IMG/VR virus record: IMGVR_UViG_3300019487_000010
Span: 1 to 44,817 of that record
Source of the DNA: a virus
Reading direction: 5' to 3' (one strand)
Length of the DNA stretch: 44,817 bases
Below are positions 1 through 44,817 of this stretch, piece by piece. The notes under the pieces are model-generated. The model saw only the letters and a list, made by a program, of their open reading frames with translations, ran no database searches and was not told where the DNA came from. The translations under genes were made by a program, and so were the position numbers. Position 1 is the stretch's first letter. Every line of letters starts with the position of its first letter.

Positions 1-123
1 CTCGCCAGCCCTGAACTTGCGTAGAGAAGCTCGCCTCTCCATGACGGGGGGGTCGCTCATCGCTGTGCAGTCGGTTGTCCCAGCCGGGCATGAACAGCCC
101 CTCTTGGCTGAGTTCATCCGTCC
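1..123. repeat. Terminal duplication: 1-123 is identical to 44695-44817 (circular-contig overlap or 123-bp direct terminal repeat)
   Basis: Base-by-base comparison of the first two sequence lines with the last three lines; offset 44694. Confidence 0.95.
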
Positions 124-655
124 CCGCCATCACGAGGCCCACGCTGTCCCGAGGCACCGGCCGGCCGTGCGCGGCCACGTAGGTGCCGCGTTGTACATCC
201 GGACGCGTCTGCCCCAGCCCTTCATCGGGCTCTCGCACCAGACGCTTCTCAGGCGGGGAGCCTTCCCCGAGGGGAAGCCTCGTGCCCTCCCTGGGTAGAA
301 GCACGCTGTAGCGAGTGTCACCTCGGAGGTCATGCCCCCGAATCAACGCGAGAGCGCCCTGCGTGTTTTCCACGCGAGCAGGAGCAGCTAACGCCCAGGA
401 GCCAGCAGATCGTGCGGGGTTCACGGCCTCCCCGAAGCCAACGGCAGCCTCCGCGAGGCTTTCTCCGCGGGTGGCCACGTCCTCGTCCGGCCAGAAGAAG
501 GGTCCTTGCAGGTCTCCCGGGGCGGCCACCTGGATTCGACCCTGCGAGTCCGGCGGGAGCACCATGACCCACAGCGCCCGGTGAGGAGCGAGTCGATCCT
601 TGGTGTGGTGGCGAAGCGGAACCAGCGCTTCGCTGGGGCCGAGCAGCCAGCTCAT
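1..655 (-). CDS. Tail fibre protein, N-terminal part; the gene wraps the window junction and continues at 44694 downwards
   Basis: ATG at 655-653 overlaps the TGA (654-652) of the upstream gene (ATGA). I checked every plus-strand triplet starting at positions = 2 mod 3 from 2 to 655 and found no tta/cta/tca. This frame is the same as the 42377..44785 ORF (91 = 44785-44694). Confidence 0.75.
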   Translation of the reverse strand, partial: MSWLLGPSEALVPLRHHTKDRLAPHRALWVMVLPPDSQGRIQVAAPGDLQGPFFWPDEDVATRGESLAEAAVGFGEAVNPARSAGSWALAAPARVENTQGALALIRGHDLRGDTRYSVLLPREGTRLPLGEGSPPEKRLVREPDEGLGQTRPDVQRGTYVAAHGRPVPRDSVGLVMAGTDELSQEGLFMPGWDNRLHSDERPPRHGEASFSTQVQGWR

Positions 656-2736
656 ATGCTTTCTCCGGTGATCAAGGTGCGGTGCACCCTCTGACGGACC
701 AGCGGTGGCAAGAGCAACAACGCGTCCACCGGCGGCACTCGATCGGTAGCCACGTACTCAGTCTCATGTACCTTTCCGAAAGAGACCGTCAGACGTGTTA
801 CGTTGCCTGCTAGTTGGTCCGTGTCGGGGTCGAACCCGGGCCTCGACAAGCGTCCTGCCACCCGGTCAGCCCAACTGAAGAACGCACGGAAAGCCTCCGC
901 TCTAGCGAGCGCGACCAGGATCCCCTCGTTCTGCAGGGTGAGCCCCTGAAGAACGAGCTCGTTGTTGTCCCCCACCTGAAGTTCACTCTGGTCCATCCGC
1001 CAGACGTACCGAGCAAACTCCCTCGAGTACAGCTGGTGAGCGACTCGCTTGACGTCGGGCAAGGTCAGCCCGTGAGCCTTGGCGTCGGTCTCAACCTCCA
1101 AGTACCGCTCACTGGAGTTTGGTGAGGAAAGGGTGACGTTGAGCAGGATGGCCAAGTTGAACGTCGGGCTCAGCTTCGCACTTCCGATATACCCGGGCAG
1201 GGGTGAGCCAGGGATGCCTACCCGAAGCGGGTTCACCAGGGTACCGTAGTGGTACGCAGCGATCGCGTGATAAGGGTCGGTACGGAACACGAGCTCGATG
1301 ATGCCGAGCGCCCCGTCCTTCATGACCGCGTCGACGGGGGCCACCGAAGCGTCCGCCAGCTTGTCGGGGAAAGGAAGGTTGTAGGTGAAGAGGCGGGAGG
1401 CCGGATCTGCTACGGTAGGCCGGATCCCGAGGGGTTGGATCGCGTAGTCCATCCACACGGGCGAGGGCTGCGGCTCTCCAGACTCTGGGTCTACGAAGCT
1501 CAGCGCGGTAAGCTCCCACGTGTCCACGTTGTGAAGCAACGTGGGCGGGAGTCGCCAAAACCGCCGCAGGGAGTTGGCGGCCACGGAGAGCCGGTTCAAC
1601 TGCACCGGGTCATAGCTGCCTGGAAGCCGGTGGTTGAGGGCGAACCGGTGTAGGAGGTGCGGGCTCATCGCGGTCTCGAGAAGCTTGGGGTAGGTCAAGT
1701 CCTCCCCGCCCGCCCAACCTTCATCGTTCCACGCAGAGAGGGCATCAACGATCTTCACCCACTGCCCTCTCCACCGGAGGCCTAGCTTAGGAACAGTCAC
1801 AGTGTCCGGTAGCTGAATCACCTCTTCGAGAGAGAGGCCCTCACGAGTGGTTGTACCAGAGGTGCTCTGCACCAGCACTTCGTGCTTCTTCACGAAGCGA
1901 GTCACGTAGTGGCTTGGTCGAGCTCGCCGAAGGTCCTGAGGAGACGCGTATCCGGCGAGTTGATAGCCGCCGAGCCCGTCTGGGAAGGGGGCGTCCTTGA
2001 GGGTGTACACGTAAAACGCGCCCGAGGGGACCACGGTGTACGCGCAGTGGTTCAACGCACAGAACCTGGCCAGCACCTGAAGGAAGCCCTCCTCGAGGAC
2101 CCGGTCATCGAAGAGAGGGTAGTTTAGGTCTTGAACTCTGGGGCTCAACCGCCCCACAAGGGTCGGGAGACGATCCTTCAGGCTGGTTACGCGGGCAAAA
2201 GCCTCCCCACTGAGGAGCCACATGATCGCGGTAAACGCGGTCCAGGGAACGCCGTCGATCCGCGCCCGAAGCCCGTAGGGAGCGGCGAAGAAGGGCCCGC
2301 TAGGGTCCTTCAGGGTACCTGCTCGGTACTTCTGGTCCGCGATCTGGATGAAGTCTTCTGCTCGCTGTACCGTCGCGAAGTTCGGGATGTTCAGCTCATC
2401 CACCCGCTTGGGCACGTTGAACTGCCCGGTCACCCGCACGTCCTGGTAGAGCCAGCGAACGTCGCTGAGCGACCACCTAGCTTCCGTGGGGCTGAACTGC
2501 ACCCGCTTGGTGAGGTAGAGGTTCTTCCAGGAGACCGTGTGCTTTCTGGCCCGAGTTCCGCTCTCGATAGTGGTCTCGAAAGATAGCTCCACGGGGTTTG
2601 TCAACTCACGGAGCTTCTCGTCAATCGCCAGGGTGACAACGAACTGAGCCTCAGGGACCTCGGGTCCTGGCACGTACGGCCAGGTGAACGGGACGGAGCC
2701 CTCCTCGAGGGGCACGTCGTTGAGGGTAAGTTTCAT
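652..2736 (-). CDS. Large virion/tail structural protein (694 aa), function unknown
   Basis: Long ORF with normal composition. It is translationally coupled to its neighbours and sits between the tail genes and the tail fibre. Confidence 0.6.
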   Translation of the reverse strand: MKLTLNDVPLEEGSVPFTWPYVPGPEVPEAQFVVTLAIDEKLRELTNPVELSFETTIESGTRARKHTVSWKNLYLTKRVQFSPTEARWSLSDVRWLYQDVRVTGQFNVPKRVDELNIPNFATVQRAEDFIQIADQKYRAGTLKDPSGPFFAAPYGLRARIDGVPWTAFTAIMWLLSGEAFARVTSLKDRLPTLVGRLSPRVQDLNYPLFDDRVLEEGFLQVLARFCALNHCAYTVVPSGAFYVYTLKDAPFPDGLGGYQLAGYASPQDLRRARPSHYVTRFVKKHEVLVQSTSGTTTREGLSLEEVIQLPDTVTVPKLGLRWRGQWVKIVDALSAWNDEGWAGGEDLTYPKLLETAMSPHLLHRFALNHRLPGSYDPVQLNRLSVAANSLRRFWRLPPTLLHNVDTWELTALSFVDPESGEPQPSPVWMDYAIQPLGIRPTVADPASRLFTYNLPFPDKLADASVAPVDAVMKDGALGIIELVFRTDPYHAIAAYHYGTLVNPLRVGIPGSPLPGYIGSAKLSPTFNLAILLNVTLSSPNSSERYLEVETDAKAHGLTLPDVKRVAHQLYSREFARYVWRMDQSELQVGDNNELVLQGLTLQNEGILVALARAEAFRAFFSWADRVAGRLSRPGFDPDTDQLAGNVTRLTVSFGKVHETEYVATDRVPPVDALLLLPPLVRQRVHRTLITGESI

Positions 2737-4694
2737 CGCTGTTGCACCGTCAGGTCCGTGGCCTGCGTCACCTTGACCTCACCCAGGGTGGAGGTGGGCA
2801 AAACCACCGCGGACTTGTTGGAGACCCACAGCTTCTGCACGGAGCTCCTGGACTCCACTACGGTCTGGATCTGTCCGCCGCTGTCTGGCATGCGTCCGTG
2901 GTGCACCTTCATGAAGCTGAACCCGCCCTCGAGTCGTATCCAGCGACCTGCCGGGGCTGCACCAAACTTCGCTGGCGGCGGCGGCGGGTCAACGTCGGCG
3001 GCGTCGAAGGCCACCTCGGGCTGTAGGGTGCGCTCCTCGCGGATCAGTGAGATCGTCGCGAGGACCTCAGGGCCGGTGGCTCGAAAGAGGTGGTACTGGT
3101 TCTTCTCCCCGGAGAGCACCAGCCTCCGTTCCAGCCCCTCGTTGAACGAGTAGTGCACGGTCTCGTCGTGCCGGATCACTCGGTTGCCACGGAGGGCAAA
3201 CCAGAGCTGGTAGGAGCCCGAGACGGACATCGTGACCGGGTCAACTTGGAAGGACTCGCTCTTGATGGTGACGGGGCCACCGAAGTACGCCGCAGCCTTA
3301 CCGATGAGGGTACTCCGGAGCGCTATCCACTTGGCGGCCAACTGGGCCTCGGTGGCGCTCTTCTTCACGAAGGCAAAGTAGTTCACCGCGCCCATGACCT
3401 CAGCGATCGCGCCAGTCGAGAGCCCGTGTTTCCAGGTTCCAAACCTCGTGAACGTGATCTTCTCGCCAAGGATGACTGAGTCAGCGACCGAGTAGCTCCG
3501 CTCCCGGAACGTGGCCGAGAAGACCAGCTCCGCGCTCTCTCCGTCTCGAGTAAACGAGGGCGGATCTACCTCCTCCCAGGTGACCGCACCGTCCACCGCG
3601 GTCTTAGTGGCGTTCGCCCACGTAACGAAGTCAGCGGTGAACTTATCCTCCGCGTCTTCGCCAGCGTCGTCGGTGTGGTACATGCCCTTGAGAGCGAGGA
3701 GCTTGAGATCCGCGGGGGTCTGCGTGACCTCCACGCTCTCTCGACGCCGAAAGGTGTAGCTGGACGCGGTGATGACCACCGAGAGCCCGCCCGAGATCTC
3801 CCCCGTATCCTCCTGAAGGGTGAGGGTCTCCTCTTCTGGCGTGGCTACGTCCACGTCCCACGTGGTCTCAACCATCGTGAGCAGAGCGTCCCGCACCGCC
3901 TCGAGCTTCTCCGCGTGGTCCGCGTAGACCACCGCACTTATGTCCAGGTGCCCCCTGTAGTCCACGTGCACCACGCGGCGCTGAGCGTTCTTGACGCGTC
4001 CTCGCTGAAGCGTCATTCGCACGGACTCGTTCTTCACGTCTGCCACCCCGGTGGTGGTTCGTACCTGACGGTACGTGGCGGTAAAGGTGAGGGTGTGCTT
4101 TTCACGATCGTGCGTGGCTGGCCCTTCCGAGACCAGCTGCCAGTTCGCCGTCCCGTCCAGCGCTGTGAGCTCCGCCGTGGCGTAGGCGGTGAAGAGTGAG
4201 TTGTACTTCGCTCGCGCAGTCACGCCCGACCCGTACGTGTACTCACCAGTGATGATCGCCTGCTTGAGCCGCCCCGCAGAGAACGTGAGACCGGTGGTGG
4301 CGGTCCTCAGGAACGAGGTGCTGGAGGCGGGCCCCCGCCAGGTGATCGTGAACTCCCACAGGAGGGTCCGGTCACTATCCGCCTCCTGATCCCCGGGCGC
4401 GCGAAGCTCCGTGACAACGTTGCCCACGCTCGTGAGCTGGACTCCCTGGAAGGTCTGCCCCGAGCTCGCTACCACGAGCGTGAAGTTCGCGCTTGGCGGA
4501 GTGAGCGCTGCTACCATAGCGTCCTCGGCGGTCTTGTAGTTCGCCGGGGTGCTACCCTGCAGGATGAACCGGCACCTGATCGAGAAGGTACCGTCGTACT
4601 TGCGGGTGAACGTCTCCGTGCCGTACGGCAAGGTAGCGGCGTTGGCGCCGCCAATCTCATAGCCATTATAAGAGAGGGAAAACGGGTGCGCCAC
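2733..4694 (-). CDS. Large virion/tail structural protein (653 aa), function unknown
   Basis: Long beta-rich ORF in the tail module; 4-nt overlap with the downstream gene. Confidence 0.6.
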   Translation of the reverse strand: MAHPFSLSYNGYEIGGANAATLPYGTETFTRKYDGTFSIRCRFILQGSTPANYKTAEDAMVAALTPPSANFTLVVASSGQTFQGVQLTSVGNVVTELRAPGDQEADSDRTLLWEFTITWRGPASSTSFLRTATTGLTFSAGRLKQAIITGEYTYGSGVTARAKYNSLFTAYATAELTALDGTANWQLVSEGPATHDREKHTLTFTATYRQVRTTTGVADVKNESVRMTLQRGRVKNAQRRVVHVDYRGHLDISAVVYADHAEKLEAVRDALLTMVETTWDVDVATPEEETLTLQEDTGEISGGLSVVITASSYTFRRRESVEVTQTPADLKLLALKGMYHTDDAGEDAEDKFTADFVTWANATKTAVDGAVTWEEVDPPSFTRDGESAELVFSATFRERSYSVADSVILGEKITFTRFGTWKHGLSTGAIAEVMGAVNYFAFVKKSATEAQLAAKWIALRSTLIGKAAAYFGGPVTIKSESFQVDPVTMSVSGSYQLWFALRGNRVIRHDETVHYSFNEGLERRLVLSGEKNQYHLFRATGPEVLATISLIREERTLQPEVAFDAADVDPPPPPAKFGAAPAGRWIRLEGGFSFMKVHHGRMPDSGGQIQTVVESRSSVQKLWVSNKSAVVLPTSTLGEVKVTQATDLTVQQR

Positions 4695-4697
4695 GCC

Positions 4698-5462
4698 TTA
4701 GCCTCCCACCGGGAGCACCCCGTCCCGATTCGCCTGGTCAACGCTGGCCTGCATGAATCGTCGATGAGCCAACATACGCTGCCGTCGCTCGATCAAGTCC
4801 AGGTAGATCTGCTTGTAGTACTCAGCGCTGACTCGATCCACGGTGACCCCGGAGGCACCCATAGTCTCCGCCCACGCCATCGCCTCTTGTTCCGCAGTGC
4901 CACCGACGTACTCTTCTGCCTGGTGCGCCGCGCGGATCTCCGCCCGCTTCTCCCTGGTGAACGGGTTGCCTACACGGAGGCTCTCCGCGTACCCCAGCAA
5001 CACCTCCTGCCAGTGCCGCTGCTTGGTCGCCTCGGTGGCCATGGTGTCCATCTGGATCTTGTCGTAGGTGTCCCGGAGCTGGAACGCCTCTTGTGCCACC
5101 ATGCCTATCACCTGTGCAGCGGCGGCCGGGCCGGATATCGTTGAACTCGCTGGAAGACCAGCGGCGCCTCCGCTCCCCTTAGCGTGAGGAACCCCTGCTG
5201 GCATGGGCGCACCGGGAGCCCCGGGACCAACTCCGCCGCCCGCGCCCGCGAACCCAGCGCTCACTCCCTGAGCCACAGCCTGGCTCAACGCTTGGAAGAA
5301 CCCCGCGGGTAGCCCGGTGAGGCCCGGGGCAGCCCCCGGAGCAGCCCCCGGAGCAGCTGTCTCGGCGTCTCGCTGAAGATCGTCGAGCGCCCGCTCCGCC
5401 TGGGAGGTGTCAGCGACAAACTCGATCGCGAGCCGCCGGTTGACATCGCCTTGAGCGCTCAT
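4698..5462 (-). CDS. Virion protein with a Gly/Ala/Pro-rich central region (254 aa)
   Basis: ORF in the tail module with APGAAPGAAPG and GAGGGVGPGAPGAP low-complexity segments and a helical C-terminus. An internal or tape-measure-like role is only a guess. Confidence 0.5.
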   Translation of the reverse strand: MSAQGDVNRRLAIEFVADTSQAERALDDLQRDAETAAPGAAPGAAPGLTGLPAGFFQALSQAVAQGVSAGFAGAGGGVGPGAPGAPMPAGVPHAKGSGGAAGLPASSTISGPAAAAQVIGMVAQEAFQLRDTYDKIQMDTMATEATKQRHWQEVLLGYAESLRVGNPFTREKRAEIRAAHQAEEYVGGTAEQEAMAWAETMGASGVTVDRVSAEYYKQIYLDLIERRQRMLAHRRFMQASVDQANRDGVLPVGG

Positions 5463-5908
5463 AGCTCCTCCGCGGTCAGCTCAGCCCGCCATACCACCTG
5501 CCGTGAGCAGATGAACTGGGGCCCGTTGGTCAGGGTCGGGCCAGGACGAGAGACCGCCGCTGCGAAGAACCGCACTCCGTTGACGAGGGTCCTCGAAGAG
5601 AGGGTCTCCCGTACTCGTCGAACGAGCGTCTCGAGCTCATCGAGGGCGTCTTCCGAGTGCGGTCCGTTCTCATGCATGATGAACAGCGTTACGCTGCAGG
5701 TCAACCGAAGCAGAGTAGGGTGCTCCGCGTGAGGCTCTTCCCCACCTAGAGAGAGCACCGCCGCGGGAAACATGAGCTCATCGAGCCGAACGTCCTCCCC
5801 GCTCACCGCGAGCACCACACTCTCCGCTGCGAAGACCTGGACCGCGCTGTCATTGACCAGCGCCCGCAGCGCGGTCTGGAGCACCCGCAGTAGCTGGAGC
5901 GGGCTCAT
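5459..5908 (-). CDS. Putative neck/tail completion protein (149 aa)
   Basis: Position in the connector block and ATGA coupling. No diagnostic motif. Confidence 0.45.
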   Translation of the reverse strand: MSPLQLLRVLQTALRALVNDSAVQVFAAESVVLAVSGEDVRLDELMFPAAVLSLGGEEPHAEHPTLLRLTCSVTLFIMHENGPHSEDALDELETLVRRVRETLSSRTLVNGVRFFAAAVSRPGPTLTNGPQFICSRQVVWRAELTAEEL

Positions 5909-6435
5909 AGCGTCACGCTATCGATCGGAGCTGGACCGGTGTACACTCGGCCGGTGCTGTCCTCGAGCCCCTCCCACTCGACCTCGAGGAGGGTGCGCTC
6001 TTGCCTACGGTGAACGCTCGGGCTCAACACCTTGGGTACCGCGTTCCAGAGCACGAACACCTTGCCTTGGGTGGTGTCCTCAGGAGCGAACAGCAACTTG
6101 TATCCTGTGACCACGCCTACGACAGCCGCGCTCGAGGTCAACGCGGGCACCCCGCTCGAGAGCCACCCCGCCTCCAACAAGCGGTTGAAGTGAGCGACCT
6201 GCATGAGCTTCGCTCGTGCGGCCGCTCGTCTCAGTCCCAACCTCAACCCCGCGTGTGGGTGTTGGCGAGCCCGATGACGAACCGCGAGCCAGTGCCACTC
6301 CTCAGTCCACCTCAAGCCTTCCTCAAGGAACCCCAAGCTCTCTCCGCCGTAAGGAAAGGCCGCTGCGAGGTTCGTCGGAGCCGCGACCAGCCTGCCGGGC
6401 TGGTAGAGGAACTCACTGACGTCGTCGCCGTTCAC
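5905..6435 (-). CDS. Hypothetical structural protein (176 aa)
   Basis: Coupled ORF in the connector/tail block. Confidence 0.45.
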   Translation of the reverse strand: MNGDDVSEFLYQPGRLVAAPTNLAAAFPYGGESLGFLEEGLRWTEEWHWLAVRHRARQHPHAGLRLGLRRAAARAKLMQVAHFNRLLEAGWLSSGVPALTSSAAVVGVVTGYKLLFAPEDTTQGKVFVLWNAVPKVLSPSVHRRQERTLLEVEWEGLEDSTGRVYTGPAPIDSVTL

Positions 6436-6968
6436 CCGAGGTCCACCATGGCTACGATGATCCTCAGGTCTTCCTCGGTGAGCTCAAGCAACGGCCTTGC
6501 AGGCACCGTGAAAGTCATGCCCTGTTGCTTCTTTGAGACCCCGAAGAGCCAGCCTAACTTCCTGAGTCGCTTGTCCTTCTTCATGGCCCGGTACAAAGAG
6601 GAGCGGAACATCGAGGTAAACCTGATCTCCGTCTTGCCGCCCTGGTCATGCAGCGCGGCACGAGCGTAGGGCGACACGATGAGTACCCGGTTCTTCTCCA
6701 ACCGCTCCCGAAAGAAGCTCATCCGCAGGACGCCTGTGTCTATGAGCGCGGGTCTAGGGGTAAATCGCCGAGCCTTCACTGAACCGCCTGAGTTCAAGTC
6801 CCCGATGATCCCCGCGATGTTCGGGCTCTTACGAGCAGGCCACTTGGTCACCCGACCCTGTTGGTCAAACGTGTCTGGAATCACGGAGAGTAGGTAGTCA
6901 GACGCGTCCTCCATGAACTGCGTGGTGGCGAGCTTGGGCACCTGCCTGACCTTGACGCGGAACTTCAC
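6432..6968 (-). CDS. Head-tail joining / tail-completion protein (HK97 gp10 or virion-morphogenesis-like)
   Basis: LIDTGVLRMSF ... SPYARAALHDQGG ... VPARPLLELTEEDL resembles the DTG.L..S / YA...E.G / PaRPfl pattern of this family. Confidence 0.6.
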   Translation of the reverse strand: MKFRVKVRQVPKLATTQFMEDASDYLLSVIPDTFDQQGRVTKWPARKSPNIAGIIGDLNSGGSVKARRFTPRPALIDTGVLRMSFFRERLEKNRVLIVSPYARAALHDQGGKTEIRFTSMFRSSLYRAMKKDKRLRKLGWLFGVSKKQQGMTFTVPARPLLELTEEDLRIIVAMVDLG

Positions 6969-7162
6969 AACAGGCCCTTCTGCTTGGCCAGCTCACCCAC
7001 GTACATCGCGAGCGCCCCGACCTTCTGACGCCGACCCCCGCACGCTCCCTCATGGCGTCGGGTTAGCTCCTCCAACGCCTCGATGAGTGAGTCCTCGCTC
7101 AGCGTGGCCCTGGTCACGAGCGAGTACAGGTCGTAGTCGCTCAGTTGAGCAAGCTGGCTCAT
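6965..7162 (-). CDS. Hypothetical small protein (65 aa)
   Basis: Coupled ORF, 4-nt overlaps on both sides. Confidence 0.45.
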   Translation of the reverse strand: MSQLAQLSDYDLYSLVTRATLSEDSLIEALEELTRRHEGACGGRRQKVGALAMYVGELAKQKGLL

Positions 7163-7581
7163 TCACCGCCCTTTGAGACATATCCCGCCCAGAATGAGGG
7201 GCCGAGCTTCGGTGCGAGGTCCGCGTCATCCGCCTCGGGCGTTCTCACCGCCGACGACGTGGTGGGGATTCCCGCGCGAGACCGCAAGACTTGGAGCTCA
7301 TCCTTCCAGAGCTTCTGCTGTGTCTCCGCCCACCCCGCCCCCTGGGTGCCCTTGTAGAGCTGGAGCTTCGTAAGCACCCCGCGGACCGCCACGGCCACGT
7401 GGGTGGCCTTGGTCACGTCGAAGGTGACCTGACCGAACAGCTCGAAGTCCGCCTCCACGTCGGTGCACGCTTGGACCAACACAGCGGTGTTCACCGTGGA
7501 CAGCGCGCTCCCGGGTGGCTGGGTCAGCTGCGCCAGGCGCTTGGTCGGAACCCGCGCCTGGACTTCGTCTGTGAGGCTCAT
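7159..7581 (-). CDS. Putative head-tail adaptor (140 aa)
   Basis: I chose the internal ATG at 7581 because it forms an ATGA overlap with the stop of 7578..8876. The upstream part of the track ORF is Arg-rich shadow sequence. The N-terminus MSLTDEVQARVP... is typical of gp6-like connectors. Confidence 0.5.
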   Translation of the reverse strand: MSLTDEVQARVPTKRLAQLTQPPGSALSTVNTAVLVQACTDVEADFELFGQVTFDVTKATHVAVAVRGVLTKLQLYKGTQGAGWAETQQKLWKDELQVLRSRAGIPTTSSAVRTPEADDADLAPKLGPSFWAGYVSKGGE

Positions 7582-8876
7582 GGGTCGGTGACCGTCTCCG
7601 CGCCAGCGGTGGCGTGATGGTACATCCGCTTGTACAGACGCCAAGCCCACGCCTGCATCTTGCCGTCCGCGCCGGCAAGAGCGTCCGTGAACTCGATCGT
7701 GTCGTCGAGCTTGAAGTCCGTGGTGCCTGGCCGAATCACGAGCCACGCCTTGTTATACTCGTCGAAATAGCACACGATGAACCCGTCCACCAACAAGTGG
7801 CCCGCCGACGGTGCCCACCTCAACTTGAGGATCGGGTCACCGTCGTTGAGGTTCCGGTAGTGGAGGTTCTCGTTGAGGGTCACCAGGTGAAACTGCCACC
7901 CGACCTGCGCCGCCACCACGACCGGAGCGAACGTGGCGTTGCCCACGGTGGGCGTGAGCGTCCCGCTGCCCGCGGTGAACCCGCTGATCGCGGAGTCCCG
8001 CCGATACGCGAAGCCCGCGAAGAGCGGGCGATCCGTCTTCAGCCCGCCGAGGTTGAAGAACCGCTGCTGGATGTACTTCTCCGTGGCGTTCTTGAGCCAC
8101 AGAGCGTAGCCTATGCCGGCAGGGTTGGTCGTAGAGACGTTTGCCCGTTCCTCTGGGCTCTTGCGGTAGATATCGTCGGACGTGAACCGGTAGTCCGTCA
8201 CCGGGGTCGCGTTGGTCTCCCACGCCCCCATGTCCGTGGGCACCGTCACGGTGCCGCCGAATGACTCGAAGGACGCGTCCCCGATCAACTCCGAGCCATC
8301 GTGGCACCGAACCTGTTGGGTCTCCCGTGCTCCGGTCTCGTCGAGCAGGTCCGCGCCAACGTTCTTCCCGTCGAGGGTGAACGCCTCCCGCCCGGGTTCC
8401 GCCCGCGCACCCTTGTCTTGGATGCACAAGGCCCGGGTCACCCCGAGGTACATCGCCTCGAGGTTCTTTCCGTTCTCGTTGACCGTGAGCCGATGAAGCA
8501 CTCCGTTGCCCGTGCCCGTGACTGAGCCCGCCCCGTAGTTGATCCCGCGGGTCTTGACAGTCTCGGCTGCTCCCACCATGTACTTACGCAGGTCATCCCA
8601 GAACCGAGCCCCCGCGGTCAGGTCCGGGCTGAGGATGACCCGCGCCATGTCCGTCAGGTGCGGGTCCAGGCAAGCGTGCCCGAGTTCCTCGAGGGAGGCG
8701 CCGAGGCGGCGACGATACGCCCGCGCAGCCGCCGCGGCCTTCTCCGCCTCCTCCCCGCGGAGCGAGGCGACGACCGCGTTCACCTTGGTGATCAGGGCGA
8801 TCCCCTGGGTGCGCCCGGTGTCCAGGAGGTCGACGACCGCTTTGATGTCGTCCATCTTCTGCGCGAACGTCGCCAC
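7578..8876 (-). CDS. Hypothetical virion protein (432 aa)
   Basis: Long ORF between the capsid gene and the connectors. No motif recognised. Confidence 0.55.
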   Translation of the reverse strand: MATFAQKMDDIKAVVDLLDTGRTQGIALITKVNAVVASLRGEEAEKAAAAARAYRRRLGASLEELGHACLDPHLTDMARVILSPDLTAGARFWDDLRKYMVGAAETVKTRGINYGAGSVTGTGNGVLHRLTVNENGKNLEAMYLGVTRALCIQDKGARAEPGREAFTLDGKNVGADLLDETGARETQQVRCHDGSELIGDASFESFGGTVTVPTDMGAWETNATPVTDYRFTSDDIYRKSPEERANVSTTNPAGIGYALWLKNATEKYIQQRFFNLGGLKTDRPLFAGFAYRRDSAISGFTAGSGTLTPTVGNATFAPVVVAAQVGWQFHLVTLNENLHYRNLNDGDPILKLRWAPSAGHLLVDGFIVCYFDEYNKAWLVIRPGTTDFKLDDTIEFTDALAGADGKMQAWAWRLYKRMYHHATAGAETVTDP

Positions 8877-8885
8877 GAGAAGCTC

Positions 8886-9527
8886 CTACTGCTGGTTGGA
8901 GGTGGGAAGCGCCCTGCTCACCTTGTGCTTGACTTCCTTGAGCTTGGCCTCCATGGCCGCCAGCTGAGCCTTGAGAGCAGCGTTCTCTCGCTCGAGGTCC
9001 GCTAGGTGCGTGGTGGTTCGGGGCTCCAGGTAGTCCTCGATCAAGATGAAGTCGCTGGCAGGACCCTCGAGCTGGACGGTCCGGGGGCGCCCGTCTTCAT
9101 CCGCGTCCGTGGGGTGCGCGTAGGCTCCCCGCAGGAACTTCGTGCTCGCCTTGAGCTTGAGCGCCTCGACCTGGTTGTCCGCCAGTTCCACCACGCAGAG
9201 CGCGGGGACGAGCGTGGGGCGCTGACCGCGCTTTGCCTTGAGCGGCATGTAGGTCCGCAGGGAGAACGCGAGTCCCAGCACCGTGATGGTGCTCGCGGGG
9301 CTCGGATCTCGCACTCCGATGACTCGCTTCCGGAGCGGCCCGACGGGCGGCGGAAGCCGCGTGTTTCCGGTCGCCAGGTGGGTAGCCGGGTCCGGGTCGG
9401 GCTTCATCCCCGCCTTGACCTGGGCCTTCGAGAGAGCCGCCTCCCACGGCTTGGGCGCGGGAGGCGGCACCGGCCACACCTGGTGCGGATCATGAACGGG
9501 CACCTGCTGAAGGATCGCGGTGGTCAC
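8886..9527 (-). CDS. Hypothetical protein with a C-terminal coiled coil (213 aa)
   Basis: ORF immediately downstream of the capsid gene, with LERENAALKAQLAAMEAKLKE heptads. Confidence 0.5.
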   Translation of the reverse strand: MTTAILQQVPVHDPHQVWPVPPPAPKPWEAALSKAQVKAGMKPDPDPATHLATGNTRLPPPVGPLRKRVIGVRDPSPASTITVLGLAFSLRTYMPLKAKRGQRPTLVPALCVVELADNQVEALKLKASTKFLRGAYAHPTDADEDGRPRTVQLEGPASDFILIEDYLEPRTTTHLADLERENAALKAQLAAMEAKLKEVKHKVSRALPTSNQQ

Positions 9528-9557
9528 GTTCCTATCTCCTGTCTCAGTGTTGAAGAG

Positions 9558-10544
9558 CTAGTTGTCGACCTTGACGATGGTACGGGGCTCCCAGATGCCC
9601 CAGCCGGACCGGCTGTCCCAGCCGACCCCGTCCTCCTTCGTGTTCCGCGACACGTCGGAGTTGTCCCGGGTCTGCTCGTCCTGGAGGATGGCCTGCCGGT
9701 TCTGCTGGCAGAACGGCTTCACGTCCAGCCCGATGCAGATCATGTACCAGTCGTCGCCGGTGACGCGCTGGGTCGGGTACAGGGTCGGCATCGGGAACTT
9801 GCCGTTCGCCAGGACGTTCGAGATCGCCGCGGAACCGAGCGGGGTCGCCGGGATCGAGTCCGCCTTGAAGGCGTCGATGAACACCTCGATGTTGTCCGGG
9901 TTGAAGACGAGCATGAACGCGTCGTACTCGAGCTCGCTCGGATCGTAGTAGGGCTCCCCCCCGGTGTCCTGGACCTTGTGGAAGTAGGAGCCGATGGCCC
10001 CCTGGAAGTCCGCCTTGATCGCGGCCGCGGTGGCCACTCCGCTACCGCTGCGGACGTTCCCCGTCGCCACCCCGAAGCGCGACGACCCGCTCAGGAGCGC
10101 TGCCCCGTCGTAGGCGTTCGGGATCGACGGGAGCAGGGACGGGTCGGACGTCGACGTCAGGAGCTGGACCATGATCCGCTCCCGCAGCTGGACGAACCGC
10201 TTCGCCCCGTTGCGGACGCGAGGCATCAGCTGCTTGGTCTGGTCGTCGTCCTTGTCGTTGCGGTTCCACGAGACCCACAGGTTCCAGTCGTGGTTCTCGA
10301 TCTCCACGTAGAACTCGTTGAACGAGTCCTTCTGGCGCGCGGTGAGCCGAGGCCACCGCGAAACCTTGGGCATGGACTCGAAGCCGGCGTGCACCTCGGA
10401 CCGCCGGGTCGAGTCCACCTCCAGGAACGCCTTCTTCACGGCTGCGTTCTCCGCCTTCTGGCGGAGATCGAACGAGCGGTTGAACTCCGCGATGACCGCC
10501 GCGCGGAGGACCCCACTCGTGGTCATGCCTGCGATGCCGGGCAT
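9558..10544 (-). CDS. Major capsid protein, Mu gpT-like (HK97 fold family)
   Basis: The N-terminal pattern EVHAGFESMPKVSRWPRLTARQKDSFNEFYVEIENHDWNLWVSWNRNDKDDD matches the Y.WLG..P.mReW.geR ... y.i.N..fE...v.r..ieDD signature of Mu-like major head subunits. Size (328 aa) and position fit. Confidence 0.75.
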   Translation of the reverse strand: MPGIAGMTTSGVLRAAVIAEFNRSFDLRQKAENAAVKKAFLEVDSTRRSEVHAGFESMPKVSRWPRLTARQKDSFNEFYVEIENHDWNLWVSWNRNDKDDDQTKQLMPRVRNGAKRFVQLRERIMVQLLTSTSDPSLLPSIPNAYDGAALLSGSSRFGVATGNVRSGSGVATAAAIKADFQGAIGSYFHKVQDTGGEPYYDPSELEYDAFMLVFNPDNIEVFIDAFKADSIPATPLGSAAISNVLANGKFPMPTLYPTQRVTGDDWYMICIGLDVKPFCQQNRQAILQDEQTRDNSDVSRNTKEDGVGWDSRSGWGIWEPRTIVKVDN

Positions 10545-10611
10545 GTCACTCTCCTACGTGTTGGCTCCTACCCGCGCGGGGTTGAAGCGGTTTGAGGTTT
10601 CCCTGCTGTAG

Positions 10612-11412
10612 CTACGGGAGCCGCTGAACGACGATGCCGATCTCGAAGACCCCCTCCACGAAGACGGTCGTCGTGCCGAACACCCCCGTGAACACGTCAC
10701 CGTCGCTGAACTCGTTCGCACCGGACGGAGTGACCGACTGCTCCGCCCCGTCCGGGGTCTGCCCCGCCGACGTGACCGTGAGCGCACCGTCGGTGATGGT
10801 AGTGCCGTTGATCCTGCCGGTCATCGTCGTCGCCTTCGCCGCCGTCGTCACCGCGTTCATCGCACGGCAGAAGATCTTCACGATCTTCCCCCGCCCGTAG
10901 AGGGTCTTGGTGACCACGTTGGTGTCGATGATCAGCGCGGCGGTGAGGTATCCGAGGATGATCTCCTCCTTGTCCCCGCCCGAGAGCCGGTGCACCGCCG
11001 AGTGCAACGCGCCGAGCATCAGCACGTCGCCGACTCCGGTCGCGTTGAACCGCGTGGTCACGCCCACGACCTGCGCGTCGTCGGCCGGACGCGTGAGCGT
11101 CAGCGTGTCGTCCGCCGTCGCGTAGACCGGCTTCCAGTTGTCGGTCACCGCCGCGTAGCCGGTCACCGCCGCGTTCTTGAGGATGTACGGGGTGAAGATC
11201 ACCCCGGCCGTCTTCACCCCGTTGCCGACGACGGTGTCGAGCGCCTCGCCGATGAACGAGACCCCCGTCTGGTCGGCCAAGGGGACCGAGTGCCCCGAGG
11301 CCGCCTCCAGGCCCATGAACCCGCCCTTGAACTGGGTCGACCCGTTCTTCACGATCGGGTTGAAGGGCGACGTCTCCAGGTGCGACCGGTTGACCGTGGC
11401 TGCCAGCGCCAT
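10612..11412 (-). CDS. Putative capsid decoration or scaffold-associated protein (266 aa)
   Basis: Beta-rich Thr/Gly/Val-rich ORF between the protease/scaffold gene and the capsid gene. The call is positional. Confidence 0.4.
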   Translation of the reverse strand: MALAATVNRSHLETSPFNPIVKNGSTQFKGGFMGLEAASGHSVPLADQTGVSFIGEALDTVVGNGVKTAGVIFTPYILKNAAVTGYAAVTDNWKPVYATADDTLTLTRPADDAQVVGVTTRFNATGVGDVLMLGALHSAVHRLSGGDKEEIILGYLTAALIIDTNVVTKTLYGRGKIVKIFCRAMNAVTTAAKATTMTGRINGTTITDGALTVTSAGQTPDGAEQSVTPSGANEFSDGDVFTGVFGTTTVFVEGVFEIGIVVQRLP

Positions 11413-11482
11413 GTTTGAGCTACCTCCCCTGTGAACCCCATGAGCCCCGGCACCCGCCGAGACCTCAAAAGCCGAGCGAAGT

Positions 11483-12715
11483 TCAGCCCTTCAGCTGCTT
11501 CGCTCGCCGCACCCCGGAAGCCGCGGCCTCGAGGAACGCCTTCTTCCCGTGCGGGAACACCTGCCGGAACTGCGCCTCGTTCTCCTCCCAGTCCACCGAC
11601 GCCGCCCGCACCGCCTCGCGGACCTCCTCATCCGCGTCCTTGAACGCGATGAGCTCCTCGTCGTGCCCCCGGCTCTTGACCTTGCCGGGCAGCCCCCGTC
11701 CGGTCGAGATGCGGGGGCGCCCCTCCATGTAGGAGACGATGTAGCTTTCGAGGGCCTTCGTGCCCTTGACGCCGAACTCGGTGATCGTCTCCCGGAGCCG
11801 CTTCTCGTCGAAGAAGACCCCCTCCTCCTTGAAGCGCGTGACCAGGCGCCCGAGGGACTCCTCGTCCGCGCTCTGGGCGTGTCGAGCCTCGAGGGAGTCC
11901 ACGCGGGCCACGAGCCGCCCGAGCGCGGCCTCCTTGAACGGGACCCGAGCGGCGACGCTCGGACCGGGCTCACCCGTGGCCGGCGGCCCGCCCTGGCCCC
12001 CGACCGCCGCGAGGAGCTTCATGAGGAGCTCCTTGATCTCCCCCGCCCACGGCGGAACCTCCGCACCCGCCGTGGGCGGAGGCGGCGCTGGCGGCGGCGC
12101 GGCACCCCCGTCGGGCGGCGACCCGTCCGCGTACTCGGTCTTCTGGTCCTGCTCGTCCGGCTCTTCCGTCTCGAAGCCCATGCACACGTCCTCCTTGAAC
12201 TGCACCCGGCCACCCGTGGTGCTCGGCTGCTCCCAGACACAGGTGACCGGGAGCTTGAAGTACGGCGGGAAGGTCTGCATGAGCGCGAGGCTCTTGAGCT
12301 CCTCCTCGCCAGTGGAAGGCACCTCGGCGCTCCGGTACGGGAGTCTGAGGCTCTTGATCTCTTCGAACACGTCCGGCGGCACCTCTACGAGGTCCACGAA
12401 GATCGTGTCCACCAAGCGCCCGTCGAGCATGAGCGGCCGCACCGCGGGGTTGTCCATGAACCCTGCCGCACGATTCACCCCTGCCACGTCCCCGAGGTGC
12501 TCCACGTGCACTCTCGGCAAGTACCCCTGCGAGTACTTGCGGTGCAGGATCCGCGCGGCGGCTCGCTTGAGCCACCCCGAGGTCAGAGCCACACCCTTCG
12601 CCCCGTCCACCGCCGGAAGCACCGGCACCGCCCGGATCGTGTAGTTGCCGTTGCTCTGCCGCTCCGCCTCGTAGGCGTGGGAGAAGGTATTGCGGAAGGC
12701 GACGCTCCAGGTCAT
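11483..12715 (-). CDS. Putative prohead protease/scaffold (Mu gpI-like)
   Basis: Located between the MuF-like and capsid genes. N-terminal PRVHVEHLGDVAGVNRAAGF...LRLPYRSAEV resembles Mu I-type proteins. It has a Pro/Ala linker and a helical C-terminus that could be a nested scaffold. Confidence 0.5.
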   Translation of the reverse strand: MTWSVAFRNTFSHAYEAERQSNGNYTIRAVPVLPAVDGAKGVALTSGWLKRAAARILHRKYSQGYLPRVHVEHLGDVAGVNRAAGFMDNPAVRPLMLDGRLVDTIFVDLVEVPPDVFEEIKSLRLPYRSAEVPSTGEEELKSLALMQTFPPYFKLPVTCVWEQPSTTGGRVQFKEDVCMGFETEEPDEQDQKTEYADGSPPDGGAAPPPAPPPPTAGAEVPPWAGEIKELLMKLLAAVGGQGGPPATGEPGPSVAARVPFKEAALGRLVARVDSLEARHAQSADEESLGRLVTRFKEEGVFFDEKRLRETITEFGVKGTKALESYIVSYMEGRPRISTGRGLPGKVKSRGHDEELIAFKDADEEVREAVRAASVDWEENEAQFRQVFPHGKKAFLEAAASGVRRAKQLKG

Positions 12716-15700
12716 TCTTTCGCCTTTACCTCAAGATAGGTGATTCCCTCGTCCTCGTCCTTGCGAACACCGGTGATCTGCATCAGCGATGAGCGATTGA
12801 TGACCTCAGCTTCGTTCTCCCACCCCACGTTGGGCGCTATGGCGTGATGAGCCAGGATCGAACTCTTGGGCAGGGTCCCGGTCAAGACCACGGGAACCTT
12901 ACCAGCCTGTGGTTGCGCGTAGTTGTCCAGGACCACGTCCAAGTCCTCAGACCAAGAGGACGCCGCTCTCTGCGGAACCACTCCCTGATCCAGCATGGCC
13001 TGCAAGTCCGACTCGGTCAACTGCATGCCCCGATGAGCCTTGAGAGGCTTGTCTGGCAAGAGCCGCTGCGTCGCTTCGTACAAAGCTTTGACCCGAGGCG
13101 AGTTCTCGGCGACCTCCTTCAAGAGACCCTCGGGCTTTTGCCCGGACTCATCCTCTCCGCCCGTCGACCAGATGTCTAGAAACTCCCCAGTCTCAGCGTA
13201 GTCATTTCCGATGACCTCTTCCCAACGAGCAGCGGCCCTGGGATGAAGCCTCTTGATGTGCGGATGGTCACTGAACCCACCTCCCTCTCGTGGTGTGGGT
13301 CTTTCTCGAACGGGCTTGGGCGGCTCCGCTGGCTTGGGCGGCTCCGCTGGCTTGGGCGGCTCCGCGGGCTTGGACAACGACCCCTGCTCCAGAGCCTCCC
13401 GAACGGTCTTACTCCGAATCTCTGCCACCTTCCTCAAGGGATCGCTTCTGGTGCTCGCGTCGTGGAGGTCCGCCAACAACTTCGAGGATGAATAGCTGCC
13501 TGTCTCCAACTGAGCCACGTGAGCCTTCAACGAAGCCTTCAGGTGTTGGTATGACCTCGGATGCTTAGCGTGGAGCTTGTCATGGGCCTCCATCAGAACC
13601 TTGCTCACGTACGCCCGAGCCTCTGGCTGCAGTTTCGGCGGCTCTGCCTTCGGCGGCGCTGCCTTCGGCGGCTCTGCCTTCGGCGGCTCTGCCTTCGGCG
13701 GCTCTACCTTCGGCCCCAGCCCCGCGAGGTGCTTTCCGAGCGCGCCACCGGGCGAGTCCCTGCCCGCTACTCCGTGCTTCGGGGAGTGAGCTTCTCCCAC
13801 GAGGTCTTGCACGGAGAGGTCCACCCTCGCCGGCGACCCGAGGTCCACCCCGAGGTCCTCCGCGTGAGCCTTCAGGGCCTTCTGAAGGCCCTCATGCCCA
13901 AGAGCGTGAGCCGCGTTCCACGCGTGCTTCAAGAAGCTCTTGCCCAACGACCCTACCCCGTCTCCCATCATCTTCTGGGTGGCGAGCCAAGCCTTGTAGG
14001 TCGCTGCCTCGGGCCCGTGCCAGTCCCCGAGAGACTTGTGCGAAGCAGCGACCGCCCCGAGCTGTCGGATCTTCTCCGAGCCCTGCCCCTTCGAGATGAA
14101 ACGGCCGTTGACGTCACGCGGGTGCAGGTCTTCGTGCCAGCTGACAAACCGCACAACGTCACTGTGCTCACGGAGCTGACGCTGGTACTCGTCCAGCTCA
14201 TCCGCGTCCTCGTCCTCGTCCTCCCAGTAGGGTTCCAACGCGGGTGGTAGCGGATAGTAGTCGAGGTCCAGCTCACCGTCATCGTCGTAGTCATCGCTCT
14301 CGAGAGCCTCGGGCGAGACCCCCTCGGCGAAGGTGACCGTGTGCTCGTTCTCCCTGAGCTTGCCGGGATCATAGCCGACTGACCGCGCAAACTGTTCGAA
14401 AACGTTGGGGTGGATGTAGCTTGAGCGAGCCACCGCAGGGGTGTTCTGGATCACGCCAGAGACTTGCTTCGAAGCCTCCTTCAAGACCCGCGCCATCAGC
14501 TGACCCTGGGCCTTGTCTCCAGCGGGCAACGGCGGGGGCGGCGGAGTTAGGCGCTTGATCGCCTCGCGGCCCTCGCGGGTCGCGACGACTGTGCGAAAGT
14601 CCTTGGGACGAAACCCGAGTCCCGCGGTCTTCTCCGCCACCGCCCCGCGAACGCCCTGCGAGAACACCCTCTCATTCTTGCCCTTACGAGCGTAATGGGT
14701 GAGCGCCGCTACGAGCGCGGGCTCATGCACGGTTACGTCGTTCAGCTTCCCGCTCTTGCCCACGAACTGCAGCCGCACCCCGCCCTTCTCGGGCTTCACG
14801 TGCTGACCCAACAGGGTGGTCACCCCGAAGTGCCCGTGCGCAGCGACCGAGCCCTCGCTGCCAGGCCGGAGCCCGGTCACGGCGATGAGTGAAGCAGCGG
14901 TGGCAGCCTCGTGCTCCGGCGACCCGAGCGGAAGGGACCGCACCTGGCTCAAGAGCCCTGCTCGAGCCTTCTCGTACTTGGGCTCCAGCTTTTCGATCTT
15001 CACCCACTTCTTGGCCGCGTTGGCTTTGACGGTGGCGGCCGTATAGCTCTGCTGGAGCTTGCCGCTCTTGTCCCGCCAGGAGAGGATCGCCTTCCCGTGC
15101 GGGTCCGTGAGGGAGCCTACCCGCACGTCAGTGACGTCGGCCGCTGGGAGCTTCTTGACGCCGAGCTCCTTTAGCTTAGCCTGGACCGTTGGGTGTAGCT
15201 GGCTACCCGGAGCCGCCCGCTTGCCTCCGGGAGCGCCCAGGACTGGGGCTGGTCCCGGCGCCGCCGCTGGTTGCCCGCCTTTGGGGGAAAACTCGCCGCT
15301 GGCGCGCCCGTGTCCAGCGCTCACGCGAGCGTGTTGAGCCTCGTTCCACGCAAACGAGACCGTGTAGGGCTCAGCCACGGGCGCTCGCAGGTGCAGAGCG
15401 TTCCCGAAGCCTACGTCATCCGCTTGCCACGCCGTTGGCACCTCAGGATCACTCCGGGTCCACCCCTTGACCTCAGCTTCGGCGAGCGTGACGGTCCGCA
15501 GGGTGCAGCGACAGTTGAACCCGAGCGGGGGCGTGTGCCCGAACCACGCGGGATGACCCTTCGGCAGGGCCACGCGGTGGCCAGCCTGGTGGTTGTGCCG
15601 AACGTTTGGGTCGTTGGCGGTGAGAAACTGAAAGCCCCAGAGCTTTGGGTGACACCGCGCCTCGAGCACCTTGCCTCGATTGAACGCCTTTACGACGTTC

Positions 15701-16185
15701 GTCCGGTATATGGTCGCCGCGTACGCGTCTGAGAACCCGCCGACCTGCTGGATCAGCCGCTGAGGAGCGACATCGCCTTCACCCGAGTCCAAGAAGCCCA
15801 CGAGGAGGCCACGCACCTTGTTCTCGATCGCCTGCGACGCCGCCCGTGTCACGAAGAAAGGCTCTCCGAACGTGTACTCGTCGATCAGCTGAAGCTGTTC
15901 CGCCTCGGTCAGCGGCGCACGCTCCCCAAACACCTCGACCGCCTTGACGAGGGTCCTCGAGAGGGCATCATCGAGACGATACTGCACCGGCGCTCCGCCG
16001 AGCTCCCGCCTCGCGTCCGCGCGTCCCTCCGTGTGCGCGTAGAAGAGCAGCCGGCGGAGCCCCTCCTCCACCTCCGCGTGCTCAACCTCGACCTCGCTCT
16101 TTCCCCGGGTGAGCCGGTAGACGATGGCGCGAGTGAGCCCTCGAAGGAGGGTACGGGCTCTCTCCTGGGCGGTCGCGAGGCTCAT
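12712..16185 (-). CDS. Polyvalent virion protein: MuF/SPP1 gp7-like head morphogenesis domain + type IB topoisomerase-like domain + repeat linkers + C-terminal ADP-ribosyltransferase-like domain
   Basis: MuF: HPAWFGHTPPLGFNCRCTL (aa ~210-230). TopIB: GLRPGSE, FGVTTLLGQHV, LQFVGKSGK, RPKDFRTVVAT, IQNTPAVARSSYIHP (aa ~335-605). HPRDVNGRF motif at aa 688-696. ART-like R-S-E triad: KAHRG, AASSWSED, WENEAEVI (aa ~1050-1128). Confidence 0.85.
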   Translation of the reverse strand: MSLATAQERARTLLRGLTRAIVYRLTRGKSEVEVEHAEVEEGLRRLLFYAHTEGRADARRELGGAPVQYRLDDALSRTLVKAVEVFGERAPLTEAEQLQLIDEYTFGEPFFVTRAASQAIENKVRGLLVGFLDSGEGDVAPQRLIQQVGGFSDAYAATIYRTNVVKAFNRGKVLEARCHPKLWGFQFLTANDPNVRHNHQAGHRVALPKGHPAWFGHTPPLGFNCRCTLRTVTLAEAEVKGWTRSDPEVPTAWQADDVGFGNALHLRAPVAEPYTVSFAWNEAQHARVSAGHGRASGEFSPKGGQPAAAPGPAPVLGAPGGKRAAPGSQLHPTVQAKLKELGVKKLPAADVTDVRVGSLTDPHGKAILSWRDKSGKLQQSYTAATVKANAAKKWVKIEKLEPKYEKARAGLLSQVRSLPLGSPEHEAATAASLIAVTGLRPGSEGSVAAHGHFGVTTLLGQHVKPEKGGVRLQFVGKSGKLNDVTVHEPALVAALTHYARKGKNERVFSQGVRGAVAEKTAGLGFRPKDFRTVVATREGREAIKRLTPPPPPLPAGDKAQGQLMARVLKEASKQVSGVIQNTPAVARSSYIHPNVFEQFARSVGYDPGKLRENEHTVTFAEGVSPEALESDDYDDDGELDLDYYPLPPALEPYWEDEDEDADELDEYQRQLREHSDVVRFVSWHEDLHPRDVNGRFISKGQGSEKIRQLGAVAASHKSLGDWHGPEAATYKAWLATQKMMGDGVGSLGKSFLKHAWNAAHALGHEGLQKALKAHAEDLGVDLGSPARVDLSVQDLVGEAHSPKHGVAGRDSPGGALGKHLAGLGPKVEPPKAEPPKAEPPKAAPPKAEPPKLQPEARAYVSKVLMEAHDKLHAKHPRSYQHLKASLKAHVAQLETGSYSSSKLLADLHDASTRSDPLRKVAEIRSKTVREALEQGSLSKPAEPPKPAEPPKPAEPPKPVRERPTPREGGGFSDHPHIKRLHPRAAARWEEVIGNDYAETGEFLDIWSTGGEDESGQKPEGLLKEVAENSPRVKALYEATQRLLPDKPLKAHRGMQLTESDLQAMLDQGVVPQRAASSWSEDLDVVLDNYAQPQAGKVPVVLTGTLPKSSILAHHAIAPNVGWENEAEVINRSSLMQITGVRKDEDEGITYLEVKAKE
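13313..13373. repeat. 18-bp tandem repeat x3.4 encoding (PAEPPK)n linker
   Basis: ggcttgggcggctccgct repeated head to tail inside 12712..16185. Confidence 0.9.
13636..13710. repeat. 15-bp tandem repeat x5 encoding (PKAEP)n linker
   Basis: cggcggctctgcctt repeated 5 times with 2 point variants inside 12712..16185. Confidence 0.9.
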
Positions 16186-16376
16186 GCGTCCAACGCCGCC
16201 CTCACCGCGCAGTCCTTGGCCTCGAGGAGCTTCCGCAGAGCCATCTCCCGCTCACTCCCGCTCGGCAGCGTCTCGCAGAGCTCGCGTGCCAAGTCGCCGA
16301 AGAGCCGGCTCACCTTCTGGAGCTTGCCCGGGAGATGGGCGTACGTGAAGTACCTGAGCAACGAGTCCTCATCCAT
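16182..16376 (-). CDS. Hypothetical small protein (64 aa)
   Basis: Coupled ORF between the portal and MuF-like genes. Confidence 0.45.
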   Translation of the reverse strand: MDEDSLLRYFTYAHLPGKLQKVSRLFGDLARELCETLPSGSEREMALRKLLEAKDCAVRAALDA

Positions 16377-17742
16377 GAGCGAGTCCTCCCGCCACGCCTA
16401 GTCCTGATCCTGCGCCCGGCGCTCCCGCGTCAGCGCCCTGAGCCATCTGAAGCGTCATCACGTCATCGTTAGCGTCGGGCTGGCTAAAGCCCTCGAGCGC
16501 CTCGTAGACATCGGTCTTGCGCACCGGAATCTGGTACTTCGCGACCCGGTCAAGGCTGGCCCCTGCTACCTGCGGGTCCGGCTTCTCGATCCCAAGGTGG
16601 AACTCGGGATCCGTCATGTCCCAGACACCCATGGCACGGAGGTTCCGCTCGTTGCACACCCGGAAGCACCGGCAGAGCGCGCCCAGTGACTCCGCGAGGG
16701 TCTCTCGATCGTAGGCGATGAGCGAACCTTCGCTCTGCTTCTCCACCTGAGCGCGGGCCATCGAGCCCTGAGCCTGATCCCCGCCACCCGTCGGCAACAC
16801 CGAGCCCAAGATCCGGGTGGTCAACACCCGATCCACGTAGTTGAGGGACTCCATGACGATGTTCGACCGCGCGTTGTTCGCGCCCGGAGGGGCGAAAGCG
16901 TCGAGCTCCACCGCGTCCATGTCGGACACGAACACGTTGTGCGAGCGTTGCTTCTCCACCTGGGCGATGACCTGGTCTACCAGGGTGGAGTATGTCGTAA
17001 GATCCGTCGCGGACGCTGCGCCCAATAGGTTCTTGATCCTCGCGTGGATCCACCCGAACCCGATCCGGGACGCCCCGCTCGAGAGCGCTTCGAGGAGGAG
17101 GGTCTTCACCGTCCAGTAGTAGACCAGCTGAGCCGCCAACCCGCCTCCGAAGCCCAGGTGGCGATCCGCGGTGTCGTACTGATGCCAGATCACCATGTGC
17201 TGGTTGGTCTCGTCCAGCACCACCCACGCCTCACGATAGACATCGAAGAGCGTCCACCGCTGCGTGCGGTCGTCACCGAACTCCACCCGCAAGCGCCCCT
17301 TGTCCACGTCCTCGAGGTGCGTCGGCACCCACCACCGGCGAACCGTCCAGTCCCCGGGCATGAGCAAGCGAGCCCACGTACCGTGAATCACGGCGACCGC
17401 GGTGCCTGCGAAGAACGCTCGCGCGAGGTTGAACCTCGCGGAGCTGAACCGCGCCACGTGATCGAGCGCCCGCTGGTAGATCGGCACCAGGAAGCTGGAC
17501 TCCTCATCGCCCGGGTGCAGGCTCACCCCGCGCGAGGTCCCAGCCACCAGGTGCTGTCGGTACGAGAGAGCGCTTGAGATGACCAGCTCACGCTGGACCT
17601 TCTCGTAGAACTCGCTGTCGACCTTGAGTGCTTGGTCCGGGTCGTCGAGCCACGTCTGAAGACGCTTCAGCGCCATCAGCATGCGACTCGTGAAGGTGTT
17701 CAGGTGCTGGTAGAGCGCCAGCCGGGTCTCCGCTTCGCTCAT
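16369..17742 (-). CDS. Portal protein (by position and size)
   Basis: 457-aa ORF directly after the large terminase and before the MuF-like gene. No single diagnostic motif. Confidence 0.6.
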   Translation of the reverse strand: MSEAETRLALYQHLNTFTSRMLMALKRLQTWLDDPDQALKVDSEFYEKVQRELVISSALSYRQHLVAGTSRGVSLHPGDEESSFLVPIYQRALDHVARFSSARFNLARAFFAGTAVAVIHGTWARLLMPGDWTVRRWWVPTHLEDVDKGRLRVEFGDDRTQRWTLFDVYREAWVVLDETNQHMVIWHQYDTADRHLGFGGGLAAQLVYYWTVKTLLLEALSSGASRIGFGWIHARIKNLLGAASATDLTTYSTLVDQVIAQVEKQRSHNVFVSDMDAVELDAFAPPGANNARSNIVMESLNYVDRVLTTRILGSVLPTGGGDQAQGSMARAQVEKQSEGSLIAYDRETLAESLGALCRCFRVCNERNLRAMGVWDMTDPEFHLGIEKPDPQVAGASLDRVAKYQIPVRKTDVYEALEGFSQPDANDDVMTLQMAQGADAGAPGAGSGLGVAGGLAHG

Positions 17743-19439
17743 CGATGCGTCACCCTTGTCGCTGGCTTCAGCCCCGCAAAGGGATCGAAGAGCTCCTCTC
17801 GCGGAAGAGGCGCCGGCAAACCCCTCATCGGGTCGAACGACCGTCGAAGCTGGCTCGCTAGGCAGTCATACGAGTCCGCGAGCCGCTGATGGTCCTTGCA
17901 CTTCGACCAGACCCACCGCTGCTTCCCGCTCTGCGGGTTCGTGAGCAACAGCCGCTTGGGCCCGGTCATCTCCTCCTCGTACTCGCCGAAGGCGAGATCA
18001 CGCCACGCGGACGGAAGCCACGCCACGCGGTTCACGATGTCCGAGAACGCGTCGTCGAGCAACGCTGTGCGGTCTACCCGGAGCAGCCGCTCCTCCTCGT
18101 CCACGTGCGTGTCCCGAAGGTACGTGCCCTCGGCGCCCGCGAACTCGCACCGCCACACCGAGACCGCGTGCCACAGGCGGTTCACCCAGTCCCGCACCCG
18201 CTTGACCTCGGGGAGGGCGTCGACCACCATGGTGGTCACACGGTAGCGAGCGATCAAGGCGAAGAGCTCATCGTCGCTGGACAGCTTACCCGCGAACACC
18301 AGTCGGCGACGACCGGGCGGGTAGTCACTCACCCGCACATCGAGGAACGCACCCACGTCCACGCCCATCGTGCAAGGCCCGTACTCGGTCTGCCCCGACG
18401 GGAGCTCATACTCGGGCTCCACGCACCGGTCAAGGAGCTCTGCCGTGAGCATGGCCTCGCCGTGTTCGAACGGCAGCCCGAGGTCGCTGTTGGTGAACGC
18501 CTGAAGCCCCGTGAGGCTTCGGCGAAGCCGCTCATAACGGCGGTACAGGTCGCTGAGGCGGTTGGTAGGCGTCGGAAGCTTGCCCAACTGCCACCCGCTC
18601 ACCGGGCGACCCGGAAACCTCGCGCGCCACTCTCCGCGCCCCAGACGGTTGACCGGGGACCCGCACCGTGAGCAGATCGGCAGGAGGTCCCTCTCCGGGT
18701 CCCCGTCCCAAGCCTCGTCCCGACGCTCCACGGTCAGCAGCGCCCCGCGCCCGTCACGGCGCTCACGGACCACGTGGTCATACCACGTGATGTGCTGCCA
18801 GAGCTCGCACGAGTCGCACGGGACGAACCACTCCTTCCAGTCGCTCTCGTCGCACACCCAGCGTGCTATGCCCGCTCCAGCCATGGTAGGGTTGCCGCTG
18901 AGCACCGTGTGCTTCAGGTCGCTGGCGCCCAGCCGGTCATTCGCGTACTCGAGGAACACCGAGTCACACTCGTCGAGCTCGTCGACGATGACCGCGTCAG
19001 CGGGGTACTCCTTGAACGCGGAGAGCGACCCCGAGCCGACGTAACGACAGGTGCCTCGACCGAGGGCCTTCAGCCCCTTGTTGTCCGCGCCAGCCGCCGC
19101 CATAAACAGCTGACGGTACGCGGGCAGGCGGAGCGGCCGATCCACCCGGTTGGTCACGAAGACGTTCTTGAGCTCATCCTTGGGCAGGACGTAGAAGACG
19201 GCCGCTCCGTGAGCGCACAGAGCGAACTTGCGCAGGATCAGGAACTCGGTCTTGCCACTCTGCGTTCCCGTCATGATCGCTATGTCGCGGGTGTTGTCCC
19301 GGTACAGCGCCTCGAGGAAGGGCCATCGCTCGAAGTCGAGCGGCTCGCCGCGGGTCGAACGGTGCACCCTCGTGGCCAGGACCCACTGGGTGTCGACGAT
19401 CCGACGGAGCACCGCTCGTACGGTCTCAGCGGTGTACAC
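17739..19439 (-). CDS. terL: Terminase large subunit (GpA-like)
   Basis: Walker A MTGTQSGKTE, Walker B AVIVDELDE, Zn-ribbon CDSCELW...CSRCGSP, and a C-terminal nuclease-size domain. Confidence 0.85.
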   Translation of the reverse strand: MYTAETVRAVLRRIVDTQWVLATRVHRSTRGEPLDFERWPFLEALYRDNTRDIAIMTGTQSGKTEFLILRKFALCAHGAAVFYVLPKDELKNVFVTNRVDRPLRLPAYRQLFMAAAGADNKGLKALGRGTCRYVGSGSLSAFKEYPADAVIVDELDECDSVFLEYANDRLGASDLKHTVLSGNPTMAGAGIARWVCDESDWKEWFVPCDSCELWQHITWYDHVVRERRDGRGALLTVERRDEAWDGDPERDLLPICSRCGSPVNRLGRGEWRARFPGRPVSGWQLGKLPTPTNRLSDLYRRYERLRRSLTGLQAFTNSDLGLPFEHGEAMLTAELLDRCVEPEYELPSGQTEYGPCTMGVDVGAFLDVRVSDYPPGRRRLVFAGKLSSDDELFALIARYRVTTMVVDALPEVKRVRDWVNRLWHAVSVWRCEFAGAEGTYLRDTHVDEEERLLRVDRTALLDDAFSDIVNRVAWLPSAWRDLAFGEYEEEMTGPKRLLLTNPQSGKQRWVWSKCKDHQRLADSYDCLASQLRRSFDPMRGLPAPLPREELFDPFAGLKPATRVTHR

Positions 19440-19695
19440 CGAGGTGCTCCGTCTTGCCGTGCTCTCGAAAGAGCTCTCCGAGCGAGGCTATGTCCAGACC
19501 TTCCTTCGCCAAGCCCTCCGCTGACTCCGCGCACCGCAGGGCTGAGAGAGCCGTGTTCAACTCCCCTCTAGCCTCGGCTAGGCGAGCTAGTCGCTTGAAC
19601 TCCTCGGCGAGCGGCGCCGCAGGCCGCTTCGAGACACTCAGCGAGGTGAGCAAGCTCTGCACGAAGAACAGCCGTACGTCGGTGGGCTGGGTCAT
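19426..19695 (-). CDS. Hypothetical protein (89 aa)
   Basis: Coupled ORF upstream of terL. Confidence 0.45.
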   Translation of the reverse strand: MTQPTDVRLFFVQSLLTSLSVSKRPAAPLAEEFKRLARLAEARGELNTALSALRCAESAEGLAKEGLDIASLGELFREHGKTEHLGVHR

Positions 19696-20261
19696 GCGAT
19701 CAGCTTGGGGGTGAAGTCCGGGAGAAGGACCGACGCGAGCTCATCCGCGAACTCCGCATGGGCAGCCGGCTCGAGGTGCTTGTCCGCGATTCGGACCATC
19801 TGGTCCACCACCCGAAGCAAGTACAGCGGACTGACGTACCGCAACTGCTTAGCTTCGATCGACGACATCGACTCCGCGCAGGCCTTGACCGCGTCGATGA
19901 ACTGGGCCGCCGCGGCGAAGTGTCGCTGTCGTAGATCCTCCGTGGAGGAGGGCAGCCTCTCCAGGATGACCTCGAGCATGGCTCGCAGGACCGCCAACTC
20001 CTCCCGGAGGCAGAGGTAGTCGTTGCGCTGAAGCTGGGCCTCGACCTTGGCTCGCAACGAGACGCACTTAAGCCCCCCACTGAACCCTTGGCGAGCGGTC
20101 AGGACCTGCGGAGCGCCTCCATGATACCAGCACACCGTCCCACCCGCTACCGAGTAGCGGGCGCACCGTTCGCTGGTCACCCTGCTGGTAGCGGTGCACC
20201 GGGTGCGTCCTCCGTTCTTGGAAGGCGGGTACTCCGCTCCGTTGGCCTTCGGGGGGAACAT
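19692..20261 (-). CDS. Cys-rich DNA-binding-like protein, possible small terminase subunit
   Basis: First gene after the late promoter and two genes upstream of terL. It carries an N-terminal RCTATSRVTSERCARYSVAGGTVCWYHGG motif. The function is inferred from position only. Confidence 0.4.
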   Translation of the reverse strand: MFPPKANGAEYPPSKNGGRTRCTATSRVTSERCARYSVAGGTVCWYHGGAPQVLTARQGFSGGLKCVSLRAKVEAQLQRNDYLCLREELAVLRAMLEVILERLPSSTEDLRQRHFAAAAQFIDAVKACAESMSSIEAKQLRYVSPLYLLRVVDQMVRIADKHLEPAAHAEFADELASVLLPDFTPKLIA

Positions 20262-20270
20262 TGCACGCGC

Positions 20271-20299
20271 ATAATAGCAAGGAAGCTGTCACTCGTCAA
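20271..20299 (-). promoter_or_regulatory. Sigma70-like promoter TTGACG-17 nt-TATTAT with TG extension, giving a (near) leaderless late transcript
   Basis: Minus strand reads TTGACG (20299-20294), a 17-nt spacer ending in TGC, then TATTAT (20276-20271). Only 9 nt separate the -10 from the ATG at 20261. Confidence 0.6.
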
Positions 20300-20303
20300 G
20301 GGC

Positions 20304-20501
20304 TCAGTAAGAGTCCTCCGACCTGAACCGCGCTCCCCGCCGAGGGTTCACCCCGGAGCACCTGGTGACCCACCCCTCATGGTGGAGCTTGTGCGGAAGG
20401 TTGCGGCTCACCCCGCCGAGGTACCAAGGAAGAGGCGGTAGCTTGAGGAGCTTTCGCACGTGGATCATCCTCGCCCTCTCAGCGTGGATGAGCTCCTTCA
20501 T
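20304..20501 (-). CDS. Hypothetical small protein (65 aa)
   Basis: I chose the ATG at 20501, preceded by GGAGGAG. The longer track ORF runs into the palindromic element. GC3 is high. Confidence 0.4.
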   Translation of the reverse strand: MKELIHAERARMIHVRKLLKLPPLPWYLGGVSRNLPHKLHHEGWVTRCSGVNPRRGARFRSEDSY

Positions 20502-20540
20502 CGCCTCGATCTCCTCCGGACTGGGCCCCGTTTCCGGGGA

Positions 20541-20662
20541 GGCTCCCCTGTATTCAAACTGCACTTTTGTTCCCCAGCCCCTCCCCGCACCGGCGGGCAC
20601 GCGCCCGCGCCCGCGCAGGAAGCCCCTTTTGCACAAAAGTGCAGTTTGAATACAGGGGAGCC
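20541..20662. repeat. Palindromic element copy 1: 30-bp perfect terminal inverted repeats around a 62-nt GC-rich spacer
   Basis: 20541-20570 GGCTCCCCTGTATTCAAACTGCACTTTTGT is the exact reverse complement of 20633-20662. A second copy lies at 39696-39817. Confidence 0.9.
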
Positions 20663-20666
20663 AGGC

Positions 20667-21479
20667 TCAAGAAAGGCCCGCCCGATCCAACCTTCGAGTG
20701 AGCAACGCGGTAACCCCGGGCTGAGCCTGCACCTCGCTGAGCCAGTCAGCCGTGTTTCCGGCGAACACCACGGCGTGCAGTCCCGCGGCCGCCACGGTGG
20801 CCGCCCAGCCTAGGGCGCTCACCCCCCACCCCGCGCGATGACCCAGCATGTAGCCCGCGAGACCGGGCTCAACTCGTTCAAGCGGAGCGTAGACCGACCG
20901 CAGCCGCTGGCGCTCCTCGAGGAGCTGGAGGTGGAGCCAGCTGTTGCTGTGCGCCAGTCCGGCGTACCCGAGGCGAGCGAGGGCCAGCGCCAGTCGACGT
21001 GGCTCAGCCTCCCGCTTGAGGTGCACCAGGAGCGGGTAGGCGAGCACCTCCTCGAGCAAGGTCACGCCGTGACGCTTGAGCCAGCGAGCGCTCCGCTCGT
21101 GGGTGAGCGGTCCCGACGGCCACACCCGCGGGCTGTGCACCAGGACCGGGACGCTGTCCCGAGAGAGCCGCACATCGACCTCGCTCAGCCACGCGCCCTG
21201 CGCCGCTGCCGCTTCGACCGCGGCGAGGCTGTTCTCCGGGTGCGGGTGCGCTCCGCGCCACGCGATCACCCTCACGGGAGGGTGAGCCGCGTCCCGAGCG
21301 GGGCGTCGAGCGACGCCTCGTCGAGCGGGACCTCGGGGAAAGCTGACACGCTGGTCCTGCGCGCGTTCCTTGTCAGCTTCATCGGTGAGGCGCGCTGCCT
21401 CCTCGGCGTACGTCTCCTGCGTCCACCTTGAGCCGTGGGCGTCCCTACGCCCACCAAGCTTGGCCAGCTTCTTGACCAA
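20667..21479 (-). CDS. Glycerophosphodiester phosphodiesterase (GDPD)-like protein with substituted catalytic motif
   Basis: VIAWRGAHPHPENSLAAVEAAAAQGAWLSEVDVRLSRDSVPVLVHSP aligns with the GDPD signature iaHRG...ENsl.A...A...Ga..iE.Dv.lt.Dg.pVv.HD, but has W for the first His and HS for HD. The TTG start is uncertain. Confidence 0.6.
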   Translation of the reverse strand: MVKKLAKLGGRRDAHGSRWTQETYAEEAARLTDEADKERAQDQRVSFPRGPARRGVARRPARDAAHPPVRVIAWRGAHPHPENSLAAVEAAAAQGAWLSEVDVRLSRDSVPVLVHSPRVWPSGPLTHERSARWLKRHGVTLLEEVLAYPLLVHLKREAEPRRLALALARLGYAGLAHSNSWLHLQLLEERQRLRSVYAPLERVEPGLAGYMLGHRAGWGVSALGWAATVAAAGLHAVVFAGNTADWLSEVQAQPGVTALLTRRLDRAGLS

Positions 21480-21528
21480 GACCGGGTCATCGCGCGTGCC
21501 TACGTTCTCATGAGCGCCCAGGCGTCGC

Positions 21529-21918
21529 TCACCTTAGTCCCTCCTTGATCACCGCGACCGCCTCCTCAAGGGAGAGCCACCGGGTCTCGTCCTCGACACC
21601 CATGCGGTCACCGCGTATCACGACCACGCCCTTGCTCTCGGACACTAAGACCAGCCAGGCTGGGTGACCCTTCACCCAAGCTCGCATGAGCCACCGCCGC
21701 TGAAGGCCCGTGCAGAACGCGAGGCCCTCGAGGGCGGTAGGGCTCGATGAGCGGGGCCACACCTTGACTTCCGCGAGCCCGTAGCGACGAGGTCCCTCGA
21801 GGAGCCAGTCCGGCAAGCCCGCCTGGAACTTGTTGCCGTGTAGCTTGGTCACCCGCACCCGTGCCCGCTCGAGCGCGGAGCGCAGGGGCGAAGCGAGCCG
21901 TGTCTCTCGTTGCGCCAT
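21529..21918 (-). CDS. PD-(D/E)xK nuclease, VRR-NUC / resolvase-like
   Basis: GLPDWLL ... GLAEVKV gives the D ... E-x-K pattern. I chose the ATG at 21918; the upstream part of the track ORF is a Gly/Arg-rich shadow. Confidence 0.55.
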   Translation of the reverse strand: MAQRETRLASPLRSALERARVRVTKLHGNKFQAGLPDWLLEGPRRYGLAEVKVWPRSSSPTALEGLAFCTGLQRRWLMRAWVKGHPAWLVLVSESKGVVVIRGDRMGVEDETRWLSLEEAVAVIKEGLR

Positions 21919-21923
21919 CGCTC

Positions 21924-22034
21924 TCACCCGTCGTTGAGGGTCGCGTCGTACCACGCGGCCCAGATCCGCCGCTCCGCCATGTTCGCTTCCTGCTCCGCTC
22001 GCTCCGCCTCGCACAGCAGCCAGCCCGTCCGCAC
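21924..22034 (-). CDS. Possible 36-aa ORF filling the gap before the nuclease gene
   Basis: GTG at 22034 preceded by ACAGGGGC. The peptide is VRTGWLLCEAERAEQEANMAERRIWAAWYDATLNDG, and its stop lies 5 nt before the next ATG. Confidence 0.25.
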   Translation of the reverse strand: MRTGWLLCEAERAEQEANMAERRIWAAWYDATLNDG

Positions 22035-22050
22035 GAGCCCCTGTCGCTGC

Positions 22051-22452
22051 TTAGTCGTGGTGACGACGGGGGCGACGACGGGGCTGGCCAGGCACGGAGC
22101 CGTTCGGCGGCGGCGCGACCTCGGGCCGCTTTTCCGCGAGAAACGCACGCCGGAGCGCTTCGGGCAAGAGCTCAAGCCGATCCTCCTTCTTCGCCGCTGC
22201 GACTCGCTCCGCGCACGCGTGGCAGAGCCGCACGCTCAACATGCACAGGTCCCCGATGACCACGTGGGTGATCACGTAGTGCTGGGTGTGGACCCAGCAC
22301 CCGTGGCAGGCTCCCTCGGGGAGCTTCTCGGGCTGAACCCTCGTGGGCACCGTGTTCGTCATGAGCTCCCGCACAAACCGCTTGTGGTCCTCGGTCACCT
22401 CCTCGTGTTTGAGCCCCAGGATCTTGATCGCAGCTTCAGTCCACCTGCTCAT
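22051..22452 (-). CDS. Hypothetical Cys/His-rich protein (133 aa)
   Basis: ORF with CHGCW...CHAC motifs, coupled to the ligase gene. Confidence 0.5.
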   Translation of the reverse strand: MSRWTEAAIKILGLKHEEVTEDHKRFVRELMTNTVPTRVQPEKLPEGACHGCWVHTQHYVITHVVIGDLCMLSVRLCHACAERVAAAKKEDRLELLPEALRRAFLAEKRPEVAPPPNGSVPGQPRRRPRRHHD

Positions 22453-23203
22453 CGGCGAGCTCCTTGTCCTCGCGCACCCGTACGAGGCGGGGGAACCGGA
22501 GCCGCCCGCCCGCCGCGACGCTGTCGTAGGCTACCTCGACCACCATGCCCGCGCGCCAGCTCGTGAAGAGCTGAGCTCGCACCTCGTCGGTCATCCCGCT
22601 CACGTTCGCGACCACCGTGCCGTCTCGGCGAGCGCACACCAGCGAGCCGAGGGTCCCTGCGAACTTCCCCGCTGAGCCCTCCTTGACGTCCACGACCTGG
22701 AGGTCGCAGGTCCGCACGGGCTTGAGCTTGTACGTGTCGTACACGCACCGCTTGTGACGGTAGACCAGCCCCTCCCAGGCTGCGGCCTGGAGGAAGCGAA
22801 GCGCGTCTACCTCGTCGAGAGCCTTGTACGAGACCACGTGTGGAGTCTCGAGCCCGAGCCGCTTGAGCAGGAGCACGTGCTTTCTCGTGGAGAGCTCCTC
22901 CCACGGACCCTCCGGGGTCTCGAGCACCTGCCACGCGGTGAACCGCACCCGCCTCACTCCCGCCTTCAAGGCGGTCAACACCGCGGTCGCGGGCTCAGCC
23001 TCGAGCCACGCCTCGCCTAGAACGACGAACCCGGGTGGGACCCCGGGTAGGGGTCGCCTCGGGTAGCGGGTACGTTCGCCCGTGAACGAGTTCCTCCCTC
23101 GTCCCAGGGCGTCTTCCCGAGAGAGGGTCACCTGGAGCCCGTCGTACTTCCGTTCGACGAGCGTGAGCCCCGGCGGGATCAGCCCCGCCCTCCATGGCTT
23201 CAT
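22436..23203 (-). CDS. lig: ATP-dependent DNA ligase (small, T7-like)
   Basis: Motif I ERKYDGLQV (KxDG), motif IV EGLVYRHK, motif V YKLKPV. I chose the ATG at 23203, which shares its A with the upstream TGA. Confidence 0.8.
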   Translation of the reverse strand: MKPWRAGLIPPGLTLVERKYDGLQVTLSREDALGRGRNSFTGERTRYPRRPLPGVPPGFVVLGEAWLEAEPATAVLTALKAGVRRVRFTAWQVLETPEGPWEELSTRKHVLLLKRLGLETPHVVSYKALDEVDALRFLQAAAWEGLVYRHKRCVYDTYKLKPVRTCDLQVVDVKEGSAGKFAGTLGSLVCARRDGTVVANVSGMTDEVRAQLFTSWRAGMVVEVAYDSVAAGGRLRFPRLVRVREDKELADEQVD

Positions 23204-23430
23204 CAGCACCTCCAGTAGAGGGCGTCTCGCCCGCACCGCGGGCACGTTTGAGCAATGCCGCTCCCCACTCGGAGGTGAAGCCAGCCGCTGACGAGGTGAC
23301 TTACCACCTCGTCAGCGCGCATGACCCCCGGCTCGTCGGAGGGAAGCGGCACCACGATCCCGCCGCACTGGCAGGCGATCATCTCTCCAGGCGGGTAGGC
23401 GAAGGTGCGGCGAGTGAGCGGGCTCACCAC
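23203..23430 (-). CDS. Small zinc-ribbon protein (75 aa)
   Basis: CQC ... CPRC cysteine pairs; GTG start. Confidence 0.45.
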   Translation of the reverse strand: MVSPLTRRTFAYPPGEMIACQCGGIVVPLPSDEPGVMRADEVVSHLVSGWLHLRVGSGIAQTCPRCGRDALYWRC

Positions 23431-23684
23431 CCCGTCTCGGTCTCGGTCTCGAGCCAGGTGGGAACGAGGCAGGTGAGCGCCGGCCGCGGGTCCTCGCTGA
23501 ACACGTAGAAGCGGTGCTGCGAGTCGTCCTCGAGGTAAAGGCCACAGCCTCGCGAGTACTCGTCCCCGAGCTTCGGGTAGAGCGGGTAGAACCCCGGACC
23601 ACGGTCCAGCTTGAGCGTGAGCTCCGCCTCGAGTAGCTCACGCGTGGCTCGTACGAGCGACCAGTCTGGGATCGGGTACTGCAT
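23424..23684 (-). CDS. Hypothetical protein (86 aa)
   Basis: ATG at 23684 preceded by GAGGAGGAAGG, 1 nt after the upstream stop. Confidence 0.45.
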   Translation of the reverse strand: MQYPIPDWSLVRATRELLEAELTLKLDRGPGFYPLYPKLGDEYSRGCGLYLEDDSQHRFYVFSEDPRPALTCLVPTWLETETETGW

Positions 23685-23685
23685 G

Positions 23686-23988
23686 TCACCTTCCTCCTCT
23701 TTGCTTTCCGAGCGCCCGTTCGAGCTTTTTGATCTCACGGGCCATGTCCGCGAGCTTGTCCGCTAACTTAGCGGGCTTGGCTCGTTTGAGAAGCTCCCCG
23801 TACTCTCGCTCGAGCGCGTGTATCGTTCCGACGTCGCGCTCGATCTGCTGATCCAACTGCGGGATCGCCTTCTCGATAAAGGCGAGTCGACCCTTGAGGA
23901 CCTCGCGCTCGTGCACCCGCGTGAGCATGGCGCACCGTGCGGTTTGAAGGCGCTTGTAGAGCGCCTTCTTGTCGCCCTCGTAGGTCAC
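23686..23988 (-). CDS. Hypothetical coiled-coil protein (100 aa)
   Basis: GTG start 6 nt after GGAGA in the conserved leader GGAGACAGCAG. Confidence 0.5.
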   Translation of the reverse strand: MTYEGDKKALYKRLQTARCAMLTRVHEREVLKGRLAFIEKAIPQLDQQIERDVGTIHALEREYGELLKRAKPAKLADKLADMAREIKKLERALGKQRGGR

Positions 23989-24003
23989 CTGCTGTCTCCT
24001 GTC

Positions 24004-24066
24004 CGCCTACCTCGTCAGCGCGCGGAGGCGACCCGCGCGGACCCCGCCCGTAGGCGGGGTTTCGGC
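24004..24066 (-). ncRNA. Type II hammerhead ribozyme motif HH-A
   Basis: Minus strand: GCC-GAAA-CCCCGCC-UACG-GGCGGGG-U-C/CGCGCGG-GUCGCCU-CCGCGCG-CUGACGA-GGU-AGGCG. All core nucleotides are present, with a GUC cleavage triplet and a loop I / 3' tail pseudoknot. Confidence 0.8.
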
Positions 24067-24067
24067 T

Positions 24068-24511
<444 letters not shown>

Positions 24512-24534
24512 CTTTCTCGCTCCTGTCTCCGAGG

Positions 24535-24597
24535 AACCTGCCTCGTCAGCGCGCGGAGGTCACCCGCGCGGACCCCACCTGCGGGCGGGGTTTCGGC
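24535..24597 (-). ncRNA. Type II hammerhead ribozyme motif HH-B
   Basis: Minus strand: GCC-GAAA-CCCCGCC-CGCA-GGUGGGG-U-C/CGCGCGG-GUGACCU-CCGCGCG-CUGACGA-GGC-AGGUU. The core is intact, and the differences from HH-A preserve pairing. Confidence 0.8.
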
Positions 24598-24885
24598 TCA
24601 GAAGTTCAGGCAGCCCGACTTGCCGCTGCCGTACCGAACCCGGATCTGCGTGAGCCTGAACCTGAGGAGCTCCCGCTTGGAGGTGTACTGGCCGTTCACA
24701 GCCTGGAAGTCCTTGTTTTCGTCGAAGTCCCTCTGCGCAGCCTCGAGGGAAGGGTACTTTCGGCCGTACGCGGCGCGGAGCGGCTCCAGCCCGAAGAGGC
24801 TGAAGGGGAACCCCGCTAGGCGGCCCTCGTTCGCGCCCTTCGCCTGGTCATCGAAGCTCTCCTGAAACCGCTCGAGGTTGCTCAT
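24598..24885 (-). CDS. Hypothetical protein (95 aa; possibly N-terminally longer, up to 24987)
   Basis: ATG at 24885 preceded by AGGAGAACC. The track ORF extends through a Pro/Ala-rich stretch from a GTG at 24987. Confidence 0.5.
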   Translation of the reverse strand: MSNLERFQESFDDQAKGANEGRLAGFPFSLFGLEPLRAAYGRKYPSLEAAQRDFDENKDFQAVNGQYTSKRELLRFRLTQIRVRYGSGKSGCLNF

Positions 24886-24904
24886 CTGGAGGTTCTCCTG
24901 TGCT

Positions 24905-25012
24905 TTAGACCCGGAGGGCGGCGCGAGCGAGGCGGCGGGCGCGGCGACGGTCGCCGCGGCGGGTGGCGGGGTCGTGGGTGTGACCACGGGGGTCGTGGCC
25001 GTAGAAGCGCAT
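24905..25012 (-). CDS. Possible 35-aa Arg-rich leader ORF directly after HH-C
   Basis: ATG at 25012 preceded by the conserved AAGGAGACAGCAG leader. The peptide is MRFYGHDPRGHTHDPATRRGDRRRARRLARAALRV, ending at TAA 24907-24905. It could equally be an off-frame artefact. Confidence 0.2.
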   Translation of the reverse strand: MRFYGHDPRGHTHDPATRRGDRRRARRLARAALRV

Positions 25013-25033
25013 TTTCTGCTGTCTCCTTCTGTC

Positions 25034-25096
25034 CGCCTGCCTCGTCAGCGCGCGGAGGCGACCCGCGCGGACCCCGCCCGTAGGCGGGGTTTCGGC
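25034..25096 (-). ncRNA. Type II hammerhead ribozyme motif HH-C
   Basis: Identical to HH-A except that stem II position 10.3 is C instead of U, so G:C replaces G:U. Confidence 0.8.
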
Positions 25097-25105
25097 TCTA
25101 CGGCT

Positions 25106-25489
25106 CTACTCCTGGGCGGTCGGAGCAGGACCCTCGTCCAGGTGCTCAACGGTCGGAGCGGGCGCGATCTCCTGGAGCCTCGCCTGGAGGCGAGCGATCT
25201 TGCGAGCGATCTTCTCCGCCGGCGAGAGCGGCGTCCGCGGAGCGGGCTCGAAACGATCGCGGTCCGCGCGCACCTGGCGGAAGGCGGTGCGGGCCGCGGT
25301 GAAGGCGTCGCGCCAGAGCGCGAGGTTCTCACGCGCGCTCTTGACCTCCGCGCGAGCGGAGCGGAGGTCGTTGCGCGTGAGCTGGAACTGCTCGTCCAAC
25401 GTGCGCCGCGCCTCGTCGTGGCGAATCCGCGGCTGAACGGCGGGGGCGCTCTTCTTCGTGCTCTTCGTGCTCTTGCTCTTCTTGGCCAT
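25106..25489 (-). CDS. Hypothetical protein with a Lys/Ser/Thr-rich N-terminus and coiled coil (127 aa)
   Basis: ATG at 25489 preceded by AGGAGACAGCAG. The longer track ORF would start inside the promoter. Confidence 0.55.
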   Translation of the reverse strand: MAKKSKSTKSTKKSAPAVQPRIRHDEARRTLDEQFQLTRNDLRSARAEVKSARENLALWRDAFTAARTAFRQVRADRDRFEPAPRTPLSPAEKIARKIARLQARLQEIAPAPTVEHLDEGPAPTAQE

Positions 25490-25552
25490 CTGCTGTCTCC
25501 TGCGCCCGCGGTGCGGGGGGTTTGAGGCTGCGGGCTCCCTGCTCACGCTCAT

Positions 25553-25561
25553 ATTGTACCA
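25553..25561 (-). promoter_or_regulatory. Extended -10 promoter element TGGTACAAT
   Basis: Minus strand reads TGG TACAAT. It sits about 60 nt upstream of the first small gene, and a 7-bp hairpin (25561-25578) overlaps the -35 region. Confidence 0.45.
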
Positions 25562-25567
25562 AAGCAC

Positions 25568-26014
25568 GGCTGTGCTTTTTCGAAGAAAGTTCTAAGAGCA
25601 ATCCTGCCACCACTTGTGTCGAGAACTATTTTCTCGGCATGAGCTTTGCCGCACTTTGCCTTTTGAGCCCTCGATGCAAGTGCTTTCCCTCCCCTAACTT
25701 GTGGCCCGGAGCTTATTTGATTTCCCTGGCTTTTCCGCAAGTGCTTACCCCGTAAGCCCTTGCAACAGGGGTCCTAAGTGCTTATAGCATAAGCAGTTAG
25801 GAAGCGCAATAGGAGCGCTCTGGGCCGCACGGTTTGCCCGGTAAGGGTTGCCCACTGCTTGCCACCAGCATGCGGCCCAGAGCGCTCCTGGCTATGCCAG
25901 CGAGCAGCCCAGCTTGCCACCAGCCCCGCGCTTGCTGCGCGGGCTTGCCCGGCAAGTGGCCCACCGTTTGCAGATCCCGAGCTGGCCTGGATTTTGCTTC
26001 CCTGGACGAATCGC
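25568..26014. promoter_or_regulatory. ~450-bp non-coding hub with reduced GC, GCAAGTGC-type repeats, TTGCC repeats and two large palindromes (candidate origin / regulatory region)
   Basis: No ORF here has phage-like GC3. My hand count over 25561-25800 gives about 50% GC. Repeats are listed in the findings. Confidence 0.5.
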
Positions 26015-28015
26015 TCACGAGGCACCCCACCCACGAAGCTCAAGGGCGCGCGACGCCGCGAGCGCGGAGGCGAGCTCCGTTGCGAGCGCGACCGGGTCAT
26101 GCGTGAGCGGATGAGCCTTCACCTTGCGAGCGTGACCCCACGACCGTCCGCTCACCTTCATGTCAACGATGAGCGGGAGCCGCAGGCCCCAGTCCTCCGG
26201 GTCCTCGAGGAGTCGCCAGAGCTCAAGCATGAAGGGCAGGAGCTCGCTCTCCTTCACGGAGAAGAGGAGCGAGTCATGCACCATGATGAGGAGTTTCGCT
26301 CCCCACCGCGGCTCGAGCTCACGGAGCACCCGCAGAACCTTCACCTTGAAGATGTCCGCGGCTCCGCCTTGGATCACGTAGTTCAGCGCCTTGTGGGAGC
26401 CCTGCTCGGGGTTGAACCGGTACACCCGCCCAAGGACGTTACGAACCCACCCGCGTCGCTTGACCAGCCGCTTGACCTTCGTTTGCAGGGCTCGGATCGA
26501 AGGGAACTCCCGGTGGTAGCTGTCGTAGATCTGCTGAGCCAACAGGTCCGTGGTCCGAGTGTCCAGCTTCTCAGCGCGCTTCGCGGTCTGAGTGCCCGCG
26601 CCCATCAGGAGCGTACGCATGGCGGCCTTCATCTCACCGGCTCCGCCCTGAGCCTCCTTCAGCTTCAGGGTCGCCGCGAGGTTCTTGAGGAGCTTGGCGC
26701 GACCCATCCCGTAGACGAACGAGAAGTTCAGCTGCTTCGCGAACTGGCGATCCACCCCGAGCCGGGTAGCCAAGGACTGGTGGAAGTCCGTGAACGGGTT
26801 CTCGAGGAACGCGGCCAACACGCGGGCGTCGTTCGCGTAGTGCCCGAACAGCCGGTACTCGATCTGGCTGTAGTCCACGGACAGGAGCACCTCGTCCGCC
26901 TCATGAGGCTCTACGAACGCCTCCGCCTCCACGGGTACGTTAAACAGTGAGGGATTCCGGCAGGACATGCGTCCGGTCGCGGCTCCCGCTTGAGCGATCC
27001 CCGGGTGCAGAAGCTCCTGCTCATCCACCCGTTTGAGCCAGCCCTCCACGTAGGTGGCGAGGAAGTGTTGGTTCTTGCTGTACTCCGAGAGGAGCTTTCC
27101 CACGGGATGGTTGAGCGTCTCGAGCGCCATCGAGTCCCACTGAGGCTTCCCGCTCTTCGTGAAGGCGAGGGGATGGAAGCCCAGCTGACCCATCAACAGC
27201 TGACTCACGTCCTCGTCAGCCCCAGGGTCACACATGAAGTCAGCGACCTGGTTGACCTCCTCCCAGAGCTGGACCTGCCGCGCCAACAGCCCGTGCTGAG
27301 CGCGCTTGATCGCCTCCACCTTGACCGGAAAGCCCCGCCGCTCCACCCGCAAAAGCTCCCGGGTAAGCGGCACCTCCACCTCGGACCAGAGGCGGCGACT
27401 CAGGTCCGGAAGCCTCTCCTCAGCGGCGCGGAAACAGTCCGCCGTGACTAGAGCGTCGCTCTCCGCGTACTCACCGAGGAGCTCTACGGGGGCCTTCGCG
27501 TAGTCCTTGGTCTTCGCACGGCGGCGCCACGGGGTGAGCAGGTCCTTCCCCCGCTTTCGGTGCTCCGCGTTGAAGACCGCTGCGAGGTAGTGCAGCTGAT
27601 ACGAGGGCAGATCGTTGTGGGTCAGTCGCGAGATCACCCAGAGGTCCTCGATGGAGGCTGCGCTCAGCCAGTCAACCCCGTCTACGTACGCGAAGTGGGC
27701 GTCAAACTTCACGTTATGGTTGATCACCCGTCGGTTCCGCACTAGGTCGCTCAGCCAGCGGGTGGCGCCCTCAAGCTCCACGTTGTCACCATCGTAGTGC
27801 CGCAGGGGCACATAGGTCGACCATGCCCCGTCGAGGGTAGCCACGCCCCAACTCACCGCTCGATCCCCACAGAAGGGCTGGTCCCCGTAGCGATCATCGA
27901 CAAACCCCGTGGTCTCCACGTCGAGCACCACGGGCACGCCGGGAGGAGGAAGCTCCTTCAACTCGCCCACCAGAGCCTCCCCTCCTCCACAGCCTCGTTG
28001 AGGCGAGCCACCCAC
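26015..28015 (-). CDS. polA: Family A DNA polymerase with 3'-5' exonuclease domain
   Basis: Exo I VLDVETTG, Exo II NHNVKFDAHF, Exo III YAESDALV; Pol motif A LLSVDYSQIEYRL, motif B RQFAKQLNFSFVYGMG, motif C IMVHDSLLF. The true start may be GTG 27970 or TTG 27961 (TTGA overlap). Confidence 0.9.
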   Translation of the reverse strand: MGGSPQRGCGGGEALVGELKELPPPGVPVVLDVETTGFVDDRYGDQPFCGDRAVSWGVATLDGAWSTYVPLRHYDGDNVELEGATRWLSDLVRNRRVINHNVKFDAHFAYVDGVDWLSAASIEDLWVISRLTHNDLPSYQLHYLAAVFNAEHRKRGKDLLTPWRRRAKTKDYAKAPVELLGEYAESDALVTADCFRAAEERLPDLSRRLWSEVEVPLTRELLRVERRGFPVKVEAIKRAQHGLLARQVQLWEEVNQVADFMCDPGADEDVSQLLMGQLGFHPLAFTKSGKPQWDSMALETLNHPVGKLLSEYSKNQHFLATYVEGWLKRVDEQELLHPGIAQAGAATGRMSCRNPSLFNVPVEAEAFVEPHEADEVLLSVDYSQIEYRLFGHYANDARVLAAFLENPFTDFHQSLATRLGVDRQFAKQLNFSFVYGMGRAKLLKNLAATLKLKEAQGGAGEMKAAMRTLLMGAGTQTAKRAEKLDTRTTDLLAQQIYDSYHREFPSIRALQTKVKRLVKRRGWVRNVLGRVYRFNPEQGSHKALNYVIQGGAADIFKVKVLRVLRELEPRWGAKLLIMVHDSLLFSVKESELLPFMLELWRLLEDPEDWGLRLPLIVDMKVSGRSWGHARKVKAHPLTHDPVALATELASALAASRALELRGWGAS

Positions 28016-28833
28016 GGAGCTCGTTCGTGAAAGTGAAAACGCCTCAAGACCTGCGGGTGAGGAAAGCTCGCTGGCTGGAAGCCAAGCTCACGCAGACGCG
28101 CAAGAGCTACCTTCCCCAGGGCTACCACGGAGATGGGCCTCAGGTACCGGACCAGCTCTTCAGTCAACGGTTCTCCGTGACGACCATACGCGTTCACCAG
28201 GTGAACGTCCTTAGGGGTGAGCCCTGCTCGAGCGAGCAGGTCGTAGAGGTAGGGGCCGCTCCCGACGGGTCGTCGCCCCTGGAAGGGAAAGCTGAACTGA
28301 GCGACCCTCTTGGGGTTCACTCGCTCAGCGACCAGCAGGACCCGCGGTGAGAGCGACCCCCAGCCTGCTCCGCCCAGCTTCTGGTAACCCACGAGGGTAC
28401 GCACCGCCTTGTCGTGCCTAGCGAAGAGCAGTCCGCTGAGGTCTCGCTTGACCCACTCCGGGTCCGGCTTCGCGGGCAGCCGCATGATGAACGCCGGCTC
28501 TAGCTCCGGCGCTCGCTCGAGCGCCCGTTCATACCGCCTCTCTTCACCGAGGAGGAGGAGGGTGCTGGCGGTCAACGCCGCCGCGAGTCCGAGGTGCCAA
28601 CGCTCCACCACGGAGAGCGCGAGGTTGCGCCCCGCGAGGGGAGCCTCTGCCATGTCGGTGAGCGCCCACCGATCCACCACGGTCGCCCACAGCGCTTGCC
28701 CCAGCCCCGCCCAGTACTGACCGTCGGGCTCCAGCACCCGCACCGCGGAGACCGCCGCCCCGAGCGGGGTGGTGAGCGCTCGCGCGAGCGTGGTCTTGCC
28801 CACCCCGTTGGGTCCCTCGATGAAGATGGCCAC
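27958..28833 (-). CDS. Fusion protein: N-terminal P-loop deoxynucleotide-kinase-like domain + C-terminal uracil-DNA-glycosylase-fold domain with a non-canonical active-site motif
   Basis: N-terminal domain: IFIEGPNGVGKTT and VVDRWALTD (dNK/Tmk-like). C-terminal domain: VLLVAERVNPKRV..FSFPFQGRRPVGSGPYLYDLLARAGL...VHLVNAY...FPHPQ follows the family-4 UDG layout, but AERVN replaces GE(A/G)PG. Confidence 0.65.
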   Translation of the reverse strand: MAIFIEGPNGVGKTTLARALTTPLGAAVSAVRVLEPDGQYWAGLGQALWATVVDRWALTDMAEAPLAGRNLALSVVERWHLGLAAALTASTLLLLGEERRYERALERAPELEPAFIMRLPAKPDPEWVKRDLSGLLFARHDKAVRTLVGYQKLGGAGWGSLSPRVLLVAERVNPKRVAQFSFPFQGRRPVGSGPYLYDLLARAGLTPKDVHLVNAYGRHGEPLTEELVRYLRPISVVALGKVALARLRELGFQPASFPHPQVLRRFHFHERAPWVARLNEAVEEGRLWWAS

Positions 28834-28835
28834 CG

Positions 28836-29711
28836 CTACTCCTCCAGGTACAGGTAAGCAGGAATGTGAGCGGGTATGTAGGCGACTCGACCGTGCACCG
28901 GGGACAGGTGCAGGCTCGCGCCACAGAGATCGTAGACCGTTCCGGTGTACGTGGACTCGACCTGCGGGCAGGACTCGGTGGCCTGACAGTGGACCGGTGG
29001 CACGAACATGTTCGAGGCCTCACCCTTCACCGCGATCTTCTTCCACCAGCACCCGGGGTTGCATCCCTCAGGGAGGAGCGGGGCCAGCCATGGAGACGCC
29101 ACGAGGAGGGCTTCACGGAGCTTCACCGTGAAGACCAACTGCTCGTGGGACTGGGTCTGCGGGCACCGCCTCGAACGATAGAGGTTGAGCAGAGCCGCGA
29201 GGTTCAGGTGCACGTAGATGAAGGAGCTAGCCCCGCTGGGCAGGGAAAACCGGGCCTCGTAGGGCGTTACCTGACGAGAGTCCAGCAGATCAGCGTAGAG
29301 CGTCTTCTGGAGGAGCGCGAAGTGCACGTACCGTCGGAGCAAGGGCCCGCGCAAGACCCGGGGTACTAGCACATCGTCGTCTCGGCAGTCACGATCGCCC
29401 GTGCACTGCTGGCTGAAGGTCACTCCAACGCGCGCGCGAACCAACTGGTGGGTAAAGAACCTCGAGACACCGGTCAGGAGCAAGGTCCAGTGGAGCTCCT
29501 CCTGCCGGTTCCAGAGCGCGCCCTTCATAAGCTCCGGCGACCACTCCTGCTCCCGGGGAGCGTCGAGGTGGCATGCGCCTACCGCCTGCGCGGCTGCTCG
29601 AAGGTCCTCCTCCGAGGGGGCCTTCAAGACCTTCACGGTGCAAGCCTCGGTCAGGTCCAAGAACCTCGTACGCGGCATGGCATCCCAGTGCCAGTCAATC
29701 TTCCCGGTCAT
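28836..29711 (-). CDS. thyX: Divergent flavin-dependent thymidylate synthase (ThyX)-like protein
   Basis: SRFFTHQLVRARVGVTFSQQCTGD aligns with the ThyX motif sR...HQlvRHR..SfSQQSqRY, but with RHR->RAR, S->C and R->G. I chose the ATG at 29711, which shares a base with the MazG-like stop. Confidence 0.65.
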   Translation of the reverse strand: MTGKIDWHWDAMPRTRFLDLTEACTVKVLKAPSEEDLRAAAQAVGACHLDAPREQEWSPELMKGALWNRQEELHWTLLLTGVSRFFTHQLVRARVGVTFSQQCTGDRDCRDDDVLVPRVLRGPLLRRYVHFALLQKTLYADLLDSRQVTPYEARFSLPSGASSFIYVHLNLAALLNLYRSRRCPQTQSHEQLVFTVKLREALLVASPWLAPLLPEGCNPGCWWKKIAVKGEASNMFVPPVHCQATESCPQVESTYTGTVYDLCGASLHLSPVHGRVAYIPAHIPAYLYLEE

Positions 29712-30034
29712 CAGAACCTCCTGTCTGTCTTGGTGACCGCAGGCTTCTGCTCGTTGTGCCGGAGCTTCGCCAGTACCGCCTTCTCGATACGCCACCGCTC
29801 TCGCCCCGCGAGGTTCAGCAGAGCGAGCACCACGTCCGCAGCCTCCTCCTCGATCTGAAGGAAGCCTGGCAGCCTGGTGCTGGGGCGAGCCTCGCGGGCT
29901 CGGTGTTCCATGAACACCTCAGACACCTCGCTGTGCACCAACGCTATCTGGCTCGCGAGCGTAGACTGCTCCCACCAACCCTTCGCGATGGCACAGGCGA
30001 AGGCCCTGTCCGCCAAGTCCGTCAGCTGCCCCAT
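29711..30034 (-). CDS. MazG-like nucleoside triphosphate pyrophosphohydrolase
   Basis: LVHSEVSEVFME ... IEEEAADVVLALLNLA gives the EvsE ... EE.aDv pattern in a ~107-aa all-helical protein. Confidence 0.65.
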   Translation of the reverse strand: MGQLTDLADRAFACAIAKGWWEQSTLASQIALVHSEVSEVFMEHRAREARPSTRLPGFLQIEEEAADVVLALLNLAGRERWRIEKAVLAKLRHNEQKPAVTKTDRRF

Positions 30035-30039
30035 CTACC

Positions 30040-30597
30040 TCACAGCCTCCCCCTGAGCTCAGTGTACCGCCGGATGAACGCCTCCCGCGCCGCGTCCCGT
30101 GGCCACGCCGGCCACACTGGCATGGTCGGGCCCTGGACTGGCTGGTCCCTCGTGAGGCTCCAACCGAGCTCCCCGAAGTACGCTACAGTCTCCTGCCGAC
30201 AGAGCTCACGGTCAGCCGACTTGACCGCAGCCCAATGAGCACACGGAAAGTCCTCCCCCTCTGCGACCTGTTCCAGGAGCCAGTCCTCGAGGGCGATGAG
30301 CTCCTTTCCCGCGAGGTGTCGAATTGGAGCCACCAAGTCCCCGATGATCATCTCTCCCACGTCGTGGAGCAGGCCCGCCAGCGCCAGGTGAGGCGCCACC
30401 ATGTAGCTAACCAACACCGAGTGCTGAGCCACGGTGTAGGGGATGTAGCCGTTGAAACGGGTCTGACCAGCAAGGCTGGTAGCAGCTTGGGTCAACCGAG
30501 CCCAGGTGGTCCATCTGAAGTCCCGCACCACCAAGTACTCCACCGGCTCCGTAACGAGGAGCTTGAGCTCCCTGAACCGCTCCGGAATGACGCTCAC
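30040..30597 (-). CDS. HD-domain phosphohydrolase (YfbR-type 5'-deoxynucleotidase-like)
   Basis: YTVAQHSVLVSYMV ... LLHDVGEMIIGDLVAPI (H ... HD ... D). I chose the GTG at 30597, which forms a GTGA overlap with the upstream stop. Confidence 0.65.
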   Translation of the reverse strand: MSVIPERFRELKLLVTEPVEYLVVRDFRWTTWARLTQAATSLAGQTRFNGYIPYTVAQHSVLVSYMVAPHLALAGLLHDVGEMIIGDLVAPIRHLAGKELIALEDWLLEQVAEGEDFPCAHWAAVKSADRELCRQETVAYFGELGWSLTRDQPVQGPTMPVWPAWPRDAAREAFIRRYTELRGRL

Positions 30598-31151
30598 ACG
30601 ATCCTCCCCTGCCACGGGCTCTTGGTGAGCGGAGAGCCGTCCCTGAGCCACTTGTCGAGCTCCGCTGCTCCCACGAGGTAGTCGTCGAACCCCTCCGCCA
30701 GCATCAGGTTCACCGCCGCCGGGTAGTCCGAGTAGAACGCAAGGAGGTGCGGCTTACCCGCTATCTGGCGCCTCGCGTACGCGTAGCCGAGCTCCCAGAC
30801 CGTGCCCGTGTCCGGGAGAGCCAACGGCGGCGAGAAGGTTGGCACCTGCACAGCACCGGAGAGGAAGGACCGCGTGAGCAACGCAGCGGGCTCGGGCATC
30901 GTCACCACCCGGAGGCTCTGCCGGGGCGGGAGAGCGTAGGTGAGCACCGCCAGGACCAGGTCCGCGTCAGCCACGTGCTGGCAGTTCAGCTCGAACGCCC
31001 TCTGCCGCTCGAGCGCGCTACCGTCCGGGGCGACAAAACACTCCCGACGAGGGCTGAACACCTGGTGGTGCGGGTCGAGCGCGTTCTCGAGCTCGTTGAT
31101 CAGCCCCACCTGGACGGGATTGAAGAACGGGCCTGCCAAGTAGAACCTCAT
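30594..31151 (-). CDS. Nucleoside 2-deoxyribosyltransferase-like protein
   Basis: The N-terminal MRFYLAGPFFNP signature (YlAGPfF), a later WELGYAYA and the size are consistent with the NDT/Rcl fold. Confidence 0.6.
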   Translation of the reverse strand: MRFYLAGPFFNPVQVGLINELENALDPHHQVFSPRRECFVAPDGSALERQRAFELNCQHVADADLVLAVLTYALPPRQSLRVVTMPEPAALLTRSFLSGAVQVPTFSPPLALPDTGTVWELGYAYARRQIAGKPHLLAFYSDYPAAVNLMLAEGFDDYLVGAAELDKWLRDGSPLTKSPWQGRIV

Positions 31152-31744
31152 AGCTGTTGAATCCTCCGCTGATGTTTTTCCGTCAGAAAATGAGGAGCGG
31201 TTAGATAGAGCCCCTCCATCGAGATGAGCTCAGGCGCTCGATCCTCCATCTCGAGCCACTCATACCAGAGTGCGTGCCACGCTTGACGCTGAGCGAGCAC
31301 CCGCGTCTCAGTTGCCCACGACAACTGACGGTGTCTCCGCGCCACCGTCGGTGTCAGCACCTGAGAGGTTTCCCTGGTGATCCAGGAGCGCCTCTCCCTC
31401 CGCTCCTGCACCACCTCCACGGGCTCTCTCAGCATGATCTCGGTCACGTCTCCAAGAGACCGCATGAATTCGAGAGCCTTCGGGTGGTGAAAGCCTGGTG
31501 GACGCACATAGAGCCACTTGGCAGCCGTCACGACAGGTGCGTAGAACGTCGTCTCCCGCTCCCACCCCGGAAGGAACAGGAGATGCCCTTCCGCGGAGAG
31601 GACTCGCCCGAGGAACCCGTGCCCGGTCTCTGACACGACGAGGTTGGTCAAAAACCACGCGGTGGGAGCCACCGCACGCCTCACGTTGAGCTCGAGGGTG
31701 CTCTTGCCCGACCCAGGTGGCCCGCTAACCACGACGTTACGCAT
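31148..31744 (-). CDS. P-loop NTPase / nucleotide kinase-like protein
   Basis: Walker A VVVSGPPGSGKSTL at the N-terminus; ~198 aa. Confidence 0.55.
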   Translation of the reverse strand: MRNVVVSGPPGSGKSTLELNVRRAVAPTAWFLTNLVVSETGHGFLGRVLSAEGHLLFLPGWERETTFYAPVVTAAKWLYVRPPGFHHPKALEFMRSLGDVTEIMLREPVEVVQERRERRSWITRETSQVLTPTVARRHRQLSWATETRVLAQRQAWHALWYEWLEMEDRAPELISMEGLYLTAPHFLTEKHQRRIQQL

Positions 31745-32426
31745 GCCCCCAAAAGTCCCCCGCCCTGTTGCCCTTCAAGGTCCGCCCCGGCCTCGGGCAC
31801 TTCATCGCTCGCTCCTCGGCCTTCTCCACCACCACGGTGTGGTTTAGCTGCCCGCTCCGCTGAGGAGCGGCACGCTGCCGCAAGCCCCGCCTGCGGAGCT
31901 CATCGATGACCTGCTCCAACACCCAGCACGAGCGGCGAGCGCCACCCGCGTACAACTGGCTCCCGTAGAGGTACCGCTGAAGCGTGACCCGATCCTGGAC
32001 GCTTCCCCCAGGGTCGTTGTTGCGAGCGAGCAAGAGCTCAAGGTCCCGAAAGGTAAGGGTGAACCGCCCGCCCAGCTCCAGTACCCTGGCGACCTCGTTC
32101 AAGAAGAACTGCGCTTGGCTCGGCGAGAGAAACTCAAGGGTAAGTTTCACGCGTACCTCGGTCACGTGCTCCTCTCTGAAAGGAAGCCCCAACCGGAGGT
32201 CCCACGGAAGCACCCGTGGGTACTCTCGGAGGTCCAGGCCCACCCAACCAGCGTACTTCGCTCTCATGAGGTCTTGACCACACCCGGGGTACACCCGCTG
32301 GCCTGGCGGGAGGGTCATGCAATCTTGGTACACCTTCCGCAACGTCTCCGCAAAGCCCCCGTCCAACGATCGCTGCTCGAGGTTCCGCCACGCCAACATG
32401 AGCTCCCACCGCTCCTCGAGGTTCAT
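31737..32426 (-). CDS. Class I SAM-dependent methyltransferase
   Basis: Motif I RVYPGCGQD, WVGLDL, LPFREEHVTEV, and post-motif VLELGGRFTLTF. Confidence 0.6.
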   Translation of the reverse strand: MNLEERWELMLAWRNLEQRSLDGGFAETLRKVYQDCMTLPPGQRVYPGCGQDLMRAKYAGWVGLDLREYPRVLPWDLRLGLPFREEHVTEVRVKLTLEFLSPSQAQFFLNEVARVLELGGRFTLTFRDLELLLARNNDPGGSVQDRVTLQRYLYGSQLYAGGARRSCWVLEQVIDELRRRGLRQRAAPQRSGQLNHTVVVEKAEERAMKCPRPGRTLKGNRAGDFWGHA

Positions 32427-35263
32427 AGCTCAGACTCCTTCGCCGCGAGATCCTGAGGACTCTCATCAGGCACGTCGGTCAGCCCTCTGAGCAACTCGAT
32501 GAACGCGGAGCTCTTTACGTACCCGTGAGCTCGCTTACGGATGGCCCCGTGTCTGACGAGCGCTCCCACGAACTGGCGAGCCTCATCCAAGTCCATCTGG
32601 GTCCAGTCCAGAACGTCCGCTATCTTGAAGACCGTGGCCTCGAGCAAGAGGTCCCGCAGGCTCGCTGCGAACGGGGTGGCCAAGATCAACTTCTTGACGT
32701 ACTCTGGCTCACGAAGCACCTCGCTCTCGATGAACGCCTTGCTGTACGCCGCATACCCATGAGCCTTAGCGGAGTATACCTCATCGAGGTACTCGTGCAC
32801 CGCCGCCACGTGACACGGTCGCACCACGAGGGTGACCCCGTCCTCGGTTGAGAAGGTCAACGCCGCCATGGCAGCGGCCAACCGGGCCAGCTTCAGCCGC
32901 TGATCCGCAGGCTCCACGAGCGGGATCCGGCTCGAGTACCGGGTGCCCATGGTCTGGGCCGCTGTCAAGACCGCCTCGGTAGTGCCCTCCCCCATAGCCA
33001 CCTGGTGCTCCGTCCGAGACCACGCCCAGAGGACCAGCGCACGACAGAGGTCCGCCGTGTAACGGTGCTCCGCTCGAGGCCGCGCGGAGTCACGTAGGTG
33101 AATGACCTCTGGCGGAACATCCCCTGACGCGACCACCACCGCAAAGTCCAATCGTCGCACGTCCTCAAGGTTCCCGATCAGCTGACGCACCGCCTCCACC
33201 CCGAAGTTGTAGCTGGCGATCTGCCAATCCCGCCTGGGGTTGCTCACCCAGAGCAGCCGAGTACGAGCGTGGGTCTGCACCTTCTCGATCTTCGCCAAGG
33301 CCGCGATCCCGCTGGACCGCATGTCCGTCAGCTGAGCTATCACCTCCTCGCTCAGGCCCTTCACCTCCTCGAGGACCACGAGTCTCCGGTCATTCAGCGG
33401 GATCACGCCCCAGGACACGAACCACCGCTTACCGGTCTCCTGAAGGCCGCCCTTTAGCCCCGCCGCGCTGGCGCCCTTAGCGTCAACCTTCTCCCCGAGC
33501 CCGTAGTGCTGCATGAGGCAAGCGATGGTCTCGCTCTTCCCCTGTCCGGAGTCGCCCAAGATCAGAGCTTCGACCCAGCCCTTGCGAAGCCTTCCCTGAA
33601 AGGGGAGGTAACAGACGCTGTGGTAGGTCAGGTCCACCGCCATGTGCATGGCGGTGCGCTGGTAGATCCGCGTCACGTTGGTGCTAAGGTCCGAGTACCG
33701 CCGCTCGAGAGCCCGCTGAACACTCTTCTTGGTCCAGTGTTTGGGTCGCACCAGCGTGGTCAGGGCCGCTTGAAGCTCCTCAGAGAGGACAAACGTGGAA
33801 AGCGCGTCCCGCGTGGGCTCCATCTGGTAGGCGAGCAGGGTAGCGTACTGGGTACGGGGCTCCGGCACCACCTTCGCGGTCACCTTGTACGGGGTGTTGG
33901 TCTCTGTGCCGTGCCCGACCCTAAACGCGCGAACCACGACGTGGTCCGCTTCGTTGGCAGTCAGCTTCAGCTGCGGAATCAGCCGAAGCTCCTCGATGTT
34001 CTGGTTCTTCACCACCTTGAACCGGCACACGTCGCACCGCCGCGGTATGCTCGCGAGCCGCTTTAGAGGGTACTCCAGACGATCCGTGGGGCACCCGCAG
34101 AGCTCCAACACCCGGGCGCTGGTAGCGTCCACGGTGATGACCGCAGCGTCAGCGGGCAGGTTCATGACCGGGCACACCGCACAATAAGGCGTGTCTCGGC
34201 TGCACAGCACCTGCACCTCGGCGGGCACGATGAACGGAGCGGTGTCCTTAGCTGAGACCACCGTGTCCACCACGACGTGCTTGTAGGCCAACCTCGCGTG
34301 GCTGGCCTCGGAGAGGCCCACTGCGATAGGCGTAACGTTGGCCTCTGGCTCGGTATCCTTGTCGGAGAGGATCGGGGGCTCCCAGGCCGGAGCCTCCTCG
34401 AGAACCCTTTGAAAGTCCTCCACTGAGTGGTTCAACGCGATCAAGAAGTCGGTGACGTCCCCGTGCGGGTACTCCGCTGGGTCGATGGGCAGGAGCACGT
34501 TATGCACCCGCTTGGCGTAGCGGAAGAGCTCGCGACACCGCTTCGCGGCGTTCACCCTTCCTGCCTTGTCAACGTCATAGACCACGTGAACGACCTTGCC
34601 CTTGAAGAGGGGCGTCCACGAAGACGACCACGTTCCCGCTCCCCCGGTAACAGACAGAGCGTTGAGCCCCTGTTGGCGCAGGAGCAACGCCTTCAGCTCA
34701 CCCTCAGCGAGGATGACCTCGTTCTCACGAAGAGCCTCGATCGGGTACAGGCGAGGCCGGGTCTTCCCGCTCTCCAGCCTTGCGTTCACCACCTTGCGAG
34801 CCTTGTCCGTGGGAGACCACAGTCTCACCGCGACGATCGAGCCTTCGTGGTCAAAGACCGGGATCGAGATCCGCCCCGAGGTAGTCCCAAGCAGGTACTC
34901 CTTGGCCGTCGCGACCGTGATCCCCTTCCGCTCACGAAGCTCCTGCAAGAGAGGCCGGTGACGGAGTAGGGTGTTGTGCCACTGGCGGACCTCCTTGGGG
35001 TCAAAGGTGGCTTTGTGTCCGCCTTGCTCGAGGTGCTTCTTGACAACCGCCTGACTCTCACCCACGTGAGCAGCCAGGAGCTTGACCAGCGGCCCGCTCT
35101 CCCCACACGCGTGACAGGCAAACGCCCCTGAGTCCGTGTTGACGGAGCAGGACGGAGTCCAATCATCGTGGAAGGGACAGCAGACCAGCACCCACCCGTT
35201 TGCCTCTCGGCCGAGGTCAAACGTGTAGTTTCGTAGCACCTGGACTACGTCGAGCTCGCTCAT
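32423..35263 (-). CDS. DnaG-type primase (CHC2 zinc finger + TOPRIM) fused to an MCM-like AAA+ helicase
   Basis: Zinc finger CPFHDDWTPSCSV...ACHACG. TOPRIM VILAEGELKAL and VVYDVDKAG. MCM-like ILGDSGQGKS, KGASAAGLKGGL, LVVLEEVKGL, GIAALAKIEKVQTHARTRLLWVSNP, VRRLDFAVVV, plus an upstream Cys4 cluster. Confidence 0.8.
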   Translation of the reverse strand: MSELDVVQVLRNYTFDLGREANGWVLVCCPFHDDWTPSCSVNTDSGAFACHACGESGPLVKLLAAHVGESQAVVKKHLEQGGHKATFDPKEVRQWHNTLLRHRPLLQELRERKGITVATAKEYLLGTTSGRISIPVFDHEGSIVAVRLWSPTDKARKVVNARLESGKTRPRLYPIEALRENEVILAEGELKALLLRQQGLNALSVTGGAGTWSSSWTPLFKGKVVHVVYDVDKAGRVNAAKRCRELFRYAKRVHNVLLPIDPAEYPHGDVTDFLIALNHSVEDFQRVLEEAPAWEPPILSDKDTEPEANVTPIAVGLSEASHARLAYKHVVVDTVVSAKDTAPFIVPAEVQVLCSRDTPYCAVCPVMNLPADAAVITVDATSARVLELCGCPTDRLEYPLKRLASIPRRCDVCRFKVVKNQNIEELRLIPQLKLTANEADHVVVRAFRVGHGTETNTPYKVTAKVVPEPRTQYATLLAYQMEPTRDALSTFVLSEELQAALTTLVRPKHWTKKSVQRALERRYSDLSTNVTRIYQRTAMHMAVDLTYHSVCYLPFQGRLRKGWVEALILGDSGQGKSETIACLMQHYGLGEKVDAKGASAAGLKGGLQETGKRWFVSWGVIPLNDRRLVVLEEVKGLSEEVIAQLTDMRSSGIAALAKIEKVQTHARTRLLWVSNPRRDWQIASYNFGVEAVRQLIGNLEDVRRLDFAVVVASGDVPPEVIHLRDSARPRAEHRYTADLCRALVLWAWSRTEHQVAMGEGTTEAVLTAAQTMGTRYSSRIPLVEPADQRLKLARLAAAMAALTFSTEDGVTLVVRPCHVAAVHEYLDEVYSAKAHGYAAYSKAFIESEVLREPEYVKKLILATPFAASLRDLLLEATVFKIADVLDWTQMDLDEARQFVGALVRHGAIRKRAHGYVKSSAFIELLRGLTDVPDESPQDLAAKESEL

Positions 35264-35544
35264 ACCGTGGGCAGCCGCCTCAGTCGTTGCTGTCTCGTGT
35301 AGTACTCTCGCCGTTGTCTCGGGTCGGTCCAGTCCACGCCGGACTCGTTAGGACGACCCACTGGGCGAGCTACATGGTGCGGACACTCAGCACACGCGTC
35401 CTTGGGAAGCTCACACGTGACCCGGTGCTCGAGGAACTGAGAGCACCGGGCGTAACGATGACTACGGCTGGGCGTCCAATGCACGCACGTCGGGCAAGTC
35501 TCATGCCCGCGATCGTCGCACCCGCCCAGCGCGCAGTTCTTCAC
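35260..35544 (-). CDS. Cys/His-rich small protein (94 aa)
   Basis: Multiple C..C / C..H pairs; coupled ORF. Confidence 0.45.
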   Translation of the reverse strand: MKNCALGGCDDRGHETCPTCVHWTPSRSHRYARCSQFLEHRVTCELPKDACAECPHHVARPVGRPNESGVDWTDPRQRREYYTRQQRLRRLPTV

Positions 35545-35864
35545 GTAGGAACCTTGTAGGTATAGATCGCGAGCTCAAACCCGCTGAGAAGACTCGCGTG
35601 AGTTAGTGCCCCCGCGACCTTGTTCGGGTCTGCCACCACGTGGAGCCACCGAACCCACTCCTCTTCCGTCCAGCGGACGCCGCGAAGAGCCTTACGAGCC
35701 CCCTCGCGGGTGTGACCCTCGAGCTTCACCTGCGCCCAGCGGTAGAGGTCCCGTGCCTTCGAGAGGTGCTCATGGCACACCCACGTGCACGGGGCGCCTC
35801 CCTCCGACCAGGACCAAGGGGCGGGCGCTCCACAGCCCGCCCCTTGGCAGAGCTTAGAGCTCAC
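35541..35864 (-). CDS. Hypothetical protein (107 aa)
   Basis: Coupled ORF with a GTG start. Confidence 0.45.
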   Translation of the reverse strand: MSSKLCQGAGCGAPAPWSWSEGGAPCTWVCHEHLSKARDLYRWAQVKLEGHTREGARKALRGVRWTEEEWVRWLHVVADPNKVAGALTHASLLSGFELAIYTYKVPT

Positions 35865-36660
35865 CGGTCTCGTCCTTCCCCGCCTCCGCCTCGTCGAGGG
35901 CGTCCGCTTCCTCAGCCGGCGGCGGCTGGATTCGATCCTTCGCCTCCCGCAGGCCCTGGTGAGCCTTCTGGTAGGCGAGGAAGGTCGGCTGGTCGGTCAC
36001 CCAAGCGGGCTTCGCGTTCCGCAGGGAGAACGTCATGTACTTGTGACGCTCCGGGCCCTTGCTCTCGGTGAGAGTGGTGCTCACCACGTACCGGCCAGCG
36101 TACAGCGGGAACTTGCCCCGGAAGGTCGCCAGGCTGAGGAGCATCTTGCCCACGCGGTAGCCCGTGCGGGAGAACCCCAGCACGTACAGCTGGGTGAGCG
36201 GCGTGTCCTTCAGGTGGACCACGAAGTTCAGGTACGCGGTGACCGCGCGCACCTCCTTGGTGCCCTCGAGCCGACGCTCATCAGCGAGGCAACGCCGTGC
36301 GAGGGACCCGTGCGAATCACGTGAGCTCTCCTTGATCCCGAGCCCGGTGTCCTTGGGGTGCCACTCGATCCACTCCCGGTAGAACAACAGCGGGGTGAAC
36401 TCCTGCTCCTCGTCCCGGGTGAACACGACCTGGTTCGAGAGCGAATCCAACACGTCACCGCTGTCGGCGAGCCGGAGCTCCTCGACCTGCTTGGACTTCG
36501 CTTGCATGAGGATGAGCCGGGAGAAGATCAGGTCCTGTCCCGTGATCTCCTCGCGACCCTCCTCCGAGGGAGCGATGAAAGCCGGCGCTGCGTCCGTCTC
36601 CACTGGAGCCACGGGCAGGGCCTTGACCTTCTCGAGCCCTGTCTTCTCTTTCTTGCCCAT
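35854..36660 (-). CDS. Possible ssDNA-binding/annealing protein with an acidic C-terminal tail (268 aa)
   Basis: I chose the ATG at 36660, preceded by GAGGAGG. The acidic tail is PPPAEEADALDEAEAGKDETGEL, and the gene lies in the replication/recombination block. The functional call is weak. Confidence 0.35.
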   Translation of the reverse strand: MGKKEKTGLEKVKALPVAPVETDAAPAFIAPSEEGREEITGQDLIFSRLILMQAKSKQVEELRLADSGDVLDSLSNQVVFTRDEEQEFTPLLFYREWIEWHPKDTGLGIKESSRDSHGSLARRCLADERRLEGTKEVRAVTAYLNFVVHLKDTPLTQLYVLGFSRTGYRVGKMLLSLATFRGKFPLYAGRYVVSTTLTESKGPERHKYMTFSLRNAKPAWVTDQPTFLAYQKAHQGLREAKDRIQPPPAEEADALDEAEAGKDETGEL

Positions 36661-37166
36661 CACGGCCTCCTCGCTTTGGGGAGTCGCCTGACCTTCAGGC
36701 AGAGCTCCGAGTGCGGCTTCAGGTACCTTGGCGGGTTCTTTCCCCGCTCCTTCAGCTCTCGACAGACCGCTGCCAAGGAACGCATGTTCGGGACCAAGAC
36801 CTGCGGGTGTCTCCGCACCAACCACGCTCGAAACTTGACGTACTCCGGGCTGGCCTTTCCTGGCCCCGCCCAGTACTCGCGGCTGTCGATGGCGACGACG
36901 CACCCAGCGACCTTCAAGTCGAGAACGTCGCTCTCGAGCATGAGCATAGCCAGGGGCTCCTCGACCGCTCGCTGAGCGGCTCCCAGCATAGCTCCGAAGG
37001 CTTTCGCCCGCTGTCTGAGCAGGTGAAGCCTCGCTGCGACACTCGCCGCTTGCGCTATCTCCATGCCCCGCGTGAGCTCACCCGCGGGACCTACGAGGTC
37101 CGCGAGGTGGGCCGCGAGCTCCACGAACTGGACGCCTAACACGTCTAGGCGCTGAGCGAGACTCAT
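36660..37166 (-). CDS. Hypothetical helical protein (168 aa)
   Basis: I chose the ATG at 37166 (ATGA overlap). It is adjacent to the putative SSB. Confidence 0.45.
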   Translation of the reverse strand: MSLAQRLDVLGVQFVELAAHLADLVGPAGELTRGMEIAQAASVAARLHLLRQRAKAFGAMLGAAQRAVEEPLAMLMLESDVLDLKVAGCVVAIDSREYWAGPGKASPEYVKFRAWLVRRHPQVLVPNMRSLAAVCRELKERGKNPPRYLKPHSELCLKVRRLPKARRP

Positions 37167-37453
37167 ACCATGCGCTCCAGGTAGAGGTGCTTCCCGGCGT
37201 GGTAGATCAGCACCTTCACGGTAGCAGCTACCTCCCGAAACCGCTCCAGAGCGAGAGCGCACATAACGGGCGGCCCCGCCATGACGAGGTAGTCCTCGGC
37301 TCTTACTGGAGTCCGCGAGAGCTCCGTCTTCACGCGCTGAACCTCGAAGGGCGAGGGCTCCGGCGCGCCCAGCATGAACCGCACTGGGCCGAAGGTCTCC
37401 GCGTGCGAGAAGTCATGCCCCGTGTCTTTGGGAACCCAGACCGTCGCAGTCAC
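37163..37453 (-). CDS. Hypothetical protein (96 aa)
   Basis: Coupled ORF after the SNF2 gene. Confidence 0.45.
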   Translation of the reverse strand: MTATVWVPKDTGHDFSHAETFGPVRFMLGAPEPSPFEVQRVKTELSRTPVRAEDYLVMAGPPVMCALALERFREVAATVKVLIYHAGKHLYLERMV

Positions 37454-39393
37454 AGCACCGTCTCCCCGAGGAGCGAAGCCTTGAGGCTCTCCACGTTCTT
37501 GATCCCCTCACTGAGGTCCTTCTTCGCCCGCAGCCGCTCCAGCACGAACTCGTCCACGGTGCTCTCGCACACGTAGTCCCGGATAGTGACGGGCCACCGC
37601 AGGCCGATCCGGTGGCACCGATCCTCGCTCTGCTCTCGCTGCAGGAACGAAAAGCTGTTGGAGAAGTACACCACGGTAGAGCACCAGTGAGGCAGCTCCG
37701 CGTCCGCCTTCATGTACCGAGGCTCATTGTACGGGTACCCGAGCAAGGTGAGGCCAGTGCCCGCGCACTCCGGGTGCGCGATGAGCACCCGCACGTGAGG
37801 AGAGCAGTTGAAGGCGTTCTTCGCCTGCTCACGAGCGAGCTCGTTGTCCTGCCCCGTGAGGGTCACGTATGGCACCTTCGCCTTGCGAAGGGCCTCGCCG
37901 ATCGAGCGAACGTCCTCGATGAAGCGCGTCCACACGATCATCTTCTGATGGCTAGGCAGAGCGTCGAGGTCCTCAAGCAACTGCTGTACCTTCACGTCCC
38001 CGTCCGGGAGGCGGAAGATCTCGCCAGTGTCCGTGTTACGGACGAACCCGCTCGTGATCTGGCTGAGCCGCATGAGCTGAGCTATGTACGCTCGCGCCTC
38101 ACACTGACCGTCGTCGCCCAGGGACACGACGAACTCGTCCACCATGGCCTGGTAGGCAGCGCGTTGGTCCGCCCCCATGGGGAGGAGGACCTTCTGATAG
38201 ACCTTCTCGGGAAGATCCAAGCAGTCCCGCTTCCGGACGACAAAAGAGTGATCCGTGAACCGCTCCCTGAGCGCCTTGATGGCGGGATGGTTCGCCACGA
38301 GCGGGTCCGTGTCTAACCGCTTGAAGCCTGCGAAGACCGACTTGAACGCGTGGTACGTGTCGTATCCCAACACGCCGGGAGAGAGGAACTCGAACTGCGA
38401 CCACAGGTCAACGAGCGAGTTCCCCACGGGGGTGCCAGTCAAGATCCGCCGCGCCTTCGCCACCTCACCGACCTCACGAGCGGCCTTACTGCGGCGCTTG
38501 GAGGGATGCTTGACCTTCTGGGACTCGTCCAGGTACATGAAGTCCCACTGCCATGCGAGCAGGGCTTCCTTCTGGCTCTCGAGTCGCTCGTAGTTGGTCA
38601 CGACGACCTTGACATCGACCTTGGCACGGGCTCCCTCGACCAGGCGAGCGATCCCACGTGCTCCCAGGTACAAGCGATCCGCCCAGTAGGTCACGTCGGT
38701 GGGCATATGCTTCGGGAGCTCTTCCCGAAGCCAGTTCGCCACTACGCTCTTCGGACAGACGATCAACACGCGAAGCGGCCGAGGCCGCTTGACCTTCTTC
38801 CGCGCTACCTCCCAAAAGTAGCGCTGACGATCCCCCGTGGCAAAGAGGTCACCCTGACGTGCCTCTGGTGAGATCCATGGCTCTACCGTCGCCGCCATAG
38901 CGTGAGCGTGTTCCTCACGACGCTCCCTGACGGTCCAGGCGAGCTCATCGATGACTACCTTGGACTTCCCCGTGCCCTGCTCCATGAGCAGGGCGAAGAA
39001 CTCGGAGTCCTTCATACCCTGAAGGGCAGCTACCTGGTGGCGGTAGCACTCCGTGCGGGGCTGGTACTTGAGAGGCGGGAGCTCATCGTTGAAGAGGTAC
39101 CGCCAGCGGGCGTTGCTCTTGCGAGTAGCCAGCTCGCGAGTAGCCAGCTGGTAGTCGCGAACCAGCCGCGCGTCGTCGCTCCACTCGAGCTCTTCCTTCG
39201 AAAAGAGCTCACGAAGAGCGGAGACGTTCCGCTCGTGGAACGGAACCACCCAACCGGTGTGGGCTCGAGACCACCGACGGTCCGGTAGCTCTCGGCAACG
39301 ATCATGAAAACGGTCGAGGTCAGGGCAGGACCGGTGAGCCTTCACGAGGAAGGCTCGATCGGTGTGCGCCTCGACATGGCCGGCGTAGAGCAC
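37450..39393 (-). CDS. SNF2-family helicase/ATPase
   Basis: Motif I LLMEQGTGKSKV, motif II YLDESQKVKH, motif III LTGTPVGNSL, motif V HPECAGTGLTL, motif VI QSEDRCHRIG. GTG start with AGGAG 8 nt upstream. Confidence 0.85.
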   Translation of the reverse strand: MLYAGHVEAHTDRAFLVKAHRSCPDLDRFHDRCRELPDRRWSRAHTGWVVPFHERNVSALRELFSKEELEWSDDARLVRDYQLATRELATRKSNARWRYLFNDELPPLKYQPRTECYRHQVAALQGMKDSEFFALLMEQGTGKSKVVIDELAWTVRERREEHAHAMAATVEPWISPEARQGDLFATGDRQRYFWEVARKKVKRPRPLRVLIVCPKSVVANWLREELPKHMPTDVTYWADRLYLGARGIARLVEGARAKVDVKVVVTNYERLESQKEALLAWQWDFMYLDESQKVKHPSKRRSKAAREVGEVAKARRILTGTPVGNSLVDLWSQFEFLSPGVLGYDTYHAFKSVFAGFKRLDTDPLVANHPAIKALRERFTDHSFVVRKRDCLDLPEKVYQKVLLPMGADQRAAYQAMVDEFVVSLGDDGQCEARAYIAQLMRLSQITSGFVRNTDTGEIFRLPDGDVKVQQLLEDLDALPSHQKMIVWTRFIEDVRSIGEALRKAKVPYVTLTGQDNELAREQAKNAFNCSPHVRVLIAHPECAGTGLTLLGYPYNEPRYMKADAELPHWCSTVVYFSNSFSFLQREQSEDRCHRIGLRWPVTIRDYVCESTVDEFVLERLRAKKDLSEGIKNVESLKASLLGETVL

Positions 39394-39461
39394 TTGCTGA
39401 CTCCTGTTTGCTGTCTACTGTCGAGCAGAAAGGCTGCTGAACAGCCCCTCTACTGCCACGC

Positions 39462-39470
39462 ATTATACCA
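39462..39470 (-). promoter_or_regulatory. Extended -10 promoter TGGTATAAT (with TGTACA 16 nt upstream) for the replication operon
   Basis: Minus strand reads TGTACAAACGGCTTGTTCCTGGTATAAT, about 70 nt upstream of the SNF2 start. Confidence 0.55.
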
Positions 39471-39502
39471 GGAACAAGCCGTTTGTACATAGCCTAGATT
39501 TT

Positions 39503-39691
39503 CTACGGCAAAACCTCCACGAACAGGTTCACCGTCTGCCCGGGCTGAAGCCCCCAGTCGCTCGGGAACAAGAGCGCCCCGACCTCGCGGAGCGCCCCTC
39601 GCTCGTCTCGCTCCGCGAACGTCACCTGAAGGGCTCCTGGCTTCGGAGCCATCTGAACTCCGAACACGACCACCTTCACGCTCTGGTTCAT
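39503..39691 (-). CDS. Hypothetical small protein (62 aa)
   Basis: I chose the ATG at 39691. Its SD (AGGGGAG) lies inside the 3' arm of the palindromic element. Confidence 0.4.
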   Translation of the reverse strand: MNQSVKVVVFGVQMAPKPGALQVTFAERDERGALREVGALLFPSDWGLQPGQTVNLFVEVLP

Positions 39692-39695
39692 GGGC

Positions 39696-39817
39696 GGCTC
39701 CCCTGTATTCAAACTGCACAATTTGAAAAGTGGCTATGCCTGCGCGGGCGCGGGCGCGTGCCCGCCGGTGCGGGGCTCCCCTTTTGCACAAAAGTGCAGT
39801 TTGAATACAGGGGAGCC
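39696..39817. repeat. Palindromic element copy 2: 24-bp perfect terminal inverted repeats around a 74-nt spacer
   Basis: 39696-39719 is the exact reverse complement of 39794-39817. The arms are identical to copy 1, and the 37-nt core is inverted relative to copy 1. Confidence 0.9.
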
Positions 39818-39829
39818 TCCCAGAGCTTT

Positions 39830-40177
39830 TCAGGCCATCAAGAGTCGCAGAGCGACCTTGATCCCCTCTTCTCCGAGCGTCAAGAACGCCTCGATCACCC
39901 GATTGGCAGCGGCTTCCCGCTCCAAACGGGCCTTCCAGGCCTCTCGGGAGTTGGCCTTGCGCAACCTTCTCCGCTCCTCGAAGCCGAGACCGGAGAACGC
40001 GAGGGTGATTCGCGTCGCCTCCACCCCGTTCTTCCACCCCGCGAGGGCATCCTTCACCGCCTTCTGGCCCAGGAGGAGAACGTCGGGGGCGACCTCCTCC
40101 AACTTCTTCACGGCCAAAGTACCAAGCTCCCGCTCCGGGCCCTCCGGGAACTTCTCGCGCAAGTCTTGCAGATCCAC
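39830..40177 (-). CDS. Hypothetical helical protein (115 aa)
   Basis: Last ORF of the late block. Confidence 0.5.
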   Translation of the reverse strand: MDLQDLREKFPEGPERELGTLAVKKLEEVAPDVLLLGQKAVKDALAGWKNGVEATRITLAFSGLGFEERRRLRKANSREAWKARLEREAAANRVIEAFLTLGEEGIKVALRLLMA

Positions 40178-40452
40178 TAGTCCTCCTCCAGCCTCCGCTG
40201 TACGTCTTCAGGGATCGGGGTGCCGTCCGCCGAGAACCGAAGCACGCTCCAGTCGTCGTAGGCGTCTTGGGCGATCAACCGAGCCTCCAGCGGGAGCCGC
40301 AAGTCCTCCATGTGAGCCTTGTTCACCGCCTGGGCCGCCCGGATGAACTGGACATCCTCCGGCGAGTACGTCCGGCACCCCGACACGTAGACCGCCACCA
40401 CTAGGGCCACGAGCGCTACTACGAGCGCCAGCCAGGCTCCCCTCGTCCTCAC
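40177..40452 (-). CDS. Lipoprotein (o-spanin-like)
   Basis: Signal peptide MRTRGAWLALVVALVALVVAVYVSG|C with a lipobox-like VSGC. Confidence 0.6.
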   Translation of the reverse strand: MRTRGAWLALVVALVALVVAVYVSGCRTYSPEDVQFIRAAQAVNKAHMEDLRLPLEARLIAQDAYDDWSVLRFSADGTPIPEDVQRRLEED

Positions 40453-40865
40453 GGCTTCTCCTCCTTCTCCTCGTACACCGGCAGGTCACCCTTGGTGATC
40501 CGGCGAACCCGAGGGCGAAACTGCTCCTCGAGTCCTTCTGCGACCATTCGCCGCTCCACGGTGTTCTTCACTTCCTTCAGGGCCATAGCCCTCGCTCGAA
40601 GGAGCGTCTCGGTAGGCTTCTCACTGTCCCGGGCTCGCAAAAGCTTGTCCAGGGTCTCTTTGAGGTCCTCCTCGACCGCCCTAACGATGGCAGTGAGCTC
40701 TAGACCCGCTTCCTTGGCCTCCTTGGTGGCCTTGTGCTTCCCGAGCGCCTGCAGGAGAGCCACGATCGCACCCGCGATGGCGATGACTCCCGCACCTACG
40801 CCCTCGAAAGTCACCGGTGGTGACGCGGGCGGGGTGCTAGTCGCGCTCAAGAGCAGTAGCCACAT
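40449..40865 (-). CDS. Membrane-anchored coiled-coil protein (i-spanin-like)
   Basis: Hydrophobic segment GVGAGVIAIAGAIVALLQAL followed by a charged helical region. It overlaps the lipoprotein gene by 4 nt. Confidence 0.5.
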   Translation of the reverse strand: MWLLLLSATSTPPASPPVTFEGVGAGVIAIAGAIVALLQALGKHKATKEAKEAGLELTAIVRAVEEDLKETLDKLLRARDSEKPTETLLRARAMALKEVKNTVERRMVAEGLEEQFRPRVRRITKGDLPVYEEKEEKP

Positions 40866-40867
40866 CG

Positions 40868-41167
40868 CTAATCCTCCGAGTCCTCGGAAACGTCTACTAC
40901 GCCTCGTAGCTTCTCACGCACCCAGGTGCGAAACTGCCGAAGGGTCCCCACCTGCTCCTCGAGCTTGAGCAGGCGCTCCTCGTGCTCCTTCTCCTTGAAC
41001 AAGTCCACCGTCCTGGTGAGCGCCTCGAGCCTTTCCAGAACGTTGTCCAAGGTCCTCGTGACCCGGGTCAGTTCCCGGTTGAGCAGGGCACCGACCAAGG
41101 CGAGGAGCCCCAGGATCAGCACCCCACCTACGCTGAGAAGAGCGGTCTCCACGGTCATTGGACTCAT
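40868..41167 (-). CDS. Single-pass membrane protein with coiled coil (holin-like candidate)
   Basis: N-terminal TM ALLSVGGVLILGLLALVGALL, then a charged helix. Confidence 0.4.
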   Translation of the reverse strand: MSPMTVETALLSVGGVLILGLLALVGALLNRELTRVTRTLDNVLERLEALTRTVDLFKEKEHEERLLKLEEQVGTLRQFRTWVREKLRGVVDVSEDSED

Positions 41168-41203
41168 CTCCCCGCCACTGTCCCCGCGCCTCTCCCGCCT
41201 CGG

Positions 41204-41932
41204 TCACCGCTCCCACCAGACGATCTCGACTTCCCAGCTGGCCGCGGCGCTCTGCGACGGCTGCCAGACGTGCATCACCATCGACCCGCCCGGCGTGACC
41301 GCGATCGGAGCCATCTGCTTCGCGATGCTGACCGGGGTGGTGCCCGCGATCGGGCCACCGCCCGGGTTGCCGTTGCTGCCCCAGCACCCGAAGGTGATGT
41401 GCACCTCGTCGCCGATCGTCCAGCAGGGCGCCACCTGGGTCTTCAGCACCGTTCGGCCGAGGATCCGCTGGTTGGTGGCAGCCGCCGCGACCAGCGCCCC
41501 GAAGTAGGGCGAGCAGATGCTCGCGGGCGCGTCGTCGTTCCGGGTGCTGGAGGGCACGAGCAGGGCGCCGCCTGACGAGTAGCGGTTGATCGTGTCGATG
41601 ACCAGGGCGACGTGCGCGCTCACGCCACCAGTCCCCGCGGCGGTGTTCACCATGCGGATCGACACCGGGAGGATCGACTTTCCGCCCGCGCTGGCTGTGC
41701 TTCGGAGGATGCACAGCGCCGCGGTCGCGCTGAAGGCGGTCGTCGCCGCGGCGCCGGCGAGGCCGGTGCCCATCGTCGGGTTCGTGGCGACGAAGACCTG
41801 CCCCTCTTCGGCCGCCTGCGCCGGGCCGGGGAGCCACAGTCCGCCGTAGCGGTCGCCCCGGACCTGGACGTTGTTGCCCTCGGTGTTCGCTGAGGGGACC
41901 GTGCGTCGGACGAGGTTGGCGATCTGCGGCAT
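41204..41932 (-). CDS. Hypothetical beta-rich virion protein (242 aa)
   Basis: Normal composition, whereas the overlapping 40914..41837 frame is an Arg/Gly shadow. It lies downstream of the tail fibre. Confidence 0.5.
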   Translation of the reverse strand: MPQIANLVRRTVPSANTEGNNVQVRGDRYGGLWLPGPAQAAEEGQVFVATNPTMGTGLAGAAATTAFSATAALCILRSTASAGGKSILPVSIRMVNTAAGTGGVSAHVALVIDTINRYSSGGALLVPSSTRNDDAPASICSPYFGALVAAAATNQRILGRTVLKTQVAPCWTIGDEVHITFGCWGSNGNPGGGPIAGTTPVSIAKQMAPIAVTPGGSMVMHVWQPSQSAAASWEVEIVWWER

Positions 41933-41945
41933 GGTCTTCTTCTCC

Positions 41946-42380
41946 TCAGCCGATCGAGTAGATCAGCTCAATGCTGGGCAGGGTGACGACGGTGCCGTTC
42001 CCGATCATGTCGTCGAGGCCCCAGCCCTTGGCCGCCACGAGCACGTCGAACGACCCGTTGCGGACCCTGACCACGTTCGCCAGGAACAGGACCCCCGCGT
42101 CGCCGGCGTCCGTGTCAGCGCCGTTGCGCTGCACCGACAGCAGGATCTTGCTCGCTGCGGTGACACGCGCGTCCGTGACCGTGTAGCGTACGAGGGAGTC
42201 CCCGATCGACACCTGCGTGCTGGCCGTCACCGTGCCGGCCCCAGGACGCAGGCCGCTGTCGGCTCGCATCACGGGGCGCTGCGTCCCGTAGCTGTCCTGG
42301 TCGAGGACCACCGGTGCGCCGTCGTTGTCCGCGGTCAGGTCAGCCAGGTCGATGACGACGCGGGTCAGGGTGCCGCTCAT
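41946..42380 (-). CDS. Hypothetical protein coupled to the tail fibre gene (144 aa)
   Basis: 4-nt overlap with the tail fibre stop. A fibre accessory or assembly role is only positional. Confidence 0.45.
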   Translation of the reverse strand: MSGTLTRVVIDLADLTADNDGAPVVLDQDSYGTQRPVMRADSGLRPGAGTVTASTQVSIGDSLVRYTVTDARVTAASKILLSVQRNGADTDAGDAGVLFLANVVRVRNGSFDVLVAAKGWGLDDMIGNGTVVTLPSIELIYSIG

Positions 42381-44817
42381 GCGCTGGGCCCTCGGATGAC
42401 GGTTAGCTCCGCGCGCTCGACGTAGGACTCGTCGCCAACGTTGCCGGGCTGCACGCGCAAGAACACGTCGATGTCGCCCGTGGTGTCAGGAAAGACGCCG
42501 CTGGTCGCCTCCACGTCGTAGTAGGGCACGCCGTTGAGCGTGGCCTCCCCGTGCAGGGCCCTGTAATGGGTCTGCACCACACTCACCACGTCGATGGTCC
42601 GCACCTCGAACTCGACCTCAACCTCGATTCGCCCGGGCTCGTCGCTCTCCCCGTAAGCGGGCAGGTTGACCACCACAGCGGCCGTCGTGCCGACGCAGAC
42701 CTTCCAGGTGGCGATGTTCGTCACCGCCCCGACGCTGGGCCGGTACGTCGTCAGGCGCGCCCGTAGCCGGAAGCGCGTCCCGACCTCGATGACCTCCTCC
42801 GGAACGGTGAGGGTCTCCACCGTGGTCAGCGCCACGGTGCCGGTTAGCACGTCGGACTCCTCGGTCACCTCCAGGACCTGGAGGAGATCGGGCACGCCGG
42901 TGATCGCCCCACCAGTGATCGCAACGGCGTCCGCGTCCTGCGTCGCTATCGAGCCCATCCCCAATGTGTTCCGCTGCGCGGCGGCGTTCGCGTCGTCGAG
43001 GAGCGCCTTGCCGGCGGCGGTCAGGCCGTAGGTCGCCGCGGTGCCAGCGCCGGTGAACTGGATGCCCTTGTCGGCTGCGCTCGTGAGGCCGGCGATCGCC
43101 GTCAACTCGGCGTCGAGCGGCTGGTAGCCGGCCGCGACGTGCTCCTCGGTGGCGAGCGTCCCGTCAGCGTCGGGCGCCTGCAGGTCCCGCTCGTCGGTCA
43201 CGTTGTCAGCCAAGAACCGCGCCCACAAGCCGTCCCCGACCCGGCTCGCCCCGAAGGCGATGCGCAGCGCACCGACGGTCAGCGGCACGGTGCCGGCGTT
43301 GGCCCCGTCGACAGCCTCCAGCCCTGGCGGGTCGAAGACCAGGTCGGGGACGAAGCCAGACCGGACACCCGCGTTGCTCGGGCCCAGCGCGAGGAGCCCG
43401 TCGGCGCCCAGGCGAGCGCGCTCGGTCGCGGTGCCAGCCGCGTCATGTGACTTGAAGGTCAAGGCCCTGTCACTCTCGAGCCCCCATGACCACCCCTCCT
43501 TCACCCCGCCCGTGCCTAGCTCCGGGCACCCTGCTGCGTATCGCACCCAAGACTTCAACGCAAGGAGGTACGCGGAGTCTGGGGTCACGCCTCGACGAGA
43601 GAAGCAGTCCCCGTCGAAGTCACGCGCGGTAATCACGCCAGGAGCGAGCACGATACCGCCCGGCCCCGCGTTGTAGGGACGCAGGCGATCAGCGTTGAGG
43701 CCAAGCTTCGGCCCGCGTTCTTGACCGTAGGTGAAGAGCCGAAGCACCACCGGAGCGTACTCGAGGTACCGCCGCGCTGCGTGCTTGGCACGACGATCAT
43801 ACCGTCCGTCGAAGACCTTGCCATAGAGCCCTTGCACCGGAAGTGCCCGCAGGGCGAGGCCAGGCAGGTGAAGCTCATGGGTGCTTCCCACCCAACCGTG
43901 GTGCTCATCTGCGCCATCGATGGCCTCTTCGCCCTCACGACGGATTCGCTCAATCTCCTCCGACACCGGGTCAGGAACCACTGGCGGTACGCGAGGCGCT
44001 GGCGGACGGGGGCGCAACTTACGCGGAACCCGCACTGGCTCCAGGGGAGGCAGCCGCGGGTCATCTGGCACCGGATCTGTGGGCCCCAGAGGAACGGGGT
44101 TCTGGGGCGTGAAGGGCTCTTCCCCGTCCCCGGGCAGACCCCCTCCGTCGCCGGGTCCGTCGCCGGGTCCGCCGCCGGGCTCCTCAGGTTCATCATGACA
44201 GAGCGGGCTCGAGGTGCACCAAGCCCACTCTTCACGGGCAAGGTTGTACCCAAAGTGGACCGCGGTAGGCTCAGAGAAGTCCTGCCCCGCCCGGTAGTCA
44301 GCGACGGACATGCGACCCTGGAACCCGTCTCGCACCCAGTCCACCTGAAGGTTCAAGCAGAGGTTGCGAAGCGGTTCACCGTTCGCGTTGGCTCCTAGAT
44401 CCACACTGGGATTACCGAACCCGGACGTGAACGGTCCTTTCGCCTCGCTGTTGAAGCAGAGGACGTTGCCGCCTGGCCCCCGCCCGCTGGTGGCAGCACG
44501 ATAATCCATCGGCAGTTGAGTCCAGAGCCCGATCACCCCGTGGTGCCCGCCGAAGCGGCGCTCTGCCCCGTTCAACGCGATGACCGTCGCTACCCCAGCG
44601 AGGGGACCCGAAGCGGTCTTCTCCGAGAGGGGCCTCGTCACGAGAGCGCTCTCAAGGCCTGCTCGTTGAGAGCGCTGCGGACTCACGGCGCTTACTCGCC
44701 AGCCCTGAACTTGCGTAGAGAAGCTCGCCTCTCCATGACGGGGGGGTCGCTCATCGCTGTGCAGTCGGTTGTCCCAGCCGGGCATGAACAGCCCCTCTTG
44801 GCTGAGTTCATCCGTCC
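42377..44817 (-). CDS. Tail fibre protein, main part (continues upstream across the junction into 655..124)
   Basis: GYQPLDAELTAIAGLTSAADKGIQFTGAGTAATYGLTAAGKALLDDANAAAQRNTLGMGSIATQ is the widespread phage tail-fibre motif. There is a Pro/Gly-rich hinge. The frame is open to the window end. Confidence 0.8.
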   Translation of the reverse strand, partial: TDELSQEGLFMPGWDNRLHSDERPPRHGEASFSTQVQGWRVSAVSPQRSQRAGLESALVTRPLSEKTASGPLAGVATVIALNGAERRFGGHHGVIGLWTQLPMDYRAATSGRGPGGNVLCFNSEAKGPFTSGFGNPSVDLGANANGEPLRNLCLNLQVDWVRDGFQGRMSVADYRAGQDFSEPTAVHFGYNLAREEWAWCTSSPLCHDEPEEPGGGPGDGPGDGGGLPGDGEEPFTPQNPVPLGPTDPVPDDPRLPPLEPVRVPRKLRPRPPAPRVPPVVPDPVSEEIERIRREGEEAIDGADEHHGWVGSTHELHLPGLALRALPVQGLYGKVFDGRYDRRAKHAARRYLEYAPVVLRLFTYGQERGPKLGLNADRLRPYNAGPGGIVLAPGVITARDFDGDCFSRRGVTPDSAYLLALKSWVRYAAGCPELGTGGVKEGWSWGLESDRALTFKSHDAAGTATERARLGADGLLALGPSNAGVRSGFVPDLVFDPPGLEAVDGANAGTVPLTVGALRIAFGASRVGDGLWARFLADNVTDERDLQAPDADGTLATEEHVAAGYQPLDAELTAIAGLTSAADKGIQFTGAGTAATYGLTAAGKALLDDANAAAQRNTLGMGSIATQDADAVAITGGAITGVPDLLQVLEVTEESDVLTGTVALTTVETLTVPEEVIEVGTRFRLRARLTTYRPSVGAVTNIATWKVCVGTTAAVVVNLPAYGESDEPGRIEVEVEFEVRTIDVVSVVQTHYRALHGEATLNGVPYYDVEATSGVFPDTTGDIDVFLRVQPGNVGDESYVERAELTVIRGPSA
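44695..44817. repeat. Second copy of the 123-bp terminal duplication
   Basis: Identical to 1-123. Confidence 0.95.

Follow-up and report, generated by a model that had tools for sequence, protein, structure and literature searches.

The 291-aa product of a gene that lies beside the DNA polymerase gene in the window (the 44,817-nt stretch of viral DNA analyzed here, IMG/VR record IMGVR_UViG_3300019487_000010) consists of a small thymidylate-kinase-type nucleotide kinase joined to a stripped-down uracil-DNA-glycosylase (UDG) domain, a two-domain reading that is far above chance level. The analysis directly shows the two folds, the residues that are retained, the family, and a conserved neighborhood, and on balance these lean slightly towards a kinase for the 5-substituted pyrimidine dNMP of the neighboring enzyme, combined with a probably active glycosylase of the uracil type. 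The view offered in a preliminary description of this DNA, that of a dead glycosylase attached to a DNA-directed kinase, is not supported. The gene and its immediate neighbors are as follows:

26015..27970, minus strand: downstream neighbor, family-A DNA polymerase (polA) with a 3'-5' exonuclease domain, probable GTG start at 27970
27958..28833, minus strand: kinase-UDG fusion gene, 291 aa plus stop, GTG start
28836..29795, minus strand: upstream neighbor, long divergent ThyX-fold enzyme of 319 aa (Pfam Thy1, E 1.2e-15; alignment and PDB profile search)

The reading frame of the fusion gene is as first described, and its GTG start lies 1 nt past the stop of the thyX-like gene, with a Shine-Dalgarno sequence (GGAGGAG) 4 nt upstream. 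The overlap with the polymerase gene that had been pointed out is real at the level of open reading frames (58 nt), but the true overlap is probably only 13 nt, since polA most likely begins at the GTG at 27970, after the Shine-Dalgarno sequence GGAGGAGGGGAGG. The encoded PolA (651-666 aa) has no UDG domain of its own. The upstream ThyX-fold enzyme, in which the ThyX motif is altered, is the presumed source of the kinase substrate; a PDB sequence search with this single protein returned nothing useful, as did one with the second P-loop protein of the window (31148-31744), whose BLASTP match to M6 gp54 covers just 17 P-loop residues.

The AF2 model of the fusion protein has a pLDDT of 93.3 and a pTM of 0.91, and a family profile for remote-homology searches was built from 56 members, among which Pfam matches UDG (PF03167) in 26/56 and Thymidylate_kin in 24/56. 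The model, its comparison with known structures by VIA, Foldseek (which gives the same two-fold result as VIA), and the profile agree on a dNK/TMPK-class kinase fused to a family-4-like UDG fold, as the preliminary description had proposed; the motifs quoted there (GPNGVGKTT, DRW, VLLVAE at residues 165-170, PF, VHLVNAY at 210-216, and HPQ at 259-261) are also where it placed them. Residue conservation was counted in 151 family representatives, and kinase positions in 139 aligned members. The features of the kinase half are:

28414..28833, minus strand: YorR/thymidylate-kinase-class P-loop kinase domain, residues 1-140 (VIA, profile, alignment)
28789..28815, minus strand: P-loop GPNGVGKTT, residues 7-15, preceded by the E6-G7 pair typical of TMPK/dNK kinases
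28666..28674, minus strand: DRW motif, residues 54-56, with D54 and R55 each in ~131/139 aligned members
28645..28647, minus strand: Glu63, a position that is Tyr in 127/139 aligned relatives and Glu in this copy alone among 151

This half matches the structure of YorR (2axp) with a VIA Z of 14.2 over residues 1-162 (rmsd 2.8 over 141 residues), and those of TMPKs with Z ~10. Similarly, the 56-member profile aligns to SPbeta YorR with an E of 2.8e-21 (positions 2-164) and to TMPKs with an E of about 1e-7. This copy has E6, G7, G12, K13, T14, D54, and R55, all conserved in the family, and the E-G before the P-loop, the DR(Y/F/H/W) motif, and the basic LID that mark the TMPK/dNK class were all found, while the fusion protein itself scores below the curated cut-offs of PF02223 (12.9 versus 27 bits) and TIGR00041 (12.7 versus 83). 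This copy is atypical in its family, with Glu in place of Tyr63, a kinase helix deleted, and Ala in place of the motif-A Gly of the UDG half. Position 63 lies nine residues after the Asp of the DR motif and, by this spacing, would correspond to the deoxyribose-side Tyr of TMPKs; the helix, of roughly 20 residues and located after the LID, is present in the aligned relatives, and D9 of the family P-loop is Asn here. Because of the Tyr63 replacement and the deleted helix, the kinase half of this copy counts as eroded and may be weaker or re-specified.

The features of the C-terminal half, here called the mini-UDG, are:

27961..28377, minus strand: mini-UDG domain, residues 153-291 (VIA, profile, Cys count)
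28312..28332, minus strand: motif A equivalent VAERVNP, residues 168-174, in which E170 pairs with the Glu of GEAPG
28282..28287, minus strand: P183-F184, base-stacking Phe equivalent, aligned with the PF of family-4 UDGs; F184 in 135/151
28192..28194, minus strand: Asn214, in 150/151 relatives, aligned with the uracil-recognizing Asn of family-4 UDGs and with UdgX N91
28036..28059, minus strand: motif B equivalent HPQVLRRF, residues 259-266; H259 in 151/151, R265 in 149/151, F266 in 148/151

[quoted passage not shown] As anticipated from the sequence, the AF2 model is UDG-like here, with a VIA Z of 13.3 to the family-4 UDG 1l9g over residues 141-289, and with lower values for a family-5 enzyme (2d3y, 11.5), UdgX (11.1), and the active UDG domain of phiLo PolA (10.0). 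The 56-member profile matches the Thermotoga maritima family-4 UDG (TM0511) with an E of 3.7e-10, and the alignment pairs E170, PF183-184, N214, H259, and R265 with their family-4 counterparts. For the fusion protein alone, the Pfam UDG profile gives an E of 1.3e-3 and 19.3 bits against a gathering threshold of 24.3, spanning positions 2-138 of 141, and the C-terminal half alone has no match in PHROGs or NCBIfam.

The motif A of this domain had been singled out as AERVN instead of GE(A/G)PG, and it is indeed non-canonical, sharing only the Glu and, in most relatives, the Gly; nevertheless, the Glu itself (E170) is kept. The family consensus is VG(E/D)(R/Q)xNP, with E/D170 in 147/151 members, and Ala169 occupies the position of a Gly found in 141/151 relatives (Ala in 7/151). 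Motif B has the HPSxxxR spacing of family 4 and UdgX, with the Arg at H+6, and its Ser is replaced by Gln in 122/151 relatives. In family-4 UDGs the motif-A Glu is the water-activating residue, and what the other pocket residues do, both there and in UdgX, is likewise described (PMC10359453). The retention of E170, F184, N214, H259, and R265, each conserved in about 90-100% of the 151 representatives, contradicts the suggestion that the domain probably cannot excise uracil. The R-loop of UdgX (KRRIH, with the nucleophilic His ~18 residues after the Asn) has no counterpart: N214 is followed by a short, variable loop, in which the alignment shows no conserved His. The fusion protein contains no Cys, and the family alignment contains no conserved Cys column; with no cysteine, the mini-UDG cannot hold an Fe-S cluster. 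A cytosine-DNA-glycosylase reading was also considered and dropped, since the base-specifying residue is Asn in 150/151 members and not Asp.

Uncultured phages commonly carry the fusion. The search for it in other phages that had been recommended recovered 523 clusters at E<=1e-3, mostly of 290-350 aa with both halves, and the named members (AXL3 gp29 and phage G gp315) are both annotated "thymidylate kinase". Neighbors of the family in the Atlas are 96-100% viral, and full-length structural matches were found in BFVD, phage G gp315 among them. Each half also occurs as a stand-alone protein (the kinase in Bacillus phage 'thymidylate kinases', the mini-UDG in RsoM2USA_394, P0013, and P0018), which argues for two independent activities. 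The P0013 and P0018 copies are on contigs of ~1 kb, and the RsoM2USA copy lies amid unannotated genes. No earlier description of a kinase-UDG fusion came up in a literature search.

In all of the loci examined (11/11), a pyrimidine C5-modifying (Thy) enzyme is encoded near the fusion, adjacent in most and otherwise within a few genes, and the usual companions are a MazG/PRA-PH-type NTP pyrophosphatase, a dCMP deaminase, and PolA. Each of the ThyA-like neighbors (7/7) carries the cytosine-type Asp at the position of ThyA's uracil-specifying Asn, which the dUMP hydroxymethylase M6 gp58, in comparison, retains, and among proteins of known structure AXL3 gp28 is best matched by the CMP hydroxymethylase MilA. 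Of 37 restriction enzymes, 35 fail to digest the DNA of AXL3, with cleavage restricted to AATT and TTAA (PMC7504290). An alpha-glucosyltransferase is present in the phage G locus, and a radical-SAM enzyme in one related locus. The lineage studied here has the divergent long ThyX in place of the ThyA-like enzyme, and a substrate deduced from the ThyA-type loci may not transfer to it, because the neighboring enzyme has a ThyX fold and a modified version of the ThyX motif.

The reading favored here is that the N-terminal half is a (deoxy)nucleoside-monophosphate kinase of the YorR/thymidylate-kinase class that most likely phosphorylates a 5-substituted pyrimidine dNMP delivered by the upstream Thy-type enzyme. 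The T4 kinase gp1, which phosphorylates both hm-dCMP and dTMP, serves as a model for this role. The C-terminal half is a minimal, Fe-S-free, family-4-related member of the UDG superfamily and most likely a working base-flipping glycosylase, because the full pocket and DNA-contact set (motif-A acid, Phe, Asn, His, and Arg) is kept. On these residues, an active uracil-type enzyme is probable; DNA binding could nonetheless be weakened or specificity shifted, as the domain is ~60 residues shorter than family 4, the Fe-S region is absent, and motif A is non-canonical. Likely substrates would be uracil or a similar 4-oxo-pyrimidine in replicating phage DNA, with uracil itself and the deamination product of a modified cytosine as candidates. 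As a pair, the halves would provide the 'right' pyrimidine and eliminate the 'wrong' one, presumably expressed with the polymerase in one translationally coupled run and perhaps physically linked to it.

A bolder version, possible but less likely than not, is that the mini-UDG represents a new UDG family, specific to phages and free of Fe-S, whose substrate is a base relevant only in cytosine-replaced genomes and not plain uracil, the fusion to the kinase coupling precursor supply to policing within DNA at the fork. Examples of such substrates would be T or 5hmU opposite G arising from modified-cytosine deamination, or a misincorporated unmodified pyrimidine.

Alternatively, the mini-UDG might be non-catalytic and grip DNA or the polymerase, serving as a handle through which the kinase, and hence the dNTP supply, is tethered to the replisome. 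Vaccinia D4 in its role as a processivity subunit and the inactivated UDG domain of N4-like PolA provide parallels. The position of the fusion gene, abutting and overlapping polA, and the proximity of PolA in most related loci fit such a handle, as do the reduced size of the domain, its lack of an Fe-S cluster, and the change of the motif-A Gly to Ala; moreover, other phage PolAs carry a UDG domain in the same polypeptide, and the N4-like ones have lost the catalytic residues (PMC13697223). However, E/D170, F184, N214, and H259, which have no obvious scaffolding role, are 90-100% conserved in more than 150 diverged representatives, a pocket conservation characteristic of ligand or catalytic sites, and the mini-UDG also occurs without the kinase, making a pure tether unlikely. 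A binding site of another kind was considered as well, in which the UDG-like pocket binds a free pyrimidine nucleotide (for instance dUMP or the modified dNMP), either to regulate the kinase or capture its substrate, or to act on its behalf as a nucleotide N-glycosidase. UdgX has been crystallized with dUMP in its pocket (6ajp, among the Foldseek matches), and both the attached nucleotide kinase and the location in a nucleotide-metabolism operon are consistent with this proposal, but it appears improbable given that the DNA-contact elements are kept, with R265 and F266 near-invariant in the motif-B loop and R265 spaced from the His as is R184 of UdgX, a DNA-backbone binder.

Least probable of all is the analogy drawn in the preliminary description to 5-hmU DNA kinases (5-HMUDK), in which the UDG fold would flip a 5-hydroxymethyl-pyrimidine for phosphorylation by the P-loop domain: a P-loop kinase welded to a base-flipping fold, a high pTM suggesting a fixed arrangement of the two domains, a cluster rich in nucleotide-modifying genes, and the radical-SAM enzyme of one related locus would suit it, but the match between the family profile and M6 gp54 is limited to 35 columns of the P-loop, whereas nucleotide kinases align over the whole domain (~160 positions), the NMP-kinase signature E-G...DR...R is kept, the ThyA-like neighbors are of the cytosine type and not dUMP hydroxymethylases, both halves exist separately, and the 5-HMUDK partner aGPT-Pplase/AADT has a helix-hairpin-helix (HhH) fold rather than a UDG fold (PMC5889632, PMC8989533).

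In hundreds of phage lineages, including the therapy candidate Stenotrophomonas phage AXL3, this gene goes by the incomplete name "thymidylate kinase", and the hidden UDG-type half flags its carriers as likely modified-pyrimidine phages, which matters for sequencing, restriction analysis, and evasion of host defenses. The mini-UDG adds a compact branch without a metal cluster to the UDG superfamily, a potential reagent if its specificity is new, and would represent a third phage route tying uracil-type surveillance to replication, besides trans-encoded and PolA-fused UDGs. The window further illustrates that the kinase-UDG module can have a ThyX-fold partner in place of a ThyA-fold one.

Amongst known systems, the family-4 UDGs (TM0511, 1l9g/1vk2; Thermus thermophilus UDGa, 1ui0) share with the mini-UDG the fold, the motif-A Glu, the PF, the Asn after strand 2, and a motif B with Arg, but they are ~190-200 aa long with a four-Cys 4Fe-4S cluster and HPS, compared with ~135 aa, no Cys, HPQ, and a kinase fusion. 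The PolA-fused UDG domains of phages, active in the SPO1-like and SP15-like groups and inactive in the N4-like group (PMC13697223), are likewise UDG folds genetically attached to a PolA module in modified-pyrimidine phages, and that of phiLo (9qhs) shares 24% identity with the mini-UDG. There, the UDG is the N-terminus of PolA, whereas in the fusion described here it makes up the C-terminal part of the kinase encoded upstream. The 5-HMUDKs (M6 gp54/ViI gp67) are also phage P-loop kinases in base-modification clusters, with a resemblance to the fusion kinase confined to the P-loop (hhalign); they co-occur with an Asn-type dUMP hydroxymethylase, while the neighbors of the fusion are of the Asp type or ThyX-like. 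A tblastn search with two family members as queries returned no ViI, M6, SP10, or PhiW-14 record, and in a scan confined to the replication module none of 18 ORFs (0/18) matched an HhH-fold aGPT-Pplase/AADT or an Asn-type dUMP hydroxymethylase. YorR of the Bacillus subtilis prophage SPbeta (2axp/3kb2) and the TMPKs resemble the kinase half over ~160 positions, including the P-loop with E-G, the DR motif, the following Arg, and an R-rich LID-like segment, but they stand alone, and the copy described here is fused and lacks the conserved Tyr and one helix. Finally, the T4 pathway for modified-cytosine precursors comprises the gp42 dCMP hydroxymethylase, the gp1 dNMP kinase, the gp56 dCTPase, and the cd deaminase, and the related-phage loci share its logic, encoding an NTP pyrophosphatase and a dCMP deaminase alongside a kinase and a cytosine-type ThyA homolog. 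A UDG-like partner is absent from T4, its gp1 is not homologous to the fusion kinase as far as tested, and in the window the place of a gp42-like enzyme is taken by one with the ThyX fold.

The window, 44,817 bp long, is a complete virus record that carries direct repeats at its termini. Most of its long ORFs, and all of the genes treated below, are on the minus strand:

24068-24511, minus strand, protein of 147 aa, its N-terminus rich in Lys, Ala and Pro (KKTPAAKKTPAAK) and its tail extremely acidic with Asp/Glu (DEDEDEDEDEDADA)
27958-28833, minus strand, kinase-UDG fusion, 291 aa
28836-29795, minus strand, long ThyX-fold protein
29711-30034, minus strand, MazG-like protein
30040-30651, minus strand, YfbR-type HD protein
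30594-31151, minus strand, nucleoside 2-deoxyribosyltransferase-like protein
31148-31744, minus strand, second P-loop protein in the fusion's operon, 198 aa
31737-32426, minus strand, SAM methyltransferase-like protein
32423-35263, minus strand, primase with a CHC2 zinc finger, joined in one 946-aa chain to an MCM-like P-loop helicase region
35854-36903, minus strand, Pam3_Gp34-like protein

The fusion gene starts at a GTG 1 nt past the stop codon of the thyX-like gene that precedes it; GGAGGAG lies 4 nt before this start, and the final codons of the fusion gene overlap polA. The longest polA ORF begins at 28015 and overlaps the fusion by 58 nt; the most likely polA start is the GTG at 27970, preceded by a strong Shine-Dalgarno (GGAGGAGGGGAGG), which would reduce the overlap to 13 nt. 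Besides this GTG, a TTG that overlaps the TGA stop of the fusion (window 27958-28015) is also a likelier polA start than 28015. The motifs quoted in the preliminary description were all found in the 291-aa ORF where it had placed them.

As a single sequence, the protein gives a sub-threshold match to Pfam UDG (E 1.3e-3), yet one covering model positions 2-138 of 141, and otherwise matches P-loop families only; its match to PHROG 761 ('thymidylate kinase') is confined to the P-loop region. The fusion recurs in other phages, as an exhaustive HMMER search (E<=1e-3) recovered 523 clusters, most of them 290-350 aa long and aligned in both halves. A 56-sequence family alignment served both as the profile for a PDB search and as the input for an AF2 model. 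The profile matched SPbeta YorR (E 2.8e-21, positions 2-164), the family-4 UDGs of T. maritima and T. thermophilus (~1e-9), UdgX (3e-7) and thymidylate kinases (~1e-7). In the model (pLDDT 93.3, pTM 0.91), residues 1-162 resemble YorR (Z 14.2) and TMPKs (Z ~10), while residues 141-289 resemble the family-4 UDG 1l9g (Z 13.3), the family-5 enzyme 2d3y (11.5), UdgX (11.1) and the UDG domain of phiLo PolA (10.0); Foldseek results were concordant. The pairing of an N-terminal kinase fold with a C-terminal UDG fold, first proposed in the preliminary description, is thus borne out, and both folds are real. The interpretation attached to that observation is partly supported.

The C-terminal half had been described as a glycosylase fold that probably cannot excise uracil. 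In an HMM alignment to TM0511, E170 pairs with the Glu of GEAPG, P183-F184 with the PF of family 4, N214 with the Asn after strand 2, H259 with the His of HPS, and R265 with the Arg six residues past that His. In family 4 and UdgX, the Glu activates water, the Asn and His bind uracil, and the Arg contacts the DNA backbone from the intercalation loop (PMC10359453). Among 151 family representatives these positions are nearly invariant (E/D170 in 147, F184 in 135, N214 in 150, H259 in 151, R265 in 149, and the following F266 in 148), which argues against the earlier view; this mini-UDG is probably not dead. It differs from family 4 in its motif A consensus (VG(E/D)(R/Q)xNP; VAERVNP in the window copy), the Gln replacing Ser in motif B, its size (~135 aa) and its complete lack of cysteine, and hence of an Fe-S cluster; the UdgX-type His loop is also absent. 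The retained residues and these differences together make it a separate, reduced branch of the UDG superfamily with an intact-looking pocket. The mini-UDG might alternatively be a non-catalytic tether, a reading that the conserved pocket speaks against, or a binder of free nucleotides.

The kinase half carries an E-G-x4-GK(T/S) P-loop, a DR motif followed by Arg, and an Arg-rich LID-like segment, a set typical of the TMPK/dNK class. The window copy is atypical for its own family: position 63 is uniquely Glu (Tyr in 127 of 139 aligned relatives), P-loop Asp9 is replaced by Asn, motif A Gly169 by Ala, and this copy lacks a helix that its relatives have after the LID. The suggestion that the fusion is a DNA-base kinase, by analogy with 5-hmU DNA kinases, is unsupported, since the alignment of the proven enzyme M6 gp54 with the family profile is limited to 35 columns at the P-loop and the known partner of 5-HMUDK is an HhH-fold transferase (PMC5889632, PMC8989533).

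The window's own locus was compared with four from isolated phages and six from metagenomic contigs, and in all eleven the fusion lies near a pyrimidine C5-modifying enzyme, directly adjacent in most and a few genes away in Bacillus phage G. Other usual neighbors are a MazG/PRA-PH-type pyrophosphatase, a dCMP deaminase, a methyltransferase and PolA. All seven ThyA-like neighbors carry RS(N/S)D..G..YD, with Asp at the uracil-specifying Asn position of ThyA, whereas the dUMP hydroxymethylase M6 gp58 keeps Asn. For the neighbor in Stenotrophomonas phage AXL3 (gp28), the best solved relative is the CMP hydroxymethylase MilA (E 8e-21). AXL3 DNA resisted 35 of 37 restriction enzymes, with cutting only at AATT and TTAA (PMC7504290). 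The phage G locus encodes an alpha-glucosyltransferase near the fusion. T4-style modified-cytosine pathways need a phage kinase for modified dCMP (T4 gp1), and the fusion loci with ThyA-like neighbors look like such pathways. The AXL3 and phage G neighbors, annotated 'thymidylate synthase', have Asp at the ThyA Asn177 equivalent and are probably deoxycytidylate-modifying enzymes; AXL3 also encodes a separate ThyX. Three related loci (L002, L017 and L018) share a gene resembling PF00145 cytosine-C5 DNA methylases, which lies next to the fusion and the ThyA homologue of cytosine type; in L002 a radical-SAM/SPASM gene sits between these genes.

In the window's own lineage, the fusion's partner is instead a ThyX-fold protein of 304-319 aa (L008:219-1172; L009:7105-8034; L016:5518-6432). 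Its altered motif, GVSRxFTHQLVR[AQ]RxGVTFxQQCTGD, is strictly conserved, with RHR changed to R(A/Q)R, an invariant Cys in place of the motif Ser and Gly-Asp in place of the next Arg, and further conserved Cys residues occur in a C-terminal extension; the protein may catalyze something other than dTMP synthesis. Upstream of thyX, a translationally coupled run (29711-32426, minus strand) includes the genes for the SAM methyltransferase-like, nucleoside 2-deoxyribosyltransferase-like, YfbR-type HD and MazG-like proteins, a set suggesting that the nucleotide pool is edited for a non-canonical base. Searches of Pfam, PHROGs and the PDB matched the second P-loop protein to no family outside its P-loop, and it has no detectable kinship to the fusion's kinase or M6 gp54. 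The primase-helicase and Pam3_Gp34-like pair recurs in L009 and L016 and thus marks a lineage of ~45 kb phages. In addition to the window's acidic-tailed 147-aa product, a Glu-rich protein is reported from the AXL3 replication module (PMC7504290).

From the observed folds, residues and linkage, we infer substrates, activities and a reason for the fusion as follows: a Thy-type enzyme would produce a 5-substituted pyrimidine dNMP for conversion to the diphosphate by the kinase half, and the mini-UDG would flip and excise a base resembling uracil from phage DNA as it replicates, the two halves being translated with the polymerase as one coupled unit. Each half is also found as a separate protein, which favors the view that the two act independently rather than through a composite active site. 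Database labels for family members are 'thymidylate kinase' or 'hypothetical', and a full-text literature search found no published description of a kinase-UDG fusion. To this family the window adds a lineage partnered by a ThyX-fold protein, and a copy whose kinase half is eroded; the closest published parallel is the fusion of UDG domains to phage PolA (PMC13697223).

Follow-up and report, generated by a model that had tools for sequence, protein, structure and literature searches.

The T7 R-sites and the lambda N leader are intergenic stem-loops, located between co-directional genes of phage polycistronic mRNAs, that are processed by RNase III. After cleavage the upstream message keeps a hairpin that protects its 3' end, and a downstream ribosome-binding site can become accessible; the T7 R-sites are about 60 nt long, carry a characteristic internal loop and occur many times per genome. 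In Neisseria, the Correia elements (CREE/nemis) are intergenic sequences of ~100–155 bp with ~26-bp terminal inverted repeats and a directional core, which are found in both orientations and are co-transcribed with their neighbours (PMC2649163). Within the mRNA, their 26-bp inverted repeats form hairpins that are targets of RNase III, and binding or cutting of this stem by the enzyme alters the expression of the neighbouring gene (PMC2649163). A phage-specific repeat that supplies the ribosome-binding site has been described in Cluster K mycobacteriophages and Cluster EF Microbacterium phages as SAS/ESAS, with motifs of 13 bp and 17 bp that occur 10–19 times per genome, all before start codons (PMC3203893, PMC7302621). 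In ESAS, to which, like SAS, no function has been assigned, the SAS is preceded by a pair of inverted repeats with a spacer, and half of the SAS sites have such 17-bp inverted repeats upstream (PMC3203893, PMC7302621). Finally, the flip/flop telomeres of poxviruses and parvoviruses and the hairpin-loop inversions of plastids combine one and the same stem with an asymmetric interior in two reverse-complement states (PMC8956199, PMC6824564). These states come about when hairpins are replicated or resolved at genome ends, or when the entire loop flanked by the stems is inverted.

Here we compare these systems with two copies of a 122-nt near-palindrome in the window, meaning the whole 44,817-nt stretch that was analysed. 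The window is a complete phage-like genome in a circular assembly, with every credible gene on the minus strand. It begins and ends with an exact 123-nt repeat (1–123 = 44695–44817) and, given that a 990-aa tail-fibre gene crosses the window ends in the ENA contig, this repeat is the overlap of a circular assembly, not a physical terminal repeat. Read along the minus strand, the tail and other late genes end with a 115-aa gene and are followed by copy 2, ORF62 and an early promoter-like site. The early/middle block then runs through an SNF2 helicase, a primase-helicase, DNA polymerase A, three hammerhead ribozymes, a ligase and a GDPD gene, after which come copy 1, ORF65, a late promoter-like site, a 189-aa protein, a GpA-type large terminase, the portal and the head/tail genes. 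The two copies occupy exactly the two junctions (late-to-early and early-to-late) of this two-block, one-strand genome, 4–12 nt past the last stop of a block and ~200 nt before the next promoter-like site (Table 1).

A script comparison bore out the sequence observations from which this analysis started. Both elements are 122 nt long and share the outer 24 nt on each side (39696–39719 and 39794–39817 equal 20541–20564 and 20639–20662), each arm being the reverse complement of its partner; the 40-nt transcription-proximal modules are identical and the cores are exact reverse complements of each other. The perfect inverted arms reach 24 nt in copy 2 and 30 nt in copy 1 and enclose an interior of 62–74 nt, while the 37-nt cores, compared end to end in one direction, are identical at only 10/37 positions. 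Inside the 40-nt module (39778–39817) lies a small palindrome, TGCAC-N4-GTGCA, and the 14-bp dyad TGCACAAAAGTGCA is confined, within the window, to the two elements. Allowing up to three mismatches, the 16-mer arm core matched the window at the four arm positions only (0.03 expected; 0/100 shuffles reached four matches) and the 37-mer core occurred just twice (0 expected). Chance is excluded as the origin of the paired repeats. Copy 2 also contains a third copy of the 8-mer GGGGAGCC at 39774–39781, a coincidence that is only mildly notable because this 8-mer occurs 11 times in the window.

Table 1. Positions of the two elements, their parts and the flanking genes and promoter-like sites in the window.
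Feature	Position	Strand	Remarks
Last late-block gene (115 aa)	39830..40177	−	stop 12 nt before copy 2
Copy 2	39696..39817	−	122-nt near-palindrome in the interval between the last late gene and ORF62
Copy 2, transcription-proximal 40-nt module	39778..39817	−	24-nt arm + TTTTGTGCAAAAGGGG; identical to 20623–20662
Copy 2, core	39739..39775	−	37 nt, GC-rich; exact reverse complement of 20583–20619
Copy 2, decayed inner module	39720..39738	−	~75% like the reverse complement of the intact module; 2-nt deletion
Copy 2, 3' arm (mRNA strand)	39696..39719	−	holds GGGGAG (39703–39698), the SD of ORF62
ORF62 (62-codon ORFan)	39503..39691	−	directly 3' of copy 2; GC3 0.83
Early promoter-like site	39462..39489	−	TGTACA-16-TATAAT + TG; upstream of the SNF2 helicase gene (start 39393)
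Last early/middle-block gene (202 aa, GDPD)	20667..21275	−	stop 4 nt before copy 1
Copy 1	20541..20662	−	122-nt near-palindrome with 30-bp perfect arms in the interval between the last early/middle gene (GDPD) and ORF65
Copy 1, core	20583..20619	+	bracketed by the 7-nt direct repeat AGCCCCT (20576–20582, 20621–20627)
ORF65 (65 codons, without annotation)	20304..20501	−	40 nt past copy 1; GC3 0.82
Late promoter-like site	20271..20299	−	TTGACG-17-TATTAT + TG (TGcTATTAT); ATG 20261, 9 nt after the −10 hexamer

The earlier note had described a flipped 37-nt cassette inside otherwise co-oriented repeats. The underlying sequence facts hold, but the co-orientation was overstated, since arms that are each other's reverse complement look alike either way and carry no orientation. 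Indeed, ungapped comparison of the whole elements gave an identity of 93/122 in direct and 101/122 in inverted orientation, and gapped global alignment favoured inversion more clearly (107/124 inverted versus 93/122 direct). The core occupies positions 43–79 of 122 in copy 1 and 44–80 in copy 2, and reverse-complementing a 122-nt element thus places it exactly as in the other copy. Counted by hand on the alignments, the inner modules (16–19 nt) match at ~21/34 positions in direct and ~21/35 in inverted orientation. Co-orientation is supported solely by the 16 nt CCCCTTTTGCACAAAA, that is, by the transcription-proximal inner module (TTTTGTGCAAAAGGGG on the mRNA strand), which agrees between the copies at 16/16 positions. 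In copy 1, the distal (3') inner module matches the reverse complement of the proximal module in its last 6 nt only and has the appearance of replacement, not decay.

Judged from these alignments, the two copies are best read as one element in opposite whole-element orientation, so that a palindromic unit inserting either way is, among the origins proposed at the outset, the one now favoured. The ancestral unit was probably a near-perfect palindrome, composed of the 40-nt module, the asymmetric 37-nt core and the reverse complement of the module, in which the core alone would have recorded the orientation. Such a unit would have been installed twice, in opposite orientations, and the distal inner module would then have decayed in each copy. 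We infer that two opposite installations plus erosion of the distal module make the most economical history; no cassette devoid of its own flanking inverted repeats has to be inverted. What this history needs in addition is selection, gene conversion or a one-in-two coincidence to account for a transcription-proximal module that stayed intact in both copies, and the seemingly replaced distal module of copy 1 likewise counts against it. As a general caution, identical arms around a flipped core are, within palindromes, the look of a whole-element inversion and not by themselves a switch.

Could the core instead have been the mobile part? A REP-like 37-nt cassette that the two copies, already palindromes, each acquired separately and in either orientation would fit the 100% identity of the core between copies whose immediate flanks differ, as well as the direct repeat AGCCCCT around the copy 1 core. 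We consider such nested insertion very unlikely. The copy 2 core has no comparable direct repeat, and the core sits centred and in register in both copies, which is automatic under whole-element inversion but a coincidence under independent insertions. Moreover, the core was found nowhere else in the window or in IMG/VR, with only noise-level GC-rich matches in plasmids and phages, and the fold of the core alone is no more stable than that of shuffled sequence (z 0.1 and −1.2). The latter result also bears on the suggestion that structure rather than sequence was selected. The predicted stability of the core RNA depends on orientation (−26.6 kcal/mol for the mRNA strand of copy 1 and −17.2 kcal/mol for that of copy 2), and with an insignificant fold whose stability shifts upon flipping, the core lends no support to selection on structure.

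Both elements are genuine and did not arise from assembly. In the ENA contig ERZ27251177 (44,820 bp, 99.95% identical) both are present and oriented as in the window, while Logan contigs (SRR7811987, k=31 assembly) end inside each element and bear the matching halves (the end of L006 and the starts of L008 and L010), as is expected of a two-copy repeat. The orientation of copy 2 agrees among the window, the ENA contig and the Logan fragment; the core orientation of copy 1 is legible in the window and the ENA contig only. Over ~20 kb, nine SNPs separate the window from the ENA/Logan assemblies, and the only one within an element, at 39731, lies in the decayed inner module of copy 2 (A versus G, mRNA strand). 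It is drawn unpaired in the minimum-free-energy fold of copy 2 (G·A versus G·G) and therefore appears structurally neutral on this by-eye reading.

These data also bear on the proposal that the core, or the whole interior, flips via the inverted arms and thereby alters the expression of adjacent genes. Perfect inverted arms of 24–30 bp could support recombination and both states are represented, one per copy. Nonetheless, an active invertible switch strikes us as extremely improbable, given the single orientation seen at each locus in the assemblies compared. We found no match to recombinase (including invertase), transposase, integrase or protelomerase families in the 42 scanned window proteins (of ~44 called genes), and no promoter lies within the element to be switched. 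In addition, the core is not bounded by inverted repeats of its own, the nearest being the arms, so that arm-to-arm recombination would have flipped the inner modules as well; yet the 16 nt that separate arm from core are not inverted between the copies.

Folded as RNA, the elements reach −75.8 and −90.7 kcal/mol (z −9.5 and −12.5 against shuffled sequence), and minus-strand RNA including the flanks likewise folds significantly (z −9.3 and −7.8), as do the DNA hairpins (z −9.5 and −10.7). The coding-strand RNA is predicted to form perfect lower stems of 24 bp in copy 2 and 30 bp in copy 1, both of which exceed the at least 20 bp (about two turns) of uninterrupted double-stranded RNA on which RNase III acts. 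The earlier note had further proposed that the stem sequesters the Shine-Dalgarno sequence of the next gene. Its description of the copy 2 context on the minus strand is correct. By our count, the upstream stop ends at 39830, 12 nt from the element, and GGGGAG is located 6 nt before the ATG at 39691; in the minimum-free-energy structure this GGGGAG is predicted to be paired within the stem. Sequestration does not extend to copy 1, where ORF65 has its own SD outside the stem. In copy 2, the 5' arm can also pair with the third GGGGAGCC in a local hairpin (−23.4 kcal/mol, z −4.7) that would compete with the SD-masking stem.

Taken together, we tentatively favour, as a possibility that falls somewhat short of an even call, that the element is a lineage-specific palindromic repeat, present in both orientations, which acts at the mRNA level, either as a hairpin at operon ends or as a processing site of the RNase III type. 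We infer transcription through the elements, termination or processing there, and masking of the SD. From the gene orientation, the elements would be transcribed at the tail of each block, where a perfect 24–30-bp stem past the last stop could serve as a 3'-end barrier or weak terminator, and as the substrate of a double-strand-specific RNase of the RNase III type, the presence of which is assumed. On a circular or concatemeric template that would otherwise be transcribed round and round, the hairpins would uncouple the late from the early messages, and they may gate or limit the expression of the small gene behind each copy. Being upstream of the next promoter, each small gene is reachable by read-through only, and since the 3' arm of copy 2 holds the ribosome-binding site of ORF62, translation of this gene would need the stem to be cleaved or opened. 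That the genome encodes three hammerhead ribozymes means that it already relies on RNA cleavage between genes. By analogy, the Correia elements, the RNase III sites of T7 and lambda, and the terminator at the junction of a relative (see below) would support this role in mRNA.

Several observations count against the mRNA role. Relatives do without the element (see below), masking of the SD is confined to copy 2, and neither hairpin is followed by a U-tract on the coding strand, the sequences behind them being GCCCAUGAAC and UCCCCGGAAA, so that classical intrinsic termination is not predicted. Canonical terminators were found at neither junction; those on the minus strand lie only deep in the blocks (31656–31678 and 6720–6732). 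Translational coupling by terminating ribosomes was rejected as well, because a ribosome footprint at stop-to-stem distances of 12 and 4 nt would open no more than 2 bp of the stem.

Sigma-70-type matches of 10/12 plus TG in 44.8 kb are limited to the two promoter-like sites, the promoter type being, like RNase III, an assumption. The late ATG follows its −10 hexamer so closely that the late mRNA would be leaderless or nearly so; unlike the late site, the early one has a 69-nt leader with a small hairpin of its own and an AGGAG SD. Inside the elements, no promoter-like site scored 9/12 or better, and a sigma-54-like promoter, CTGCAC-N5-TGCA, was discarded on account of its GG/GC spacing, which is wrong by eye. 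As for the genes behind the hairpins, ORF62 and ORF65 resemble the real genes of the phage in codon-position GC (GC3 0.82–0.83), without a match in Pfam (E up to 10), PHROGs or PDB sequences, and no homologue of ORF62 was found in two very large protein sets. For ORF62, the AF2 model has a pLDDT of 71 and its best Foldseek match, Pur-alpha, is not significant (E 0.085, TM <0.5). An AbrB-like ORF62 and an HTH/excisionase-like ORF65, both initial guesses, were dropped, the former finding no backing in Pfam, PHROGs, PDB, the protein searches or AF2/Foldseek and the latter none in Pfam, PHROGs or PDB sequences.

A more elaborate version of the mRNA role would make each junction part of a timing circuit, in which the hairpin acts as a leaky terminator or RNase-gated translational lock that meters a small protein regulating the promoter next downstream. 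ORF65 might then be a late activator, comparable to lambda Q, which sits before PR', and ORF62 might shut off early transcription. The unit being palindromic, one module would work either way and could move with the adjacent ORFan between phage genomes. We regard such a circuit as doubtful, decidedly on the unlikely side.

Alternatively, the elements might work as DNA, either with the arms or TGCAC-N4-GTGCA as operators for a DNA-binding protein of phage or host, possibly ORF62 or ORF65, or as a cruciform for replication initiation or packaging. This would make sense of four exactly conserved arm positions, of the dyad TGCACAAAAGTGCA that is restricted to the elements and of the significant DNA hairpins, and it would fit a small gene without assigned function behind each copy and the placement of copy 1 upstream of a terminase module with a lambda GpA-type TerL. 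However, the elements lie ~200 nt upstream of the promoters instead of overlapping them, and no DNA-binding domain was detected in ORF62 or ORF65, with insignificant matches for the ORF62 model. The cumulative GC skew does not turn at either site, on which ground a replication origin was rejected, and a cos or pac site was rejected because of the second copy 19 kb away, as two packaging sites at this distance would split the genome in two. A site acting at the DNA level is, in our judgement, unlikely.

The remaining alternative holds that the element is a selfish, MITE-like palindrome without adaptive role. Two permissive intergenic sites of this phage lineage would have taken it up, in either orientation, and its location at the junctions would only show where a gene-dense genome tolerates insertion. 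Several features speak for it. Long terminal inverted repeats surround a short, non-coding and directional core, as in the Correia elements and as expected of a MITE; the copies are in opposite orientations; the tightly packed genome leaves few available sites; and the element is absent at the same junctions of all relatives examined (≤40% protein identity). Against it, neither copy has a target-site duplication (flanks GGGGA/AGGCT for copy 1 and TGGGC/TCCCA for copy 2), no transposase was found among the 42 phage proteins scanned, and the dispersed copies number just two, both in the window, the arm 19-mer having elsewhere only chance, non-palindromic matches and none in IMG/VR. Blocks of 24–40 nt that are perfectly kept beside fully diverged ones are, furthermore, not what neutral decay would leave. 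We rate a mere passenger as rather unlikely, with the proviso that this reading and action on mRNA are not exclusive of each other.

Comparison with related genomes, as suggested in the earlier note, did not reveal further copies. For helicase and terminase we found no relatives above 40% identity, which makes the window phage isolated; a close helicase relative was not found in IMG/VR, and the window DNA gave no match in the phage collection. Among cultured phages, the primase is closest to those of Microbacterium, Arthrobacter and Gordonia, at ~30% identity, a weak hint at an actinobacterial-type host that the high GC content and the leaderless start would fit. In syntenic 45-kb relatives, a tail-side gene is followed by a consensus TTGACA-17-TATAAT and then the helicase, without palindrome or small ORF. 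Long inverted repeats were absent from the junctions of two helicase relatives (L014, L015) and two terminase relatives (L016, L017); the Logan contigs L014 and L015 end just upstream of the helicase gene, with no palindrome at those ends. In the TerL relative L016, the equivalent early-to-late junction (3560–3735) carries a canonical terminator, GTCCG...CGGAC + T7. L016 is lower in GC and has an AT-rich early-to-late junction with the terminator directly before a terS-like gene, a layout that recalls the PR'-tR' antitermination arrangement of lambda. As the relatives do without it, the element is dispensable for this genome type and could be a passenger.

Searches with the element itself were similarly barren. 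The exact 19–20-mer arm, the arm-gap-arm pattern and the 37-mer core are all absent from IMG/VR, and blastn of the element against phage and plasmid collections returned GC-rich noise only (E ≥0.03). Across 185,579 species genomes and JGI metagenomes, the arm gave four matches, all single, non-palindromic and in unrelated contexts (Chitinophagaceae, Castellaniella and one metagenome contig), which we read as chance. In Rfam, no family threshold was reached, the matches to generic long hairpins (miRNA precursors, antisense RNA) scoring 12–26 bits against thresholds of 52–200. A hairpin in the core that resembles a type I-E CRISPR repeat (CCCCGC-N4-GCGGG) matched no CRISPR-DR family.

The window holds additional features of note. 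On the minus strand, the early/middle block contains three type II hammerhead ribozymes (RF02276) at 24001–24067, 24532–24598 and 25031–25097, spaced by ~500 nt, with scores of 45–49 bits (gathering score 37). Between them lie two small ORFs, 24068–24511 (very acidic, GC3 0.98) and 24598–24987, and this arrangement suggests self-cleavage of the polycistronic mRNA; GTC/CTC-rich repeats at 24067–24221 encode an acidic low-complexity protein. Past the DNA polymerase gene, a non-coding gap of ~450 nt (25568–26014, minus strand) contains recurring GGTGGCAAGC/GGGCAA motifs and a perfect 19-bp inverted repeat (25811–25829/25871–25889) around a 41-nt loop. The gap may encode a structured non-coding RNA, although its fold z is only −2.7. 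In-frame tandem repeats of 18 nt and 15 nt are present at 13313–13373 and 13619–13714 in the gene for a 1157-aa minor head/pilot-like protein.

If the mRNA role that we tentatively favour is right, this phage would use a single reusable hairpin, indifferent to orientation, where conventional terminators might be expected to mark its two operon boundaries, with an unannotated small gene behind each, and would thereby provide a compact case of RNA-level punctuation combined with gated read-through. The practical value is modest, as this concerns one lineage with two copies and no relatives that carry the element.

How, then, does the phage element compare with known systems? It shares with rho-independent terminators the position past the last gene of a unit, where the relative L016 has such a terminator at the same junction, but the phage hairpins lack a U-tract and their stem is several times longer, which sets them apart from this class. 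An invertible DNA switch of the Hin/Gin/Cin or Fim kind differs in having a recombinase and inverted repeats that exactly bound the invertible segment, neither of which was found here for the core. Nor does the element qualify as a protelomerase target, its centre falling in the asymmetric core, the corresponding protein family being absent from the scanned proteins and the sites being two, not one. Flip/flop hairpins show the same combination of constant stem and reversed interior, whereas the phage elements are internal, belong to a circular assembly and have unflipped inner modules beside the arms. Like the SAS (GGGATAGGAGCCC), the phage element (GGGGAGCC) supplies a ribosome-binding site; in contrast to SAS/ESAS, however, it has arms of 24–30 bp and two copies, of which copy 2 alone adjoins a start codon, so that the element falls outside that family. 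Compared with the T7 R-sites, the phage elements are longer (122 nt), have a perfect lower stem of 24–30 bp and are only two in number, and their processing is predicted. The Correia elements come with a TA target duplication, hundreds of chromosomal copies, promoters generated by their ends and an IHF site, while the phage element has two copies, no target duplication, no promoter-like site and no sequence similarity to anything searched. The phage element, which belongs to no named family, would accordingly be nearest in its working to Correia/ERIC-type MITE palindromes or to the RNase III and terminator hairpins of phages.
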